NCBI GenBank assembly: GCA_964019335.1
Contig: OZ025750.1
Location: 248,001 to 312,000, forward strand
Source of the DNA: Diplonema japonicum
Lineage: Eukaryota > Protista > Euglenozoa: Diplonemea
Direction of reading: 5' to 3'
Length of the DNA stretch: 64,000 nt
Below, piece after piece: positions 1-64,000 of this stretch. Numbering within the stretch: the first letter of the stretch is position 1; each line of letters starts with the position of its first letter. The position numbers and the translations under genes are program-made. Under the pieces are notes generated by a model that ran no database searches, was not told the origin of the DNA, and worked only from the letters and a program-made list of their open reading frames with translations.

Positions 1-2
1 TT

Positions 3-1448
3 GCCGACTCCCTCTCGAAGTTCGACCTCGCCCAGGCTGAGGCTGTCCTTGGGGACTCTGAGCTCCCCGAGCCCATGCACGACGCCTTCAGCAGGATCCT
101 CGACAACCTCCGCAGATACCGCCCCTACCTCCCTGAGGCCCTGTTCTCCGAGACAAGCAGATGTTCAGAGGACCGTTCGAGTATCCCCGCCCCCGGCCTC
201 GTAACGAAGCATGTGGCGATGGTGTTCACTGACATCCAGGGGTCGACGGCAACTTGGGAAGCGAGCCCCGATGGGATGAAGGAGGGGCTTCGGGTACACA
301 ACGATGTGATGCGGGAGTGTGCTGTGGCTTGGAACGGGTACGAGGTGAAGACGATCGGGGACGCCTTCATGGTCGCCTTCGAGCGGACCTGCGATGCTGT
401 GTCCTTCTCCTTGTCTGTTCAGGAAAGCCTTGTTGAGGCACCGTGGCCCGAAGAGCTTCTCCGTCTCGACCACTGTTCCTACAATGACGACGGCCCTTGG
501 TGCGGGCTCCGTGTTCGGATCGGTGTCCACTGTGGTGAGGTGGATGCACAGCTGAACTCCCTGACAGGTAGGTACGACTACTTCGGGAACACTGTGAACA
601 AGGCGGCTCGGATGGAAGGGGCGTGCATCGGTGGGGCTGTTGCGGTGACACCTGAAGTGATGGACGATCTTCAAGACCTGGACGCAGTGGTGATCCCAAT
701 GGGAATAACCGAGCTGAAGGGCTTCGAAGAGTCTATAAGCCCCTTCCTCCTCCTGCCAGCGGAACTGGAGGACCGCACCGCCTTCGTGGAGTCGCAGCTA
801 CTCTTGAGCAAGGACGACAGGAAGATCCTCATAAGGGACAGCATCATGACAAGCGCGTCCCTGCGGAACCTGGCATTCTTGAAGACGGTCCCCTCGGCTA
901 CTGTGTGCAAGGCGGAGGTGCAACTTGACACGGACGATGAGGGATCTGAGGTGACACACATTCTGAACGAGCTTCTTGCGAAGGTGACCCTTTGTGTGGA
1001 GCGAACGCACGGTGTGGTGATCTCCCTCCAGGGGAGCAGGGTGGCCCTTGGGTGGAACGCCTCGCGACCCTGCCGTTCCCATGTGGAGAGCGCGTTTGTT
1101 TTTGCAAGCTTGCTGCACCACTCATATGGACGCAAGGCTGAGTGTGTAGTCCTTGGGATATCCACCAGCCTTGTACACTATGGGGCATTGGGTGGCGAGA
1201 ACCAGAAGTTCATTGCGGTTGTGGGGAGCTGTCTTGGGGTGAGCGATGCCTTGTGCACGATGGGGATGCAGAGGGGGCTGTACTGCTTGTATGGGTCGTC
1301 GTCTTGTGGCGTTAGCTTGAGGATACCTGGAGTTCGAGTAGAGCGCCTTGCAGTTGAGAATTTTCGAAACGATGTTATTTTCCATGACCTGCAGGTCTGC
1401 AGGGTGCTAGTGAGCGGGTGTTCTAATATTGTGCAACCGGCACTCTGA
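3..1448 (+). CDS. Class III adenylate cyclase, 5'-truncated by the window edge (paralog AC1); catalytic domain followed by a degenerate cyclase-like domain
   Basis: Frame is open from nt 3 (ADSLSKFDLAQAE..., matching AC2). Motifs VFTDIQGST, YEVKTIGDAFM, LRVRIGVHCG and YDYFGNTVNKAARME carry the metal-binding Asp residues and the ATP-specifying Lys/Asp. Confidence 0.93.
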   Translation, partial: ADSLSKFDLAQAEAVLGDSELPEPMHDAFSRILDNLRRYRPYLPEALFSETSRCSEDRSSIPAPGLVTKHVAMVFTDIQGSTATWEASPDGMKEGLRVHNDVMRECAVAWNGYEVKTIGDAFMVAFERTCDAVSFSLSVQESLVEAPWPEELLRLDHCSYNDDGPWCGLRVRIGVHCGEVDAQLNSLTGRYDYFGNTVNKAARMEGACIGGAVAVTPEVMDDLQDLDAVVIPMGITELKGFEESISPFLLLPAELEDRTAFVESQLLLSKDDRKILIRDSIMTSASLRNLAFLKTVPSATVCKAEVQLDTDDEGSEVTHILNELLAKVTLCVERTHGVVISLQGSRVALGWNASRPCRSHVESAFVFASLLHHSYGRKAECVVLGISTSLVHYGALGGENQKFIAVVGSCLGVSDALCTMGMQRGLYCLYGSSSCGVSLRIPGVRVERLAVENFRNDVIFHDLQVCRVLVSGCSNIVQPAL

Positions 1449-2920
1449 TTTCTTTCCTTTGATTTTAGAAGGAAAAGAACCACCTGTTTTTTTTTTTTTT
1501 TTTTTCTTCTTTTTTTTTTTTTTTAGAAAACCTGTAGTTTTTTTTTTTTTTTTTTTATCTAAAAAAGAAAATGAAGAAAAGAGATGAGAACAAGGGCGTC
1601 TCATAATAAAGACTTCCTGTAACTCATATAAAGGGACCCCCGAATAATGTGTTTTCGCATCGTACTCATGTGTTGACAGCTTATCCAGTATTTGCTTTCT
1701 TTCATAGCCCGCAATGTCAATATTCCATTCCTGAGCAAGATCCCGAATCTATGCCAGACTTCCATGTCGATGATCCTTGCTCTATCTTTTTCCCTAAGGT
1801 CTTGACAAACGTGCCCAAATAAAGGGTTTGTTCGGGGCCCCCCCTTTTATATTTTTCTTCTTCTCTTCTTCTGTTTCTTTTTCTTTTTCTTTCCCACAAG
1901 AGTTTTATGTTTACCGCCAAAAATGAGCACAATCTTTATGATGAATAAAACGCTTGTCATCAAGAAAGAAAGAACACGTGGCAGCTCCATGCACAGCGAA
2001 TAATCTCTTTATTAAGAAGAACTTTTGTAACCATCGGCGCCCAAGCAAGAATAAAAGGCCCCACCGTTCTTTTTTTAGGCGATCCTGTCACATGCTGCAG
2101 GTCCCCTTGAAGGACTTCTTTTTAACTCATACCGATTGAGTTATGACTCATTAATTTGGTTTTGGTAAAAACGAAACATATCTTGCATTTATATTATATT
2201 TTCGTTGTTACTTTGTTATTCTTTGCGTATCCCCCCCCCCCCCCCCCCCCTTCTTTTTCAGGATAAAAAAAAAGAAAAAGAAGATTGGTATGGCCTATAC
2301 CATGCCTATGTCCCAATAATTCCCAACCCCTCACCCCGACGCCTTCAGGTATTCGGGATTCACTTTTACAGTTCCCTTCCCCCCCACCTACCGTTGCTAA
2401 ACCTACATGATGATGACATGTTAAAGTTAACTTGGAATAATAGAAAACTACCAGTTGTTTCTTCTTTTTTTCTTTCTTTCGGAGCTTCTTTTTTTCTTTT
2501 TTCAATTTTTTATTCAATGCCGTCCATGACGGACAGGCAAACCCCGACGGTCGGCTCCAGGATGCAACCGCAGAATGGTGACAGGCACGTGTAGGATCCC
2601 TGTCCACGGTGGGCACCAACCAGCGCACCGCAAAGATAAATCGACAGGGAGGATGGGGGTAATCTCTCGGCAGGGAAGGTGGGGATTTCTTCTGAGGTAG
2701 ATCAACATAAGCGAAGGGCAGCACAGTCAGGCTGCTGCGACACCAGCTTTGGGAGTGGTCGCATTGGAGGTGGCTAGCTGCGTGGGCGCGCCACCGCGGT
2801 GGGCCGTTGCTAACCACTTCCTATCATGGTGAATTTCTTTTTTTTTTTTTTTGTGAGCACCCCCACACTGAAATCGTATGAAGTTTTTCTTACATCAGGT
2901 TGAAAAAAAAAAAAAAAGAT

Positions 2921-5086
2921 ATGGAGAAGTACCCCCCTTTCCGTTGGGCCATGCGGCCTTGGGACACCCAGGAGGAAGTGTTTTACAAGAAGCTGGTTAC
3001 GGTGTGTGTACTATCGATATGCCTCGTCTTCCCGCTCGCCATCCTGCCCCGCATGAGCTCCAGTAACGTGTTGACACAGAGTACAGCCTACCCGTTTATA
3101 TTGACAGGATTGCTCATGTCCCCTGTTTTCGTTGATGGGGTATACAGGCCTTTGCTTGCTGAAGTCGGACTTTACTCGTTCTTGGTTAATGTGATTCTGG
3201 AGGACTATCTATTTACCCTTTTCCAGCAGAATGCCTACTGGCCTTGGGCTGTAATCATCATCGATGTTTGCCTTGTCCTTCGCTTGCCAAGCAGGGTAGC
3301 GAGGAACATCATCTGCTGCACCCTCATCTGGCTCACGTTACGCTACACTGAGACCGCCTTCCGCTTTGGCCTCTACGATGCATGGTACACACCTTCTCAG
3401 GGCGAGCGACGCGATATCTCTGATGATTTCAACAACTGCACCTCCCTTCCCTGCAAGAGGGACGTTTTGGTGTGCTTTTCCGACCTTGTCAACAACGGTC
3501 TTCTCTTCCTGCTTGACTTTTACTTCACAAGAGGCTTTGCTTCCAGCTTGAACAAAGAGAGGGACAAGATGGACAAGGTGATCAAAACAGCGGAGCACAT
3601 TGCCGACTCCCTCTCGAAGTTCGACCTCGCCCAGGCTGAGTCTGTCCTCAACACCTCTGAGCTCCCCGAGCCCATGCACGACGCCTTCAGCAGGATCCTC
3701 GACAACCTCCGCAGCTACCGCCCCTACCTCCCTGAGGCCCTGTTCTCGGAATTGACAATAACAAAAGAGTGCGAAGTCCCCGCCCCCGGCCTCATATCAC
3801 AGCGTGTGGCGATGGTGTTCACTGACATCCAGGGGTCGACGGCGACATGGGAGGCATGCCCCGATGGGATGAAGGAAGGGCTTCGGGTACACAACAAAGT
3901 AATGCGGGAGTGTGCTGTGGCTTGGAACGGGTACGAGGTGAAGACGATCGGGGACGCCTTCATGGTCGCCTTTGAGCACACCTGCGATGCTGTGTCCTTC
4001 TCCTTGTCTGTTCAGGAAAGCCTTGTTGAGGCAGTGTGGCCTGTGGGGCTTCTCCAGCTGGACCACTGTTCCTACAATGACGACGGCCCTTGGTGCGGGC
4101 TCCGTGTTCGGATCGGTGTCCACTGTGGTGAGGTGGATGCACAGCTGAACACCCTGACAGGTAGGTACGACTACTTCGGGAACACTGTGAACAAGGCGGC
4201 TCGGATGGAAGGGGCGTGCATCGGTGGGGCTGTTGCGGTGACACCTGAGGTGATGGAAGATCTTCAAGAAGGTGAATTGCTTTCAAAGCTAATTGTGATT
4301 TCAATGGGGCCAACGACACTAAAGGGAATAGAAGAGGTGATGGACCCAAAAGTACTGCTGCCCTCGACGCTAGAGGCCCGTACCGTCTTTGTCATGTCTC
4401 AGCTCCTTCTAAGCAAAGAGGACAGGAAGCTCGTAGTGACGGATGCATTAAGCATTAAGGGCAGCCTATCGAACAGCTCTCTGAGGTCATCTATACTAGT
4501 GCACAATTGCCTGAGGAAGGTGCTCTCGGCAACAGTGTGCAAGGCGGATATTGTTCTGCCTTTGGGGAATGGCCAGGAGGTAACTTCTTTGCTGAACGAG
4601 CTTCTTGCGAAAGTGACACTTTGTGTGGAGCGAACGCATGGTGTGGTGATCTCCCTCCAGGGGAGCAGGGTGGCCCTTGGGTGGAACGCCTCGCGACCCT
4701 GCCGTTCCCATGTGGAGAGCGCATTTGCCTTTTCAAGCATGCTTCGGCACTCTTACGGAGGTGACAGGAACCTTGTGCATCTAGGGTTGTCAGACAGTTT
4801 AGTTTTCCATGGCTCTGTGGGCAGTGATAGCTTGTTTGTAGCTGTTGTGGGGAGCTGTCTTGGGGTGAGCGATGCCCTGTGCACGATGGGGATGCAGAGG
4901 GGGCTGTACTGCTTGTATGGGTCGTCGACTGAGTATTCTGAAGCCTCTGGAGTGTCTCTTGAGCTTCTGGAACACAACTTGGACAGTAACACCAATGTGT
5001 ACATGGTGGCGACAGACGAAAGATGTGACAACACGAGATGGGCTAGTAGCCCCAGGAGAGCGAGGAGAAGCTTTGGCGACAACTGA
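2921..5086 (+). CDS. Multi-pass membrane class III adenylate cyclase (AC2)
   Basis: Likely ATG at 2921 after a T tract and catcag acceptor. About 5-6 hydrophobic N-terminal segments, a CxxLPC loop and FLLDFYFTRGF precede the full cyclase motif set and a degenerate second cyclase-like domain. Confidence 0.93.
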   Translation: MEKYPPFRWAMRPWDTQEEVFYKKLVTVCVLSICLVFPLAILPRMSSSNVLTQSTAYPFILTGLLMSPVFVDGVYRPLLAEVGLYSFLVNVILEDYLFTLFQQNAYWPWAVIIIDVCLVLRLPSRVARNIICCTLIWLTLRYTETAFRFGLYDAWYTPSQGERRDISDDFNNCTSLPCKRDVLVCFSDLVNNGLLFLLDFYFTRGFASSLNKERDKMDKVIKTAEHIADSLSKFDLAQAESVLNTSELPEPMHDAFSRILDNLRSYRPYLPEALFSELTITKECEVPAPGLISQRVAMVFTDIQGSTATWEACPDGMKEGLRVHNKVMRECAVAWNGYEVKTIGDAFMVAFEHTCDAVSFSLSVQESLVEAVWPVGLLQLDHCSYNDDGPWCGLRVRIGVHCGEVDAQLNTLTGRYDYFGNTVNKAARMEGACIGGAVAVTPEVMEDLQEGELLSKLIVISMGPTTLKGIEEVMDPKVLLPSTLEARTVFVMSQLLLSKEDRKLVVTDALSIKGSLSNSSLRSSILVHNCLRKVLSATVCKADIVLPLGNGQEVTSLLNELLAKVTLCVERTHGVVISLQGSRVALGWNASRPCRSHVESAFAFSSMLRHSYGGDRNLVHLGLSDSLVFHGSVGSDSLFVAVVGSCLGVSDALCTMGMQRGLYCLYGSSTEYSEASGVSLELLEHNLDSNTNVYMVATDERCDNTRWASSPRRARRSFGDN

Positions 5087-5240
5087 TGACAGCCGCTTCC
5101 GCGGTTGCGCACGTCTATTTTTTTGTTTTAAATTCTTTTTTTTTGGAGGTGGGCAAGGTGGAGGAGGCGTCAAGGCAAGGATGGCTGCAGTTTGTGCTGA
5201 CGTGTCCAGAAACCAGGTTTCTTTTGTGCAAGAACGAGTC

Positions 5241-5345
5241 TTGACTTGTCTAAACAAAAAGGGGAACGTTGGCAACGTGTTTCGGGTTGACATACTTCTC
5301 CAGGTTTTACCCAGCACGTACAAACAACGGCCACCGTTCCTCTTT
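5241..5345 (+). repeat. Dispersed repeat (family D); inverted copy at about 44035-44120 and a partial copy at 49421-49450
   Basis: ttggcaacgtgttt..cacgtacaaacaacggcc matches the reverse complement of ggccgttgtttgtacgtg..aaacacgttgccaa. Confidence 0.8.
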
Positions 5346-5450
5346 GGATCAATCTTTCTTTAGTCCTTCCGTTGTATAAAATCGTCTTTACCCCTTCATA
5401 TTTATTTGGACTTTCTCAGCTCGTGCCCGATCTTACCCCAGAACTTAGGA

Positions 5451-6392
5451 ATGAACCAACCTGTGACCCTCTATGTCACCCTGCCTTCCGGAACTACTGT
5501 TTGTGTAGAAGCAGAGAGCACAGAGACAGTCGCGTCGCTGAAAGAGAAAGTCGCCTCAACCGCCGACATTAAAACAAGCATCTTCGATCTGGAGCTGGAG
5601 GGGGAGTGTTTAGACAACCGGAGTTTCATGAAGGAATACCCCTTCGAAGCACGAACCACCTTGCAAGCCACAGTGAACAAGCGGCACTCAGCTTTAATGA
5701 AGCTAGAAGACCTGGGCTTCGCGTCGATCCAAGACGTGGTACAAGAACTGGAGGAGACGAACGAACCCCTCGACGATGAACGGTACCGGGGTGCCATTCA
5801 ATCACTGGCAGATGCCGACATGACGGAGGACCTTGCCTTGCTCAACACGGTACTGTGCATTGCTGCGACGGAAGGGCTGACAACATGCGCAGAGATGATT
5901 CTAAAACGCACCGATGTAGATGTAAACTCTTCTTACGGAAGAGTGAGAACACCCCTTCATCACGCTGCCGTATCTAACCATGCGGACATGATAAGCTTGT
6001 TGTTGACGCACGGCGCGAAAGTTGACGTGCATTGTGCTAACAATGAGTACCCTCTGCATCTGACAAGCTCTTCGCATGCAGCCGCGATGCTGTTGAGTCA
6101 CGGTGCCGATCCCAACGCCCTTGACTCCACAGGGAGCACGCCGCTCCATAATGCGGCTTTCAATGGCCACATTGGGGTGATGTCAGAGCTGCTCAGCCAC
6201 GGAGCGCACCCCAATACGAAAGAGGGCATGCAGGGCCAAACGGCGCTTCACGCCGCTGCTTACGGCGAAGAAGAAGCCGTGTCTCTTTTGCTACAACACG
6301 GAGCCGACACCACCGTGAAGGACGATCAGGGCAGGACACCCTTGTGCATTGCTACGGTGACAGGAGGAGGCATCGCAGACTTTTTTAAGTAA
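5451..6392 (+). CDS. Ubiquitin-like domain plus ankyrin-repeat protein
   Basis: N-terminal LYVTLPSGTTVCVEAESTETVASLKEKVA is Ubl-like. TPLHHAA, TPLHNAA, TALHAAA and LLxHGADPN are ankyrin motifs. ATG 5451 follows ctttctcag. Confidence 0.88.
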   Translation: MNQPVTLYVTLPSGTTVCVEAESTETVASLKEKVASTADIKTSIFDLELEGECLDNRSFMKEYPFEARTTLQATVNKRHSALMKLEDLGFASIQDVVQELEETNEPLDDERYRGAIQSLADADMTEDLALLNTVLCIAATEGLTTCAEMILKRTDVDVNSSYGRVRTPLHHAAVSNHADMISLLLTHGAKVDVHCANNEYPLHLTSSSHAAAMLLSHGADPNALDSTGSTPLHNAAFNGHIGVMSELLSHGAHPNTKEGMQGQTALHAAAYGEEEAVSLLLQHGADTTVKDDQGRTPLCIATVTGGGIADFFK

Positions 6393-6489
6393 AGAATCTT
6401 CGCCTTTTATTATACCATAGCCCACAAAAGGCGGTTGAGTATTATTTTATCTTTTCTTTTCCCGTTTGTTGATCATGCACAGAGCCAAC

Positions 6490-7566
6490 ATGTCGGTTTC
6501 GCTTCAGGTGGTGCTCCCATCGCAGGTGTGCTACATCGATGCTGGTGCTAATGAAACGATAAGAGATCTGAAGCTTCGGATTGCAAGCGAGACAGGCTTG
6601 GACGAGGGCTTGTTCCGCGTGACGTTTGAAGGCGACGCACTTGACGAAAGCATGGTGGTTCAAGAGTGCCCCTTCGACGACCAATGTGAGGTACATGTTG
6701 CAATGACTGACAATGCCGATGCACGACAGAGGCTGAGGGAGCTCGGGTGGGAGGACAAGCAAGTGGGTCACATTGTGACAGAGCTCAAGAAGGCTCAGCT
6801 GCAGGAGGAGGAGGTGTACCTCGAGATCTTCACCGCCATGTGGAACGCGGGGCTCATCAGCCAGGAAGAAAACATAGGGCCGCTACTTCTAATAGCCACA
6901 CGAAGAGGCCTGCTGAACCTTGTAGAGGCAATACTGTCCAACGGAGCCGCTGATGTCAACTACAAGCGTATAGTGGGAAACTACAAGTGCACTGCGTTGC
7001 ACGAAGCTTTGTACCACGGGGAAGAGGCCGTCATGCTACTTTTAAAATATGGTGCCGACCCCTCGATCCTGGACAGTGATGGGTACTCATCACTGCATCG
7101 TGCGATTAGCGGAGGGAAGCAAGCTCTCGTTCGTATGTTCCTCGAGGGCAACACTGACCCTAACAAGTGTGTGGGGGTTACTGGCATCACCACGCTGCAG
7201 CTGTGCGTTCGCGACCTCCCTGAGTATGTGGCGATCGCAGCTGATCTACTTGACTATAAGGCCGACCCGAACCTCCGTGACTACAAGAAGAGAGAGACCG
7301 CTCTTCACGTAGCCTGTTCTCAACCCATGGCCTACCTCCCTATGGTGCAGTTGCTTGTTGGTGTCGCTGACGTCAACATGGCCGACCGTTACGGCTGGAC
7401 TCCCCTGCACCGTGCCGTGTGCGGCCATTACTACGACATCGTAGAGCTCCTCTTGAAAAATGGTGCCGATAAGACCCTATGCATCTCCGACCAGGGGGTG
7501 TACGACGGGTTCACACCAGCGATGCTTGCAACCGGACCTCATTTCGCAACGCTGTTGTCGGATTAA
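6490..7566 (+). CDS. Ubiquitin-like domain plus ankyrin-repeat protein (divergent tandem paralog)
   Basis: LQVVLPSQVCYIDAGANETIRDLKLRIASETG is Ubl-like. TALHEA, SSLHRA, TALHVA and TPLHRA are ankyrin repeats. ATG 6490 follows cacag. Confidence 0.88.
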   Translation: MSVSLQVVLPSQVCYIDAGANETIRDLKLRIASETGLDEGLFRVTFEGDALDESMVVQECPFDDQCEVHVAMTDNADARQRLRELGWEDKQVGHIVTELKKAQLQEEEVYLEIFTAMWNAGLISQEENIGPLLLIATRRGLLNLVEAILSNGAADVNYKRIVGNYKCTALHEALYHGEEAVMLLLKYGADPSILDSDGYSSLHRAISGGKQALVRMFLEGNTDPNKCVGVTGITTLQLCVRDLPEYVAIAADLLDYKADPNLRDYKKRETALHVACSQPMAYLPMVQLLVGVADVNMADRYGWTPLHRAVCGHYYDIVELLLKNGADKTLCISDQGVYDGFTPAMLATGPHFATLLSD

Positions 7567-7951
7567 AGAAAGAAAAGAGTAAAATAATAAAAGGAATAGA
7601 AAATAAAACGCTTTGGAACTCGAGTTGGATACAGCCGAGTTGCAGCTGATGATGGCGGAGATTACTGGTAGCTTGCAACTCACCTTCGCACGGAAAAAGA
7701 CCATGACTTCAGCGTTCACCTGTGGAAGAACCGGTACTCGCTTCCCCGGCAACATCCTTGAGACACAGTTGTACAACTATTGTGTCCTTTCCAACTCGAT
7801 TGAGGGTTTTACACTTAAGGTACCGAGGAAGCCACACCAGAAAGGCGTAACCCCTTAAATGTCTCTTTTTTTTTCAAATATATTTTTCTTCTTTTTTTTT
7901 GCATTTCTTTTAAAGGTTTTCATACAAAAGGAACCGTGTGGGGAGGGTGGG

Positions 7952-9286
7952 ATGATCTTCAAAGAATGGGGCCGCAGACTCATGTCCCCTCTAAGCAAAC
8001 AACCGGACATAAGAACGGACGGCGGTGCCGAAGTTGAAGGCGAAGAGGACGAAGACAACATAACAGTAGGCGAACCCGAAGAAGTCGCCGAAGGCGTCGT
8101 TGTACGGCTAGAGGACACCGCAGGGATCGCAGACATCACAAGCATCGTGGAGAAGAAGCTCGACGCGTCTATGCTAGTGGGAGAGCCCATTGTCCTCGAA
8201 GAGTCTGTCAGAGTTACAATGGACGTCGATGAACCATCAGAACTAGGTCTGAAGGGACTTCCCATCGAACTTCACAATGCATTGGTAACATCGGGGTTCA
8301 GACGCGAGCAGGTGGAACCTTCCTTGGAAAGAATGTACGGGAAGTACATGGAAAAACATTTAGAAACATCCGTGTCAAATGCATCGTTCTCAGCTTGTAA
8401 GCAGAATGCCATTGTAGAATCATACCGCCGCGTGTCATTGGACGAAATGGTTGCGAAGGGAAACCCGAGAAAGATTCATTCAAATATATGCAAAATCGAC
8501 GCTGGTTCGCAGGGCGAGGTGTTCAAGGCAACAGATGTATCAGGTGCCGCGGTTGCCTTGAAGAAGATAACGATCAAGTCGGAATCCGACCTCCCGGTTC
8601 TTGAGAATGAGATCTCGCTTCTACACACGTGCAAACACCCGAATATCGTGGAGTACAAAGCTTGTTACAAAGAAGGGCAGAACATATGGATTTCGATGGA
8701 GCTGATGGACGGAGGCAAGCTGACAAACATTATACAAACGGGAAAGCGGCTCACTGAGCCCCAAGTGGCTTTCATCATGCGAGAGATTTTAAAAGGTGTT
8801 CGTTATCTTCACAAGGGCGGGGTTTTGCACCGTGACATCAAGTCCGATAATGTCCTGTTAAGCTCGAACGGCTCCATTAAATTAACCGATTTCGGGTTCA
8901 GCACTTTGGTATCAACTGGTAACGCAGCGAAACGCAGGACGTTGGTCGGGACTCCGTTCTGGATGGCACCTGAAGTGGTGGACAGCAAGCCATATGACTA
9001 TGCAGCTGATATATGGTCTTTAGGAATTTTAGGATTTGAGCTTTGTGATGGGCAGCCGCCTTACATAGACATGCACCCCATGAGGGCTATGAAGCTGACG
9101 TCCAAGCGTGACGCCCCGAAGTTAAAATCTCGCACAGAATGGTCGTTTGAGTGCATTACCTTCATGGAGAGCATGTTATCTAAGCAGCCCGCATCGCGTC
9201 CCACTGCGAAAGAGCTTCTGCAGCACCCGTTTTTGGTCAGGGCGGAAGGTACAGACGCTGGGTTTCTTAAAGAGCTTCTTGGTTGA
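7952..9286 (+). CDS. PAK/STE20-family Ser/Thr protein kinase
   Basis: DAGSQGEVFKA, VALKK, HRDIKSDN, DFG and GTPFWMAPE. The upstream GLPIELHNALVTSGF resembles the PAK autoinhibitory segment. Start placed at the first plausible ATG after the T-rich tract. Confidence 0.9.
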   Translation: MIFKEWGRRLMSPLSKQPDIRTDGGAEVEGEEDEDNITVGEPEEVAEGVVVRLEDTAGIADITSIVEKKLDASMLVGEPIVLEESVRVTMDVDEPSELGLKGLPIELHNALVTSGFRREQVEPSLERMYGKYMEKHLETSVSNASFSACKQNAIVESYRRVSLDEMVAKGNPRKIHSNICKIDAGSQGEVFKATDVSGAAVALKKITIKSESDLPVLENEISLLHTCKHPNIVEYKACYKEGQNIWISMELMDGGKLTNIIQTGKRLTEPQVAFIMREILKGVRYLHKGGVLHRDIKSDNVLLSSNGSIKLTDFGFSTLVSTGNAAKRRTLVGTPFWMAPEVVDSKPYDYAADIWSLGILGFELCDGQPPYIDMHPMRAMKLTSKRDAPKLKSRTEWSFECITFMESMLSKQPASRPTAKELLQHPFLVRAEGTDAGFLKELLG

Positions 9287-9580
9287 AATAAAATACAAAA
9301 TTCTTTTTTTTTTTTTTTTGTCTAGACGTGTGTTTTTTTTTTTTTTTTTTTTTTCCTATTTTTTTTTTTTGTTATGGTATGCTATGGTTTCAATAAAAAA
9401 ATAGCTATTTTTTTTTTTTTCTTTTGCCAACAACAAAAAAAAAAAAGAAATAAAATGAGTCATTTATTTAACTCGAGTTCCCCCGAATTCTTTTTTTTTT
9501 TTTTTTTTGCACGAGGGGGGCAAAAAGTAAGGGGGTAACGAGGTGGTTAAATAACGGCTCATTTGGCGGCAAGTAAGTCG

Positions 9581-9770
9581 TTTATTTCACACTCTTCGCC
9601 ATTTGTCTTCACTGCTTTCACTGCTGTTTTCTTTTTTCACACAGGTCAGCTTTTTAGGGATTCTCCTAAGGTACGACGTCGCATTTTAAGGGGAAGTAAA
9701 GCACTTATTTCCCACTTTTAAGGGGCCCGGAATGGCCTCAGGTGAAGAAAATGACGAAGAGTGAAATAAA
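9581..9770. mobile_element. MITE-like element with ~30-bp imperfect inverted ends
   Basis: tttatttcacactcttcgccatttgtcttcac versus gtgaagaaaatgacgaagagtgaaataaa. Confidence 0.55.
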
Positions 9771-11812
9771 GAAGAAAAATGGGGATAGAAAGAGGGGAAA
9801 AAAAAAGATTGATTTCTTGTTTTTTTTTTTTTTATTTTCACTTCCTTCTGAAAAATTGCGTTCACGCTTCGCGAGTAAAGCAGAAAGGTACGGGAAAGAA
9901 AAGCCTGCCCCCCCCAGAAAAAAAAGAAAAAAACTACCTTACCCTACCGCCAAGGAATGAACTGTTGTCCTCCGCCCTCTCCGTTTTGTTTTTACCTTCG
10001 AGGGTAGTAACGGTAGAAGTCATTTACTTGTGGTCTCCGTAACAGGAACAAGACGGTGGAAAAAAAGAAAAAACGAATTGTAAGAAGAAATACGTCCCCC
10101 CCCCCCCCCCCCCCCCCCCGACGTTTGTAAGTTCCCCTTCCCCTTAACCATCTTCCTTGTGTTCTTTTAAGAGTTTCGAGGGTTTTTGATGGGTGGGGAA
10201 CAGCATTTCTTTTTCTTTTTTTTTTCTTCTGTGGTTAAATCGAGAAAGAAAAAAAGAGAAAAAGAAAAAAAAAAAGAGTGGTTTTGACACAAAAGCGTTA
10301 TGAGCTTACAAAAGAAAGAAGATGAAGTTTAAAAAAAAAGAGAAAAAAAAGAAAAGTTTGGGATGGCCGAGAATTTGTGTGAGGTGCCACATAATGAAAG
10401 ACAGTTTTCTTGTGGTCTTTCAGTCTTTCCGGGCAAGCTGCATCACGCGAGAAGTCTCGGTCACGCCATTTTTTTCTTTTTTTTTTTTTTTTAAAACAGT
10501 AATTCACTTTTGTAGCCGTTTTTTTTTTTTTGTTCTGTTTTTCTTTACCCCCCCCCAATTTTTTCTGACGTTAGGAAAAAGCAAAAAAGGGCGCTTTGCA
10601 GATGTACCATGGGCGCCACAAGCGCATCCAGGGCTCCAACCACACTGATGGCTAGAGCCTCTGAGACTGAAAGTTTGTTCCTTTTTTTTTTTTTTTCTTC
10701 TTGAGTGGAGGAGTGGCATTGTGTGCGGTGGCAGACTATCGTAAGCCTAGGAGAATTTAGAAAAAGAAAAAAAAAAAAAAAAAAAAAGAAAGAACTCGGA
10801 AAAGAATAGGGGAGGAGGGGGGGGGTTTTTTTTTTCCCCTTGTGTTTTTCTTTTTTGTTTCTCTTTTTTGATTTTTTTTTTTTTGGTTTCCCCTACGTGT
10901 GACGTTTCCTATCCCTTTCCCCTCGCGCTAATCACCCCCTTCCTTTTGCTTTGCTTGGTATTTATACTTGGCAGCTTTTTGGTTTTTATTATTTTCAGTT
11001 TCTTTTTTTTTTTTTTTTGTTCCCCTTATTTCTTTTGCCTACTCCCCCTCTTCTGACCCCTTTAGCCTTCTATGCGAGAGGAGCACGAAAGAGAAGAAAG
11101 AAAAAAATAAGATTTTAAAAAAAAAGGGAGGAAAAGGGATTGCAAGCCCCCTTTTCTTTTTTTAGAATTTTTCTTTTTTACTGCCACATACAACTCTTTT
11201 TTTTTCTTTTTCTTTTGTTCTCTCTCAGTGTAAAAAGAAAGGAGGGGGGAGGAGGGGGCCAACATTTCTTTCCTCCACGGGGAGAGAGGCAATCGGGTTT
11301 TCGATCTCATTTTTTTTTGTCCTTTTTTTTTTCTTTATCTCTTCCTTTAGGCGTCTTTCTTTGTTTTAAGTACCCCTTTTCAAAAGAAAAACTCGTGGTG
11401 GGCCGTTGCTACTTTTTTCTTTTTTTAAATACCCCTTTTCAAAGATAAAGGTTTATTAAGAGCACTGTGGTCGTGTCAGAAGAACCTATTCGTGGTTGGC
11501 GTACTGCCTCCCTTCATATTGAGTCGTTCGTTGATAGAGCGAAAAAAGAAAAAAAAGAAAGTTTTAAAAAAAAGGGTTTTTTTTTTTTCTTTTTTTATCT
11601 ATTTGAAAGATGCAAAAGAAAAAGAGAATGGTAAAAAATGAACATGCAAAAAAAAAAAAAAAAAAATGAAAAATGAAAATAAAAATAAAAATAAAACATC
11701 CAATTCACTCCAGACCCCCTCCCAATTCTTTCATATTCTTTCCCCCCCACCATTGAACAGGTAACAAGCAAATCATCACAGTTTCTTCTTCTTTTTTTTT
11801 TTTTTTTTATGC

Positions 11813-13975
11813 ATGATTGTCAAGTATATCATCCTCCCCAATGACGGTCCTGAGGTCGTCTTTCGCAAGAAGGTGATTCTGTTCACGAGCATAGCCGCCA
11901 GCGTGATCTATACGCTGAGCTTCATCAACAATGCATCGGACACCGGCAAGCTGTCCGCCTACATGTCTCTACCCGGTTTGATAACCGGCATATTATCCTT
12001 CACCCAGCTCACTTACGAAAGAGAGCTAAGGGAACATGTACTTGAAGCGTCAATGTACGGTTATGTGGCATCTACACTGCTGATAGATTACAACAGCTTC
12101 GTGGTCGGGCAAGTATTGCTATGGTCGGGTATTATAATTTTAATCGACATTTGTATAGTGTGCCGGCTTCCTGACAGAGTGGCGAGAAACATGATGGCAT
12201 GTCTGTTCATGTGGTTGCTTTCTCTTGCTGTGGAAAGTTCTGTTCGTGTGGGGTTGTTCGATTTTTCGTTTCTACCTTCGCAGGATGAGCGGGCTGCTGT
12301 GTATGATTGCGAGAATCTGCCGTGTGCCAAGAAGATGTCCACCTCGTTACTCGTCTTTGCAGCGCAGACTACGACCTTTCTCCTCGACTACTTCTTCACG
12401 AGGAGCTTTGCCGACCGTTTGTTCAGCCAGCGCAAGAGTATGAACGAGGTCATCACCGCTGCGGAGCGTATCGCCGACGCCCTCTCCCGCTTCAATCTAC
12501 CCGAAGCCGAGAAATGCATTAAAACCACGCCCCTCCCCTCCCCCTTATATGACGCATTTCGAAAGGTCATCAGCAATTTACGCATTTACCGTCCCTACCT
12601 CCCGGAGGCGCTTTTTCAAGAGGTTCATAATGTTGTTCATTTCCGGGATGCACCTCCTCCTGGTGTCACTGCTGAGGATCCCACCGCCACCATCGTCTTC
12701 ACCGACATACAAGGATCGACAGCGACATGGGAGGCCTGCCCTGAAGGGATGAAGGAGGGGCTCATCGTGCACAATAACGTGATGCGGGAGTGCTTCTCGC
12801 TGTGGAACGGGTACGAGGTGAAGACGATCGGGGACGCCTTCATGCTCGCCTTCATGCACGCTGCAGAGGCAGTGTCCTTCTCGCTCGCCGTTCAAGAAAA
12901 GCTTGTCCACGGAATCTGGCCAGAAGAGCTCCTCCAGCTGGACCACTGTTCCTACAACGACGACGGCCCTTGGTGCGGGCTCCGTGTTCGGATCGGTGTC
13001 CACTGTGGTGAGGTGGATGCACAGCTGAACTCTTTAACCTCTCGGTACGACTACTTCGGGAACACTGTGAACAAAGCGGCTCGGATAGAAGGGGCGTGCA
13101 TCGGTGGAGCGGTTGCAATCTCAGAAGAAGTAATGGACAAGATAGGCCGCGACCTGGGCACCACGGTGATCATACAAATGGAAGTCACACAGTTGAAGGG
13201 CGTCGCGGGAACATGCAAGCCGCTGCTGCTACTACCGAAAAGCTTGGCGAATCGAAAGCCGTATGTAGAAGCACAACTCTTACTAGCACGCCAAGATAGA
13301 AAACTAAGCGTAGGAGCCGGCCCCGTGAGGAACAGCGTCAACAAGCTGTCTGTCGTGAAATCCGCGACAGTGTGCAAGGTTGACATAGTACTGACAACCA
13401 ACATGGGCGATGAGGAGGTGGGGCGGACTCTAAATGACATGATGTCATGTGTTATGCTGTACAGCGAAAGGACACACGGGGTGATCGTGTCACTCCAGGG
13501 GAGCAGGGTGGCTGTAGGGTGGAACACCTCACGGCCTTGTGTCACAAATACAGAAAGTAGTTTCGCGTTCGTCAGCATGCTGGGGTCCGCATCTGAAAGC
13601 CGAAATTTCAGCCCGCACATAGGCTTGTCGTCTAGTAAAGTTCTTTATGGGACTGTGGGTGACACTCAGTGTTTTATTGCTGTGCTAGGGGCCTGCCTTG
13701 AGGTGAGCGGGGTGCTTTGTACAGTGGCGAAGCAAAGGCAGTGTATGTGCTTTGTTGGGCTGACTTCGATGATTCCTCCGATGTCTGGGTTGAATTTCTT
13801 CCCTTTGGGTGATGTTGTGGTCGATGAGCATGAGGAGTATAAGGTTTATAGAATTGAGGTACAGCAGACCACCTCAAGCAGGCCCTCGCGGCTCTCCATC
13901 TGTAGTTTCACCGAGGATTTTTCACGTTCTCCCACGTCGAAGGAGGAGAAAACAAATATTTCGCGTTTTTCTTGA
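11813..13975 (+). CDS. Multi-pass membrane class III adenylate cyclase (AC3)
   Basis: Same architecture as AC2: TM region, CENLPC, FLLDYFFTRSF, IVFTDIQGST, YEVKTIGDAFM, YDYFGNTVNKAARIE and a degenerate C-terminal cyclase-like domain. Confidence 0.93.
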   Translation: MIVKYIILPNDGPEVVFRKKVILFTSIAASVIYTLSFINNASDTGKLSAYMSLPGLITGILSFTQLTYERELREHVLEASMYGYVASTLLIDYNSFVVGQVLLWSGIIILIDICIVCRLPDRVARNMMACLFMWLLSLAVESSVRVGLFDFSFLPSQDERAAVYDCENLPCAKKMSTSLLVFAAQTTTFLLDYFFTRSFADRLFSQRKSMNEVITAAERIADALSRFNLPEAEKCIKTTPLPSPLYDAFRKVISNLRIYRPYLPEALFQEVHNVVHFRDAPPPGVTAEDPTATIVFTDIQGSTATWEACPEGMKEGLIVHNNVMRECFSLWNGYEVKTIGDAFMLAFMHAAEAVSFSLAVQEKLVHGIWPEELLQLDHCSYNDDGPWCGLRVRIGVHCGEVDAQLNSLTSRYDYFGNTVNKAARIEGACIGGAVAISEEVMDKIGRDLGTTVIIQMEVTQLKGVAGTCKPLLLLPKSLANRKPYVEAQLLLARQDRKLSVGAGPVRNSVNKLSVVKSATVCKVDIVLTTNMGDEEVGRTLNDMMSCVMLYSERTHGVIVSLQGSRVAVGWNTSRPCVTNTESSFAFVSMLGSASESRNFSPHIGLSSSKVLYGTVGDTQCFIAVLGACLEVSGVLCTVAKQRQCMCFVGLTSMIPPMSGLNFFPLGDVVVDEHEEYKVYRIEVQQTTSSRPSRLSICSFTEDFSRSPTSKEEKTNISRFS

Positions 13976-13987
13976 AAAAAAAAAAAA

Positions 13988-14019
<32 letters not shown>

Positions 14020-14295
14020 GGTCGGGAAAGGTACTCTCCAACCTGGAGGATGCCTCTGCTGAGAGATACCTAGTATTGATCATACCCCCTTCCCTTTTTA
14101 GGGCATGCGGCTTTCGTCTTAGGGGCTTGCATGTTAATTTGAATTTTTTTTCTTTTTCCTGCAGGTGTTTTTTTAGAGGGGAGGCAGCTTTGTCCGTTTT
14201 TATTCCCTACTCTAGGTGAAAACGGCTTGCATAAACAATCAGCCGACTCTCTTTTTATTTTTTTATTTTTTTTTATTCTTGACAATATTATTGTC

Positions 14296-14400
14296 GAGAC
14301 TAAAACTTAAGTTGATGGCAGCGTAATGAGCTATTTTTTTTTATTATTTAGATAAGATTCCGCTCGTGTGCACAAACAAATGAAAGCGCCAAACTAGTTT
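14296..14400 (+). repeat. Dispersed ~100-bp repeat (family C); a copy with an insertion lies at 43140-43290
   Basis: cgagactaaaa..gttgatggcagcgtaatgagcta..cgctcgtg..gcgcca.actag(T)n is shared. Confidence 0.8.
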
Positions 14401-14820
14401 TTTTTTTTTTTTTTTTTTTTTTGTTACAAATATTTATCTTTCAAAAAAATGATTTTATAACTATATGCAACTTGTGCCGAGCAAAAAACTTTCGCAGCTT
14501 TTTAAAAACCTTTTTTGCTCGTGCGAACAACAAAGACATATAGTCATAAAGAATAATTTTATTTTTTTTTTGAGAGCGCATAATTTTAATATTATAAAAG
14601 GTTTTTGAAAAAAAAAGGGAAAAAAAAAGAAGAAAAAGAAAAAAAGAAAGACTACCGCCTTTCATATCGTACCTAGTTTTTTTTTTTTTTTTGTTTTTTT
14701 TTTTTGTTGTTGTCATAATGGGAAAAGACGAAGGGGGGCGAGGAGGGGATAGCAGATCTGATCTTGCGATAGTTTCCCCTCCCTCCCCTCCACCTTTTCT
14801 TTCGTTTTTTTTTTTTTTTG

Positions 14821-15005
14821 ATGAGGGGGTTTGTCCTGCACTTTGAGTTTTTTTTTAGAAACCCAAGGCAGGCTAAAAGATCTGAAGACCAGTCTGAAGA
14901 GGGCCGTATCAACTGTCTTCGAAAGACGCTGGTATCCGCCATCAGAACGGAAGCGAAAGGCAGGCTCCAAAGGGAGCATCAGAAGATAGACCCCTCCCCT
15001 AAGGC
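14821..15005 (+). mobile_element. Two family A remnants (3' tail, then a C-terminal ORF piece)
   Basis: atgagggggtttgtcctgcactttgag(T)n; RINCLRKTLVSAIRT resembles RITRLRKTLKASIGT. Confidence 0.6.
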
Positions 15006-15505
15006 TATTTATTTTCTTTTTTCTTTTTTTTTTCTTCTCCCCCCCCCCAGCAAAAAGAAAGAACAATGAACAAAAAAATGAACTTGCTTGATTCGGGTTT
15101 CTTTTGCCTAACAAGTCCCAGGAACATGGGGTTTCTCCTTTTTAAAGAAAAAAGAAAATTCATCTTCTTTTTGTTCGTCGCTCTCCCCCCTTTTTTTCCG
15201 CGTTTTTTTAAAAAAAAGAAAACATGGTGTTTTATTGTAATAAAGATATAAAAGAAAATGCTGCTCCTGTTTTTTTTTTTTTTTTTTTCCCCCCTTTTTT
15301 TTCTCTTCTTTCTTTTTTTTTTTTTCCCGCGCACTTACCCATTAAAAGGAGAGTTTCTTCTTTTTTTTTTCTTTTTTTTTCTTCTCTCTCTCTTTCTCTC
15401 TCTCCCTCTTCCTTCTCTTTTTTTATTTCATTTTCCATAAATCTCGCAACAGCACCCCCAGCAAAGGCTCCCCCCCCCCCCCCCCCCCCCGGAGAAGAAG
15501 AAAAG

Positions 15506-18500
15506 ATGCCGTTAGCAGTTTTCGTGGTACTGTACGTGAGCGGGGCCGTCACAACTGGTACAGGCAGCAGTTTGATGTGCAACGTGATGAAGGCGTGGGT
15601 GCAAGGGTATGAACATGGAGATGTGATGTATGAGTGCGAAGGGAGCGGCGAGGGCAAGGCAGCCTTGCTGGCAGGCACCGTCGACTTTGCCGGAACAGAC
15701 TCCGAGTTCACGGAAGAAGAAACAAACAAGAACCCAGACCTACAGCTTGTCCCTGTCGTCGCCTCGTCCACCGCTATTGTATTCAACCTTCCAGGACAGG
15801 CATCTGTCACATTATCTCGCGACACGCTGTCGCTGATATTCTCGGGTGAGATGACAAGGTGGTCGGATCCCCGTCTTGTACATTTGAACCCATTCCTCCA
15901 TTTGCCCGACAGGGACATTGAGGTCGTGGTGCGGAATGATTCGTCCGGCAGCACCATGATCATGACCCGCGGGCTTGTTAGCTTCGGTTGGTCGGGAGGC
16001 GCGGCCACTTCAACATGGCCTCACCATTTGAGCTTCGCAACACGAATCCACGGTGGGCGTGATGTTCTCGCCTATGTCAGGCGGACCCCTTATACGGTGT
16101 CGTACAACAGTGCGTCAGATGCCCTCTCTCATCAGGTCGCGTTTGCAAGTGTGGTCAACAAGCTAGGGGTCAGTACCCTCCCAGGATGGGGTGATGGTTC
16201 TGATGCCGCGTCTGACTTCACAGTGGACCCTGTGACATTGGTGAGCCGTGCAATCGACGGGCGGGGGTACCCCTTGACAGGGTTGTCTTATATTGCGTTC
16301 AGACGGGCCCCCTCTGCCTCTACCGCCGCGACGTGTTCCCTTCTTGATTTTGTGTACTGGCTGTGCACGAGCCCCGTGGCGCAAAGTATCATAGTTTCCA
16401 GTTCGTTGACACCGCCGGGACATTCCACCACTAACAAAGCTCTGAGCAGTCTGCGTTCCTCGTGTGTGAACCCCCTGCCTGCGAAGCGTTTAGAACGTCC
16501 CATTCCCGTTTACACAAAGCCGCAGTTCGAAGAGACGCTGAATTCGATCGGTTTTATGTACCACAGCATCAGCAAGCTGCAGTACATCACCAAAGGCACG
16601 CCCGATGGAGCAAAGATGACCGTGGTTGTGAGCTTGACGCCCAGCACGGAGCAGGTAGCGATCCCTTTAGGAGTGGGTTTGTATGTAGTCGGGTGCAATC
16701 TAGGCATCAGTGCACCTTCGATTAAGCTCACGCTACAGACGATCAGTGACCTGTTCGTAAGGAAGATCGTCGACTGGAACCACGACTCCGTTCGAGACAT
16801 GAACAGCTATGTACCAACGGGAAGCCGGAAGGTGGTGCTAGTAGGCGAGAGTGGAACGCAGTGGGCATCGATCATGCTCGACGCACTGGGCACGGGTAAC
16901 TTTTCTCCAGACGTGACCCTCGATTCGGTCGTGGAAGTCTGGGCTTACATACGGCAAAACCCTGGAACCCTTGCAGTGCTCCCCTATGAGAATGTCAAGC
17001 AAAGAGACATCACACTGGTGCACCCCATCATGAGCGGTGTCCCCGTCGGTCCGTCACTGGAAAGCATTGGCGAAGCCATCACGCTTGATGTGTACAACGT
17101 CGGCTCTGGGGTTGCACGGCTCTCCCCATCACTGGCACGACTGTACCCTTTCTTCTATGTCGTCCACATTGTCGCTATGAAGAGCTTCTCAAGCGTACAG
17201 GAGTGTGAGTTCCTCTCATGGGCCAGTGGATATCCAAGCTCTGATAGTCATCTTGACAGGGCACTACAGAGCACCGGTCTTTACCCCATGAAGCGGGACG
17301 TCCTGCAAGCATTGCATGGGCAGTTGGTGGCGTGCAACGGAACTATACTGCTCCCTTCTCAAGAAGGTAGTTCGGACACCGGACTTGTCGGTGTGGGGTT
17401 TGGGCTTGCGGCGTTTGTTCTCGTGCTTCTTGTTGCGGCTTTGCTGAGGTGGCGAAAGATGCACGGCAGGTACAAGTCCCTGCACAGTGCGACGGCGCTT
17501 GCAACAGCGATGGTAGAGGCAGTGACGTTGCTTGACTTCTCGTCGCTCGAGAACTTTGACAACTTACAGAACCCCGACACGATACAAGAGGCCATGATCT
17601 TCATCATGACTGCGATGAAGGAGCTCCTGAGGTACATCCCGCACTACGTCATCATGAGCGTGAGATTGGAAGAAAGGCCGCGCACTGAGTACAGCCTAAG
17701 TAATTCCGTTCGAAGCATCCCCTCGCTGACCTCGAGGAGCAGGAACTCCCAGCAGGACGGCATCTGGAGCCTCAAGGAGAAGGCCGTGCGTGTCGTAACT
17801 GTTCTAACAGCAAGGCCGGTTTTAGTTGTTGTTGCGAAGCGTGATAGCACCATCGAGGACCTGCAGATGGAGTTCTTCTCGGCGATGATGTCCCTCATCG
17901 AACCCGATCCCTCTAGCATGTTGCATAGAATACACGAAGATAGCATGGTGGTTACATGGGGCAGCATAGGTGGTTATGTGAGCAAAACGAGAGTGGTGTA
18001 TCTTGCGGAGCAGCTCGTGAAGACCGGGACTGGCGTTTCCGGTATTTCTGTCGGCCAGGCATACTGCGGGTCAATAGGAACCCGAAGCGTTCAATCCTTC
18101 CAGGTTCTGGGCCTCCCCATCGATGACTCCAGTACCTTGGCCAGGATTGCTCAGATTAGCGGGGCAGGGTGTTTGTTGCCGTCTGACTATTTGGCAAGCA
18201 ATCCCACTTGCGTGTCGTACAAGTTCTTCTGCGTCTCAGCCGCTTCTAACGGGAAGCCTCTAACCGTTAGTATTTTGTTCACTGCGAAGGAACCTGACAC
18301 AAGTTGCGATTGGGCGAACACACCACAGGCGCAAGGACAGTCCGAAGGTCTACCGGCAGTATTCCGCTGTTTGCAAGAGCAGAATTATGGTTCGGTGAAT
18401 GAGCACATCTCTGCTGCGCTGTCTCGTCAGCGACCCGAGAGGCTTGCCACGTGGCTCAGCGAAGCCATTCCGGTACTACTCCCACTTCTTGAGGCTTCTC

Positions 18501-18622
18501 ATGAGGTAACTCTTGAGCCCGGAAGCTGCGGCAGCATCTATGTCAAGTCGGAAGGCGTCGTAGCGTCGCAGTCAGTTCGGTCTATGAAGGTATATCACGA
18601 CGGTGGCTCGGCATGGAGGTAG
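15506..18622 (+). CDS. Membrane receptor-like protein: two PstS/PBP2-like phosphate-binding-type domains, one TM helix, degenerate cyclase-like intracellular domain
   Basis: Signal-like MPLAVFVVLYVSG. PstS-type motifs GSGEG..GTVDFAGTD, IFSGEMTRWSDP, VVRNDSSGST and GYPLTGLSY. Second diverged copy LFVRKIVDWNH and LYPFFYVVH. TM segment LVGVGFGLAAFVLVLLVAALL. Tail with LLRYIP, VVTWG and GISVGQAYCGSIG but no FTD/GD catalytic residues. Confidence 0.8.
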   Translation: MPLAVFVVLYVSGAVTTGTGSSLMCNVMKAWVQGYEHGDVMYECEGSGEGKAALLAGTVDFAGTDSEFTEEETNKNPDLQLVPVVASSTAIVFNLPGQASVTLSRDTLSLIFSGEMTRWSDPRLVHLNPFLHLPDRDIEVVVRNDSSGSTMIMTRGLVSFGWSGGAATSTWPHHLSFATRIHGGRDVLAYVRRTPYTVSYNSASDALSHQVAFASVVNKLGVSTLPGWGDGSDAASDFTVDPVTLVSRAIDGRGYPLTGLSYIAFRRAPSASTAATCSLLDFVYWLCTSPVAQSIIVSSSLTPPGHSTTNKALSSLRSSCVNPLPAKRLERPIPVYTKPQFEETLNSIGFMYHSISKLQYITKGTPDGAKMTVVVSLTPSTEQVAIPLGVGLYVVGCNLGISAPSIKLTLQTISDLFVRKIVDWNHDSVRDMNSYVPTGSRKVVLVGESGTQWASIMLDALGTGNFSPDVTLDSVVEVWAYIRQNPGTLAVLPYENVKQRDITLVHPIMSGVPVGPSLESIGEAITLDVYNVGSGVARLSPSLARLYPFFYVVHIVAMKSFSSVQECEFLSWASGYPSSDSHLDRALQSTGLYPMKRDVLQALHGQLVACNGTILLPSQEGSSDTGLVGVGFGLAAFVLVLLVAALLRWRKMHGRYKSLHSATALATAMVEAVTLLDFSSLENFDNLQNPDTIQEAMIFIMTAMKELLRYIPHYVIMSVRLEERPRTEYSLSNSVRSIPSLTSRSRNSQQDGIWSLKEKAVRVVTVLTARPVLVVVAKRDSTIEDLQMEFFSAMMSLIEPDPSSMLHRIHEDSMVVTWGSIGGYVSKTRVVYLAEQLVKTGTGVSGISVGQAYCGSIGTRSVQSFQVLGLPIDDSSTLARIAQISGAGCLLPSDYLASNPTCVSYKFFCVSAASNGKPLTVSILFTAKEPDTSCDWANTPQAQGQSEGLPAVFRCLQEQNYGSVNEHISAALSRQRPERLATWLSEAIPVLLPLLEASHEVTLEPGSCGSIYVKSEGVVASQSVRSMKVYHDGGSAWR

Positions 18623-18863
18623 CACGTGCATCGTTTCTGTCTTCCGACAGTTTATCTTGTTCAGTCTACATATTATACAAGTCAATCTTGGATTCTGACC
18701 CAAGCACTGCCAATGAGGTTAGGTAGTTTCCCGATTTTCGCCGCTTTTTCTCGCTTCCGGAAAGCTTGTTTTTCGTCAGAAGACTTCTTTTGGCTTTGTC
18801 TCCATAACCTTATGATGAATTTCTTCTTATCATATTCACTTCCCACAGTTACCCTTTAACAAG

Positions 18864-19997
18864 ATGGCATATATGCAGCAGGCACAGAACTGTCAGCAGG
18901 CGAATTGGGAGCAGGACTGTCTCCCGCTGAATGAACCCTTCAGCGGGCATGGGAGCGAACTGATTAGGAGGCTCCCGCAGCCTGACGACAACGACGAAAA
19001 GAAGAGCGGCAATGTGGTGGCAGTTGTGGTGACCATCAATGGCGGGGGGAGCTACGACCCGCTCTTCTCGGAGCAACCGCAAGTGGTCCCGGAGGGTGTG
19101 GTTCGTGTGTACAAGAGCTCCTTCGAGGCACTCCCTGTTTTGAGGAGGTACCTCACAGAGGACCCCACTGAGAAAGCCGCACTGCCCACAACTCCCGACA
19201 CAGCGGCCTTGGGGGTCATCGACGAGCTTCTGGAGAACATGACTACGGTAGGCGGCGAGGCAGTGGTCTTCAACTTCGAGTGCTGTGGGGGGTGCTCTGA
19301 CGTGGGCTTCCCTGACACGAACGAAGTGTTCAGGTTTACAAAGACGGTGCTGGATAAGAAGTGCATGGTAATGTTCTCTGACTTCTCGTTGAAGGGGCTT
19401 ATTGGGAAGTGGGACGCGGCGCTGCTGGGACCCTGCCCCTTCGAGAAGGTGGGGGAGCTGAACTCCGAGATGGACATCCGCTTTGACGTCGAGAAGCTCA
19501 AGTCTGAGGACTGCCCTTCGGCACAACTCACGAAGGTGGCTGAACTGTGCAAAGATGGAAAGGCGAAAGTGAAGGCGATGGGCGGAACCATCATGTACAG
19601 CCTGAAGGGTGGAAAGGCCCCACCCGAGAGCGCACCCTACAAGCTTGATATCTTGACGGTGGTAACAGCTGTCGATGGGAATGGCTTAAAGGTTCCAAAA
19701 GAGTCGCACGTCACGTCAGGCGGCCACACCGGCATCCTTGGGCACACTTCTCTGTGCTACCCTTCAGGTGGGATCCTCTTCACGTCCAGTGGGCACTGGA
19801 TCTCCCTTGCTCATCTTGACACTTCGCAGGAGAACTTGAAGAACGCTGTCATCTCACAGATGGGCGCTGAGAACTACTCCAGTTGGGAGAAGCAGTATGT
19901 CTCAGCGCCTGCTTCCCAGAAGTTTGGGATGATGCAGCAAAAGGCCGCCGAGTGTGTCTGGCAATCCGCCCCGTGCAAGTCCAAGTCCAACTACTAG
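18864..19997 (+). CDS. Hypothetical globular protein (377 aa), function unknown
   Basis: Long ORF with coding-like GC content and a cacag acceptor about 15 nt upstream of the ATG. Motifs FNFECCGGCSD, MVMFSDFSLK and GHWISL; no family recognised. Confidence 0.75.
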   Translation: MAYMQQAQNCQQANWEQDCLPLNEPFSGHGSELIRRLPQPDDNDEKKSGNVVAVVVTINGGGSYDPLFSEQPQVVPEGVVRVYKSSFEALPVLRRYLTEDPTEKAALPTTPDTAALGVIDELLENMTTVGGEAVVFNFECCGGCSDVGFPDTNEVFRFTKTVLDKKCMVMFSDFSLKGLIGKWDAALLGPCPFEKVGELNSEMDIRFDVEKLKSEDCPSAQLTKVAELCKDGKAKVKAMGGTIMYSLKGGKAPPESAPYKLDILTVVTAVDGNGLKVPKESHVTSGGHTGILGHTSLCYPSGGILFTSSGHWISLAHLDTSQENLKNAVISQMGAENYSSWEKQYVSAPASQKFGMMQQKAAECVWQSAPCKSKSNY

Positions 19998-20230
19998 CAG
20001 TTTTCCAAAAGGAGAAAAAGCTTAAAAACGCAAATGGAGGTACCCTAGCCTTTATCCCCCCTCCTGTTTTCTCTTTTTCGTTATGTAAGATTTTTGTTCC
20101 AGTTTCCTGTCAGCAATGACGCGGATGATGGGAAGAGATTTTCCCTCCCTCTTTTTTTTCCTAGCCCGATTTTTCTTCTTTTTCTTTCCCCCTTTCCCCT
20201 TCAGCACGACAACACACAACAAAAAGGGGA

Positions 20231-21355
20231 GTGGGCCGGGGGGGGGAGGCCTCAATAGGCCAGATACATGTAACCGGACTCATAGCTGTGACGACATTGG
20301 TCTCGATTACCTGCTCCGTTTTGGGGGGCGTGTGGATGTACGTGAAGTCTGTCGAGTCCCTAGAGAACGTAGCGAAAAGCACCTCGAAGATCGAGGTCTT
20401 CCGCCTCCGCGAGAACATCCAGCGATCTTACGACGAGGTCATCGCAGCGAACCGAGAACTAGCAGAACTGTTCATGCCCGCCGAAGACCCCATAGCAGTC
20501 CGCCTCGCCCGTTGTTCGAGACCCTGCAACAGACCGTATAAACGCTTCCATCGCAGAAATTGAAGACTGGAACAACAAAATCCGATGGCACGCATGGTCC
20601 CGCGTAGCACGAAGCGACATCATCCAAGAAGTAGGCATCATCCTCACCCCTTGGGACCCTGCGGCACAATACACCCACATATGGTACGGGTTCGGGTCAT
20701 GAGTAATGGCGACCGGGAGTACGTCTACGCCCGTTACGGTAAGCATTTAAACCCCCACGCGTACAATGAGTCAGCCGTTCCCTTTCAACGGCAAAGCATC
20801 ATAACGCACGCGCTGCACATGGCGAACGGCAGTATCGATAAGTACGTATATAACTTTAGCTTCGCTCACGTCGAATGGCCCGCATTGTACCACTTTCCCT
20901 TCAACGGGGATTTCAGTAAGTACACAACGGACACGTACCCCGGGGACGGTTTTTAAGAAGCGACGGGCGTGCGGTTTTGAAACGGTTCAGAAAGCCCTGC
21001 GCATCTGATGACAACCCTTACGCGTTTCAAGCGTATGACGAGGTGTACTCCCCGCCGCCTTTTCCACACCCATGGTCAGGTACAAACAGGTGTGGCTACA
21101 AACATATTTCGTCTTCGCGAACTGGGAGAAGGCGTTGACAGAGTTCGCAGCCACTAGCACGGACACCTCTCTCATGGTGTACGACATGCACACAGAAGTG
21201 GTCTACGCATCTACCACGGGACAGGCCATGGTCGACAAGTCTTGCTGGCTGCTGGATCGCAACACTGAGGGCAGGAAGGAGATAACCGACTGCGCCACGC
21301 TTGTGCGCAACATGTCTGGTAGTTTCATAGATGCGTGGCAAAGCGCGACCCTTAT
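20231..21355 (+). pseudogene. Decayed N-terminal part (TM plus extracellular domain) of a receptor-type membrane protein, possibly a receptor adenylate cyclase
   Basis: Coding-like composition split over three + ORFs (20231, 20585, 21072) by frameshifts and stops. TM segment GLIAVTTLVSITCSVLGGVWMYV is followed by SVESLENVAK. Coding-like sequence ends just before an inverted-repeat element at 21379. Confidence 0.6.
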
Positions 21356-21378
21356 AAAAAACACAGGGTCGGGTAAAT

Positions 21379-21557
21379 ATAGGGAAAATAAAATTACTGA
21401 TTCGGGTATTAAAGTCGACTTTCCCTTTCCCTTGGCGGGGATAACTATCCCTCGGCCAGTGAGCTTGCTCAAAAACCTCGAGATAGTTGAAAATCCCCGC
21501 CCGGGAAATAAAGTTGACTTTATTTCTACCCAAATCAATAGTTATTATCTTTCCTAT
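21379..21557. mobile_element. MITE/foldback-like element with ~65-bp imperfect inverted arms
   Basis: atagggaaaataa..aaagtcgacttt..ggcggggat versus atccccgcc..aaagttgacttt..tttcctat. Confidence 0.6.
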
Positions 21558-21932
21558 CATAGTGAATCTTTTGACTCCTACAGAACTTTAGCTAAAAGCT
21601 GATGACGTGAAGGTTATTCTTTTCAGAATGCCCCCTTCCCCCCCCAGCCGTTTCTTTAGGATGAGTTTTGTTTCATTAAGCACCTTTTCGATTTCTTATA
21701 TTCAGACATGATTAGCGAAGGAACCCAGCTTCTGCCCGAGTAGCTGGCACCTGCGTTGCCATCTCCACACATCCGGGTTCCCTCCTCAGCCCGAAGAAGT
21801 AGCTTCAGTCCACGCACGGTCGCTCGCCTCAGCATCACGCATAATGTCCAAGAGACAGAAGCACTCCTGGTCGTCCAAAGATAATTTGTTCTTTATTGTT
21901 GATCTTAACCCACACCACCCACAGGATACAGC

Positions 21933-24900
21933 ATGATAGCGGGTATTGCGGCAGTGTTCCTGTCGACGTTTGCTGTGCTGAATGAGTTCAGGAGCTTGGG
22001 TCCAGGGGCCTGTTTGGATGACGAAGGCCGGCAGTATGGTGTAGTGCGGTACTCTTCGCTTTTGAGCACGTCGGAGTGTCAGCAGTTGTGCGTTGAGATT
22101 GGCGGGACATGCGTGGGGTACACCTATGACAATTCGGGACAGCTACCTACTTGCGACATCTTCCATCGCCACGGTGGGCAGGACATGGTCACGGCCTATC
22201 CAGGTCCGCACATGGAGGACGGCTACACACACCCAGGTGGGGGTGCAACGAGGTGGCCGAATCAGACCGACACCACGACCGGCGGGCCTTCCTGCATGGG
22301 GCGGCGGTCCCTCCCCTCAGACGCGAAGGCGATGTTCACCCCTGGCTGCTCCATCCTCCTGATGAGCGTGAGGAACGGCGCACAGCTTGGCTTCGGCAGC
22401 CAAGGCCAGATTTCCATCGGTTGGGGGAACCACATTTTTGTGGGAAGCGCCGATCCTTCCACTTCTGACTCCTTCACCCTGTCGATTCGCCCCCCAGAGG
22501 GAAGCCCTTCTTACCTGCAGCTCTGTGGGGCTACCGGGACCTATGTCTCGTCCGTGATTAACGTTCCTTGCACCGCCTTCTACATTGACAAGGTTGCAAG
22601 GGGTGGCAACGGGCAGGTGGCAGGGAGGACCGCAGCCACCACGCAAGAAAGTGGGCAATGGGCGATTTGGACATACTCAGAGGAGGGCAGCAGGGTGTAT
22701 CTCAGCCTCGGAGGAGAGACCCCCGTTGGGAATGTAGGGAGGCACATGGGAGATGTCTTCTCGGACCTGCGGCAGGGCTCTCCGTTTTGTGGGTACAGGG
22801 ACCTCGGTGAGGGGAGCTGCGCAGACGCTGAGGGCAGTTTGGTCCAGCACCTTGTTGTAAGCAACAATGGAGTGGAGGCCACGGAGGAGGTGTGCCTCAA
22901 GCTGTGCAGCACATTGAGCTACTACTGCTCGGGTGTTTCCCACCCCGACACTGACGGCGTGTGCAACCTGATGTTGCAGGACACAATAAACGAGCACGTC
23001 TTCAAGTGGGCACTGACAGATGCTGGGTGGAGCACGAGCAATTTCAGCGGTTCGGTGACTGGGATTCCTGTGGGGGTGGTGCCAAGTTCCGGCAGCCGCT
23101 GTCACTCCGTGTCCACCCCTAACCAGCCTTGGCTCCGCACCGCGTGCACCGGGTACCTGAGGTCCACAACGGGCGACGAGCTACTCCTCTTCTCTGATGT
23201 GGTGTCTGGGGACCCGGAGCTGTCTTGGGGGAAGGGCACCCACAGCGACAGCTATTTCATCCAGCTCTCGGACGGGAGGTTCGTCACCACGTGTGGGGGG
23301 ACGCTGGTTTTCAAAGGCTCGCGCTTCCCGGATGACTGCTTTGAGTGGACCTTTATAGACCACGGTGGGAAGGTGCAGATAGCCAGCTATGACCTTTCTT
23401 CGAAGTGGCTGGTGATGCACTTGGATGGGCTCACTGATCTGGGCACGGCTGAGGCGCAGGCTGTGTCCTACTTTGTTCCTTCCCTCTCCGATTCATGTCT
23501 AAGCTCAGGAGAGGATGCACCTACTCCGGTTCCCACCCCTGTCCCAACACCTCTTCCTACCCCTGTTCCAACTCCCCTCCCAACACCACTTCCAACTCCA
23601 GTACCAACACCACTTCCTACTCCTCTTCCCACCCCTGTTCCAACCCCCCTCCCCACACCACTTCCAACTCCAGTCCCAACACCTCTCCCAACACCAGTTC
23701 CTACTCCTGCTCCAACACCAGCTCCCACTCCTCTTCCAACACCAGCACCTACACCACTTCCAACTCCAGTGCCAACACCACTTCCAACTCCTCTTCCCAC
23801 TCCTGTCCCAACACCTCTTCCTACCCCTGTTCCAACTCCCCTCCCAACACCTGTTCCAACTCCCCTCCCAACACCACTTCCAACTCCTCTTCCCACTCCT
23901 GTCCCAACACCACTTCCTACCCCTGTTCCAACTCCCCTCCCCACACCACTTCCAACTCCAGTCCCAACACCAATTCCGACTCCTCTTCCAACACCAGTTC
24001 CCACTCCTGCTCCAACACCAGCTCCCACTCCGCTTCCAACACCTGCTCCTGTTCCAACACCAGTTCCGACTCCTCTACCAACACCAGCTCCTACTCCGCT
24101 TCCTACACCAGTCCCAACACCAGCTCCTACCCCCGTCCCAACACCTGTTCCAACACCCCCTTCGACACCAGTCCCCACACCTGTTCCAACACCAGCTCCT
24201 ACCCCTGTCCCAACACCTCTTCCCACGCCACTACCGACCCCTGTTCCCACACCTGTCCCAACATCTCTTTCAACACCAGCACCCTCCCCTGTTCCAACGC
24301 CGATCCCGACGCCTGTTCCTACTCCTGTCCCAACACCAGCTCCTACTCCGCTTCCTACTCCTGTTCCTACCCCAGTTCCAACGGCCCTTCCAACACCAGC
24401 ACCTACTCCTCTACTAACACCTGTCCCCACACTTGTTTCAACGCCTGTTCCTACACCTATCCCAACACCTCCTTCGACACCAGTTCCCACTCCTGTTCCA
24501 ACACCAGCACCTACTCCTGTTCCGACACCAGTTCCCACTCCTGATACAACGCCGGTCCCAACGCCTCTTCCAACACCAGTCCCCACCCCTGATGCAACAC
24601 CAGTCCCTACATTCGGTAACGAAAAGTACGTTGTTTTCGAGGAGGCGGCAACAGGGTGGTCGGCAGGCAGTATCCGCGGTGGTGGGGCCTACGTGGTGGT
24701 GCGCAGCAAGCTGGAGGGATTCAAGAAGGTTGACAGCTACAAGACGGTGATGGAGGCACTTGGGCAGTCGAGTGCGACGTCGCACGAGGGGAGGACGCTT
24801 GCCGTGGAGGGGGAGGTGCGGATCTCCACGGACATGGGCCCCGCCTCCTCTCCATTGGGCTTCGCGGTGGCCTTTGGGCGGAACGAATCGTTCGTGGCGG

Positions 24901-26684
24901 TGAGGTGGGTGAACGAGACGGAGCTCGAGCTGAGGGTGGGCGGTGCAGTGGAGTTCCGGGCTGACGTGGATGAGACCATCACGGTTGAGCTGGGGCCTTC
25001 CAGTTTTACTTCTGCTGCGATGTACCAGAAGCTGTGTGTGGAGGTAGCTGACGGGTGCAAACAACGCCTCGTGATCGGTCAGGACGTTCCTCAGCTTGAG
25101 GAAGCGACGGAAGAGGTTCTGGGAACGACGACAAGCACGGTGGCTGTGGCGTCGGTGGCGGTGTCTGGTGCAGCGAACGCCCCCGCCGGGGCAAACACTG
25201 GGACAAAGCTGATCCGTGCCTCCCTCCTGCTGACGGCCATCCAGTGCCCGAAGAGCTCGCCCAAAGACCTCGACAGAACGCTCCACCCCCTCCAGGCCTC
25301 CCTTGGGGGCGGCCCCTACAAGAGCTACTCGGGGGCCGCTGTGTTTAACTCTGTCGTGGTGTCTGGACTACTCTTGGGGTGTTTCCTGTTCTACGTGTGG
25401 CACTACGTGAAGTGGACCAGTCGGCGAGCACAGATGGATTTGAGTGATGTGGTGTCTGGCTCTGGGTCGGAGAACGGTCGGGGAGACAATGGCAAGGGGA
25501 AAGCGGCGACAACGACTTTGTTCAACAACGAGGCTCGCACAACGCTGATGCACAAGTCACGATTCGGGATGCTTCCCCTCCCTGCTGTGTTCCTGTACGG
25601 GGGCATCGTGATGGGGTGCACAACGCTCATCATGTACGAAGAGTCGGCGATGAAGACGATCGGGTGTGTGTGGATCGTTCTGGCGCTGCTCCTCCCCGCT
25701 TATGTGATCCATACGAACAGGCAGCTCGACAAGTACGCGACGTACAGGCAGCGTCGGTGGGGAGGGGAGGAGGAGCGGGTCGGCGGGGGCGGGAAGTGGG
25801 CGGACTTCTGGCTCGGTGTTCACGAGTGGGGCCCGAAGTACTTCAAGGACGAGTGCATCTCGTGGGTGGCCCTGCACAACATGTGCTTCCACCACTACAG
25901 GTCGTCTGCGAGGCACTTCCTTGGGTTCGAGCTTGTGCACGTGACGGTTCTGGCTGTGGTGACGGCGTGGTCTCCGCAGGAGTGGAGCGGGTGCATGGCA
26001 CGTGTGTCTGTGATGGGGGCGATGCCGTGCATTCTTCTGGTGAGCCTGCTGGTGGTGCGCCCTTACTGCAGGATGTACGAGAACGTGGCGGAAGCTGTTG
26101 TGGTCTTTCTAGAGGCATTGATGGTGGGCTTCACCTTCGTTGCGATGAACGAGGCACCCCGTGACCTGAGCCACTGGGCGGTGGCGCGTGCGGAGAACGT
26201 GTCCCAGGGGCTCGTGGTCGCGATCATCTTGAAGCTTGTGATGGATTTCGGTGTTTTCATCGCGAAGTACAAGGAGAAGCTCCCCGTGGCCCTCGGCGGG
26301 AGTGGCGAGACCATGCTGGGGAAGGAGGAGAAGAGACACGCTGCGGAGAAGATGAGGCTGAGGATGGACGAGGAGGTTGCTGTTGCTGTGGCTTCGAATG
26401 GATCACTGGCCCGGTGTACCGCCTCCGTGGGCGAGCTCGACGGGGTCTGGGAGGCAGACGGTGTGAGGTTCAGGTGCACCGACGGTGTCTGCGAAGGAGT
26501 GGGTTGGACCGTGTCCAGGGAGGAGCACAGGACCACACTTCATCATGGTCCGGACTATGTTGCCTTCCTTGATGCTTTCTCCACCAGGGAGGCCCAGTGG
26601 AGCAACGGCACAGTGTGGGTCCGAGCACACCTTCCGGAGCATCCTGGCACTGTATATGGTCTTGCGTCACCTGGGTGTCCTTAG
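21933..26684 (+). CDS. Large surface protein copy 1: signal peptide, Cys-rich PAN/apple-like domains, Pro/Thr mucin-like stalk, multi-TM (DGF-1-like) C-terminus
   Basis: 1583-aa ORF with CQQLC..CVGY and CLKLC..CSGV modules and a (PTP[VLA])n stalk. [16 protein letters not shown] followed by about 7-8 hydrophobic segments resembles kinetoplastid DGF-1-type membrane domains (inference). Confidence 0.85.
23518..24612 (+). repeat. Coding 12-bp-period degenerate tandem repeat (PTPx stalk), copy 1
   Basis: ccn-acn-ccn-(gt/ct/gc)n units read directly. Confidence 0.95.
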
Positions 26685-27409
26685 GTCTTTTTATATCTCG
26701 CTTATAAAGAAAGTCGGAATTGCAGAACCGGGTTGGAGCTGGACACAGCAGGTGATTAGCCCTTGGCACCTGGAGAGCGGGGTGACAAGAGTAGACAACA
26801 CGGACGAGCTTAAGGAGGGAGCCATATCTATCTTTAATCAGTTTTTTTCAACCATATTTTCCCTCTCTCGAACTTCTTTCGATTCCAAGCGAAAAGATGA
26901 TTCTATCAACTGTGTTGCCAAGGCCTACGATGTTCAAATGTCTGTGACTATTCGCAGACAGAAATTGTAGCCCGCACATGGCGTAGCTTCTATTCTCTTT
27001 TGCTCGAACAAAGAAGACGATTCGGCTTTAACCCCTTGGGGCTAAATCTGACCTTTACACAATCAACAAAAGAAAAGAAGAATACTATATAAGACGAGCT
27101 CGTCGCGGAAAGAAATATCTACACTTTTTCTTTGGGGGTTCAAGGCTTGTTTTGCGTGTTTGAGTAAAAGAAAAAGGGGGTAGCATGCAGGCATATTGAG
27201 ACTTTCAAGAGTTCTTCAGAAAGAATCAAAGCGCCTGTGTACGTTCGTTGTCCTTCGCAACATATGCTGATTTTCGATCGGTGTATGCAGTGCTTAGTCA
27301 ATGATACTCGCAAACATATGCGTCACTTTTAGGTGTTTTCTTTTGTCATCGTCATTTTTTTTTGCTTTTGGGTGACGCGTGTTCTGTAGGCCCAATTGGG
27401 CTATTCTTT

Positions 27410-27940
27410 TATTCGAAGGAGTGGGAGGAATCGTCGCAGAATTCTTGAACCCGCTGCTGCAGTGGTTGACACAGCTACGATGGGTGAAGGAGGACACCAG
27501 CTCTGAAGTGTCAGCGGTGGAATTGGCCATCGACTTCGAATGGACGACAGGCAAGTTATTAGGAGGTCTGCTGGAAGAAAGGGCTCGCAAGATCAAAGCA
27601 CTGATAAGAAAGCTGAACGCGGCATGCAGGGCACGGAAGAAGCCACGCCCCTTCCCAGCGGATGAACAGAAGAGAGCGAAGTCCCTCATCGCAATAGGTG
27701 GGAAGACGGCTATGGGTTTCGCCAGGAGGCCCATCTTCGCCACCCACTCCACGCACGACAAGCTGATGGAACTGAAAGCCGCTTACAAGCGAGACCGCAT
27801 CACACGACTCCGCAAGACGCTTAAGGCCTCGATTGGAACGAAAGCAATGCTCCAGAAGGGGAGTATAAATAGATAGCCCCCCCCAACCCACCCAAGGGCG
27901 GCCCTCCATGAGGGGGTTTGTCCTGCACTTTGAGTTTATT
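27410..27940 (+). mobile_element. 3' fragment of a putative non-LTR retroelement (family A)
   Basis: ORF end WLTQLRW..VELAIDFEWTTG..FPAD..RRPIFA..LQKGSINR*, then gggcggccctccatgagggggtttgtcctgcactttgag and T-rich sequence. Homologous pieces at 14821-15005, 47273-47310, 49300-49415 and 50623-51045. Confidence 0.65.
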
Positions 27941-28284
27941 ATCTTGTCATAAACAAAGCTACCCCCTTTCAATTCACGGCTGGCAAGTGGTTTTAGCTCA
28001 CGTAATCCCCTTCTTACATTGCCTCCAGTGCTTTTCATTTCGAGCGTTGAGGGATTGTTGTACAACTTCCTTTTTCTTTTTCTTTTTAACCTATCTAGTT
28101 TTTTTTATCGATCGCCTGTGATGATGGAACAGATGTATTTTGTTTCTCCACGTGATACGTATTAGATCTTTCTTCCTTCCTTTTTCGAGGTCGCTGACCA
28201 GCTGCTATAATTTCGTTCGATTGGCTTTTTCTTTTTGTTTTTTATCATTGTGTACCTTAACCCACACCACCCACAGGATACAGC

Positions 28285-31200
28285 ATGATAGCGGGTATTG
28301 CGGCAGTGTTCCTGTCGACGTTTGCTGTGCTGAATGAGTTCAGGAGCTTGGGTCCAGGGGCCTGTTTGGATGACGAAGGCCGGCAGTATGGTGTAGTGCG
28401 GTACTCTTCGCTTTTGAGCACGTCGGAGTGTCAGCAGTTGTGCGTTGAGATTGGCGGGACATGCGTGGGGTACACCTATGACAATTCGGGACAGCTACCT
28501 ACTTGCGACATCTTCCATCGCCACGGTGGGCAGGACATGGTCACGGCCTATCCAGGTCCGCACATGGAGGACGGCTACACACACCCAGGTGGGGGTGCAA
28601 CGAGGTGGCCGAATCAGACCGACACCACGACCGGCGGGCCTTCCTGCATGGGGCGGCGGTCCCTCCCCTCAGACGCGAAGGCGATGTTCACCCCTGGCTG
28701 CTCCATCCTCCTGATGAGCGTGAGGAACGGCGCACAGCTTGGCTTCGGCAGCCAAGGCCAGATTTCCATCGGTTGGGGGAACCACATTTTTGTGGGAAGC
28801 GCCGATCCTTCCACTTCTGACTCCTTCACCCTGTCGATTCGCCCCCCAGAGGGAAGCCCTTCTTACCTGCAGCTCTGTGGGGCTACCGGGACCTATGTCT
28901 CGTCCGTGATTAACGTTCCTTGCACCGCCTTCTACATTGACAAGGTTGCAAGGGGTGGCAACGGGCAGGTGGCAGGGAGGACCGCAGCCACCACGCAAGA
29001 AAGTGGGCAATGGGCGATTTGGACATACTCAGAGGAGGGCAGCAGGGTGTATCTCAGCCTCGGAGGAGAGACCCCCGTTGGGAATGTAGGGAGGCACATG
29101 GGAGATGTCTTCTCGGACCTGCGGCAGGGCTCTCCGTTTTGTGGGTACAGGGACCTCGGTGAGGGGAGCTGCGCAGACGCTGAGGGCAGTTTGGTCCAGC
29201 ACCTTGTTGTGAGCAACATCAATGGCGTGGAGGCCACGGAGGAGGTGTGCCTCAAGCTGTGCAGCACATTGAGCTACTACTGCTCGGGTGTTTCGATATC
29301 CCTCCCCAACATGTGCAACCTGATGTTGCAGGACGGGACGGACAGCCTCACATTCGAGGGGGCACTGACAGATGCTGGGTGGAGCACGAACGATAACAGC
29401 GGTTCGGTGACTGGGATTCCTGTGGGGGTGGTGCCAAGTTCCGGCAGCCGCTGTCACTCCGTGTCCACCCCTAACCAGCCTTGGCTCCGCACCGCGTGCA
29501 CCGGGTACCTGAGGTCCACAACGGGCGACGAGCTACTCCTATTCTCTGATGTGGTGTCTGGGGACCCGGAGCTGTCTTGGGGGAAGGGCACCCACAGCGA
29601 CAGCTATTTCATCCAGCTCTCGGACGGGAGGTTCGTCACCACGTGTGGGGGGACGCTGGTTTTCAAAGGCTCGCGCACCCCGGATGACTGCTTTGAGTGG
29701 ACCGTTGTGGACCACGGTGGGAAGGTGCAGATAGCCAGCTATGACCTTTCTTCGAGGTGGCTGGTGATGCACTTGGATGGGTTCACTGATCTGGGCACGG
29801 CTGAGGCGCAGGCTGTGTCCTACTTTGTTCCTTCCCTCTCCGATTCATGTCTGAACCCCGGACCATCCACCCTGGTATCGACTCCTGTCCCCACGCCACT
29901 TACATTGGTTCCTACTCCTCTTCCCGTCGATCTTTGGTTGATGTCAAACCTTCAATCTTTCAAAGAAAGGACTGCCTCTGTTCAGAACGGCTGCCCTGAA
30001 GTTGCGCATTGTAACTGCGATTGGACAAACAACGGGGCAAATTGTAATAACGACGACGCGACTGAGTGCTTCTGCAGGTGCTGCTGCCCTATGAATGGCG
30101 TGTGCGACTGGGAAACTCCTCCTCCCACCCCTCTGCCAACTCCCCTCCCTACACCATTACCGACACCTCTTCCCACCCCTCTCCCCACACCACTTCCAAC
30201 TCCTCTTCCAACACCGATCCCTACACCTCTTCCCACCCCGATCCCAACCCCTCTCCCCACACCACTTCCAACACCTCTTCCAACACCGATTCCAACACCT
30301 CTTCCAACACCTATTCCCACTCCTATCCCAACCCCTGTTCCCACACCACTTCCAACCCCTGTTCCAACACCACTACCAACACCTCTTCCAACACCTCTTC
30401 CAACACCTCTTCCAACACCTCTTCCAACACCGATTCCAACACCGATTCCAACACCTATTCCCACTCCTATCCCAACCCCTGTTCCCACACCACTTCCAAC
30501 CCCTGTTCCAACACCACTACCAACACCTCTTCCAACACCGATTCCAACACCTATTCCCACTCCTATCCCAACCCCTGTTCCAACACCACTTCCAACACCG
30601 ATTCCAACACCTATTCCCACTCCTATCCCAACCCCTGTTCCAACACCTCTTCCAACACCTATTCCCACCCCGATCCCAACCCCTGTACCAACTCCTCTTC
30701 CTACTCCTATTCCTACGCCTCTTCCGACCCCTCTACCTTCACCACTACCAACTCCTCTTCCCGGCCCGGTCCCAACCCCTGTACCAACTCCTCTTCCTAC
30801 TCCTATACCTACCCCTCTACCTACACCTCTTCCGACTCCTCTACCTACTCCTCTTCCCACTCCTGTCCCCACACCACTTCCGACACCAGCACCTACTCCT
30901 GTTCCGACACCAGTTCCCACTCCTGATACAACGCCGGTCCCAACGCCTCTTCCAACACCAATCCCCACCCCTGATGCAACACCAGTCCCTACATTCGGTA
31001 ACGAGAAGTACGTTGTTTTCGAGGAGGCGGCAACAGGGTGGTCGGCAAACAGTATCCGCGGTGGTGGGGCCTACGTGGTGATGCGCAGCAAGCTGGAGGG
31101 ATTCAAGAAGGTTGACAGCTACAAGAAGGTGATGGAGGCACCTGGGCTGTCGAGTGCGACGTCGCACGAGGGGAGGACGCTTGCCGTGGAGGGGGAGGTG

Positions 31201-33066
31201 CGGATCTCCACGGACGTGAGCCCCGCCTCCTCTCCATTGGGCTTCGCGGTGGCCTTTGGGCGGAACGAGTCGTTCTTGACGGTGAGGTGGGTGAACGAGA
31301 CGGAGCTCGAGCTGAGGGTGGGCGGTGCAGTGGAGTTCCGGGCTGACGTGGATGAGACCATCACGGTTGAGCTGGGGCCTTCCAGTTTTACTTCTGCTGC
31401 GATGTACCAGAAGCTGTGTGTGGAGGTAGCTGACGGGTGCAAACAACGCCTCGTGATCGGTCAGGACGTTCCTCAGCTTGAGGAAGCGACGGAAGAGGTT
31501 CTGGGAACGACGACAAGCACGGTGGCTGTGGCGTCGGTGGCGGTGTCTGGTGCAGCGAACGCCCCCGCCGGGGCAAACACTGGGACAAAGCTGATCCGTG
31601 CCTCCCTCCTGCTGACGGCCATCCAGTGCCCGAAGAGCTCGCCCAAAGACCTCGACAGAACGCTCCACCCCCTCCAGGCCTCCCTTGGGGGCGGCCCCTA
31701 CAAGAGCTACTCGGGGGCCGCTGTGTTTAACTCTGTCGTGGTGTCTGGACTACTCTTGGGGTGTTTCCTGTTCTACGTGTGGCACTACGTGAAGTGGACC
31801 AGTCGGCGAGCACAGATGGATTTGAGTGATGTGGTGTCTGGCTCTGGGTCGGAGAACGGTCGGGGAGACAATGGCAAGGGGAAAGCGGCGACAACGACTT
31901 TGTTCAACAACGAGGCTCGCACAACGCTGATGCACAAGTCACGATTCGGGATGCTTCCCCTCCCTGCTGTGTTCCTGTACGGGGGCATCGTGATGGGGTG
32001 CACAACGCTCATCATGTACGAAGAGTCGGCGATGAAGACGATCGGGTGTGTGTGGATCGTTCTGGCGCTGCTCCTCCCCGCTTATGTGATCCATACGAAC
32101 AGGCAGCTCGACAAGTACGCGACGTACAGGCAGCGTCGGTGGGGAGGGGAGGAGGAGCGGGTCGGCGGGGGCGGGAAGTGGGCGGACTTCTGGCTCGGTG
32201 TTCACGAGTGGGGCCCGAAGTACTTCAAGGACGAGTGCATCTCGTGGGTGGCCCTGCACAACATGTGCTTCCACCACTACAGGTCGTCTGCGAGGCACTT
32301 CCTTGGGTTCGAGCTTGTGCACGTGACGGTTCTGGCTGTGGTGACGGCGTGGTCTCCGCAGGAGTGGAGCGGGTGCATGGCACGTGTGTCTGTGATGGGG
32401 GCGATGCCGTGCATTCTTCTGGTGAGCCTGCTGGTGGTGCGCCCTTACTGCAGGATGTACGAGAACGTGGCGGAAGCTGTTGTGGTCTTTCTAGAGGCAT
32501 TGATGGTGGGCTTCACCTTCGTTGCGATGAACGAGGCACCCCGTGACCTGAGCCACTGGGCGGTGGCGCGTGCGGAGAACGTGTCCCAGGGGCTCGTGGT
32601 CGCGATCATCTTGAAGCTTGTGATGGATTTCGGTGTTTTCATCGCGAAGTACAAGGAGAAGCTCCCCGTGGCCCTCGGCGGGAGTGGCGAGACCATGCTG
32701 GGGAAGGAGGAGAAGAGACACGCTGCGGAGAAGATGAGGCTGAGGATGGACGAGGAGGTTGCTGTTGCTGTGGCTTCGAATGGATCACTGGCCCGGTGTA
32801 CCGCCTCCGTGGGCGAGCTCGACGGGGTCTGGGAGGCAGACGGTGTGAGGTTCAGGTGCACCGACGGTGTCTGCGAAGGAGTGGGTTGGACCGTGTCCAG
32901 GGAGGAGCACAGGACCACACTTCATCATGGTCCGGACTATGTTGCCTTCCTTGATGCTTTCTCCACCAGGGAGGCCCAGTGGAGCAACGGCACAGTGTGG
33001 GTCCGAGCACACCTTCCGGAGCATCCTGGCATTGTCTATGATCCTGCACCCCCTGGGTGTCCTTAG
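28285..33066 (+). CDS. Large surface protein copy 2, with an extra Cys-rich module before the stalk
   Basis: Near-identical to copy 1 at both termini. Stalk is (PTP[LIV])n. Unique insert [22 protein letters not shown]. Confidence 0.85.
30115..30993 (+). repeat. Coding 12-bp-period repeat (PTPL/PTPI stalk), copy 2
   Basis: ccaacacctctt and ccaacaccgatt units. Confidence 0.95.
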
Positions 33067-33614
33067 GTCTCTTTTTGTATCCCCTCTGACCACTTTTCCC
33101 TTTAATGAACAAGTAGTTGAGAGGGTCACCTTTATTTTCTTTTTCCGAAAGGACATGGGGTTTTATCGAAACGCACAGGTTGGAGCCCTTGAAGGGTCCC
33201 CCCTTTTTTTTTTCCTGTTTCCTTCGGCTAACCCGGACCTCTGTGAAGTGTTCCTAGGTTCTTTATGTTAGATAGGGCGACCGTGGTGTGCTGTTCCTTT
33301 ATCTAATGCTGGATGAGAACTGTACGGGCGTCTCACAAAGACCTCCTTACACACTTATTTTCTCGATTGTATATTGTATTTTGTTTTTGTGGCAGGCTTT
33401 GTTCGGCTTTAACCTTCTGCACTCCGGAAACCCAACGTTGCACAAGCAAGGATTCGGGGCCTAACTTCCAGTTTTTGACGGGGTGAAAAATGAAAAGAAA
33501 AACAGAAATTCCGATCTATGTTGTTTTCCACTGTCTTTTTTTTTATATTATTTTATTTTATTAGTCACGTGTAACTATTATACCCGCCACTCCCTTCTTT
33601 ATCTCTTTTTTTTA

Positions 33615-33797
33615 CCTTCCATATTCGCTAAGTGACCCGCCCTGTGTCCTAAAGGGGTTACAGGGGGTTATAGGGGGAAAAACGTCGAAAAAGTTGCTCA
33701 AAGGTTCATTGATTTTTTTTTTTTAAAAAGTCCATATGTCGGACATGAAAGAACGGTGAGTTCCAAGGAAGTCGGTCACTTAGCGAATATGGAAAGC
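33615..33797. mobile_element. MITE with perfect 21-bp TIRs, TA-flanked
   Basis: ttccatattcgctaagtgacc (33617) versus ggtcacttagcgaatatggaa (ends 33794). Confidence 0.7.
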
Positions 33798-35330
33798 TAT
33801 TTTTTCCAAGCTTTCTTTACCTCTCCACTTTTACTTTCTACGGGACCACAGGGGACTTGGGAGGCTTCGGCCGAAGCTTCACAAGGGTGGCCGCTGTGTC
33901 ACATACTGACGGCACCACTAAAATCGAGACAGGTTTCTTCTTGACCCTTTTAGTTTCCTTCTGCCTCTTCGCGCGTAGCTTTCTTTCCCACAAGCGAAGA
34001 AAGAAAAGACAAAAGGAAAAGAGAGTAAAAGTCAAAAAAGCACAGTGGGAGGTGGTTATATTTCTATTATTTTCAGGTTTTTTTTGTTCAGTATGGTATG
34101 CCTTGAAGAATATGTTAAACACAAAAAGGTTTGCCAACACCCCTTCACCCCCCCCCCCCCCCCCCCCTCTCTATTCTTTTTTCACAAAATAAGACTGCCA
34201 GCTTTTTTTTTTTACGTTGGCATACAAGCAAAAAAGCAAAAAAGTGTTTTTGTCATCCTCTCCCGCAAAAGAAGTATATTTTCTGTCTTGCTTCTTTGAA
34301 GCTGCTCCCCCATAGTCCTCTACCCCCAGCACATTATCAAAAAAAACTCCAGAATATAATCTTATCCTCAAGCCGACTGCCTACCTATGTTTCTCACTAG
34401 AGGCCTTCCGCCTCTTGTGAACGAAAAGCCGCCACAGGCACTCAAGTAGTTCAGTTTAACTCTGTTTTGTTTCCTTTTTTTTTTTTTTTTTTTTTTTTTT
34501 CGACTGATAAAATCTGTATCAGTCGAATATAAAAATGTTTTAACAAAAACGACAAACGAGAAGAAAAAGAAAAAAAGGGAACTCAGGGTTTTGAGTGAGT
34601 TCTGTTGGGGTGGGGAACGGACACTCATGTTTACTCACTTTTTTTGTTTTGCTTTTTTTTCTTTGCACAAAGATAGAGAAAACAATAATTGTAATTGCTA
34701 TAAAAAGAAAAAAAGAGAAAAAAAAAAAAAGAGTCCTTCCTGCAAAGACTTCTCTTTATAAAGATTTGATCTCTTTTTTTAAAGAAAAGAACCCAGCTTT
34801 TGCACAAACAAAACAACTCTTTTTTTCTCTCTTACTCTTTTCTTTTTTTTTTTTAAAGGATTTTCTGTTACTCCCTGCGGCGCAGCTTAAAGAGAAAAGC
34901 AATTCTTTTTCGGGGAGGTCAGCTTTGCTTCCCAGGCACTTCAGTTATAATGTTTCCCCAAGATGTAAAGCGGAAGCGCTTACGGATCTTGACCCCCCTC
35001 CCTGTACCCTGCCACCTCGTATCACCCTGCACAGCTAATCGGTGTTATTTTCGTCTATTCCCGATCACTTGTGGTCTTTTAGGAAGAAGCTTCTTTTAAA
35101 AAACCAGCTCTCGCACCGACATGTGTTGCTCTCTCCCTCCTTTTCAATTCACGTTCTGGTTAAGTAGTTCCCCAAAGGCCCCACGGCATTCATTCTTTTT
35201 GAAGGGTCCTTCCAAACGAATCGCAATCCTTTTCCTTTTCTTATTTCTTTTTTTTTTTTGAGTCTTACTTTTTTTTCTCTCTTTGTTCTTCGTCATACTG
35301 CAGGCCTTACCATAGGTATAACAAAACAAG

Positions 35331-38300
35331 ATGTTGGCTCTTACGGTGGCGGGGGTCTTGTCGGCCTTCACTGTGCTGAACGAGTTTACGGCTTTAGGTG
35401 CCGGAGCGTGTCTAGACAGCGAAGGGCTTCGGTACGGGGCGGTGCGGTTTCTCTCTGTAAATGATGTCGCATTGTGTGAGAAGCTGTGCAAGGATATTGG
35501 CAGTGCGTGTGTCGGCTATGCGCACGATGTCCCCAGTGCTGCAATGGCAGACTCGAGCTCTGACTCCGACTCGAGCTCAGACTCCGGCTCCGACTCCAGC
35601 AGCTCGGGATCCGAATCAACATCGAACACCCCAACACCGCAACCCTTTTGTGATATCTACTATCGCCACGGTGGGCGCGAAGACGTCACATCCTTCAGCT
35701 CTCTGGGCACTGTAGACAACACCTACTTGGTCGAGGGAAACGGTGCGCAGAATTGGCCAAGTAAGACCGACACTACGACCGGCGGGCCTTCCTGCATGGG
35801 GCGGCGGTCCCTCCCCTCAGACGCGAAGGCGATGTTCACCCCTGGCTGCTCCATCCTCCTGAAGAACGTGCAGACCGACGCACAGCTTGGCTTCGGCAGC
35901 CAAGGCCAGATTTCCATCGGTTGGGGGAACCACATTTTTGTGGGAAGCGCCGATCCTTCCACTTCTGACTCCTTCACCCTGTCGATTCGCCCCCCAGAGG
36001 GAAGCCCTTCTTACCTGCAGCTCTGTGGGGCTACCGGGACCTATGTCTCGTCCGTGATTAACGTTCCTTGCACCGCCTTCTACATTGACAAGGTCTTTGC
36101 TTCTGGGAATGGGCAATGGGCGATCTGGACGTACTCGGAGGAAGGCAGCAGGGTGTATCTCAGCCTCGGAGGAGAGACCCCCGTTGGGAATGTAGGGAGG
36201 CACATGGGAGATGTCTTCTCGGACCTGCGGCAGGGCTCTCCGTTTTGTGGGTACAGGGACCTCGGTGAGGGGAGCTGCGCAGACGCTGAGGGTAGTTTGG
36301 TCCAGCACCTTGTTGTGAGCAACATCAATGGCGTGGAGGCCACGGAGGAGGTGTGCCTCAAGCTGTGCAGCACATTGAGCTACTACTGCTCGGGTGTTTC
36401 GATATCCCTCCCCAACATGTGCAACCTGATGTTGCAGGACGGGACGGACAGCCTCACATTCGAGGGGGCACTGACAGATGCTGGGTGGAGCACGAACGAT
36501 AACAGCGGTTCGGTGACTGGGATTCCTGTGGGGGTGGTGCCAAGTTCCGGCAGCCGCTGTCACTCCGTGTCCACCCCTAACCAGCCTTGGCTCCGCACCG
36601 CGTGCACCGGGTACCTGAGGTCCACAACGGGCGACGAGCTACTCCTATTCTCTGATGTGGTGTCTGGGGACCCGGAGCTGTCTTGGGGGAAGGGCACCCA
36701 CAGCGACAGCTATTTCATCCAGCTCTCGGACGGGAGGTTCGTCACCACGTGTGGGGGGGCGCTGGTTTTCAAAGGCTCGCGCACCCCGGATGACTGCTTT
36801 GAGTGGACCGTTGTGGACCACGGTGGGAAGGTGCAGATAGCCAGCTATGACCTTTCTTCGAGGTGGCTGGTGATGCACTTGGATGGGTTCACTGATCTGG
36901 GCACGGCTGAGGCGCAGGCTGTGTCCTACTTTGTTCCTTCCCTCTCCGATTCATGTCTGAACTCAGTAGAAGATGCACCTGTCGATGTTGCAGATACACC
37001 GGTTCCTACTCCAGTTCCTACTCCAGTTCCTACTCCAGTTCCTACTCCAGTTCCTACTCCAGTTCCTACTCCAGTTCCTACTCCGGTTCCTACTCCGGTT
37101 CCTACTCCGGTTCCTACTCCAGCTCCCACCCCAGCTCCAACTCCTCTTCCCACTCCTGTTCCAACTCCCCTCCCCACACCACTTCCAACTCCAGTGCCAA
37201 CACCACTTCCAACTCCTCTTCCCACTCCTGTCCCAACACCACTTCCAACTCCAGTCCCAACACCACTTCCAACTCCCCTTCCCACTCCTGTCCCAACACC
37301 ACTTCCTACACCTCTTCCCACCCCTGTTCCAACTCCCCTCCCCACACCACTTCCAACTCCAGTCCCAACACCACTTCCAACTCCTCTTCCCACCCCTGTT
37401 CTAACTCCCCTCCCCACACCACTTCCAACACCAGTTCCCACTCCTGCTCCAACACCAGCTCCCACTCCGCTTCCAACACCAGCTCCTACTCCGCTTCCTA
37501 CACCTGTCCCAACACCAGCTCCTACCCCCGTCCCAACACCTGTTCCAACACCAGCACCTACTCCTGTTCCGACACCAGTTCCCACTCCTGATACAACGCC
37601 GGTCCCAACGCCTCTTCCAACACCAGTCCCCACCCCTGATGCAACACCAGTCCCTACATTCGGTAATGAAAAGTACGTTGTTTTCGAGGAGGCGGCAACA
37701 GGGTGGTCGGCAAACAGTATCCGCGGTGGTGGGGCCTACGTGGTGGTGCGCAGCAAGCTGGAGGGATTCAAGAAGGTTGACAGCTACAAGATGGTGATGG
37801 AGGCACCTGGGCAGTCGAGTGCGACGTCGCACGAGGGGAGGACGCTTGCCGTGGAGGGGGGGGTGCGGATCTCCACGGACATGGGCCCCGCCTCCTCTCC
37901 ATTGGGCTTCGCGGTGGCCTTTGGGCGGAACGAGTCGTTCGTAGCAGTGAAGTGGGTGAGCGAGACGGAGCTCGAGCTGAGGGTGGGCGGTGCAGTGGAG
38001 TTCCGGGCTGACGTGGATGAGACCATCACGGTTGAGCTGGGGCCTTCCAGTTTTACTTCTGCTGCGATGTACCAGAAGCTGTGTGTGGAGGTAGCTGACG
38101 GGTGCAAACAACGCCTCGTGATCGGTCAGGACGTTCCTCAGCTTGAGGAAGCGACGGAGGAGGTTCTGGGAACGACGACAAGTACGGTGGCTGTGGCGTC
38201 GGTGGCAGTTTCTGGTGCAGCGAACGCCCCCGCCGGGGCAAACACTGGGACAAAGCTGATCCGTGCCTCCCTCCTGCTGACGGCCATCCAGTGCCCGAAG

Positions 38301-39725
38301 AGCTCGCCCAAAGACCTCGACAGAACGCTCCACCCCCTCCAGGCCTCCCTTGGGGGCGGCCCCTACAAGAGCTACTCGGGGGCCGCTGTGTTTAACTCTG
38401 TCGTGGTGTCTGGACTACTCTTGGGGTGTTTCCTGTTCTACGTGTGGCACTACGTGAAGTGGACCAGTCGGCGAGCACAGATGGATTTGAGTGATGTGGT
38501 GTCTGGCTCTGGGTCGGAGAACGGTCGGGGAGACAACGGCGGGGAGAAGGCAACAACCTTGTTCAACAACGATGCGCGCACGACGCTGATGCACAAGTCA
38601 CGATTCGGGATGCTTCCCCTCCCTGCTGTGTTCCTGTACGGGGGCATCGTGATGGGGTGCACAACGCTCATCATGTACGAAGAGTCGGCGATGAAGACGA
38701 TCGGGTGTGTGTGGATCGTTCTGGCGCTGCTCCTCCCCGCTTATGTGATCCATACGAACAGGCAGCTCGACAAGTACGCGACGTACAGGCAGCGTCGGTG
38801 GGGAGGGGAGGAGGAGCGGGTCGGCGGGGGCGGGAAGTGGGCGGACTTCTGGCTCGGTGTTCACGAGTGGGGCCCGAAGTACTTCAAGGACGAGTGCATC
38901 TCGTGGGTGGCCCTGCACAACATGTGCTTCCACCACTACAGGTCGTCTGCGAGGCACTTCCTTGGGTTCGAGCTTGTGCACGTGACGGTTCTGGCTGTGG
39001 TGACGGCGTGGTCTCCGCAGGAGTGGAGCGGGTGCATGGCACGTGTGTCTGTGATGGGGGCGATGCCGTGCATTCTTCTGGTGAGCCTGCTGGTGGTGCG
39101 CCCTTACTGCAGGATGTACGAGAACGTGGCGGAAGCTGTTGTGGTCTTTCTAGAGGCATTGATGGTGGGCTTCACCTTCGTTGCGATGAACGAGGCACCC
39201 CGTGACCTGAGCCACTGGGCGGTGGCGCGTGCGGAGAACGTGTCCCAGGGGCTCGTGGTCGCGATCATCTTGAAGCTTGTGATGGATTTCGGTGTTTTCA
39301 TCGCGAAGTACAAGGAGAAGCTCCCCGTGGCCCTCGGCGGGAGTGGCGAGACCATGCTGGGGAAGGAGGAGAAGAGACACGCTGCGGAGAAGATGAGGCT
39401 GAGGATGGACGAGGAGGTTGCTGTTGCTGTGGCTTCGAATGGATCACTGGCCCGGTGTACCGCCTCCGTGGGCGAGCTCGACGGGGTCTGGGAGGCAGAC
39501 GGTGTGAGGTTCAGGTGCACCGACGGTGTCTGCGAAGGAGTGGGTTGGACCGTGTCCAGGGAGGAGCACAGGACCACACTTCATCATGGTCCGGACTATG
39601 TTGCCTTCCTTGATGCTTTCTCCTACAAGGAGGCCCAGTGGAGCAACGGTACAGTGTGGGTCCGAGCACACCTTCCGGAGCATCCTAGCGTACCTACTGC
39701 GAACACAACCCCTGGGTGTCCTTAG
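35331..39725 (+). CDS. Large surface protein copy 3, with a divergent N-terminal domain containing a Ser/Asp tract
   Basis: The first ~145 aa diverge from copies 1 and 2; the remainder is near-identical to them, with a shorter stalk. Confidence 0.85.
36996..37658 (+). repeat. Coding 12-bp-period repeat, copy 3; includes a near-perfect (cctactccagtt) run at 37005-37124
   Basis: Six cctactccagtt units, three cctactccggtt units, then one variant unit. Confidence 0.95.
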
Positions 39726-40929
39726 GTCTTTATATATATATATTATATATCTCGCGACAGGAAGAAAAGAAATTAATCTATTATTATTAGCGGGACCGAT
39801 GTTGTGGTGGTTCCTATTAATCGCGCATCCTGAACGGTGGAGGTCCACCCGACATGTGGCGCCAGTTACCCACTGGGGTCGCTTAAGGTACTCGCTTTCC
39901 TCCCTTTCTTTGATTATTGCTCTGTAACTATTCTGAGATTGCTGTTTTTGGGGGTTGGTGTGTGCATTGTACCACTACGGGAAAGTAGGAGTTACAGTAC
40001 TTCTACGAATCTCGGGGTGCTTTTCGGAGAACTTTCCCAAAACGCACCACGCCCGTTTGTGTGTTTTTTTTTTTTTTATATCAGTTTTACCAGTAAAACA
40101 ACGACCTTTTTTTTTTTTTTTTTTTTTTTTGTGATAACATTTCTTTTCAAGGTTTGTTTTCTTGTCCAGAATTTTTTTCTTGGCGGAGGATTTTTCATTT
40201 TTACAGTAGTTTTTTTTTTTATTATTACTATTCGGGCTTTTTTTTTTGTCCCCCCTAACTGGTCACTCACACACAAGTATTCGTTTATCTATTTTTTTCT
40301 TCTCCTACTGAACCTTTTGTTATGGGAATAGAGTTTTCTTGTCTGCTTTTATTGAAATTTAAAGATGGAAAAAAAAAAAGAAAAAAAAAGAAGATTTTAA
40401 GTAATTATTCTGTTTTTAGAGGGGCGGTTCCTTTCGAATTTCGGGGGCAGGGGCTTTTTCTATCAATTTGTTTATTCTGTACCAGGGGGATGCAAGGCGG
40501 AGTGACGAAGAATATGGCAAACCTTTCATCAGCTAGCAACAAAGCTGCGGAGGTAGATCACCCAGGCACACACAGATCGGCAAAAAGAAAAAGATGACCC
40601 CACCCTATTTATCCTGCTATTTCTGTTTTTTAAGGGGGAAAGGGGTAAGATAAGTAGAGACAAGGGGGACGTTTCAAAACAGGAACCTCCTTTTTCTCAT
40701 CTCCATTTTTTTTCTTTCCTTCTTTCCCTTCAACCCATAGGCATAGGGCAATTACTTAAGGGTGAAGTAATGGGGGGGGGGGGGGGTCAGGTGAATCAAA
40801 CGACCCCCCCCCAAGTGCGTGCAGTAATTTCAGAAGAGTGTAATAAAGATAATAACAATAAATTTGCATTCTTTGTGCCGAGTGAAAGGGCTTACTACTG
40901 CATCTTATTCTTTTTTTGCAGGGCCATCA

Positions 40930-41345
40930 TGGCTGAGTGGGCGGCACGGAGACGAGGTATGGAAAGCGGCGAAGGAAGACCCGAGAGCGGATGAGTTTCT
41001 TAAGGTCCTTCTTGGTTTTCTCTGATGCAAAAACTGGCCTTCTGTTCCATCCCAGACTCTTCTTCGCACCTATGGTTCTGAGCGCGTGGTTCTTCTGGCT
41101 CTCCGCTGGGAAGATCCGCTTGCCTCTGACCTTCTTCTGTATGCGTGCTGTGTCCCACCCTTCTTGGATTCTTTCCAGGAGGCCGTGTGGGCAGGAAGTG
41201 GCAAGAAGAAAGAGAGGATACTTTGAGAAAGGCAACACAGCCAAAAAGAAAGAAAGGCCGAGGCCCCAGAGGGAGAAAGGGGTAGATAAGTAGAGACAAG
41301 GGGGACGTTCCAAGACAGGAACCTCCTTTATCTCATCTCTCATTG
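40930..41345. mobile_element. Family B-like retroelement fragment with an inverted 5' part
   Basis: 40930-41185 reads on the - strand as RIFPAESQKNHALRTIGAKKSLGWNRRPVFASEKTK. 41186-41345 reads on the + strand as ..REKGVDK* plus a family B-type UTR. Confidence 0.6.
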
Positions 41346-42664
41346 TTATTCTTTTCCCCATTTTTCTGTGTATTTTTGATATTGTGTGGGTGGAAGGACA
41401 AGCAAAAGAAAAGAGAAGAAAAGCTCCCCCCCCCCTTTTTTTCTTGTTTTTTATCTTTTTTAACAGTCTGAAAGCCTGCAGTAGTAAGATTGTGTACCAG
41501 ATTTGTATTTATTTTGTTCGGTTTTAATAACGTGCTGTTAATCTTATATGGAACAATACATTTTTGGCCCCACTAAAATCAAAGTCACGTTTTCCTACTT
41601 ATTTACCACCTTAAACAGTTCCAGCTACATAAATAATCATTAAAAGATCCAACCCTATCCTTTGAATAAAACAGCTCGCTCCATAGCTTCTTGACTGCCC
41701 GTGACCGGTACGCGCCCATAGCAGAGTCTTCAACAGGCTCCTCCCCAGCCGCCTGACAGGCTCCAATTCGGCGAAGCCGGTTGCTGACCGGGCGAAACAA
41801 GACATCGTAAGCTACACAAGCGAAAAAAGATGGCGGTCTAAGAGTGGATGCAAGCCCGATAGAAATTGATCCGCTGCCATTGGAAGTGTCAATACCGGTC
41901 CGGAACCAGTACCCGAAGACCCGGACCTTGAGATCAGCAGGCTGGGCATCGGCTTGGAGCGTGACATGAGCACATTTTGTTTCTTGGGAATATTTTCGGA
42001 GATTTTTCTTATTTTTGTGTAATTTTATGTTCTGAATTAAGTGGTGTTCTGTAAGTACTATATGTAACTTTTTCACGTAACATTATAAATACAAATCCGG
42101 TTAGGTAAGAGAAGGTTATATGCCCTCGTGCAGGAGTGCAGAATAAATGATGAAAGCAACGGGATTGGATTTGCCCTTTCCCTTTCTTTTTAGGGGGGCA
42201 TTTCACATATCCCTCCTTTTACTCATATATATATATATATTTTTTTTTTTTCAAACATCTGTTTTGTTATTCTTTTTTTCTTTTACTTCCTTTCCCCCCC
42301 TCTCTCTCTCTCTATGGGTGGATTTCGCTTCTTTTTTTGGTAAAAGAGAACGAAGAAATAAGAGAAATAATGACAGGCAAACTTTTTTTTCCTCTCTTTT
42401 TTTTTTCCTTTTTTTTTTTCCTTCTTCTAGCAGACAGGAAGAAAAAAAAAAGGGAAAAAAAACGACGAAAAAGAAACAAAAAGAAAGAGTGCGCGGTACT
42501 CAAGTCTCAGTTTTTTGTACCGTGTTCAATAACTGTTAAAGGAAATCAGATTTCTGTGATTCAGCCAACGCAAAGACATTGTGGAGAAAAAGGGCTGATT
42601 ACCTTATTGGGTTCATTGGTCTTTTCTTCTCTTTTCGAATTGCGCCTTTTCTTTTTTTCCGTTT

Positions 42665-43095
42665 TGGGCAGGCAAGACGACATCACCAAGAGGGCCAACC
42701 GATTGGCAAAAATAATTGAAAGACTGATGGGCGCAGCCGAGGCACACGCACCAAAGCCGTTCATGCCCAAGGAAATAACTGAATCCGTGGCATTACGATC
42801 GATAGGTGCACCCAAGCGACTGAAGGGGTACACCGGAAGGCCGAAATTCGCATCCAGCAGAACGTGCGAAATTCTGGAAAGACAATGCGCAGTACCGACT
42901 GCACAGAGAAAAGAGTGGTCCGACCCCTTCGTGCCCGACTACAGAGCACAACAACCTACCAGAACGCAGTCCACCCTACCCGCAGCCATGCATCCTTCAG
43001 CACAGAAGGGTAGCAACATCCGCTAGCGCGGTTAAGAAGTTGCTCGTACGCCAGGCGGTTTATGAAGCAACCAAAGTCATTCTTCTTTTTTTTTT
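42665..43095 (+). mobile_element. 3' fragment of a more distant member of the same retroelement group
   Basis: RANRLAKII..PFMP..LRSIGA..GRPKFAS..QKGSNIR*, then a short UTR and poly(T); similar to the family A and B C-termini. Confidence 0.55.
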
Positions 43096-44391
43096 CTTTT
43101 TTTTTTTTTTTTTTCGTTTTAACAATACTATGTACTAATCGAGACTAAAAAGGAGGTTGATGGCAGCGTAATGAGCTATTTTATTAGGCGTTAGGCGATC
43201 CTGTCACATACTGCAGGTTCCCTTCAAAGACATCTTTTATTAGGTAAAATCTCGCTCGTGCCCCAAGCAAATAAAGGCGCCAGACTAGTTTTTTTTTTTT
43301 TCCTATAAAAAACAATTGTATTACCCGCTGCTGAAAGGGGATAGGTGCAGCTAGTGGATGAGAACAAGGGGGCGTCTCACGAGACCTCCTTTAACTCATA
43401 TATTTTTATGTATTTTCTTTTCCGTAAGGGGGAGCATCGAAAGAAAAACACAGGTGGATTTACTAAAGGCTAAAAAAGAAAAAAAAACGACAAAAAGAAA
43501 GTGTTTTTTTTTTTTTCACCCTTAGTTATCAAAAAGAATGTTTTGGCAATGTTATGCGCCTCAACCAACGCATCGTGCATTAAATAACTTGCCTATTCTT
43601 TTTGAAGAGAAATAAAAATAAATATCCGCCCCCCCCCCCCCCCCTCCCCTTTTATATTTCAGGTTGTTTTTGCTTTGCCGTTTCCCCTTTTTGGAGAAGG
43701 AAAACACCTTTTTTTTGCACAAGATGTATGAAAGAAAAGAAGAAGAAAAGAAAAAGAAAAAAGAAAACGATCGGAATGAAAGAAAAGAAATAAAATCTTC
43801 GCCGCACAGCTAAAAAGAAACGATTTTTTGAGGTCTTCTTTTTTTTGTTCCTTGGCTTGAACAAAAGCTTTGTTCGGTCTTAAACAGGCCTTTTTTTCTT
43901 TCTTTTGCAAGAAATAAGAGGCACAACCAACAGAAAGTACAAAGAATAACTATTTCCCGTTTTCGAGTTACTACTTTTCCTTCGACGCACGTGTATACAA
44001 AAAGAAAGAGGGGAAAAGAGAGAAAAAAAAAAAAGAGAGTGGAACGGGCCGTTGTTTGTACGTGCCGGGTAGAAGACCTGAGAAGTTTATAACCCGTAAA
44101 CACGTTGCCAATATTCCCAGGTCAATAGACTCGTTATCTTTTTTTTTTTCTTTCTTCTTTTTTTTTTCCCCCTTCACAAAAAAGAAGAACAAAACAAAAC
44201 AAAACAAACAAAAAAGGGCGTCGATTTTCTTTTAGCATTTTTTTTTTTTGTTTGGTGTACCGACCGAAAAAAAAAAAAGTTGTTTCTTTTTTTTTTTTTT
44301 TCCTCTTTTTTTTCTTCTTCTTTTGTTTTATAATTTCCCCTTCCCATCACTTTTCATTTCACTTCTTCCTCACAGGGCTTTTTATTCGTTA

Positions 44392-46569
44392 ATGAACCGC
44401 AGGACTCGGAAGCAGGCGGTAGTAGAGAAGGAGCCGATGTGGGCGTTTTTGAACAGATACCTGACGCAGCCGGGGGACGACCCACAGGTAGTTTTTCACA
44501 AGAAGATCCTTCTGGCGATCTCCCTGGCAGCCGCAGCAATATACTCGTGGATAGCACTCACCAACAGCAACGGAACAGGCCTGGCCTACTACAAGGGCTG
44601 GATGGGGGCACTGTCTGGCCTCATAGCTGCCTTCCAGCTACTGTATGAACGTAAGATACGCCACGCAGTGACAGAGCTGACCATGTACGGGTACGTGGTG
44701 GCCATCATCATTACAGATTATACTGGGGTTGTGGAGGGGAACATCCTTATGTGGTCGGGGCTGGTTCTTGTTCTTGACGTTGCACTCGTCTGCAGGCTCA
44801 AGAGACGTGTAACCATAAATGTCATAGTTATCGGTTTTGTGTGGCTTGTCATCGTGGCCATCGAGACCACTCTCCGGATCGGTGTTTACGACGCCCCCTT
44901 CCTCCCTTCGCAGGCTGAACGGTTCAGGAGAACGTGCGACTGTACATCGTTGCCGTGCCCGCGTGATTTCAACAACACATTTGCGTACCTTCTGGCGCAG
45001 ATTGTCATCTTCCTCCTCGACTTCTACTTCACGCGTGGTTTCTCCAGCCGTCTCTACCAGGAGACTGATAAGATGCACAATGTTATTTCCACTGCGGAGA
45101 CAACCGCTGAAGCGCTTTCCCGGTTCGACCTCGCGCTTGCCGAAGAAGCCATCAACTCCTCCCCCCTCCCCCCGCCCCTTCACGACGCCTTCAGTAGTAT
45201 TATCAGCAATCTACGTGTCTACCGCCCGTACATCCCAGACGCGCTGTTCGATCATTTGCACGGTACTGCAGAGCAGCCCAGAGAAGTCCCCGCACCAGGG
45301 CTGATGACAGACGTTGTTGCCATCGTCTTCACCGACATACAAGGATCGACAGCGACATGGGAGGCCTGCCCTGAGGGGATGAAGGAGAGTCTGAAGGTGC
45401 ATGACCATGTGATGCGGGAATGTCTCCACAACCAAGGCGGGTACGAGGTGAAGACTATCGGTGACGCCTTCATGGTCGCCTTCGCAAGCGCTGTCGACGC
45501 AGTCGACTTCTCTCTCAACGTGCAGGAGAAGCTGGTTCAGAGCAAATGGCCGCAGGAACTCCTATGCTTGGATCACTGCGCATGGCAGGAAGACGGCCCA
45601 TGGTGCGGGCTGCGCGTCCGCATCGGCGTCCACTGGGGAGAGGTAGAAATGCAACTGAACACCCTGACAGGTAGGTACGACTACTTCGGGAACACTGTGA
45701 ACAAGGCGGCTCGGATGGAAGGAACATGCATTGGCGGCGCTGTGGCAATTACAGAAGAAGTGATGGCAAAGGTGGGTCCATTGGAAGGAGTATGTGTCAT
45801 TGTAATGGGCGACGTAAAGCTAAGGGGCGTCCCCGGCTATATGCATCCATTCCTGCTGCTCCCACAGAGCTTGGCAGGAAGATCCCAGTACTGCGAGTCA
45901 CAGCTGCGCCTCAAGCGGGAAGACAGGAAGATCACAGTGCACAACTCTACTGGCGTCTCGCTTCGCGACACAATTTCAGTGAACGCCGAGACGGTGCTGT
46001 CATCGGTCGCGTCTGCAAGTGTGGGGATCTTGAACGTGAAGCTGCCTGACACACGTGACCACAGGGAGGCGACGCTGGTGATGAACGATGCATTGGCAAA
46101 GGTTAACATGTGCAGTGAAAGGACCCACGGTGTGGTGGTCTCGTTACAGGGCAGCAGGGTTGCTGTCGGATGGAACACCTCACGGCCCTGCGTCACACAT
46201 GTTGAGAACTCAGTAGCCTTTGTGTCAATGTTGCACAGGCTGCTCGAACAAGACGACTGCACAGCGCATCTGGGTGTCTCTGCCAGTGATGTGCGGCACG
46301 GTACTGTAGGCAACCAGCGGCAGAGGTTCGTCGCCGTGCTCGGGCAGTGTGTCGATGTGAGTGGTGTCTTGGCAACCCTGGCAGAGCAGGTGGACGTGTT
46401 CGCACTTTACGGTAGCCACTCTGAGCCTCGTTCTATAAAGGGGACTAGTTTTGCACTTGAGGAGCACTCCCCTCAGGGCTCACATGGACTGAATGCTTAT
46501 CGGCTTGTCGTCCGTGCCTGGAACGTCACTGAGGCCACAGAGCACTCCCTTTCGGTTACCGTGGTTTAG
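44392..46569 (+). CDS. Multi-pass membrane class III adenylate cyclase (AC4)
   Basis: ATG 44392 follows a long pyrimidine tract and cacag. TM region, CTSLPC, FLLDFYFTRGF, full cyclase motifs and a degenerate second domain. Confidence 0.93.
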   Translation: MNRRTRKQAVVEKEPMWAFLNRYLTQPGDDPQVVFHKKILLAISLAAAAIYSWIALTNSNGTGLAYYKGWMGALSGLIAAFQLLYERKIRHAVTELTMYGYVVAIIITDYTGVVEGNILMWSGLVLVLDVALVCRLKRRVTINVIVIGFVWLVIVAIETTLRIGVYDAPFLPSQAERFRRTCDCTSLPCPRDFNNTFAYLLAQIVIFLLDFYFTRGFSSRLYQETDKMHNVISTAETTAEALSRFDLALAEEAINSSPLPPPLHDAFSSIISNLRVYRPYIPDALFDHLHGTAEQPREVPAPGLMTDVVAIVFTDIQGSTATWEACPEGMKESLKVHDHVMRECLHNQGGYEVKTIGDAFMVAFASAVDAVDFSLNVQEKLVQSKWPQELLCLDHCAWQEDGPWCGLRVRIGVHWGEVEMQLNTLTGRYDYFGNTVNKAARMEGTCIGGAVAITEEVMAKVGPLEGVCVIVMGDVKLRGVPGYMHPFLLLPQSLAGRSQYCESQLRLKREDRKITVHNSTGVSLRDTISVNAETVLSSVASASVGILNVKLPDTRDHREATLVMNDALAKVNMCSERTHGVVVSLQGSRVAVGWNTSRPCVTHVENSVAFVSMLHRLLEQDDCTAHLGVSASDVRHGTVGNQRQRFVAVLGQCVDVSGVLATLAEQVDVFALYGSHSEPRSIKGTSFALEEHSPQGSHGLNAYRLVVRAWNVTEATEHSLSVTVV

Positions 46570-47583
46570 TTGTAGAAGATTTAAATCTTTTTTTTTCTCC
46601 TTTCTTTTTTTATTTTTTTGTCACTCACATTCACTGTAAAAACATATGACCTCTTTGACTGGTCAGTCTGGTACTTTTTTTTTTCTTTTTTTTTTCTTCA
46701 AAAGAAAAGGCCTTAAAACGAGTCATTTCAGGGAAGTGACCGGTGATATGAAAAAAGAAAAACACCAGCAAAATACAAAAAAAGAAAAAGCACAATCAAA
46801 GAAAAGGAGATTCCTGAAGCTGCTGTTACATCCCCTCGGACTTGGAGTTAATTTCCTTTTTTTAAAACCAATCCTACCCCCCCCACCTTTTTTTTGTCTT
46901 TTTTCTCTCACCGCCCTTTCTTCTCCAGCAACGAACGAATGCCTTTTTTTTCTTCTTCTTCCTACTTATTATGGTGGGGTGGGGAGGGGGAGCTGCTCAC
47001 ATTTATGTTAACTCGCTCACTTTTTTCCTTCCTTCACCCCACTCCTCTTTTTTTTTGAAAAAAAAGAAAAGACTTTTTTTTTATGAACCCCAGACCATGT
47101 AATAGAAGCTCTCTTGCCTTAATCCCTTGGCGGGTGCTTAAGGCTTTAAAAAAAGCCACATATCACGGTTTTTTTTTTTTTTTTTTTTTTTTTATGATTG
47201 TGAACGGTGAATACCGCTACTTCATTTAGGTAAACACAGCACAATTCCTTTTTTTTTTTTTTTTTTTTTGCAAGGGCGGCCCTCCATGAGGGGGTTTGTC
47301 CTGCACTTTGTAGATGACCTTTTCCTTCTCCCCCCCCTTCGTGGGTGTTGCCTCTTGGCCAGTCTTTGCCGGTAGAACGATCAGATTTACTCGCCGTGAC
47401 CCCCTTATTTGCTCCCGGGGTAGGGTGCATGTAGAGGATGAGAACAAAGGGGCTTCTCACAAAGACCTCCTTTAACTCCTACAATCATATTTTTTTTTAA
47501 TGGAAAAACACATCAAGGGAGGTTCGTTTGTAAGAGTTCCTCTCAATCTCGAACAACAACGACATTTTAGTCATAAGGAATTA

Positions 47584-49231
47584 CTGTAAAACGAATAATG
47601 TCGGACGGAAAAATTCTCGGACAGAAAAACTCCCGGACACCAAAAAAACCCGGACATTTTTCCGTCCGGGAGTTTTTCGTTTTAGAAGTTTTTTTACTTA
47701 AGGGGGGGTAGCAGCTCCCACCACGTTTGCCTGGAAGGGCTTTATTCCTTGTGCAGAGCCAAAATGTTTACCCTGCGTGGCAGTTTGAATTTTTCTTCCC
47801 CTTTCAATGCACCAACAAACAGCACCCACGGGATCTTTAACTTCTCATAAACCCGTTCTTTCGTCAAATTAACCAGTTCGACTAAGGCACGTTGAGCAGC
47901 TGGCTTGTGAGGGGCCCAACTTTGGTGCTGACACCCCCGGCCAGCTCACCCCCGAGAGGTGGAGGAGATAAACACCTTACACCGGGCCAGTACAAACCCC
48001 CGAAAGCAGCTTGGCGGCCTCTGCCTCGGTCAGAAGACGGCAGCAACAGGTTCAACAGAGCCCCCGGTTTCTTCCAGACGGAAATACTGGACGTTGCTAT
48101 TCACCCTACCACACCCTGGCCGCCGCGACGCCGTGATAGCAGCGTATCGCCCAATACGGGATTTAGCATCCTTCGGGGGCTGAAAGGTTTTTGCTTGAGT
48201 CGATAGGTAAAACGGGCTTGGTGAGCTTATCCCAGCACAACAAATATGCACCTATGCAGAAGGGCTGCTTTCGCGCCAATCCAGCCCGAAAGACAAACCT
48301 GGCAGACTTTGGTGGAGCACTGTCCTTTTCCACTGACTAGGCTGACAAAACTTTGCAGCAAGAAAGACAAAAGCCGCAAGCCACCTCCGGAAAGCCCGGA
48401 AACGAGAAGGACAACGAGAGGGCACGCTGTTTCACCATGGAATTCAGGTCCATAATCGACACCCATAAAGTAAGGCCGGAATTGGTCTGGAATACAGGGT
48501 TAAAAACTAAAACGAAAAGGGGTGCTAAGGTCGTAAAAGTCCGTGGCTTGGGTGACAAAACGGGCTATAACCGAACAGCTGGCTGTTTCCTTGGCTGGAT
48601 GGGTTGCAACTTAAATACAAAGGCAAAGCGGAAACGCAACCGGCAGGGATTATCCGTGCCCCGGTCAAGCACCTGCCCGTCGAATGGAGCCTAACGGCAT
48701 CGCCCAATCATTGGGCTAATTATGATACTCGGTATCTGGGTTACGGAGCTGTTTCTTCCTTTTTGCTATAAATCATTGATTCCCATGGTTTTGCCGAACG
48801 GGCCGATTCTGCTGCTTGTCGGCGACCACAACTCTCACACGACCTATGCCTATGGGTTCGTAGAGTGGTTCGCAGGCGCAAACGTGCACATTGCTTTTGT
48901 CCCCCTGGGCTCACCTACATGGTTCAACCGATGGATATTGGGTTGAACGCAGCTGTAAAGCATCTATTAAGAAAGGTAGTAGGCCACACGAAGGCTCGAC
49001 AAGCTGATTGCCTCAGGGGCAGCAAGGGAGGACAAAGATGCAGAAAGGGAACCCTGGGGGTTTCTTCGCGCCGTTTGGGTTGCCGTTTGCAGCCCAGGCC
49101 AGTATAGTATGTAGGTGGTAGTGGACCAGGCCCCCTGACGGCCTTACCTAAAAAAAACTCCCGGACGGAAAAATTCCCGGACGCCAAAAAAACTCGGACA
49201 TTTTTCCGTCCGGGAGTTTTTCGTTTTACAG
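47584..49231 (+). mobile_element. Decayed pogo/Tigger-type (DDE_1, Tc1/mariner superfamily) DNA transposon with TA target duplication
   Basis: TA|CTGTAAAACGAA at the left end and TTCGTTTTACAG|TA at the right, with about 30 bp imperfect TIRs. Frameshifted transposase remnant PILLLVGDHNSH...PPGLTYMVQPMDIGLNAAVK at about 48790-48965. Confidence 0.8.
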
Positions 49232-49447
49232 TATTTTTTTTTTCTTTTTGGGAAAACTGCAACGATACTTGGCCGTGGTGGTAGAGAAGCGGGACCGTGG
49301 GTACGAAATGTAGTAGGTAACCTGAACCCGCTGCTTCAATGGTTGTCACTGCTGCGCTGGTGGAGAAGGACAGCTGGTTTCGAATGGACGACCTGTAGCG
49401 GCCCTCTAGCGGTTTTTTTATTTGACTTGTCTATACAAAAGGGGAAG

Positions 49448-49660
49448 CGTACGGTTTCTTTTTTGACAGCAAACTGCACGAGCGCAGAATCCCGGGACGC
49501 CCCGGCTAGGGTTGAGCACACCGCATGCATTAAGGACACGACGCGGAACGAAGAAGCTACTGCTCGAGGAGCGCCCCCTGTAATCAAGTAGGTAGTTCGT
49601 GCTTCGTTGCACGCTTAACGCCACCTAGTGTTGCAATCAAAGCCCCATTTTCTTTTTTTT
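49448..49660 (+). repeat. ~200-bp dispersed repeat ending in poly(T); second copy at 52378-52585
   Basis: cagcaaactgcacgagcgcagaatc...gttgcaatcaaagcccca(T)n is near-identical in both copies apart from small indels. Confidence 0.9.
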
Positions 49661-50307
49661 TTAAAAGGGTTTTGTGGGTTATTTGTATGCGGTTTTCACC
49701 ACCAGCACCTGCCAGAATAAGGCTGCTTACCTGCTTTTTTTGTTAAAGAAAGAAGAAAAAAAAAAAAGAAGGTTTTTTTTTTCTCGTTTTCTCGTTTCTC
49801 TTTTTATTTATTTATTTTGTCCTTTGGGTTTAGTTTCTTTCAGATGCTTTCTGTGAATTAGAAGAAAACAAAACAAAACAAGAAAAAAAAGAAGGGGGGT
49901 AAGAAAAAAAAAAGGAGGCGTGCAGTTTGAGAAGGGGGTGCTTAAGCCGCTTATTTTTCACCTTTTCTTTTTTCTTTTGTATTTAACAAGAGCTGATCAG
50001 TTTCTTGTAAAGAGCAAAAAGAAAAGAGAGTGATGGTGACATGCAGTATTTATCCCTAGGCAATCCGTTTTCAAGCATTGTCTATTTTCTTTTTCGTTTC
50101 CATATCAAGTCCAAAGAGGGGTACGAGTAGTTAAGTACTTGTAGAAAAAGATTATCGGGCTGACAAAAGAAAGAAGAATAGTCCGGACGAAAAAATACTC
50201 TAAACAGTAATATTATATCCCCTGACGGTTGGTTACCTTTAATTTTTCTTTTTTGCTTTTTTGTAACGAAAAGCTAAAGCTATTTCTTTTTTTTTTTTTA
50301 AAAAAGT

Positions 50308-50540
50308 GATCGGATGGAACAGGAGGGCGATATTTGCATCACCGAAGACCAAGCATGACCTAGAGGCGTTGAAAGGACAATGGGCGAGAGAACGAAGAGA
50401 AAGAGCGGCCAGGCTGGGGAGAAGGCCGGCAAGACAACCAAAGGAGGAGAAACCGCTGCTGAAAGGGGATAGGTGCAGGTAGAAGATGAGAACAAGGGGG
50501 CGTCTCACAAAGACTTCCTTTAACTCATATATTTTTTTTT
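50308..50540 (+). mobile_element. 3' fragment of a related retroelement (family B)
   Basis: Translates as IGWNRRAIFASPKTK..LLKGDRCR*, then atgagaacaagggggcgtctcacaaagacttcctttaactcatata(T)n. The tail recurs at about 1582, 33311, 43325 and 47417, with variants at 40633 and 41270. Confidence 0.65.
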
Positions 50541-50622
50541 CATATTAGGCACATAGTGAATACTGTGCCTATATATGATTGCTGAACCAAACAAACTTTT
50601 TTTTTTTTCATCGGAAAGATAA

Positions 50623-51045
50623 ACGCAGCATGCAGGGCACGGAAGAAGCGACGCCCCTTCCCAGCGGACGAGAGAAAAAGAGTGAAGTCCCTCATCGCCA
50701 TTGGAGGTAAGGCAGCAATTGGTTTCTCCAGGAAGGCCTACTTTCGCCACCCGCTCCACGCACGACAAGCTGATGGAATTGAAGGCCGACTACAAGCGGG
50801 AACGCAGGTGTCCTAAGGCAAGCTCAGTAAGAACAGAAATCTTACGTAGAGCATAAGGGTAAAAGCTTGCTCGATACACGATCTTCAGTACCGATCCTCA
50901 TCGCATCACACGACTCCGCAAGACGCTCACGGCCTCAATCGGGATGAAAGCAATGCTCCAAAGGGGAGTATTAATAGATAGACCCCCCCCTCCCATAGGG
51001 CGGCCCTCTAGCGGGGGGCTTGTCCTGTACTTTGAGTTTTTTTTC
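50623..51045 (+). mobile_element. Family A retroelement 3' fragment
   Basis: Aligns by eye to 27620-27940 with about 100 bp extra internal sequence; same 3' UTR followed by a T run. Confidence 0.7.
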
Positions 51046-51411
51046 TTGCGAAGAATTTGACTTTTTTTTATTTTTATGAAAACGGGCTTTTAGGTTTTTG
51101 CCCTGAAGCCCTCATGTGTGTTACATGATTCGGTGAAGGCACTTTCCCTCTTGCACCTTTTTTTTTTTTTTTTGGTGTGAGGCCCTCCCCCCCCCCCGTC
51201 TCGCCGTCCCCGCAATATTTATTATTATTATCTTGTGCCGCAGGCAGGGTGAGATTACGGTGGGAGGGTTGGTTCTTCAGCCGATACATGAGACACATGT
51301 TACATTACATTCCTTTCCTATTTTTTTTTAATCCTAGTGAAAAACAATCCTTTCCCTGAGCCCAGTTTCCTCTCCTCTTTGGGTGTCGCCTGAAGATTCC
51401 CGCCATTTCCT

Positions 51412-51442
<31 letters not shown>

Positions 51443-51665
51443 GTGGGGAACATTATCAACGTGTTTATAAGCTTCTCCAGGTGCGTAAAAACAAAATGCC
51501 AGTTCTTTTTCTCGCAGCGGACAAACGGGCAAAATCCTTTTTCTCTTTTTTTTTTGGTGGGGCCAGCAACGTCCGGCACAGAAGTGTGCACATGTTCTTG
51601 TGATGGATGAGAAAAGGGTATGCGGCCCTGCATGAAAAGCTTTCATGAGAAGAATCTATATGTGG

Positions 51666-51824
51666 GGCTATACTGGCAAGAAACGGGTAACGTTTCCGTT
51701 TCCTTATTTTTCAGATACTTAAGGAAACGGCCCAAGGTAAGGATTGGAAACGGTGAAACGTTTCCGTTTCCGTTTCCTTATTTTAAAAAAAGTGCTTGGA
51801 AACGCGTTTCCTGCCAGCATAGCC
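51666..51824. mobile_element. MITE with 20-bp TIRs (18/20 match) and internal gaaacg/cgtttc subrepeats
   Basis: ggctatactggcaagaaacg versus cgtttcctgccagcatagcc. Confidence 0.65.
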
Positions 51825-52131
51825 TAGGGGGAGGGGGGGTCACATGGTAGTGGTAAAGTAGGTTTTTTCAAATTCGCAAATGCAGCCCCTTTGTCGACCA
51901 CCCACAAGGCATTATTTTGCATTTTTAAAAAAAGGTGACCACGGTTTGGTACCTGAGGTTTGTTTTTGCAAAGATTTCAGAAATACAGATAGAGCATTCA
52001 CAAGTGCTCTCTAATCCGGCGAATTTTGATTTTTTTGGTTAATTTGGAGGGTATTGGGCGTTTTCTTTTTTACCTAAGATAACTTTTTTTCATGTTTACC
52101 ACGTTTTTAAGGACCACGTGACCCCCCCCTA
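51825..52131. mobile_element. MITE-like element abutting the previous one
   Basis: gggggggtcacatggt versus accacgtgaccccccc. Confidence 0.5.
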
Positions 52132-52377
52132 CCCCTCAAGCAATTGCATTGAAACCCAGACAAGCCTCTTGCCCTTTTTTCATGGTCGAAGGAAAACAAT
52201 CTATAGCAAAAAAGGCAAGAAGCATTTTTTGGTATTTTTTTTTTCCTTCTTTTTTTTTGAAGGTGGTGGGGATAACATGGAAATATAAGAAGTACATCAG
52301 ATGTGTTGTTCGCTGTTGACCTCCTCGTCGGTCATCACCGGAAGAACGTATCGCAGATGCTCAGGGTGACGAACAGG

Positions 52378-52585
52378 CAGCAAACTGCACGAGCGCAGAA
52401 TCTTGGTTACCCGGGACGCCCCGGCTAGGGTTGAGCACACCGCATGCATTAAGGACACGACGCGGAACGCAGAAGAAGCTACTGCTCGGCCGAGGAGCGC
52501 CCCCTGTAATCAAGTAGGTATTTCGTGCTTCGTTGCACGCTTAACGCCACCTAGTGTTGCAATCAAAGCCCCATTTTTTTTTTTA
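52378..52585 (+). repeat. Second copy of the ~200-bp T-tailed repeat
   Basis: Matches 49448-49660. Confidence 0.9.
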
Positions 52586-53424
52586 AAAGGCCGAAGCAAA
52601 AAAGAAAGTGTACTTTTTCTGAGACCTGTAATGTTCTTATTCCCCCTCTCCCCCTCCCCATATGTTGTTTTTTTTATTTTATTCTTTTTTTTCCCTAATC
52701 CTATACCAATAGTGTCATTTTTCCGCGTTGCTACTGAAAATCAAAAAAAAGAAAGAAGAAGAAAAAAAAAGAAAAGTGTTCACGTACCCCTCAAGAGAAG
52801 AAAAAAAAAAAGAAAGTTGGAAAGATGAAAAGTAGCGATTTCTTTTTTTTCTTTTTTTTTTTTTTTTTTTTCCAAGCGGACATTAAGGTACGTAAGGTGT
52901 CATAACTTTTCCAAACCCAATCTCGATTTCCGAGATAAACCTGCAAAAAAGAAAAAAAGGAAGAAAAAGAAAAAGAAAAGAGGAGAAAAAAAAAAAAAAA
53001 AAAAAGCAAGCGACGGAAGGGAGGCCATGCTCCTGGGGCCTAGAGACAAAAAAGAACAATACTAGAAGGAAGAAAAAGGCGAGGGAAGAACAAGAAAGCT
53101 AAACAAAAAAGAAAAGAAACCCCTCACATAATAGATATCCTTTTTTTTTTTTTTTTTTAGAAATTCGAGCCTTTTCTCCTCACAACAAGTGACCCTTCCC
53201 CTTACAAACTTCGATCTCCCAATCACTTATTTCTTTTCCTCCCCTCTTTTTTTTATATTTTTTTTATATCCTGTTGTCCTTTTTTTTTTTGTCACACCCC
53301 ACCCCCTTTTTTATTCAACTTTTTTTATCGAGTTCTTTTTTTTTTTTCCGTTTCTTTTTTTTTTTTTGCCCTTTTCTATCTGTGTCATTTCAGGCCTTTT
53401 TATTTTTTTTCTTTTTCCAAAAAG

Positions 53425-55635
53425 ATGATGAAGATTGTAGTGGCACTGCTAGGTCTGCTAACAGGTACTCGTGCAGCATCGTTCTCTTGCGAAGGAAGCC
53501 TGAAGACTGTAACGAACGATGTGATCAAGCTGCCTTGTTCGATTGAGATTAAGTTCCTTAGAAAGGAGTTCAAACAAGAATTCTGGCTAGAGATGAAGGA
53601 GTGCGCCAAGGAGTTCCGGGTGTACGGCTCGACCAATTTAGGAAACTTTGACGAGATTGTGACCGAAGAGCACAACGAGGTGAAGTTCCCCGGCATAGGT
53701 AAGATCCCAGGCGGCTGCACCGCCATTAAGTTCAACAGTATTTCAACGAGCGAGGACGGGATCTCATTCTGCCCGACATTCGATTGCAGGTTCGTGAAGG
53801 ACCCACCGTGCGTGTCTGTTTCCATCGACGACAGCTGCATGAGCAAGCAGTCCTGCGGCGACTGCATCACCACACCAGGATGCGGGTGGTGCTACGACAA
53901 CGAACAATGCCTTCCCAAGGCAGCCTCCACAGACATCGATCGCTGCAAATACTGCGAAGACTGGACCTCCACCGAGTGCCCCGCTTGCCCAGAAAACTGC
54001 GGTGGGCACGGTGACTGCACATTACGATCTTGCAAATGCAACGACAACTGGACGGGGACAGGGACTTGCAACGTCTACCAAAAACCAACATCCAAGCCGT
54101 GCCCGAACATGCTCGGGACCGTCAGGGAGCCCATCGCCTTCTCGCCCTCATCCTACGCCGGCGGGCTCTACCACAGCATGCTGTCTGTCAGCAGTGTTGC
54201 ATACTTCGCCGTCGAGACCAACATGCCTCAGTATGACATCTTCGTCAGAGTGCACGACAGGGCGTCCGTGAAGCAGCACGACTACCGGTCTTCAAAAAAC
54301 AGCCTCGGCGGTGCACCATGTGTGTCGCATGACAATAGTGTTGTCATTTCCCTGACGGACCCAAGCTTCCCTGCTGGTGCTGTTGTGTGGATTGGGGTGC
54401 ATGCTCCTCTTGGCACGGACGGGATGAAGGTCACGGTGACTCTTGGCACGTGCAGTGCTGGTTTTTCCGGTTGGCCCTGCGTTATCCCCGTTACTGACCT
54501 CCTGGTCATTGAAGACGAAGACACCCGAGGCAAGTCCCACACGTACTTAGAGACGCGCACAGTCGGTGTCATGAAAGGGGAGCAGCACCTTATGCGGTTC
54601 CGCGTGCCGAGCGAGACCGTGAAGATCGTTCCACAGGTGCCCGACAGCATCGCAAAATACGTGACGACAGACCTCCTGCTGGAGGGGAAGAAGATCGACG
54701 GTAGCCGCCCCCCTCCTACAGACGACGCTGGTGTGCTCATCACGGTGAACAGCAACCTCGCCTCCGATTGGTTGGAGGTCCCGCTTACAATCGGCTTCAC
54801 GGTGTGCGAGACGACGAACTACGAAAGTGAATGTGAGGGTTTGATGCCGCATCTCCTTGTTGCGGGGCAGCCGTCTGTCAGTGTAGAGTGGCCGAAGCAC
54901 TCGAAGTGGACGGTGGTGCAGTTCACAGTACCAAGCGGCGTGGGAAGGGTCATCATCACGGGGCAGACAAGCGCGGCTTCCCCGCGTCTTGTTGCGGACT
55001 TCAGAGTACGGCCCACGGAGAGATCGCAGTGGCAGGCGCACAACATGCATCTGGAGCTGGACCACCCTAGTGCAGGGCATTGGTTTGTCGGGATGTACAC
55101 ACCAGTTGGCACCCAGGTCGACGAGAGCGCAAACTTTATGTTAGAGATGTCAGACTGTGCGGAGTGCGGGGCGGCGTACTGTAACAAGACATTCGGCAGC
55201 GTGGCACAGCGTGTCTGCTCACCGACAGACTGCCTGTCGCCATCACAGTCCAGTTCTGTGGACCTCGCACAGTGCTCGAACACAATGGTCGTAACGACAC
55301 CCAGTCCCTCCGCAGAGACTGTTCTTATGGATGATGGAGGTGCTGATACGAACACTATGGTGGGCATCATCGTCGGTGCCTTCTTGGGTGTGTGTTTAGT
55401 TGCAACAGGTATTGCCGTGGCATACATGTACTCCAGGTGGAGAGTGAAGAAGGACCAGGAGCGTAGGGAGCAAGGCGGCTATGACTTTGCACCCACTGCC
55501 GTCCCAGGCGATGAGATGCAGATGTCCGACACTGGATCGGATTTGGAAGCATGCTGTGAGCCGGCGCCCACCCCGGACCCTGCTGCTGCGAAGTCGATTA
55601 ATAATGAGAATGTTGCGCAGGTGGATCAGGAATGA
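53425..55635 (+). CDS. Type I membrane protein with signal peptide, PSI and EGF-like domains
   Basis: Signal MMKIVVALLGLLTG; PSI-like SCGDCITTPGCGWC; EGF-like CPENCGGHGDC..CKCNDNWTG; TM MVGIIVGAFLGVCLVATGIAVAY; acidic tail. Confidence 0.85.
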   Translation: MMKIVVALLGLLTGTRAASFSCEGSLKTVTNDVIKLPCSIEIKFLRKEFKQEFWLEMKECAKEFRVYGSTNLGNFDEIVTEEHNEVKFPGIGKIPGGCTAIKFNSISTSEDGISFCPTFDCRFVKDPPCVSVSIDDSCMSKQSCGDCITTPGCGWCYDNEQCLPKAASTDIDRCKYCEDWTSTECPACPENCGGHGDCTLRSCKCNDNWTGTGTCNVYQKPTSKPCPNMLGTVREPIAFSPSSYAGGLYHSMLSVSSVAYFAVETNMPQYDIFVRVHDRASVKQHDYRSSKNSLGGAPCVSHDNSVVISLTDPSFPAGAVVWIGVHAPLGTDGMKVTVTLGTCSAGFSGWPCVIPVTDLLVIEDEDTRGKSHTYLETRTVGVMKGEQHLMRFRVPSETVKIVPQVPDSIAKYVTTDLLLEGKKIDGSRPPPTDDAGVLITVNSNLASDWLEVPLTIGFTVCETTNYESECEGLMPHLLVAGQPSVSVEWPKHSKWTVVQFTVPSGVGRVIITGQTSAASPRLVADFRVRPTERSQWQAHNMHLELDHPSAGHWFVGMYTPVGTQVDESANFMLEMSDCAECGAAYCNKTFGSVAQRVCSPTDCLSPSQSSSVDLAQCSNTMVVTTPSPSAETVLMDDGGADTNTMVGIIVGAFLGVCLVATGIAVAYMYSRWRVKKDQERREQGGYDFAPTAVPGDEMQMSDTGSDLEACCEPAPTPDPAAAKSINNENVAQVDQE

Positions 55636-57033
55636 TTTTCTTTTTTTAGAAAAACAGTAGCATGCAAAAAGGGGAAATGGTCTCTTTTTTGAAAAGAAAT
55701 GGGGGGAGGGGAAGAACAAAGATAAGTGAAACAATGTATGCAAGTGAATTTCCCCCCAAGGCAGAAAGGCGTCAGGTTGTGCCCTGTAGACCTTCCAAAG
55801 AGCATATAATTGACGGGATTGGGGGGGGGAAAAAAGAAGTGATACAAAAAGAACAAGAGTTCTTTTGCTCTGGGCAGGGTTCATAATAACAGATTTTTAG
55901 AAATGTAGTACCTATCCTCTGATGACTAACCTTTTTTTTTGTTCGATTTTCCCTTTTTTTTTTGACCGTACCAAAAAAAAAAAGAAAGAAAAAAGAATAG
56001 AGACGGCGACAAAGGGCACGGGTGCACCTGGTTTAACGATATCATAGTTATGTACCATAAGGGTGCACACCCCCCCCTTTTTTTCCCAATCTTTTTTAAA
56101 TTCTAATTTGGTACAATGAAGGGTCCATACACGCCCCCCCCCCCCCACTTTTTAATAAGGTTTAATGATTCTTATAAAGTCGTTGAGTTTTTTATGTGCT
56201 GTGACCCACCCCGCACGAGATACAAAAAAGAACTAAGTTGCGAGGTTTAGGGTTTGATATATTATCATAAGGAAAATTAAAAAGCTTTTTTTTCTTCTTC
56301 TTTTTTTTTTTCTCTTCCTTTTCTTCCCAATATACGACTTTTACCAACAAGAGAACAAAAAGGGTCACGACAAGGATTGAAGGGAGGGAAAAAAGAAAAT
56401 GGGACGATTCTTTTATCTGTCTTTTTTTGTCCCCCCCCCTCGTATCCGTAAGAAAGCTTGTATCCTAATCAGGGTTTTAAATTAGAAAATGAAGAGTCTC
56501 ATCGACGCTTTACTGATGGCGCACGAGTAGGTTGCCTTGTACACACCGTGTTCTCAGAACCTCCTTTAAAGTGATGACGGGAATGTCATGCCCGCTGACC
56601 AAGGTGCTGCATCGCAGGTGGGAACTCGAACACAGTTTTGATGCACACATCGTCCCCAGGGCCCGGTCTTCAACCATGGTGTGTGGGGCCTAAAAACCAC
56701 GTCCCCGTCAGCGTGAGGTGACATCGAAACTGATACAACGACCGATAGGGCATGACAGTACAGCTCAGGGGTGCTACTTCAACGGCATCCGGTCGGACGC
56801 AGTCTGACGCCGAGAAATCTGTACAGGAGGCACAGGCTCCCTCTTGTGGTGATGATCTTCATCAGCGCCGCCACATGCCGCAGTCACCGTAGAGGAGGTT
56901 TCCACCATCTCGCACTCGGCGTCCGTTTATTTTTTCCCCTCTTTTTGTTACTCGAATGCAGTATGGTACCATGTTTACTTTTATTCTTTAGTTCAAAAAC
57001 ACCAGCTGGCAACGCTTCTGAAAAGGATTATAG

Positions 57034-57387
57034 ATGTCATCCCACATGCTTGTGCTTCTGGTGGTGCTGGTGGTGGGCATGGCGGCCGCGGGTGACAGGG
57101 ACGAGCTGTGCTGGGACACCGAAAGTGGTGTAGCTGTGAAGACTAGCAACTGCACGTTCGGGTGCTGCATCGATGGCGACTGTGGAAGCGAAGGCCAGTG
57201 TGACAAGGCACACGATGCAGCAGTGGTTGCAAGTGCCGTAGCAGTCGGCTGCTGCTGTGGGTTGGCTGTCATGGCCTTCATGTACTGGAAAAAGATCGCT
57301 TGCTTCAAGTCTGTTGAGCCTCCCACTCCTTCGCCGTTTGCGACAGAGTTCCATCAGGCTCCCACTGTCATCTACACCCAGAGCTGA
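57034..57387 (+). CDS. Small Cys-rich single-pass membrane protein (117 aa)
   Basis: Signal peptide, a six-Cys ectodomain (C..CTFGCCIDGDC..C), a TM segment containing CCC, and a Pro-rich tail. Confidence 0.75.
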   Translation: MSSHMLVLLVVLVVGMAAAGDRDELCWDTESGVAVKTSNCTFGCCIDGDCGSEGQCDKAHDAAVVASAVAVGCCCGLAVMAFMYWKKIACFKSVEPPTPSPFATEFHQAPTVIYTQS

Positions 57388-57932
57388 TCTTTTTCACTAT
57401 TGTTTCCCTTTTATCTAATTGTTTAACAAGTACCTCAATATCTTTTTCTTTTTTGCACCAACGTGCCTGAAAGAAAAAAGAGGAAGAAAGACAAAGCACC
57501 CGGATTCTATTTTGTTGTTAAAACCATGTCCTTCATAGGCTAAAGAAGAAAGAAGCTTTTTAAGAACTAAAACAGAAAAGGTACAGTGTTTCCTTCCTCG
57601 TCTATCCCTCACCCTTCCTGAAAAAAGGGGTTTTTTTCTTTTCTTTCCCTCTCTCTTTTTTTGCACCCACAGCATCTGCTGTGCATTCGGACACCCAATC
57701 TTTCGAAAACTAGCTCTGGGGAACTCAAGGAGGGTCTCAAATATCACTTCTTTCGAAATATCGAAAGGAGGATGACACACCCTTTTATACATACCCCACT
57801 TCTTATTTTATTTCTTCCTTCTTCCTCTTCGTTTATTTTACGAGCAGTTTTCTGTTATCCTCTCCCTCCCCCTTTTTTTTATCTGCCTCAGATTTATGAA
57901 CGTAACACACAGGATATAACAGATTCAGAAAG

Positions 57933-58247
57933 ATGGACTTCAAGGCGATTGCACTCAAGTTTCTTGACCTCCGTGTGAAGAAGGAGTACGACGAGCTGAT
58001 TGATCTCATTGACGAGAACTTCGCGCTTGACCATTTCAGGGACGGGAAGCTCAACGGGAAGGACGAGTACAGGAAGTACCTTGACGCCAACGAGCCCCCC
58101 CCGGGCACCTGGGAGGAGCCCATCGTGGAGGGCAACGTCGTGAAGATCACCGGCCAGATCAAGAAGTTCATGATGAACTGGACGGTGCACAGCGCCCTCA
58201 CCTTTACTGATGAGGGTAAGATCTGCGACATCAAGCTGTGGAGGTAA
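57933..58247 (+). CDS. Small NTF2/SnoaL-like fold protein (104 aa), putative
   Basis: FLD..KEYDELIDLIDENF..D..GKDEYRKY and FTDEGKICDIK match the SnoaL-like pattern. Strong C/G bias at third codon positions. Confidence 0.65.
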   Translation: MDFKAIALKFLDLRVKKEYDELIDLIDENFALDHFRDGKLNGKDEYRKYLDANEPPPGTWEEPIVEGNVVKITGQIKKFMMNWTVHSALTFTDEGKICDIKLWR

Positions 58248-58479
58248 GAGAACCAACGGGCAAAATGACGCACACCCTCACGCGTACATTTTTCTTATTC
58301 CTTTCCTTCCCTTTTTTTTTTTTTTTTTTTCTTTCTTCTCTTTTCTTATGTGCGTTGAAGCAGCCGGTGCTGCCCCCTCAGAACCCCATCGAGGACTCAA
58401 TAATCGCACTTTTTCTTCTTCTTTCTCCTTTCCCAGTTAAAACACGGTATTTTTTGGTAGATACAATCCAGCAGGCAAC

Positions 58480-60438
58480 ATGAGCAGCATGGATAAGTAC
58501 AAACGCGGGGCGTCCATTGGAAGCGGTGGTTTCGGGAAGGTGTACAGCGTTGAGCGCATTGTGGACGGCGTGCAGTTAGCCATGAAGGAGCAGATCGCCT
58601 TCCACGAGGACGAGTCCAAGATGGAGGAGGTGCGCCACATGCTCGGGCTGGAACATAAGAACATCGTAAGCTGCGTCGACTTCTTCACCACCACCACCAC
58701 AACCACAACAGGGAAGACGAAGTGGACGCTGCACATTCTGATGCCGCTGTACAGCTGCGACCTCGACAAGCTCGTCAGGAACGAGGGGGGCATCGGGAAG
58801 CAAAGGTGTATTAAGCTTGTAGCAGAGTTAGGAGAGGCTCTATGCTTCCTACACAAGAGAGGCTTCATCCACAGGGACGTCAAACCGCCAAATGTCATGG
58901 TGTGCAGTCCCGGAGGCGATGTTGAGTTCGTGTTGGCCGACCTTGGGCTGTCAAAGGAAGCCCTCTGCACTAACAGCTACACCGGCACACCACACTACAT
59001 GGCCCCCGACATTTTAAGTCCTCCTTATACTAACAAGGTGGATCTATGGTCCCTCGGCGTCACGGCGTGCTTCGCTGTCTTCGGTGAGGACGACGGTGAA
59101 CTGATGCTAAGGCACCTGCATGGGAACTACGAGTTTGTAATAGAGAACGTGACGGAGTTGCTTGAGAAGAGCGTTGGTGCGCCGCTTGATGGTGTGCTGC
59201 TGAGACTGTTGTCAATGGAAGCGGATGACCGCCCTGCTGCAGAGGATATCCCGCTACTTTTGGGCGAGCGTGTGGTTCTCCTTGCGTGTGTAACCATCGG
59301 CGGGGACGAGAGAAAAAGGAAGATAGCTGTTTCGAAAGGTGCAGATGAGGACACGGTGCGTAAAGCTATCAGCCACGAGTTCAGAAACGTAGCGGGCATG
59401 GAAGAGATCAGCAGGCTGGAGATTCTGGACGAGGATTTCAACCAATTCGTAGATGTTGTCAAGGGAACGGAGTTCAAGGAGAAGAATACTGTTCGGGTTG
59501 TGTGTGCAGCTGTGTCCAGTTGCGATCCTCCGCACGTTGGCGGCACAAACACCACAACTAGCACAGTCCGTGAGGACCCCACAATGGATTTTACACCAAC
59601 TGACTCACTGCTCAATGTGCCTGTTCATGAAGGCACAGGTGTTTCAATGAAGTACATGAAGCACATACCTAACGTCACAGTGGATACGTCGCAAGTAACG
59701 TTCCGACAAGAGAAGAGCACGATCCTCTTCTGCAACGACGGGGACAGGGCCATTTCGTACAAGATTCTCGTTGCAGGCAAGAACAAAAACATATCAGTTA
59801 AACCACCTGAAGGCATCATAAACAGGCGCAGCGAGCACAAGGTCTTCTTACGGTACAAAGGCGAGTTTGGGGATATGAAGTTTCGGATCCTCGCCCGCGA
59901 GCTCGCCGACGGGAAGCACCAGATGGACCGCAGTCTGCACCTTGATGAGGATAAATTCGTGAATATAGATGTGGTGCGGCCTGTCTTGGTCACCGTAGCC
60001 CCTGACCCTCTCACCTTCGACGGGGAAGGAAGGTGCGACGCGGTCATAAGCAACAATAGCGACAAGTGGGTAGCTTACAAGTTAAGGATACTGACGAACC
60101 GCAAGTTCTGCAAGGTGCGGCCGACGATGGGGGTCTTGAGCAAAGGGGCTAAGACCAACGTCCAGTTTATTGCAAAGTCGGATCCCGAGGAGAGTGATGC
60201 ACTTCGCATTCTATCGAAGGAGCTAACAGAGGACCAGGCCGCGATGGACGACCAGGAACTTGCAAAGATATGGAAGGAATGCTCTTTCAGGCAGCAACAC
60301 TTGGGTGTTCGGCGCCTATGCGGGGAACAGACGGACATCGCGAGCCACTCAAAAGAAGCTCACGACCGAAGCGAGGCTGCTCACCAGGAACCATATGGCA
60401 CTACTCACAGCACTATCCCCGGAGCCACGCTCCGATGA
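58480..60438 (+). CDS. Ser/Thr protein kinase fused to two C-terminal MSP (major sperm protein/VAP-type) domains
   Basis: Kinase motifs GSGGFG, AMK, HRDVKPPN, DLG and GTPHYMAPD. Two MSP-like repeats: VTF..ILFCNDGDRAISYKI..VKPPEGII and LTF..ISNNSDKWVAYKL..VRPTMGVL. Confidence 0.82.
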   Translation: MSSMDKYKRGASIGSGGFGKVYSVERIVDGVQLAMKEQIAFHEDESKMEEVRHMLGLEHKNIVSCVDFFTTTTTTTTGKTKWTLHILMPLYSCDLDKLVRNEGGIGKQRCIKLVAELGEALCFLHKRGFIHRDVKPPNVMVCSPGGDVEFVLADLGLSKEALCTNSYTGTPHYMAPDILSPPYTNKVDLWSLGVTACFAVFGEDDGELMLRHLHGNYEFVIENVTELLEKSVGAPLDGVLLRLLSMEADDRPAAEDIPLLLGERVVLLACVTIGGDERKRKIAVSKGADEDTVRKAISHEFRNVAGMEEISRLEILDEDFNQFVDVVKGTEFKEKNTVRVVCAAVSSCDPPHVGGTNTTTSTVREDPTMDFTPTDSLLNVPVHEGTGVSMKYMKHIPNVTVDTSQVTFRQEKSTILFCNDGDRAISYKILVAGKNKNISVKPPEGIINRRSEHKVFLRYKGEFGDMKFRILARELADGKHQMDRSLHLDEDKFVNIDVVRPVLVTVAPDPLTFDGEGRCDAVISNNSDKWVAYKLRILTNRKFCKVRPTMGVLSKGAKTNVQFIAKSDPEESDALRILSKELTEDQAAMDDQELAKIWKECSFRQQHLGVRRLCGEQTDIASHSKEAHDRSEAAHQEPYGTTHSTIPGATLR

Positions 60439-60625
60439 TTTTTGAACGAAAGACTTTATAAAGAATAAACTTGCACTTCTCCCGCCTAAACACCGAAGAA
60501 TATTACCCATCGGTGGCAATAGGCGGGCGCTTTTTTTCTACTTTACTCTCTTGCTTCTAGTGTTTAATTAGTTTGACCTCAATAACTATCGGGGGCAATC
60601 ACTACATCAGGATTTGGCCAAAAGA

Positions 60626-63600
60626 ATGGATGTATCAGCACTGGTGGCAGTTGTGACATTTGTGTCATGCTGTGTAAGCAGTGGTGTGGTGCTGGGTCTG
60701 AGTCAAGGAGGCGTTCATGTGGGTATCAGTTCGTCCGCGGTACCCTTGCTGTCTATTCTCTGCACGGCGGCTGCTGTATTGGTGGTTAGAAAGTATCTTG
60801 TGGGGCCTTTGCGGTCGGCGAACAAGTTCCTTGCATTGCTTTCTCGCGGCGCGAGTGAAGCAGCCTTTGATGACCATGCAGTGTTTAAACATCTAGAAGA
60901 GACACGACACCTGCGCGACCTTCTCTTCTCCCTGCAGCATTCGATAAGGCCGGAAGAAGAACAAATACTCCCTGAGACATCTAACTCGAGCTTGAGGGAA
61001 CAGATCTTCACGCCTGTCGATGTTGAAATACCGAAGGGGAAGGTGACGTTTGTATTTACGGATATTGAAGCTTCTTCTGTGTTGTGGAAACAGCACCCTG
61101 ATGACATGAAGGCAGCTATGCGGCTGCACAACACTACGATACGGATTGTGTACTCGCGGTACCAAGGTTACGAGGTGAAGACCATTGGGGACGCCTTCAT
61201 GCTGACGTTTGACCAAGCAAACAATGCCGTGCGATTCGCGTGCGATGCGCAGCTAGAGCTGCTGAACTGTGACTGGCCCGAGAACATTCTCACCGACAAC
61301 CTCTGTGCGCCCATCACTCGTGCAGGGCAGCTTATCTACCGTGGAATGCGCGTCCGCATGGGCATGCACACCGGCGAGGTTGCCATGGAAATAGACCCCG
61401 TCAGTAATCGTGCTGACTACTTCGGCCACACAGTCAACACCGCAGCTCGTATCGAGTCCGCAGGTGCTGGTGGTTGCATCGTTTGCTCTTCTGTCGTGAT
61501 ACAGAACATCAACCCATCCATGCTGAGCTGCACCATCGTACCCCTCGGCACGATTGAGCTCAAGGGCGTCGGGCAGCGCACATTGCACGGTATCATCCCC
61601 ACTTCTATCAGTGAGCGAGGCGCTAGACTTTCCCGCAAGAAGGTTTCGTCAGGGAGTTCCTTAAGGGAGAACTCCATGAAGAGCCCAAGCTCCAACCACT
61701 TAAGTGTCTCGAAAGGTAAGTTCTACAAAATGCTGTTCAGAGATCTCTACAGCGACCGCTTGCAGTCCGACGGTCTGATACGATCGATCGTCGGCAGGTT
61801 CTTGTCGTCCGATGAGCTGCAACCGTTGAACGCGACTGTGGTTCAAATCCGCATCGGGGTAAACTTCAAGGAGCTCCACCACCTGCTGTCCACTGTAGGA
61901 ACGTTAGGAAGGAGAACGTTTGGTGTGATGCTGAACACAGCAACCACAACAGTGACGCTGGTGTGGATGTGCCAGGCTCACGCTGTCCAGGCGGTGAGCT
62001 TCGTCGCGTCTTTGTACTCGGAATTAGGATTAGGATCGGGCTCAAAGCTGCACGTAGGAATGGCCAGCGGTGGGGTTATGTTTGGGATCACAAGCCCCGG
62101 CGAGGAGAAGCACATCATAACATGCGTAGGAGCACCTGTCGATTTATCTTTTGCATTGGCAGAAGCTGCAGAGATGCTGGAAATGACATGTTTAGTACCT
62201 AGTACCATTGCGGCAGGAGTGCCATCGCTGACCAGGCTTCTCCGCCCTATTGACCGCTGGCCCTTTCACGGGGCCACCCAGACTTATGCCGAAGTCAATG
62301 AGCTGCACATCCCTGCGCTGGCCAACGCGGAGAAATGGGACATCCTGTATGGCATGTACGAGGACACCACATGGTGCGATGCGTCATACAGGGCTGCCTT
62401 CGACGATGTGCAGAACGGCGACCTCACTAAAATGAAAGAAATAGGAAAAAAGTGGCCTGACGATATGGTCGTTAGGAGGATCCTGCAGAATGACGGAGTG
62501 TGCCAGACCAGGGCCATCTACCTCCCTGGTCAGCACGTGGCAACTAGCTCTTCCAGTTCCAGCGATAAAGAGAACATGGAAGAGGCATGGAAGCGTGCGA
62601 CGGCGGCATCAAAGTCGTCACGCACAGAGATGGTGTTCATGGAAGGGTGGGCGTACGACGTGTCAGCCTTCATGCACACTCATCCGGGAGGGATGGAGAT
62701 ACTAAGGGAGCACCTGGGGAAGGATATCTCAGATTTGTTCAGGGGCCACGGCGAGGGAAGGGTTCACGACCACAGCGCGTACGCTGCAGATGTACTGCGC
62801 ACCTTACGAGTCTTCAGAACGGACAACCTTGCGACGAACGAGTCCAACATGATGATCGTGCGCGACACATGGCAGCAGCTCCAGTCCGTCGGGCTGAAGG
62901 AGATAGGTGTGTTGCTCTTCAAAAACCTGTTCGAGATGCACCCGGAGTACCTACAGCTATTCCCATGGGGAAGCACAAACGGCGTATACGAGTCACAAGT
63001 ATTGGCGGAGCACGGGCTTCAGGTGATGACCGCTGTGAACAAAGCTGTGACGGACTTGTCAAATTCTCACGAGGTGGCGCATATCCTGCACGAGCTTGGA
63101 AGGACGCACATCAGGTACGGGATATCGAAGCACATGTTCGACGTGGTTGGCATTGCGTTTGACGTAACGTTACGAGCTGCGCTGCAAGAGAGGTACACAC
63201 CACAGGTGCGCCATGCGTGGGGTGAAACCATTCGTCACATCATGCTGATGGCGAAGGATGGTGTTGCGGACACACACGAGGAGAGCGAGTCTGCGGTTGC
63301 GGCCGATGAGTACCGCTCGTTGTATTACAAAAGGCGCGAGGCACGCACGCACAACACAACGCTGTTCGTGTTCCATCTCAATGGGGTCTCTTCGCAGTAC
63401 TTCGCACCGGGTTCGCACGTCAGCGTCCGCTTTAATGGAAAGCTCTCCCGGCCGTACTCCATCTTGAACGTGCGCAACGACGAGATCTGGCTCCTGATCA
63501 AGCTGAACCACGGCAGGCAGAGCTCAAAGGAGCTGAACAGTTTGACAACCGACTCTCTTGTAGGGATCCGCGGTCCGCTTCTCGCGGAGCACCAGTATGT

Positions 63601-64000
63601 AAAGGGGCAGGATTTGCTTCTAGTTGGCGGCGCGACGGGATGCGTTCCGCTTCTGTCATTGGCAAGGGCAGCGTTGAAGGATGGGGGAAGGGTGTGGTTT
63701 ATCGCATGCTGCGACACCTACGGTGACGTGGCCTTCAAGCCTGAGCTGGAAGAGTTCAGGGAGCTTGGGGGTGAGTTGAATGTCAAGTTCTTCTTAACGA
63801 AGGGAAGATCCGCACCCGAGGGAGTTGATCCCATTTTCGCCCCTATCCTCCTCAGTGATCACGTACAAGGCTTCTTCCCCCCTGTCTCGCAAGACAACCA
63901 TGTTGTTATCTGTGGTTCTCCTATTTTTAACACCAACGTCCGTGCTGTTGTCCTAAGCAGTGGCTACACGTTCACAGTTATGGGATCCTTGTCAGGCAAT
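60626..64000 (+). CDS. Adenylate cyclase / cytochrome b5 / globin / FAD-NAD(P)H reductase fusion protein, 3'-truncated by the window edge; absent from the ORF track
   Basis: Manual translation from ATG 60626 is open for 1125 codons to 64000. Order: two hydrophobic N-terminal segments; cyclase (VFTDIE, YEVKTIGDAFM, DYFGHTVNTAARIE); degenerate cyclase; b5 (YDVSAFMHTHPGG..GKDISDLF..HS); globin (LFEMHPEYLQLF, EHGLQV, LGRTHIRYGI, AW); FNR module (PGSHV, RPYS, IRGP, GGATGCVP, ICGSP). Confidence 0.92.
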   Translation, partial: MDVSALVAVVTFVSCCVSSGVVLGLSQGGVHVGISSSAVPLLSILCTAAAVLVVRKYLVGPLRSANKFLALLSRGASEAAFDDHAVFKHLEETRHLRDLLFSLQHSIRPEEEQILPETSNSSLREQIFTPVDVEIPKGKVTFVFTDIEASSVLWKQHPDDMKAAMRLHNTTIRIVYSRYQGYEVKTIGDAFMLTFDQANNAVRFACDAQLELLNCDWPENILTDNLCAPITRAGQLIYRGMRVRMGMHTGEVAMEIDPVSNRADYFGHTVNTAARIESAGAGGCIVCSSVVIQNINPSMLSCTIVPLGTIELKGVGQRTLHGIIPTSISERGARLSRKKVSSGSSLRENSMKSPSSNHLSVSKGKFYKMLFRDLYSDRLQSDGLIRSIVGRFLSSDELQPLNATVVQIRIGVNFKELHHLLSTVGTLGRRTFGVMLNTATTTVTLVWMCQAHAVQAVSFVASLYSELGLGSGSKLHVGMASGGVMFGITSPGEEKHIITCVGAPVDLSFALAEAAEMLEMTCLVPSTIAAGVPSLTRLLRPIDRWPFHGATQTYAEVNELHIPALANAEKWDILYGMYEDTTWCDASYRAAFDDVQNGDLTKMKEIGKKWPDDMVVRRILQNDGVCQTRAIYLPGQHVATSSSSSSDKENMEEAWKRATAASKSSRTEMVFMEGWAYDVSAFMHTHPGGMEILREHLGKDISDLFRGHGEGRVHDHSAYAADVLRTLRVFRTDNLATNESNMMIVRDTWQQLQSVGLKEIGVLLFKNLFEMHPEYLQLFPWGSTNGVYESQVLAEHGLQVMTAVNKAVTDLSNSHEVAHILHELGRTHIRYGISKHMFDVVGIAFDVTLRAALQERYTPQVRHAWGETIRHIMLMAKDGVADTHEESESAVAADEYRSLYYKRREARTHNTTLFVFHLNGVSSQYFAPGSHVSVRFNGKLSRPYSILNVRNDEIWLLIKLNHGRQSSKELNSLTTDSLVGIRGPLLAEHQYVKGQDLLLVGGATGCVPLLSLARAALKDGGRVWFIACCDTYGDVAFKPELEEFRELGGELNVKFFLTKGRSAPEGVDPIFAPILLSDHVQGFFPPVSQDNHVVICGSPIFNTNVRAVVLSSGYTFTVMGSLSGN

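Follow-up and report, generated by a model that had tools for sequence, protein, structure and literature searches.

On the forward strand of the 64,000-nt window that we analyzed from the Diplonema japonicum genome (assembly GCA_964019335.1, contig OZ025750.1, positions 248,001 to 312,000), positions 60626-64000 form a single open frame beginning at ATG 60626. This frame runs off the window and was for that reason absent from the list of its open reading frames. In the genome, on the contig that we refer to as C103, the frame continues for 27 more codons (G000:C103:312001-312084), ending 81 nt past the window edge with a stop at window-equivalent 64084, to give a protein of 1152 aa, of which aa 1-1125 are encoded in the window. 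Upstream of the start codon, a pyrimidine-rich tract followed by AG (60530-60570) is a plausible spliced-leader acceptor as inferred from euglenozoan trans-splicing rules, and no ATG lies between it and 60626. Pfam analysis identified Guanylate_cyc (aa 137-319), Cyt-b5 (aa 670-718), Globin (aa 764-872), FAD_binding_6 (aa 904-985), and NAD_binding_1 (aa 999-1105), all above their curated gathering cutoffs. These findings confirmed in every detail the observation of an earlier note, which had described a fusion of an adenylate cyclase, a cytochrome b5, a globin, and a flavin reductase at this locus and had placed the redox motifs at exact coordinates.

The N terminus (60626-60811, aa ~1-62) contains two hydrophobic (transmembrane) segments at aa ~1-27 and ~32-62, with Kyte-Doolittle hydropathy of >1.6 over 19-residue windows, that form a hairpin with a ~12-residue loop and no ectodomain, a pattern conserved in the family alignment. 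A poorly conserved linker (60812-61006, aa 63-127) separates this anchor from a class III cyclase homology domain (61007-61615, aa 128-330; PF00211, 95 bits against a cutoff of 21.9), which matches the Trypanosoma brucei cyclases GRESAG4.3 and GRESAG4.1 (E=2e-31 and 7e-31, respectively). The residues expected for catalysis and ATP specificity, as assigned by the motifs FTDIE, KTIGD, DYFG, and NxAAR by analogy with mammalian and mycobacterial cyclases, are complete, with metal-binding D146 and D189, adenine-specifying K185 and D264, transition-state N271 and R275, and K313, and are invariant in 11 paralogues. This domain is predicted to be active.

The earlier note had also proposed a pseudo-cyclase downstream of this domain, which our analyses show to be a second, degenerate (catalytically dead) cyclase homology domain (61808-62320, aa ~395-565). 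Alignment of the middle region against the active cyclase domain with hhalign gave no signal (probability 0.9%), but those alignments were shallow (Neff ~3). In contrast, a profile of aa 331-660 hit class III cyclases in the PDB, including ADCY10 (E=3.5e-6) and photoactivated cyclases, and its AlphaFold model matched CyaC, CyaB, OaPAC, and Rv1625c by Foldseek (E~1e-9, prob 1.0, TM 0.62-0.69). The metal Asp, Asn, and Arg positions are substituted. A small helical region follows (62321-62590, aa 566-655; AF2 helices with pLDDT 80-90) that is shared with all cyclases of this genome's family.

The remainder of the protein comprises the redox module. The cytochrome b5 domain (62591-62830, aa 656-735; PF00173, 38.7 bits against 23.7) contains haem ligands H686 in HPGG (nt 62681) and H716 in HDHS, and both are invariant in 10 sequences from four species. 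A b5-globin connector (62831-62869, aa 736-748; TDNLATNESNMMI), 100% identical in three paralogues, leads into a 3/3 globin (62870-63280, aa 749-885; PF00042, 59 bits) with F765 (B10), F779 (CD1), H796 (E7), V800 (E11), and H828 (F8), as numbered by comparison with myoglobin. H828, H796, F779, and F765 are conserved in Diplonema members. The best PDB hits of this globin were class-1 phytoglobin (E=8e-12) and neuroglobin (E=1e-9). The FAD-binding domain (63326-63595, aa 901-990) carries RPYS (aa 942-945, nt 63449) and GRQSS (aa 963-967), and the NAD(P)H-binding domain (63596-64000, aa 991-1125 within the window) carries GGATGCVP (aa 1001-1008, nt 63626) and CG (aa 1096-1097, nt 63911), so that all four b5-reductase/FNR motifs, RxY(S/T), GxxS, GGxGxxP, and CG, are present. 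The best solved match of the reductase was the Physarum NADH-b5 reductase (2eix, E=2e-14), and Foldseek gave TM 0.80 and rmsd 2.9 A. The AF2 model of the whole redox module had good domains but a pTM of 0.52, and we drew no conclusion from it on haem-haem or FAD-haem distances.

Conservation and transcription of the fusion

We next investigated whether the fusion is maintained in D. japonicum and related species. The genome contains five full-architecture paralogues plus one without the reductase, and relatives occur in D. ambulator, D. papillatum, and Sulcionema. A tree built without the redox module supports a single origin of the fusion (99/98), which has been kept since before the Diplonema/Sulcionema split. 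pN was 0.12-0.17 in every folded domain against saturated synonymous sites, whereas linkers reached 0.3-0.4, indicating strong purifying selection. The C6/Sulcionema subfamily (C6 being a D. japonicum paralogue) keeps the cyclase, b5, and globin but has lost or degraded the reductase.

Transcript data further support the fusion as a single mRNA. D. japonicum transcript P0002 is 100% identical over all 1163 aa to one paralogue, C37a, and full-length D. ambulator and Sulcionema transcripts and a D. papillatum gene model exist. A second D. japonicum transcript, P0005, has an odd 5' end that might have suggested internal trans-splicing, but this end is the same DNA read in another frame due to a T6/T7 homopolymer difference. 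We found no RNA run or transcript for the C103 copy itself, as a search of sequencing runs yielded only DNA-like data and a search with the redox module yielded only P0005, which derives from the sister paralogue. C103 evolves 3.5x faster than its sister, C104, most of all in the globin, although every ligand is kept.

All nine PF00042 hits in this genome lie in multidomain proteins. Six are these cyclases, two are globin-PH-protein kinases, and one has two globins plus b5 without a cyclase, so that eight of nine carry a cyclase or protein kinase. No stand-alone flavohaemoglobin was seen in the genome. These findings favor a sensor role. Two other analyses were less informative. After a first alignment proved too diverse, a metagenome scan gave only generic FNR proteins at 26-30% identity. 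In the ESM Atlas, all scores were <0.9 and no cluster had b5, globin, and FNR together, although the nearest clusters, which we regard only as leads, include "nitric oxide dioxygenase."

Comparison with known globin and redox systems

The fusion was not found described in the papers that we searched. However, the protein is not absent from databases, as the D. papillatum homologue is in NCBI simply as "Adenylate cyclase." The earlier note had also described the reductase as b5-reductase/flavohaemoglobin-type. By sequence, the reductase is of the cytochrome-b5-reductase type and the globin is of the phytoglobin/neuroglobin type, and no flavohaemoglobin chain appeared among phmmer hits for either domain at E<=0.01.

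In Leishmania HemAC-Lm and the trypanosomatid oxygen-sensing adenylate cyclases (OACs), a globin and a trypanosomatid-type class III cyclase domain likewise sit in one euglenozoan protein, and O2 binding to the haem is reported to control cAMP (PMC7719234). OACs are soluble, with an N-terminal globin and a C-terminal cyclase, and have no b5 or reductase. In the D. japonicum protein, the order is reversed, the protein is membrane-anchored, and a dead second cyclase domain, b5, and b5 reductase are present. Because OACs were reported as a trypanosomatid innovation absent from Bodo (PMC7719234), the diplonemid protein is probably an independent fusion. Flavohaemoglobins (Hmp/Yhb1, NO dioxygenase) share the linear order globin-FAD-NAD(P)H and the logic of a globin with its own reductase, and Foldseek's best hits (6o0a and 1gvh) cover both parts. 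The modelled packing differs, however (rmsd ~13 A), the globin has Phe-B10/His-E7 rather than Tyr-B10/Gln-E7, and an extra b5 and a cyclase output are present.

The raphidophyte nitrate reductase NR2-2/2HbN has an identical b5-globin-FAD/NADH subarchitecture, with a globin inserted between b5 and its reductase (PMC6128913, PMC3820574), but its globin is a 2/2 truncated haemoglobin and its N-terminal partner is a molybdenum nitrate-reducing domain, an enzyme rather than a signalling output. The cytochrome b5/NADH-cytochrome b5 reductase system that reduces haemoglobin and cytoglobin, and natural b5-b5R fusions such as Ncb5or and the euglenozoan b5-b5-b5R proteins, contain the same two redox domains and motifs. 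The latter euglenozoan proteins are the nearest nonfamily relatives. In those systems, the globin is a separate protein or is absent, whereas here it is built in at the position of the second b5. In bacterial globin-coupled sensors (HemAT, DgcO/DosC, and AfGcHK), a haem-globin input also controls a second-messenger or kinase output, but their globins belong to the sensor (S) family, are N-terminal, and depend on cellular reductants (PMC7475203). The D. japonicum globin has plant class-1 and animal (neuroglobin) globins as its nearest solved relatives, is C-terminal to the cyclase, and has its own reductase chain.

A candidate haem-based sensor with cAMP as its output

Although function is inferred and no biochemical data exist, we favor with moderate confidence a model in which this protein is a membrane-anchored, intracellular haem-based gas/redox sensor with cAMP as its output. 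We infer that NAD(P)H reduces FAD, FAD reduces the b5 haem, and b5 reduces the globin haem. This is the established methaemoglobin/cytoglobin reduction chain, here built into one polypeptide, so that the sensor globin would return to the ferrous state after autoxidation or after reacting with NO. Consistent with this, b5/b5 reductase/NADH efficiently reduces cytoglobin, and b5 supports its NO dioxygenase activity (PMC7475203, PMC3820574). Because flavohaemoglobin has the same globin-FAD-NAD order, direct FAD-to-globin transfer with b5 as a side branch is not excluded. The state of the globin (ferrous bis-His, O2 bound, or ferric) may set a conformation that passes through the invariant b5-globin connector and the dead cyclase/helical region to the active cyclase domain. 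Since the latter carries all catalytic residues itself, we infer that it must pair with the same domain of a second chain to form active sites, as pairing with the dead domain would give no complete site. We take O2 as the primary signal, with hypoxia reported as a change in cAMP and NO and NADH supply as modulating inputs. However, the globin lies far from the cyclase, unlike in known globin-coupled sensors, and bis-His-type globins usually have very high O2 affinity, which suits NO dioxygenation better than graded O2 sensing. D. papillatum changes shape and growth under hypoxia, and diplonemids occur in oxygen-minimum zones (PMC8611851). A five-to-six-member family of such sensors may explain how they sense hypoxia, and D. 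papillatum has a homologue and is genetically tractable.

Haem-based gas sensors all face the problem that the ferrous haem oxidises and the sensor goes blind, and how they are re-reduced in cells is mostly unknown. With the whole chain in the same polypeptide as the globin and a second-messenger output, electron supply, ligand binding, and signalling can be studied in a single recombinant protein. The role and true reductase of hexacoordinate globins such as neuroglobin and class-1 phytoglobins have long been debated, and a conserved natural fusion of a globin that resembles these by sequence to b5, b5 reductase, and a cyclase is direct genomic evidence for both a partner and a signalling role. 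A broader and more doubtful possibility is that diplonemids use animal/plant-type globins as general intracellular sensor modules; seven of the nine Globin-model hits in D. japonicum are accompanied by cytochrome b5. The cyclase fusions would then be three-input devices (O2, NO, and NAD(P)H) whose b5/b5-reductase chain resets the haem, a eukaryotic counterpart of bacterial globin-coupled sensors and a natural "Rosetta stone" showing that b5/b5 reductase is the physiological partner, and signalling the physiological role, of neuroglobin-like hexacoordinate globins.

A less likely alternative is an NO sensor built on a complete NO dioxygenase, in which the oxy-globin converts NO to nitrate and becomes ferric, the b5/b5-reductase chain re-reduces it, and the steady-state ferric fraction, or nitrosyl haem under hypoxia, gates the cyclase so that cAMP reports NO or nitrosative load rather than O2. 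The phytoglobin and neuroglobin similarity, the requirement of Hb-NODs for a flavin reductase and the support of the cytoglobin NOD by b5 (PMC3820574), the metabolism of NO by NR2-2/2HbN (PMC3820574, PMC6128913), the Atlas leads, and the fact that no stand-alone flavohaemoglobin was seen in the genome are in line with this idea. In contrast, the protein lacks the Tyr-B10/Gln-E7 pair of high-turnover flavohaemoglobins, five paralogues with a signalling output are more than detoxification needs, and nothing is known about NO exposure in Diplonema.

We consider two further possibilities unlikely. In the first, the cyclase reads the reduction level of FAD/b5 as a metabolic redox (NAD(P)H/NAD(P)+) or electron-flux sensor, with the globin mainly as a terminal oxidase-like electron sink and cAMP reporting the balance between reducing power and O2. 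The complete, conserved NAD(P)H-to-haem chain, the relationship of the reductase to euglenozoan b5-b5-b5R fusions, which are metabolic electron carriers, and the globin-b5 protein without a cyclase support this reading. However, the loss or degradation of the reductase in the C6/Sulcionema subfamily indicates that the haem domains, not NAD(P)H binding, are the conserved core. In the second, slightly less probable still, the redox module is an enzyme or electron donor, for example for membrane desaturases or detoxification, merely tethered to a membrane cyclase for colocalisation or coexpression. The poorly conserved link regions between domains and the lack of confident interdomain packing in the AF2 model would be consistent with this, but the long retention of the fusion in up to five paralogues per genome, the invariant b5-globin connector, and the systematic fusion of globins to signalling domains in this genome argue against it.

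Finally, an assembly chimera, a read-through of two genes, or a decaying duplicate is largely refuted, since short-read contigs from three independent studies tile the gene at even depth without a mismatch (although breaking at only two ~25-nt words shared with paralogues), the architecture recurs in four other loci and three other species with full-length transcripts, pN is far below pS, and the excess changes in C103, although it is the faster-evolving duplicate without a detected transcript, are mostly conservative, with more unique changes in other family members. Likewise, an apparent break in another paralogue, C37b, is a 34-nt GT..AG intron rather than a sign of a pseudogene.

The open reading frame and its locus

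Translation of positions 60626-64000 gave 1125 codons without a stop. Because the frame runs off the window, it was omitted when ORFs within the window were listed. In the genome, the frame continues for 27 codons to a stop, giving a 1152-aa protein. Pfam detected five domains, all above their curated cut-offs: Guanylate_cyc (aa 137-319, 95 bits), Cyt-b5 (aa 670-718), Globin (aa 764-872), FAD_binding_6 (aa 904-985), and NAD_binding_1 (aa 999-1105). The motif positions given in the earlier note were exact, with HPGG at 62681, RPYS at 63449, GGATG at 63626, and CG at 63911. Two hydrophobic segments at aa ~1-27 and ~32-62 form an N-terminal hairpin with a 12-residue loop, so that the protein has no ectodomain. 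Near the other end, beyond the window, aa 1126-1152 and the otherwise divergent tails of D. japonicum, D. ambulator, and D. papillatum members contain a short conserved motif, L-x-[L/I]-P-G, which may be a targeting or modification signal.

The genome contains 62.5 Mb in 132 contigs, a size matching the published D. japonicum YPF1604 assembly (PMC13598402), and all long ORFs in the window lie on one strand. A pyrimidine-rich tract followed by AG (60530-60570) precedes the first ATG of the gene, as expected for a spliced-leader acceptor, although this function is inferred. The upstream neighbor (58480-60438, + strand) encodes a protein kinase with a C-terminal MSP (major sperm protein) domain. 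Elsewhere in the window (15224-18622, + strand), a 1132-aa protein has a PstS-like PBP_like_2 domain, and Pfam detected no cyclase domain in it at E<0.001. Contigs of ten sequencing runs from three studies contained the gene. Those aligned to the gene tiled it with no mismatch and at even depth, and they broke only at two ~25-nt words shared with paralogues, in the YEVKTIGDAFM and NLATNESNMM coding stretches. Short stretches of the 3' flank just downstream of the gene and beyond the window (L006:6216-6767, in an extracted stretch of this locus) had very high contig depth in all runs, up to ~100x the depth of the gene, which points to dispersed repeats in the intergenic region.

A family of fused cyclases in diplonemids

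We found that D. japonicum has five loci with the full architecture, named here by contig: C103 (the copy studied here), C104 (71% identical), C37a (59%), C49 (53%), and C37b. A sixth locus, C6 (915 aa), has cyclase, b5, and globin domains but no reductase. C37a is 100% identical over 1163 aa to the EukProt protein EP01064_Diplonema_japonicum_P004910. C37b appeared to be broken, but its two frames are separated by a 34-nt GT..AG intron inside the globin H helix (about positions 4100-4135 on the reverse strand of L011, the stretch G000:C37:18377-23986), with exon ends reading ...YTPQ | VRYAW..., as in the family. The other paralogues are intronless there. Homologues outside D. japonicum included three in D. 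ambulator (P0001, P0003, and P0004) and one in D. papillatum (P0118, which is NCBI KAJ9472313.1 and is named only "Adenylate cyclase"), whose globin region is aligned but falls below the Pfam threshold. Others were one in Sulcionema specki (P0159), with degenerate globin and reductase, and probably one on an unnamed ENA contig, split into P0006 + P0127. These transcripts show that the cyclase and redox module are on one mRNA. The deviant first 11 residues of another transcript, P0005, are the C104 gene read in another frame because of a T6/T7 homopolymer difference and do not reflect an internal splice.

To examine the origin of the fusion, we built a maximum-likelihood tree on aa 128-655 only, without the redox module. 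All b5-bearing cyclases fell in one clade (99/98) among the plain cyclases of the genome, within which a subfamily with the full architecture (100/100) is sister to C6 + Sulcionema (92/87). The fusion therefore arose once, before these genera split.

Between C103 and C104, synonymous sites are saturated (pS 0.62-0.86 across the domains), whereas pN is 0.12-0.17 in each folded domain and 0.3-0.4 in the linkers. The 13-residue connector between b5 and globin (62831-62869) is identical in protein in three paralogues, and between C103 and C104 it is also nearly identical in DNA (pS 0.125 against ~0.8 elsewhere). Although it rests on only 13 codons, this similarity suggests gene conversion or a nucleotide-level constraint. 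C103 is the faster-evolving duplicate, with 137 lineage-specific changes against 39 in C104 when D. ambulator P0001 was used as the outgroup (p=1.5e-13). In the globin, the counts are 24 and 3, respectively. However, the changes are mostly conservative, no ligand is lost, and C49 and P0004 carry more unique changes. These findings fit divergence after duplication rather than decay.

Cyclase and redox domains

The best solved relatives of the cyclase domain are the T. brucei receptor-type cyclases GRESAG4.3/4.1 (E=2e-31). D146 and D189 (metals), K185 and D264 (adenine specificity), N271 and R275 (transition state), and K313 are all present and invariant in 11 paralogues. A profile of aa 331-660 hit human soluble cyclase ADCY10 (3.5e-6) and photoactivated cyclases (1e-4), and the AF2 model of this region (pLDDT 75-90 in the core) matched CyaC, CyaB, OaPAC, and Rv1625c with a Foldseek probability of 1.0 and TM of 0.62-0.69. 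The metal Asp, Asn, and Arg positions are replaced in this second cyclase domain (61808-62320), indicating that it is a dead domain. The domain is shared by at least 34 other cyclase loci of this genome (e.g., C21:193747-223687, C50:411559-429974, and C37:444294-456781). The whole large cyclase family of this genome carries an active cyclase domain followed by a catalytically dead second cyclase domain and a small helical region, and many members lie in tandem arrays. In class III cyclases, each active site takes the Asp pair from one domain and the Lys/Asp/Asn/Arg from the partner. Since an active:dead pair would therefore have no complete site, we infer that activity should require two active domains from two chains.

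Both axial His residues of the b5 domain (H686 in HPGG and H716 in HDHS) are invariant in ten sequences of four species. The globin residue set is Phe-B10, Phe-CD1, His-E7, Val-E11, and His-F8. Its best solved relatives are class-1 phytoglobins (8e-12) and neuroglobin (1e-9), and no flavohaemoglobin chain appeared in this search. The best match of the reductase is Physarum NADH-cytochrome b5 reductase (2e-14), with all four motifs present and a Foldseek TM of 0.80 and rmsd of 2.9 A. The AF2 model of the whole redox module has good domains but a pTM of only 0.52, leaving the packing unresolved. Flavohaemoglobins are the top Foldseek hits to this model because the order globin-FAD-NAD is the same, but they superpose at only ~13 A.

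Distribution of the architecture and possible function

A HMMER search of 1.84 billion representatives with the redox module as the query found the triple b5-globin-reductase only in this family. Other top hits were multi-globin concatemers (sea urchin, dinoflagellate, and metagenomes) and euglenozoan b5-b5-b5R fusions from Namystynia, D. ambulator, and Rhabdomonas, the latter suggesting that a globin replaced the second b5. A word-based search with the cut-out module found only the transcript of the sister paralogue, and the nearest Atlas clusters are either b5+FNR (nitrate reductase) or globin+FNR (NO dioxygenase), never all three. The family is present in public data but, as far as the searchable literature shows, undescribed. 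The trypanosomatid cyclase survey describes only OACs in which the globin precedes the cyclase, and these are absent from Bodo (PMC7719234). The D. papillatum genome and metabolism papers mention no cyclase, globin, or b5. The raphidophyte NR2-2/2HbN (b5 - 2/2 globin - FAD) and the reduction of cytoglobin by b5/b5 reductase are established (PMC6128913, PMC3820574, PMC7475203).

The Pfam Globin model hit nine places in the D. japonicum genome, six of which are these cyclases. Two others are globin-coupled protein kinases: a Globin - PH - CAP-Gly - Ser/Thr kinase of 777 aa (G000:C113:40338-40523, - strand; ORF L024:1149-3479:-) and a Globin - PH - kinase in a 474-aa ORF whose kinase domain is cut short, perhaps by an intron (G000:C52:493955-494122, + strand; ORF L025:2740-4161:+). 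Eukaryotic globin-kinase fusions of this kind may themselves be undescribed. The ninth hit is a 1026-aa protein with two globin stretches and a C-terminal b5 (G000:C115:27701-27991, + strand; ORF L026:2905-5982:+), a second and cyclase-free association of globin with b5 in this genome. No single-domain globin or stand-alone flavohaemoglobin was seen with this model. Globins in this genome are systematically attached to signaling outputs, and b5 accompanies globins in two independent architectures. Furthermore, D. papillatum rounds up and slows under hypoxia, and diplonemids occur in oxygen-minimum zones (PMC8611851).

The earlier note had proposed a fusion of adenylate cyclase, cytochrome b5, globin, and flavin reductase acting as a candidate self-recharging O2/NO sensor that makes cAMP. 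Our analyses confirm the fusion and support the interpretation as far as sequence can go. The reading we favor, which we consider about as likely as not, is an intracellular haem sensor whose globin is kept in or reset to the ferrous state by NAD(P)H through FAD and b5 and whose ligation/oxidation state controls dimerization-dependent cAMP synthesis, with O2 as the main signal. An NO sensor based on NO dioxygenase activity is possible but less likely, a sensor of NAD(P)H or electron flux is doubtful, and a tethered enzyme without allostery is slightly less likely still. An artefact or dead gene is very unlikely. Although it represents one lineage only, the C6/Sulcionema subfamily has lost or degraded the reductase and has lost the distal His, which shows that b5 plus globin is the conserved core and hints that the reductase and hexacoordination go together.
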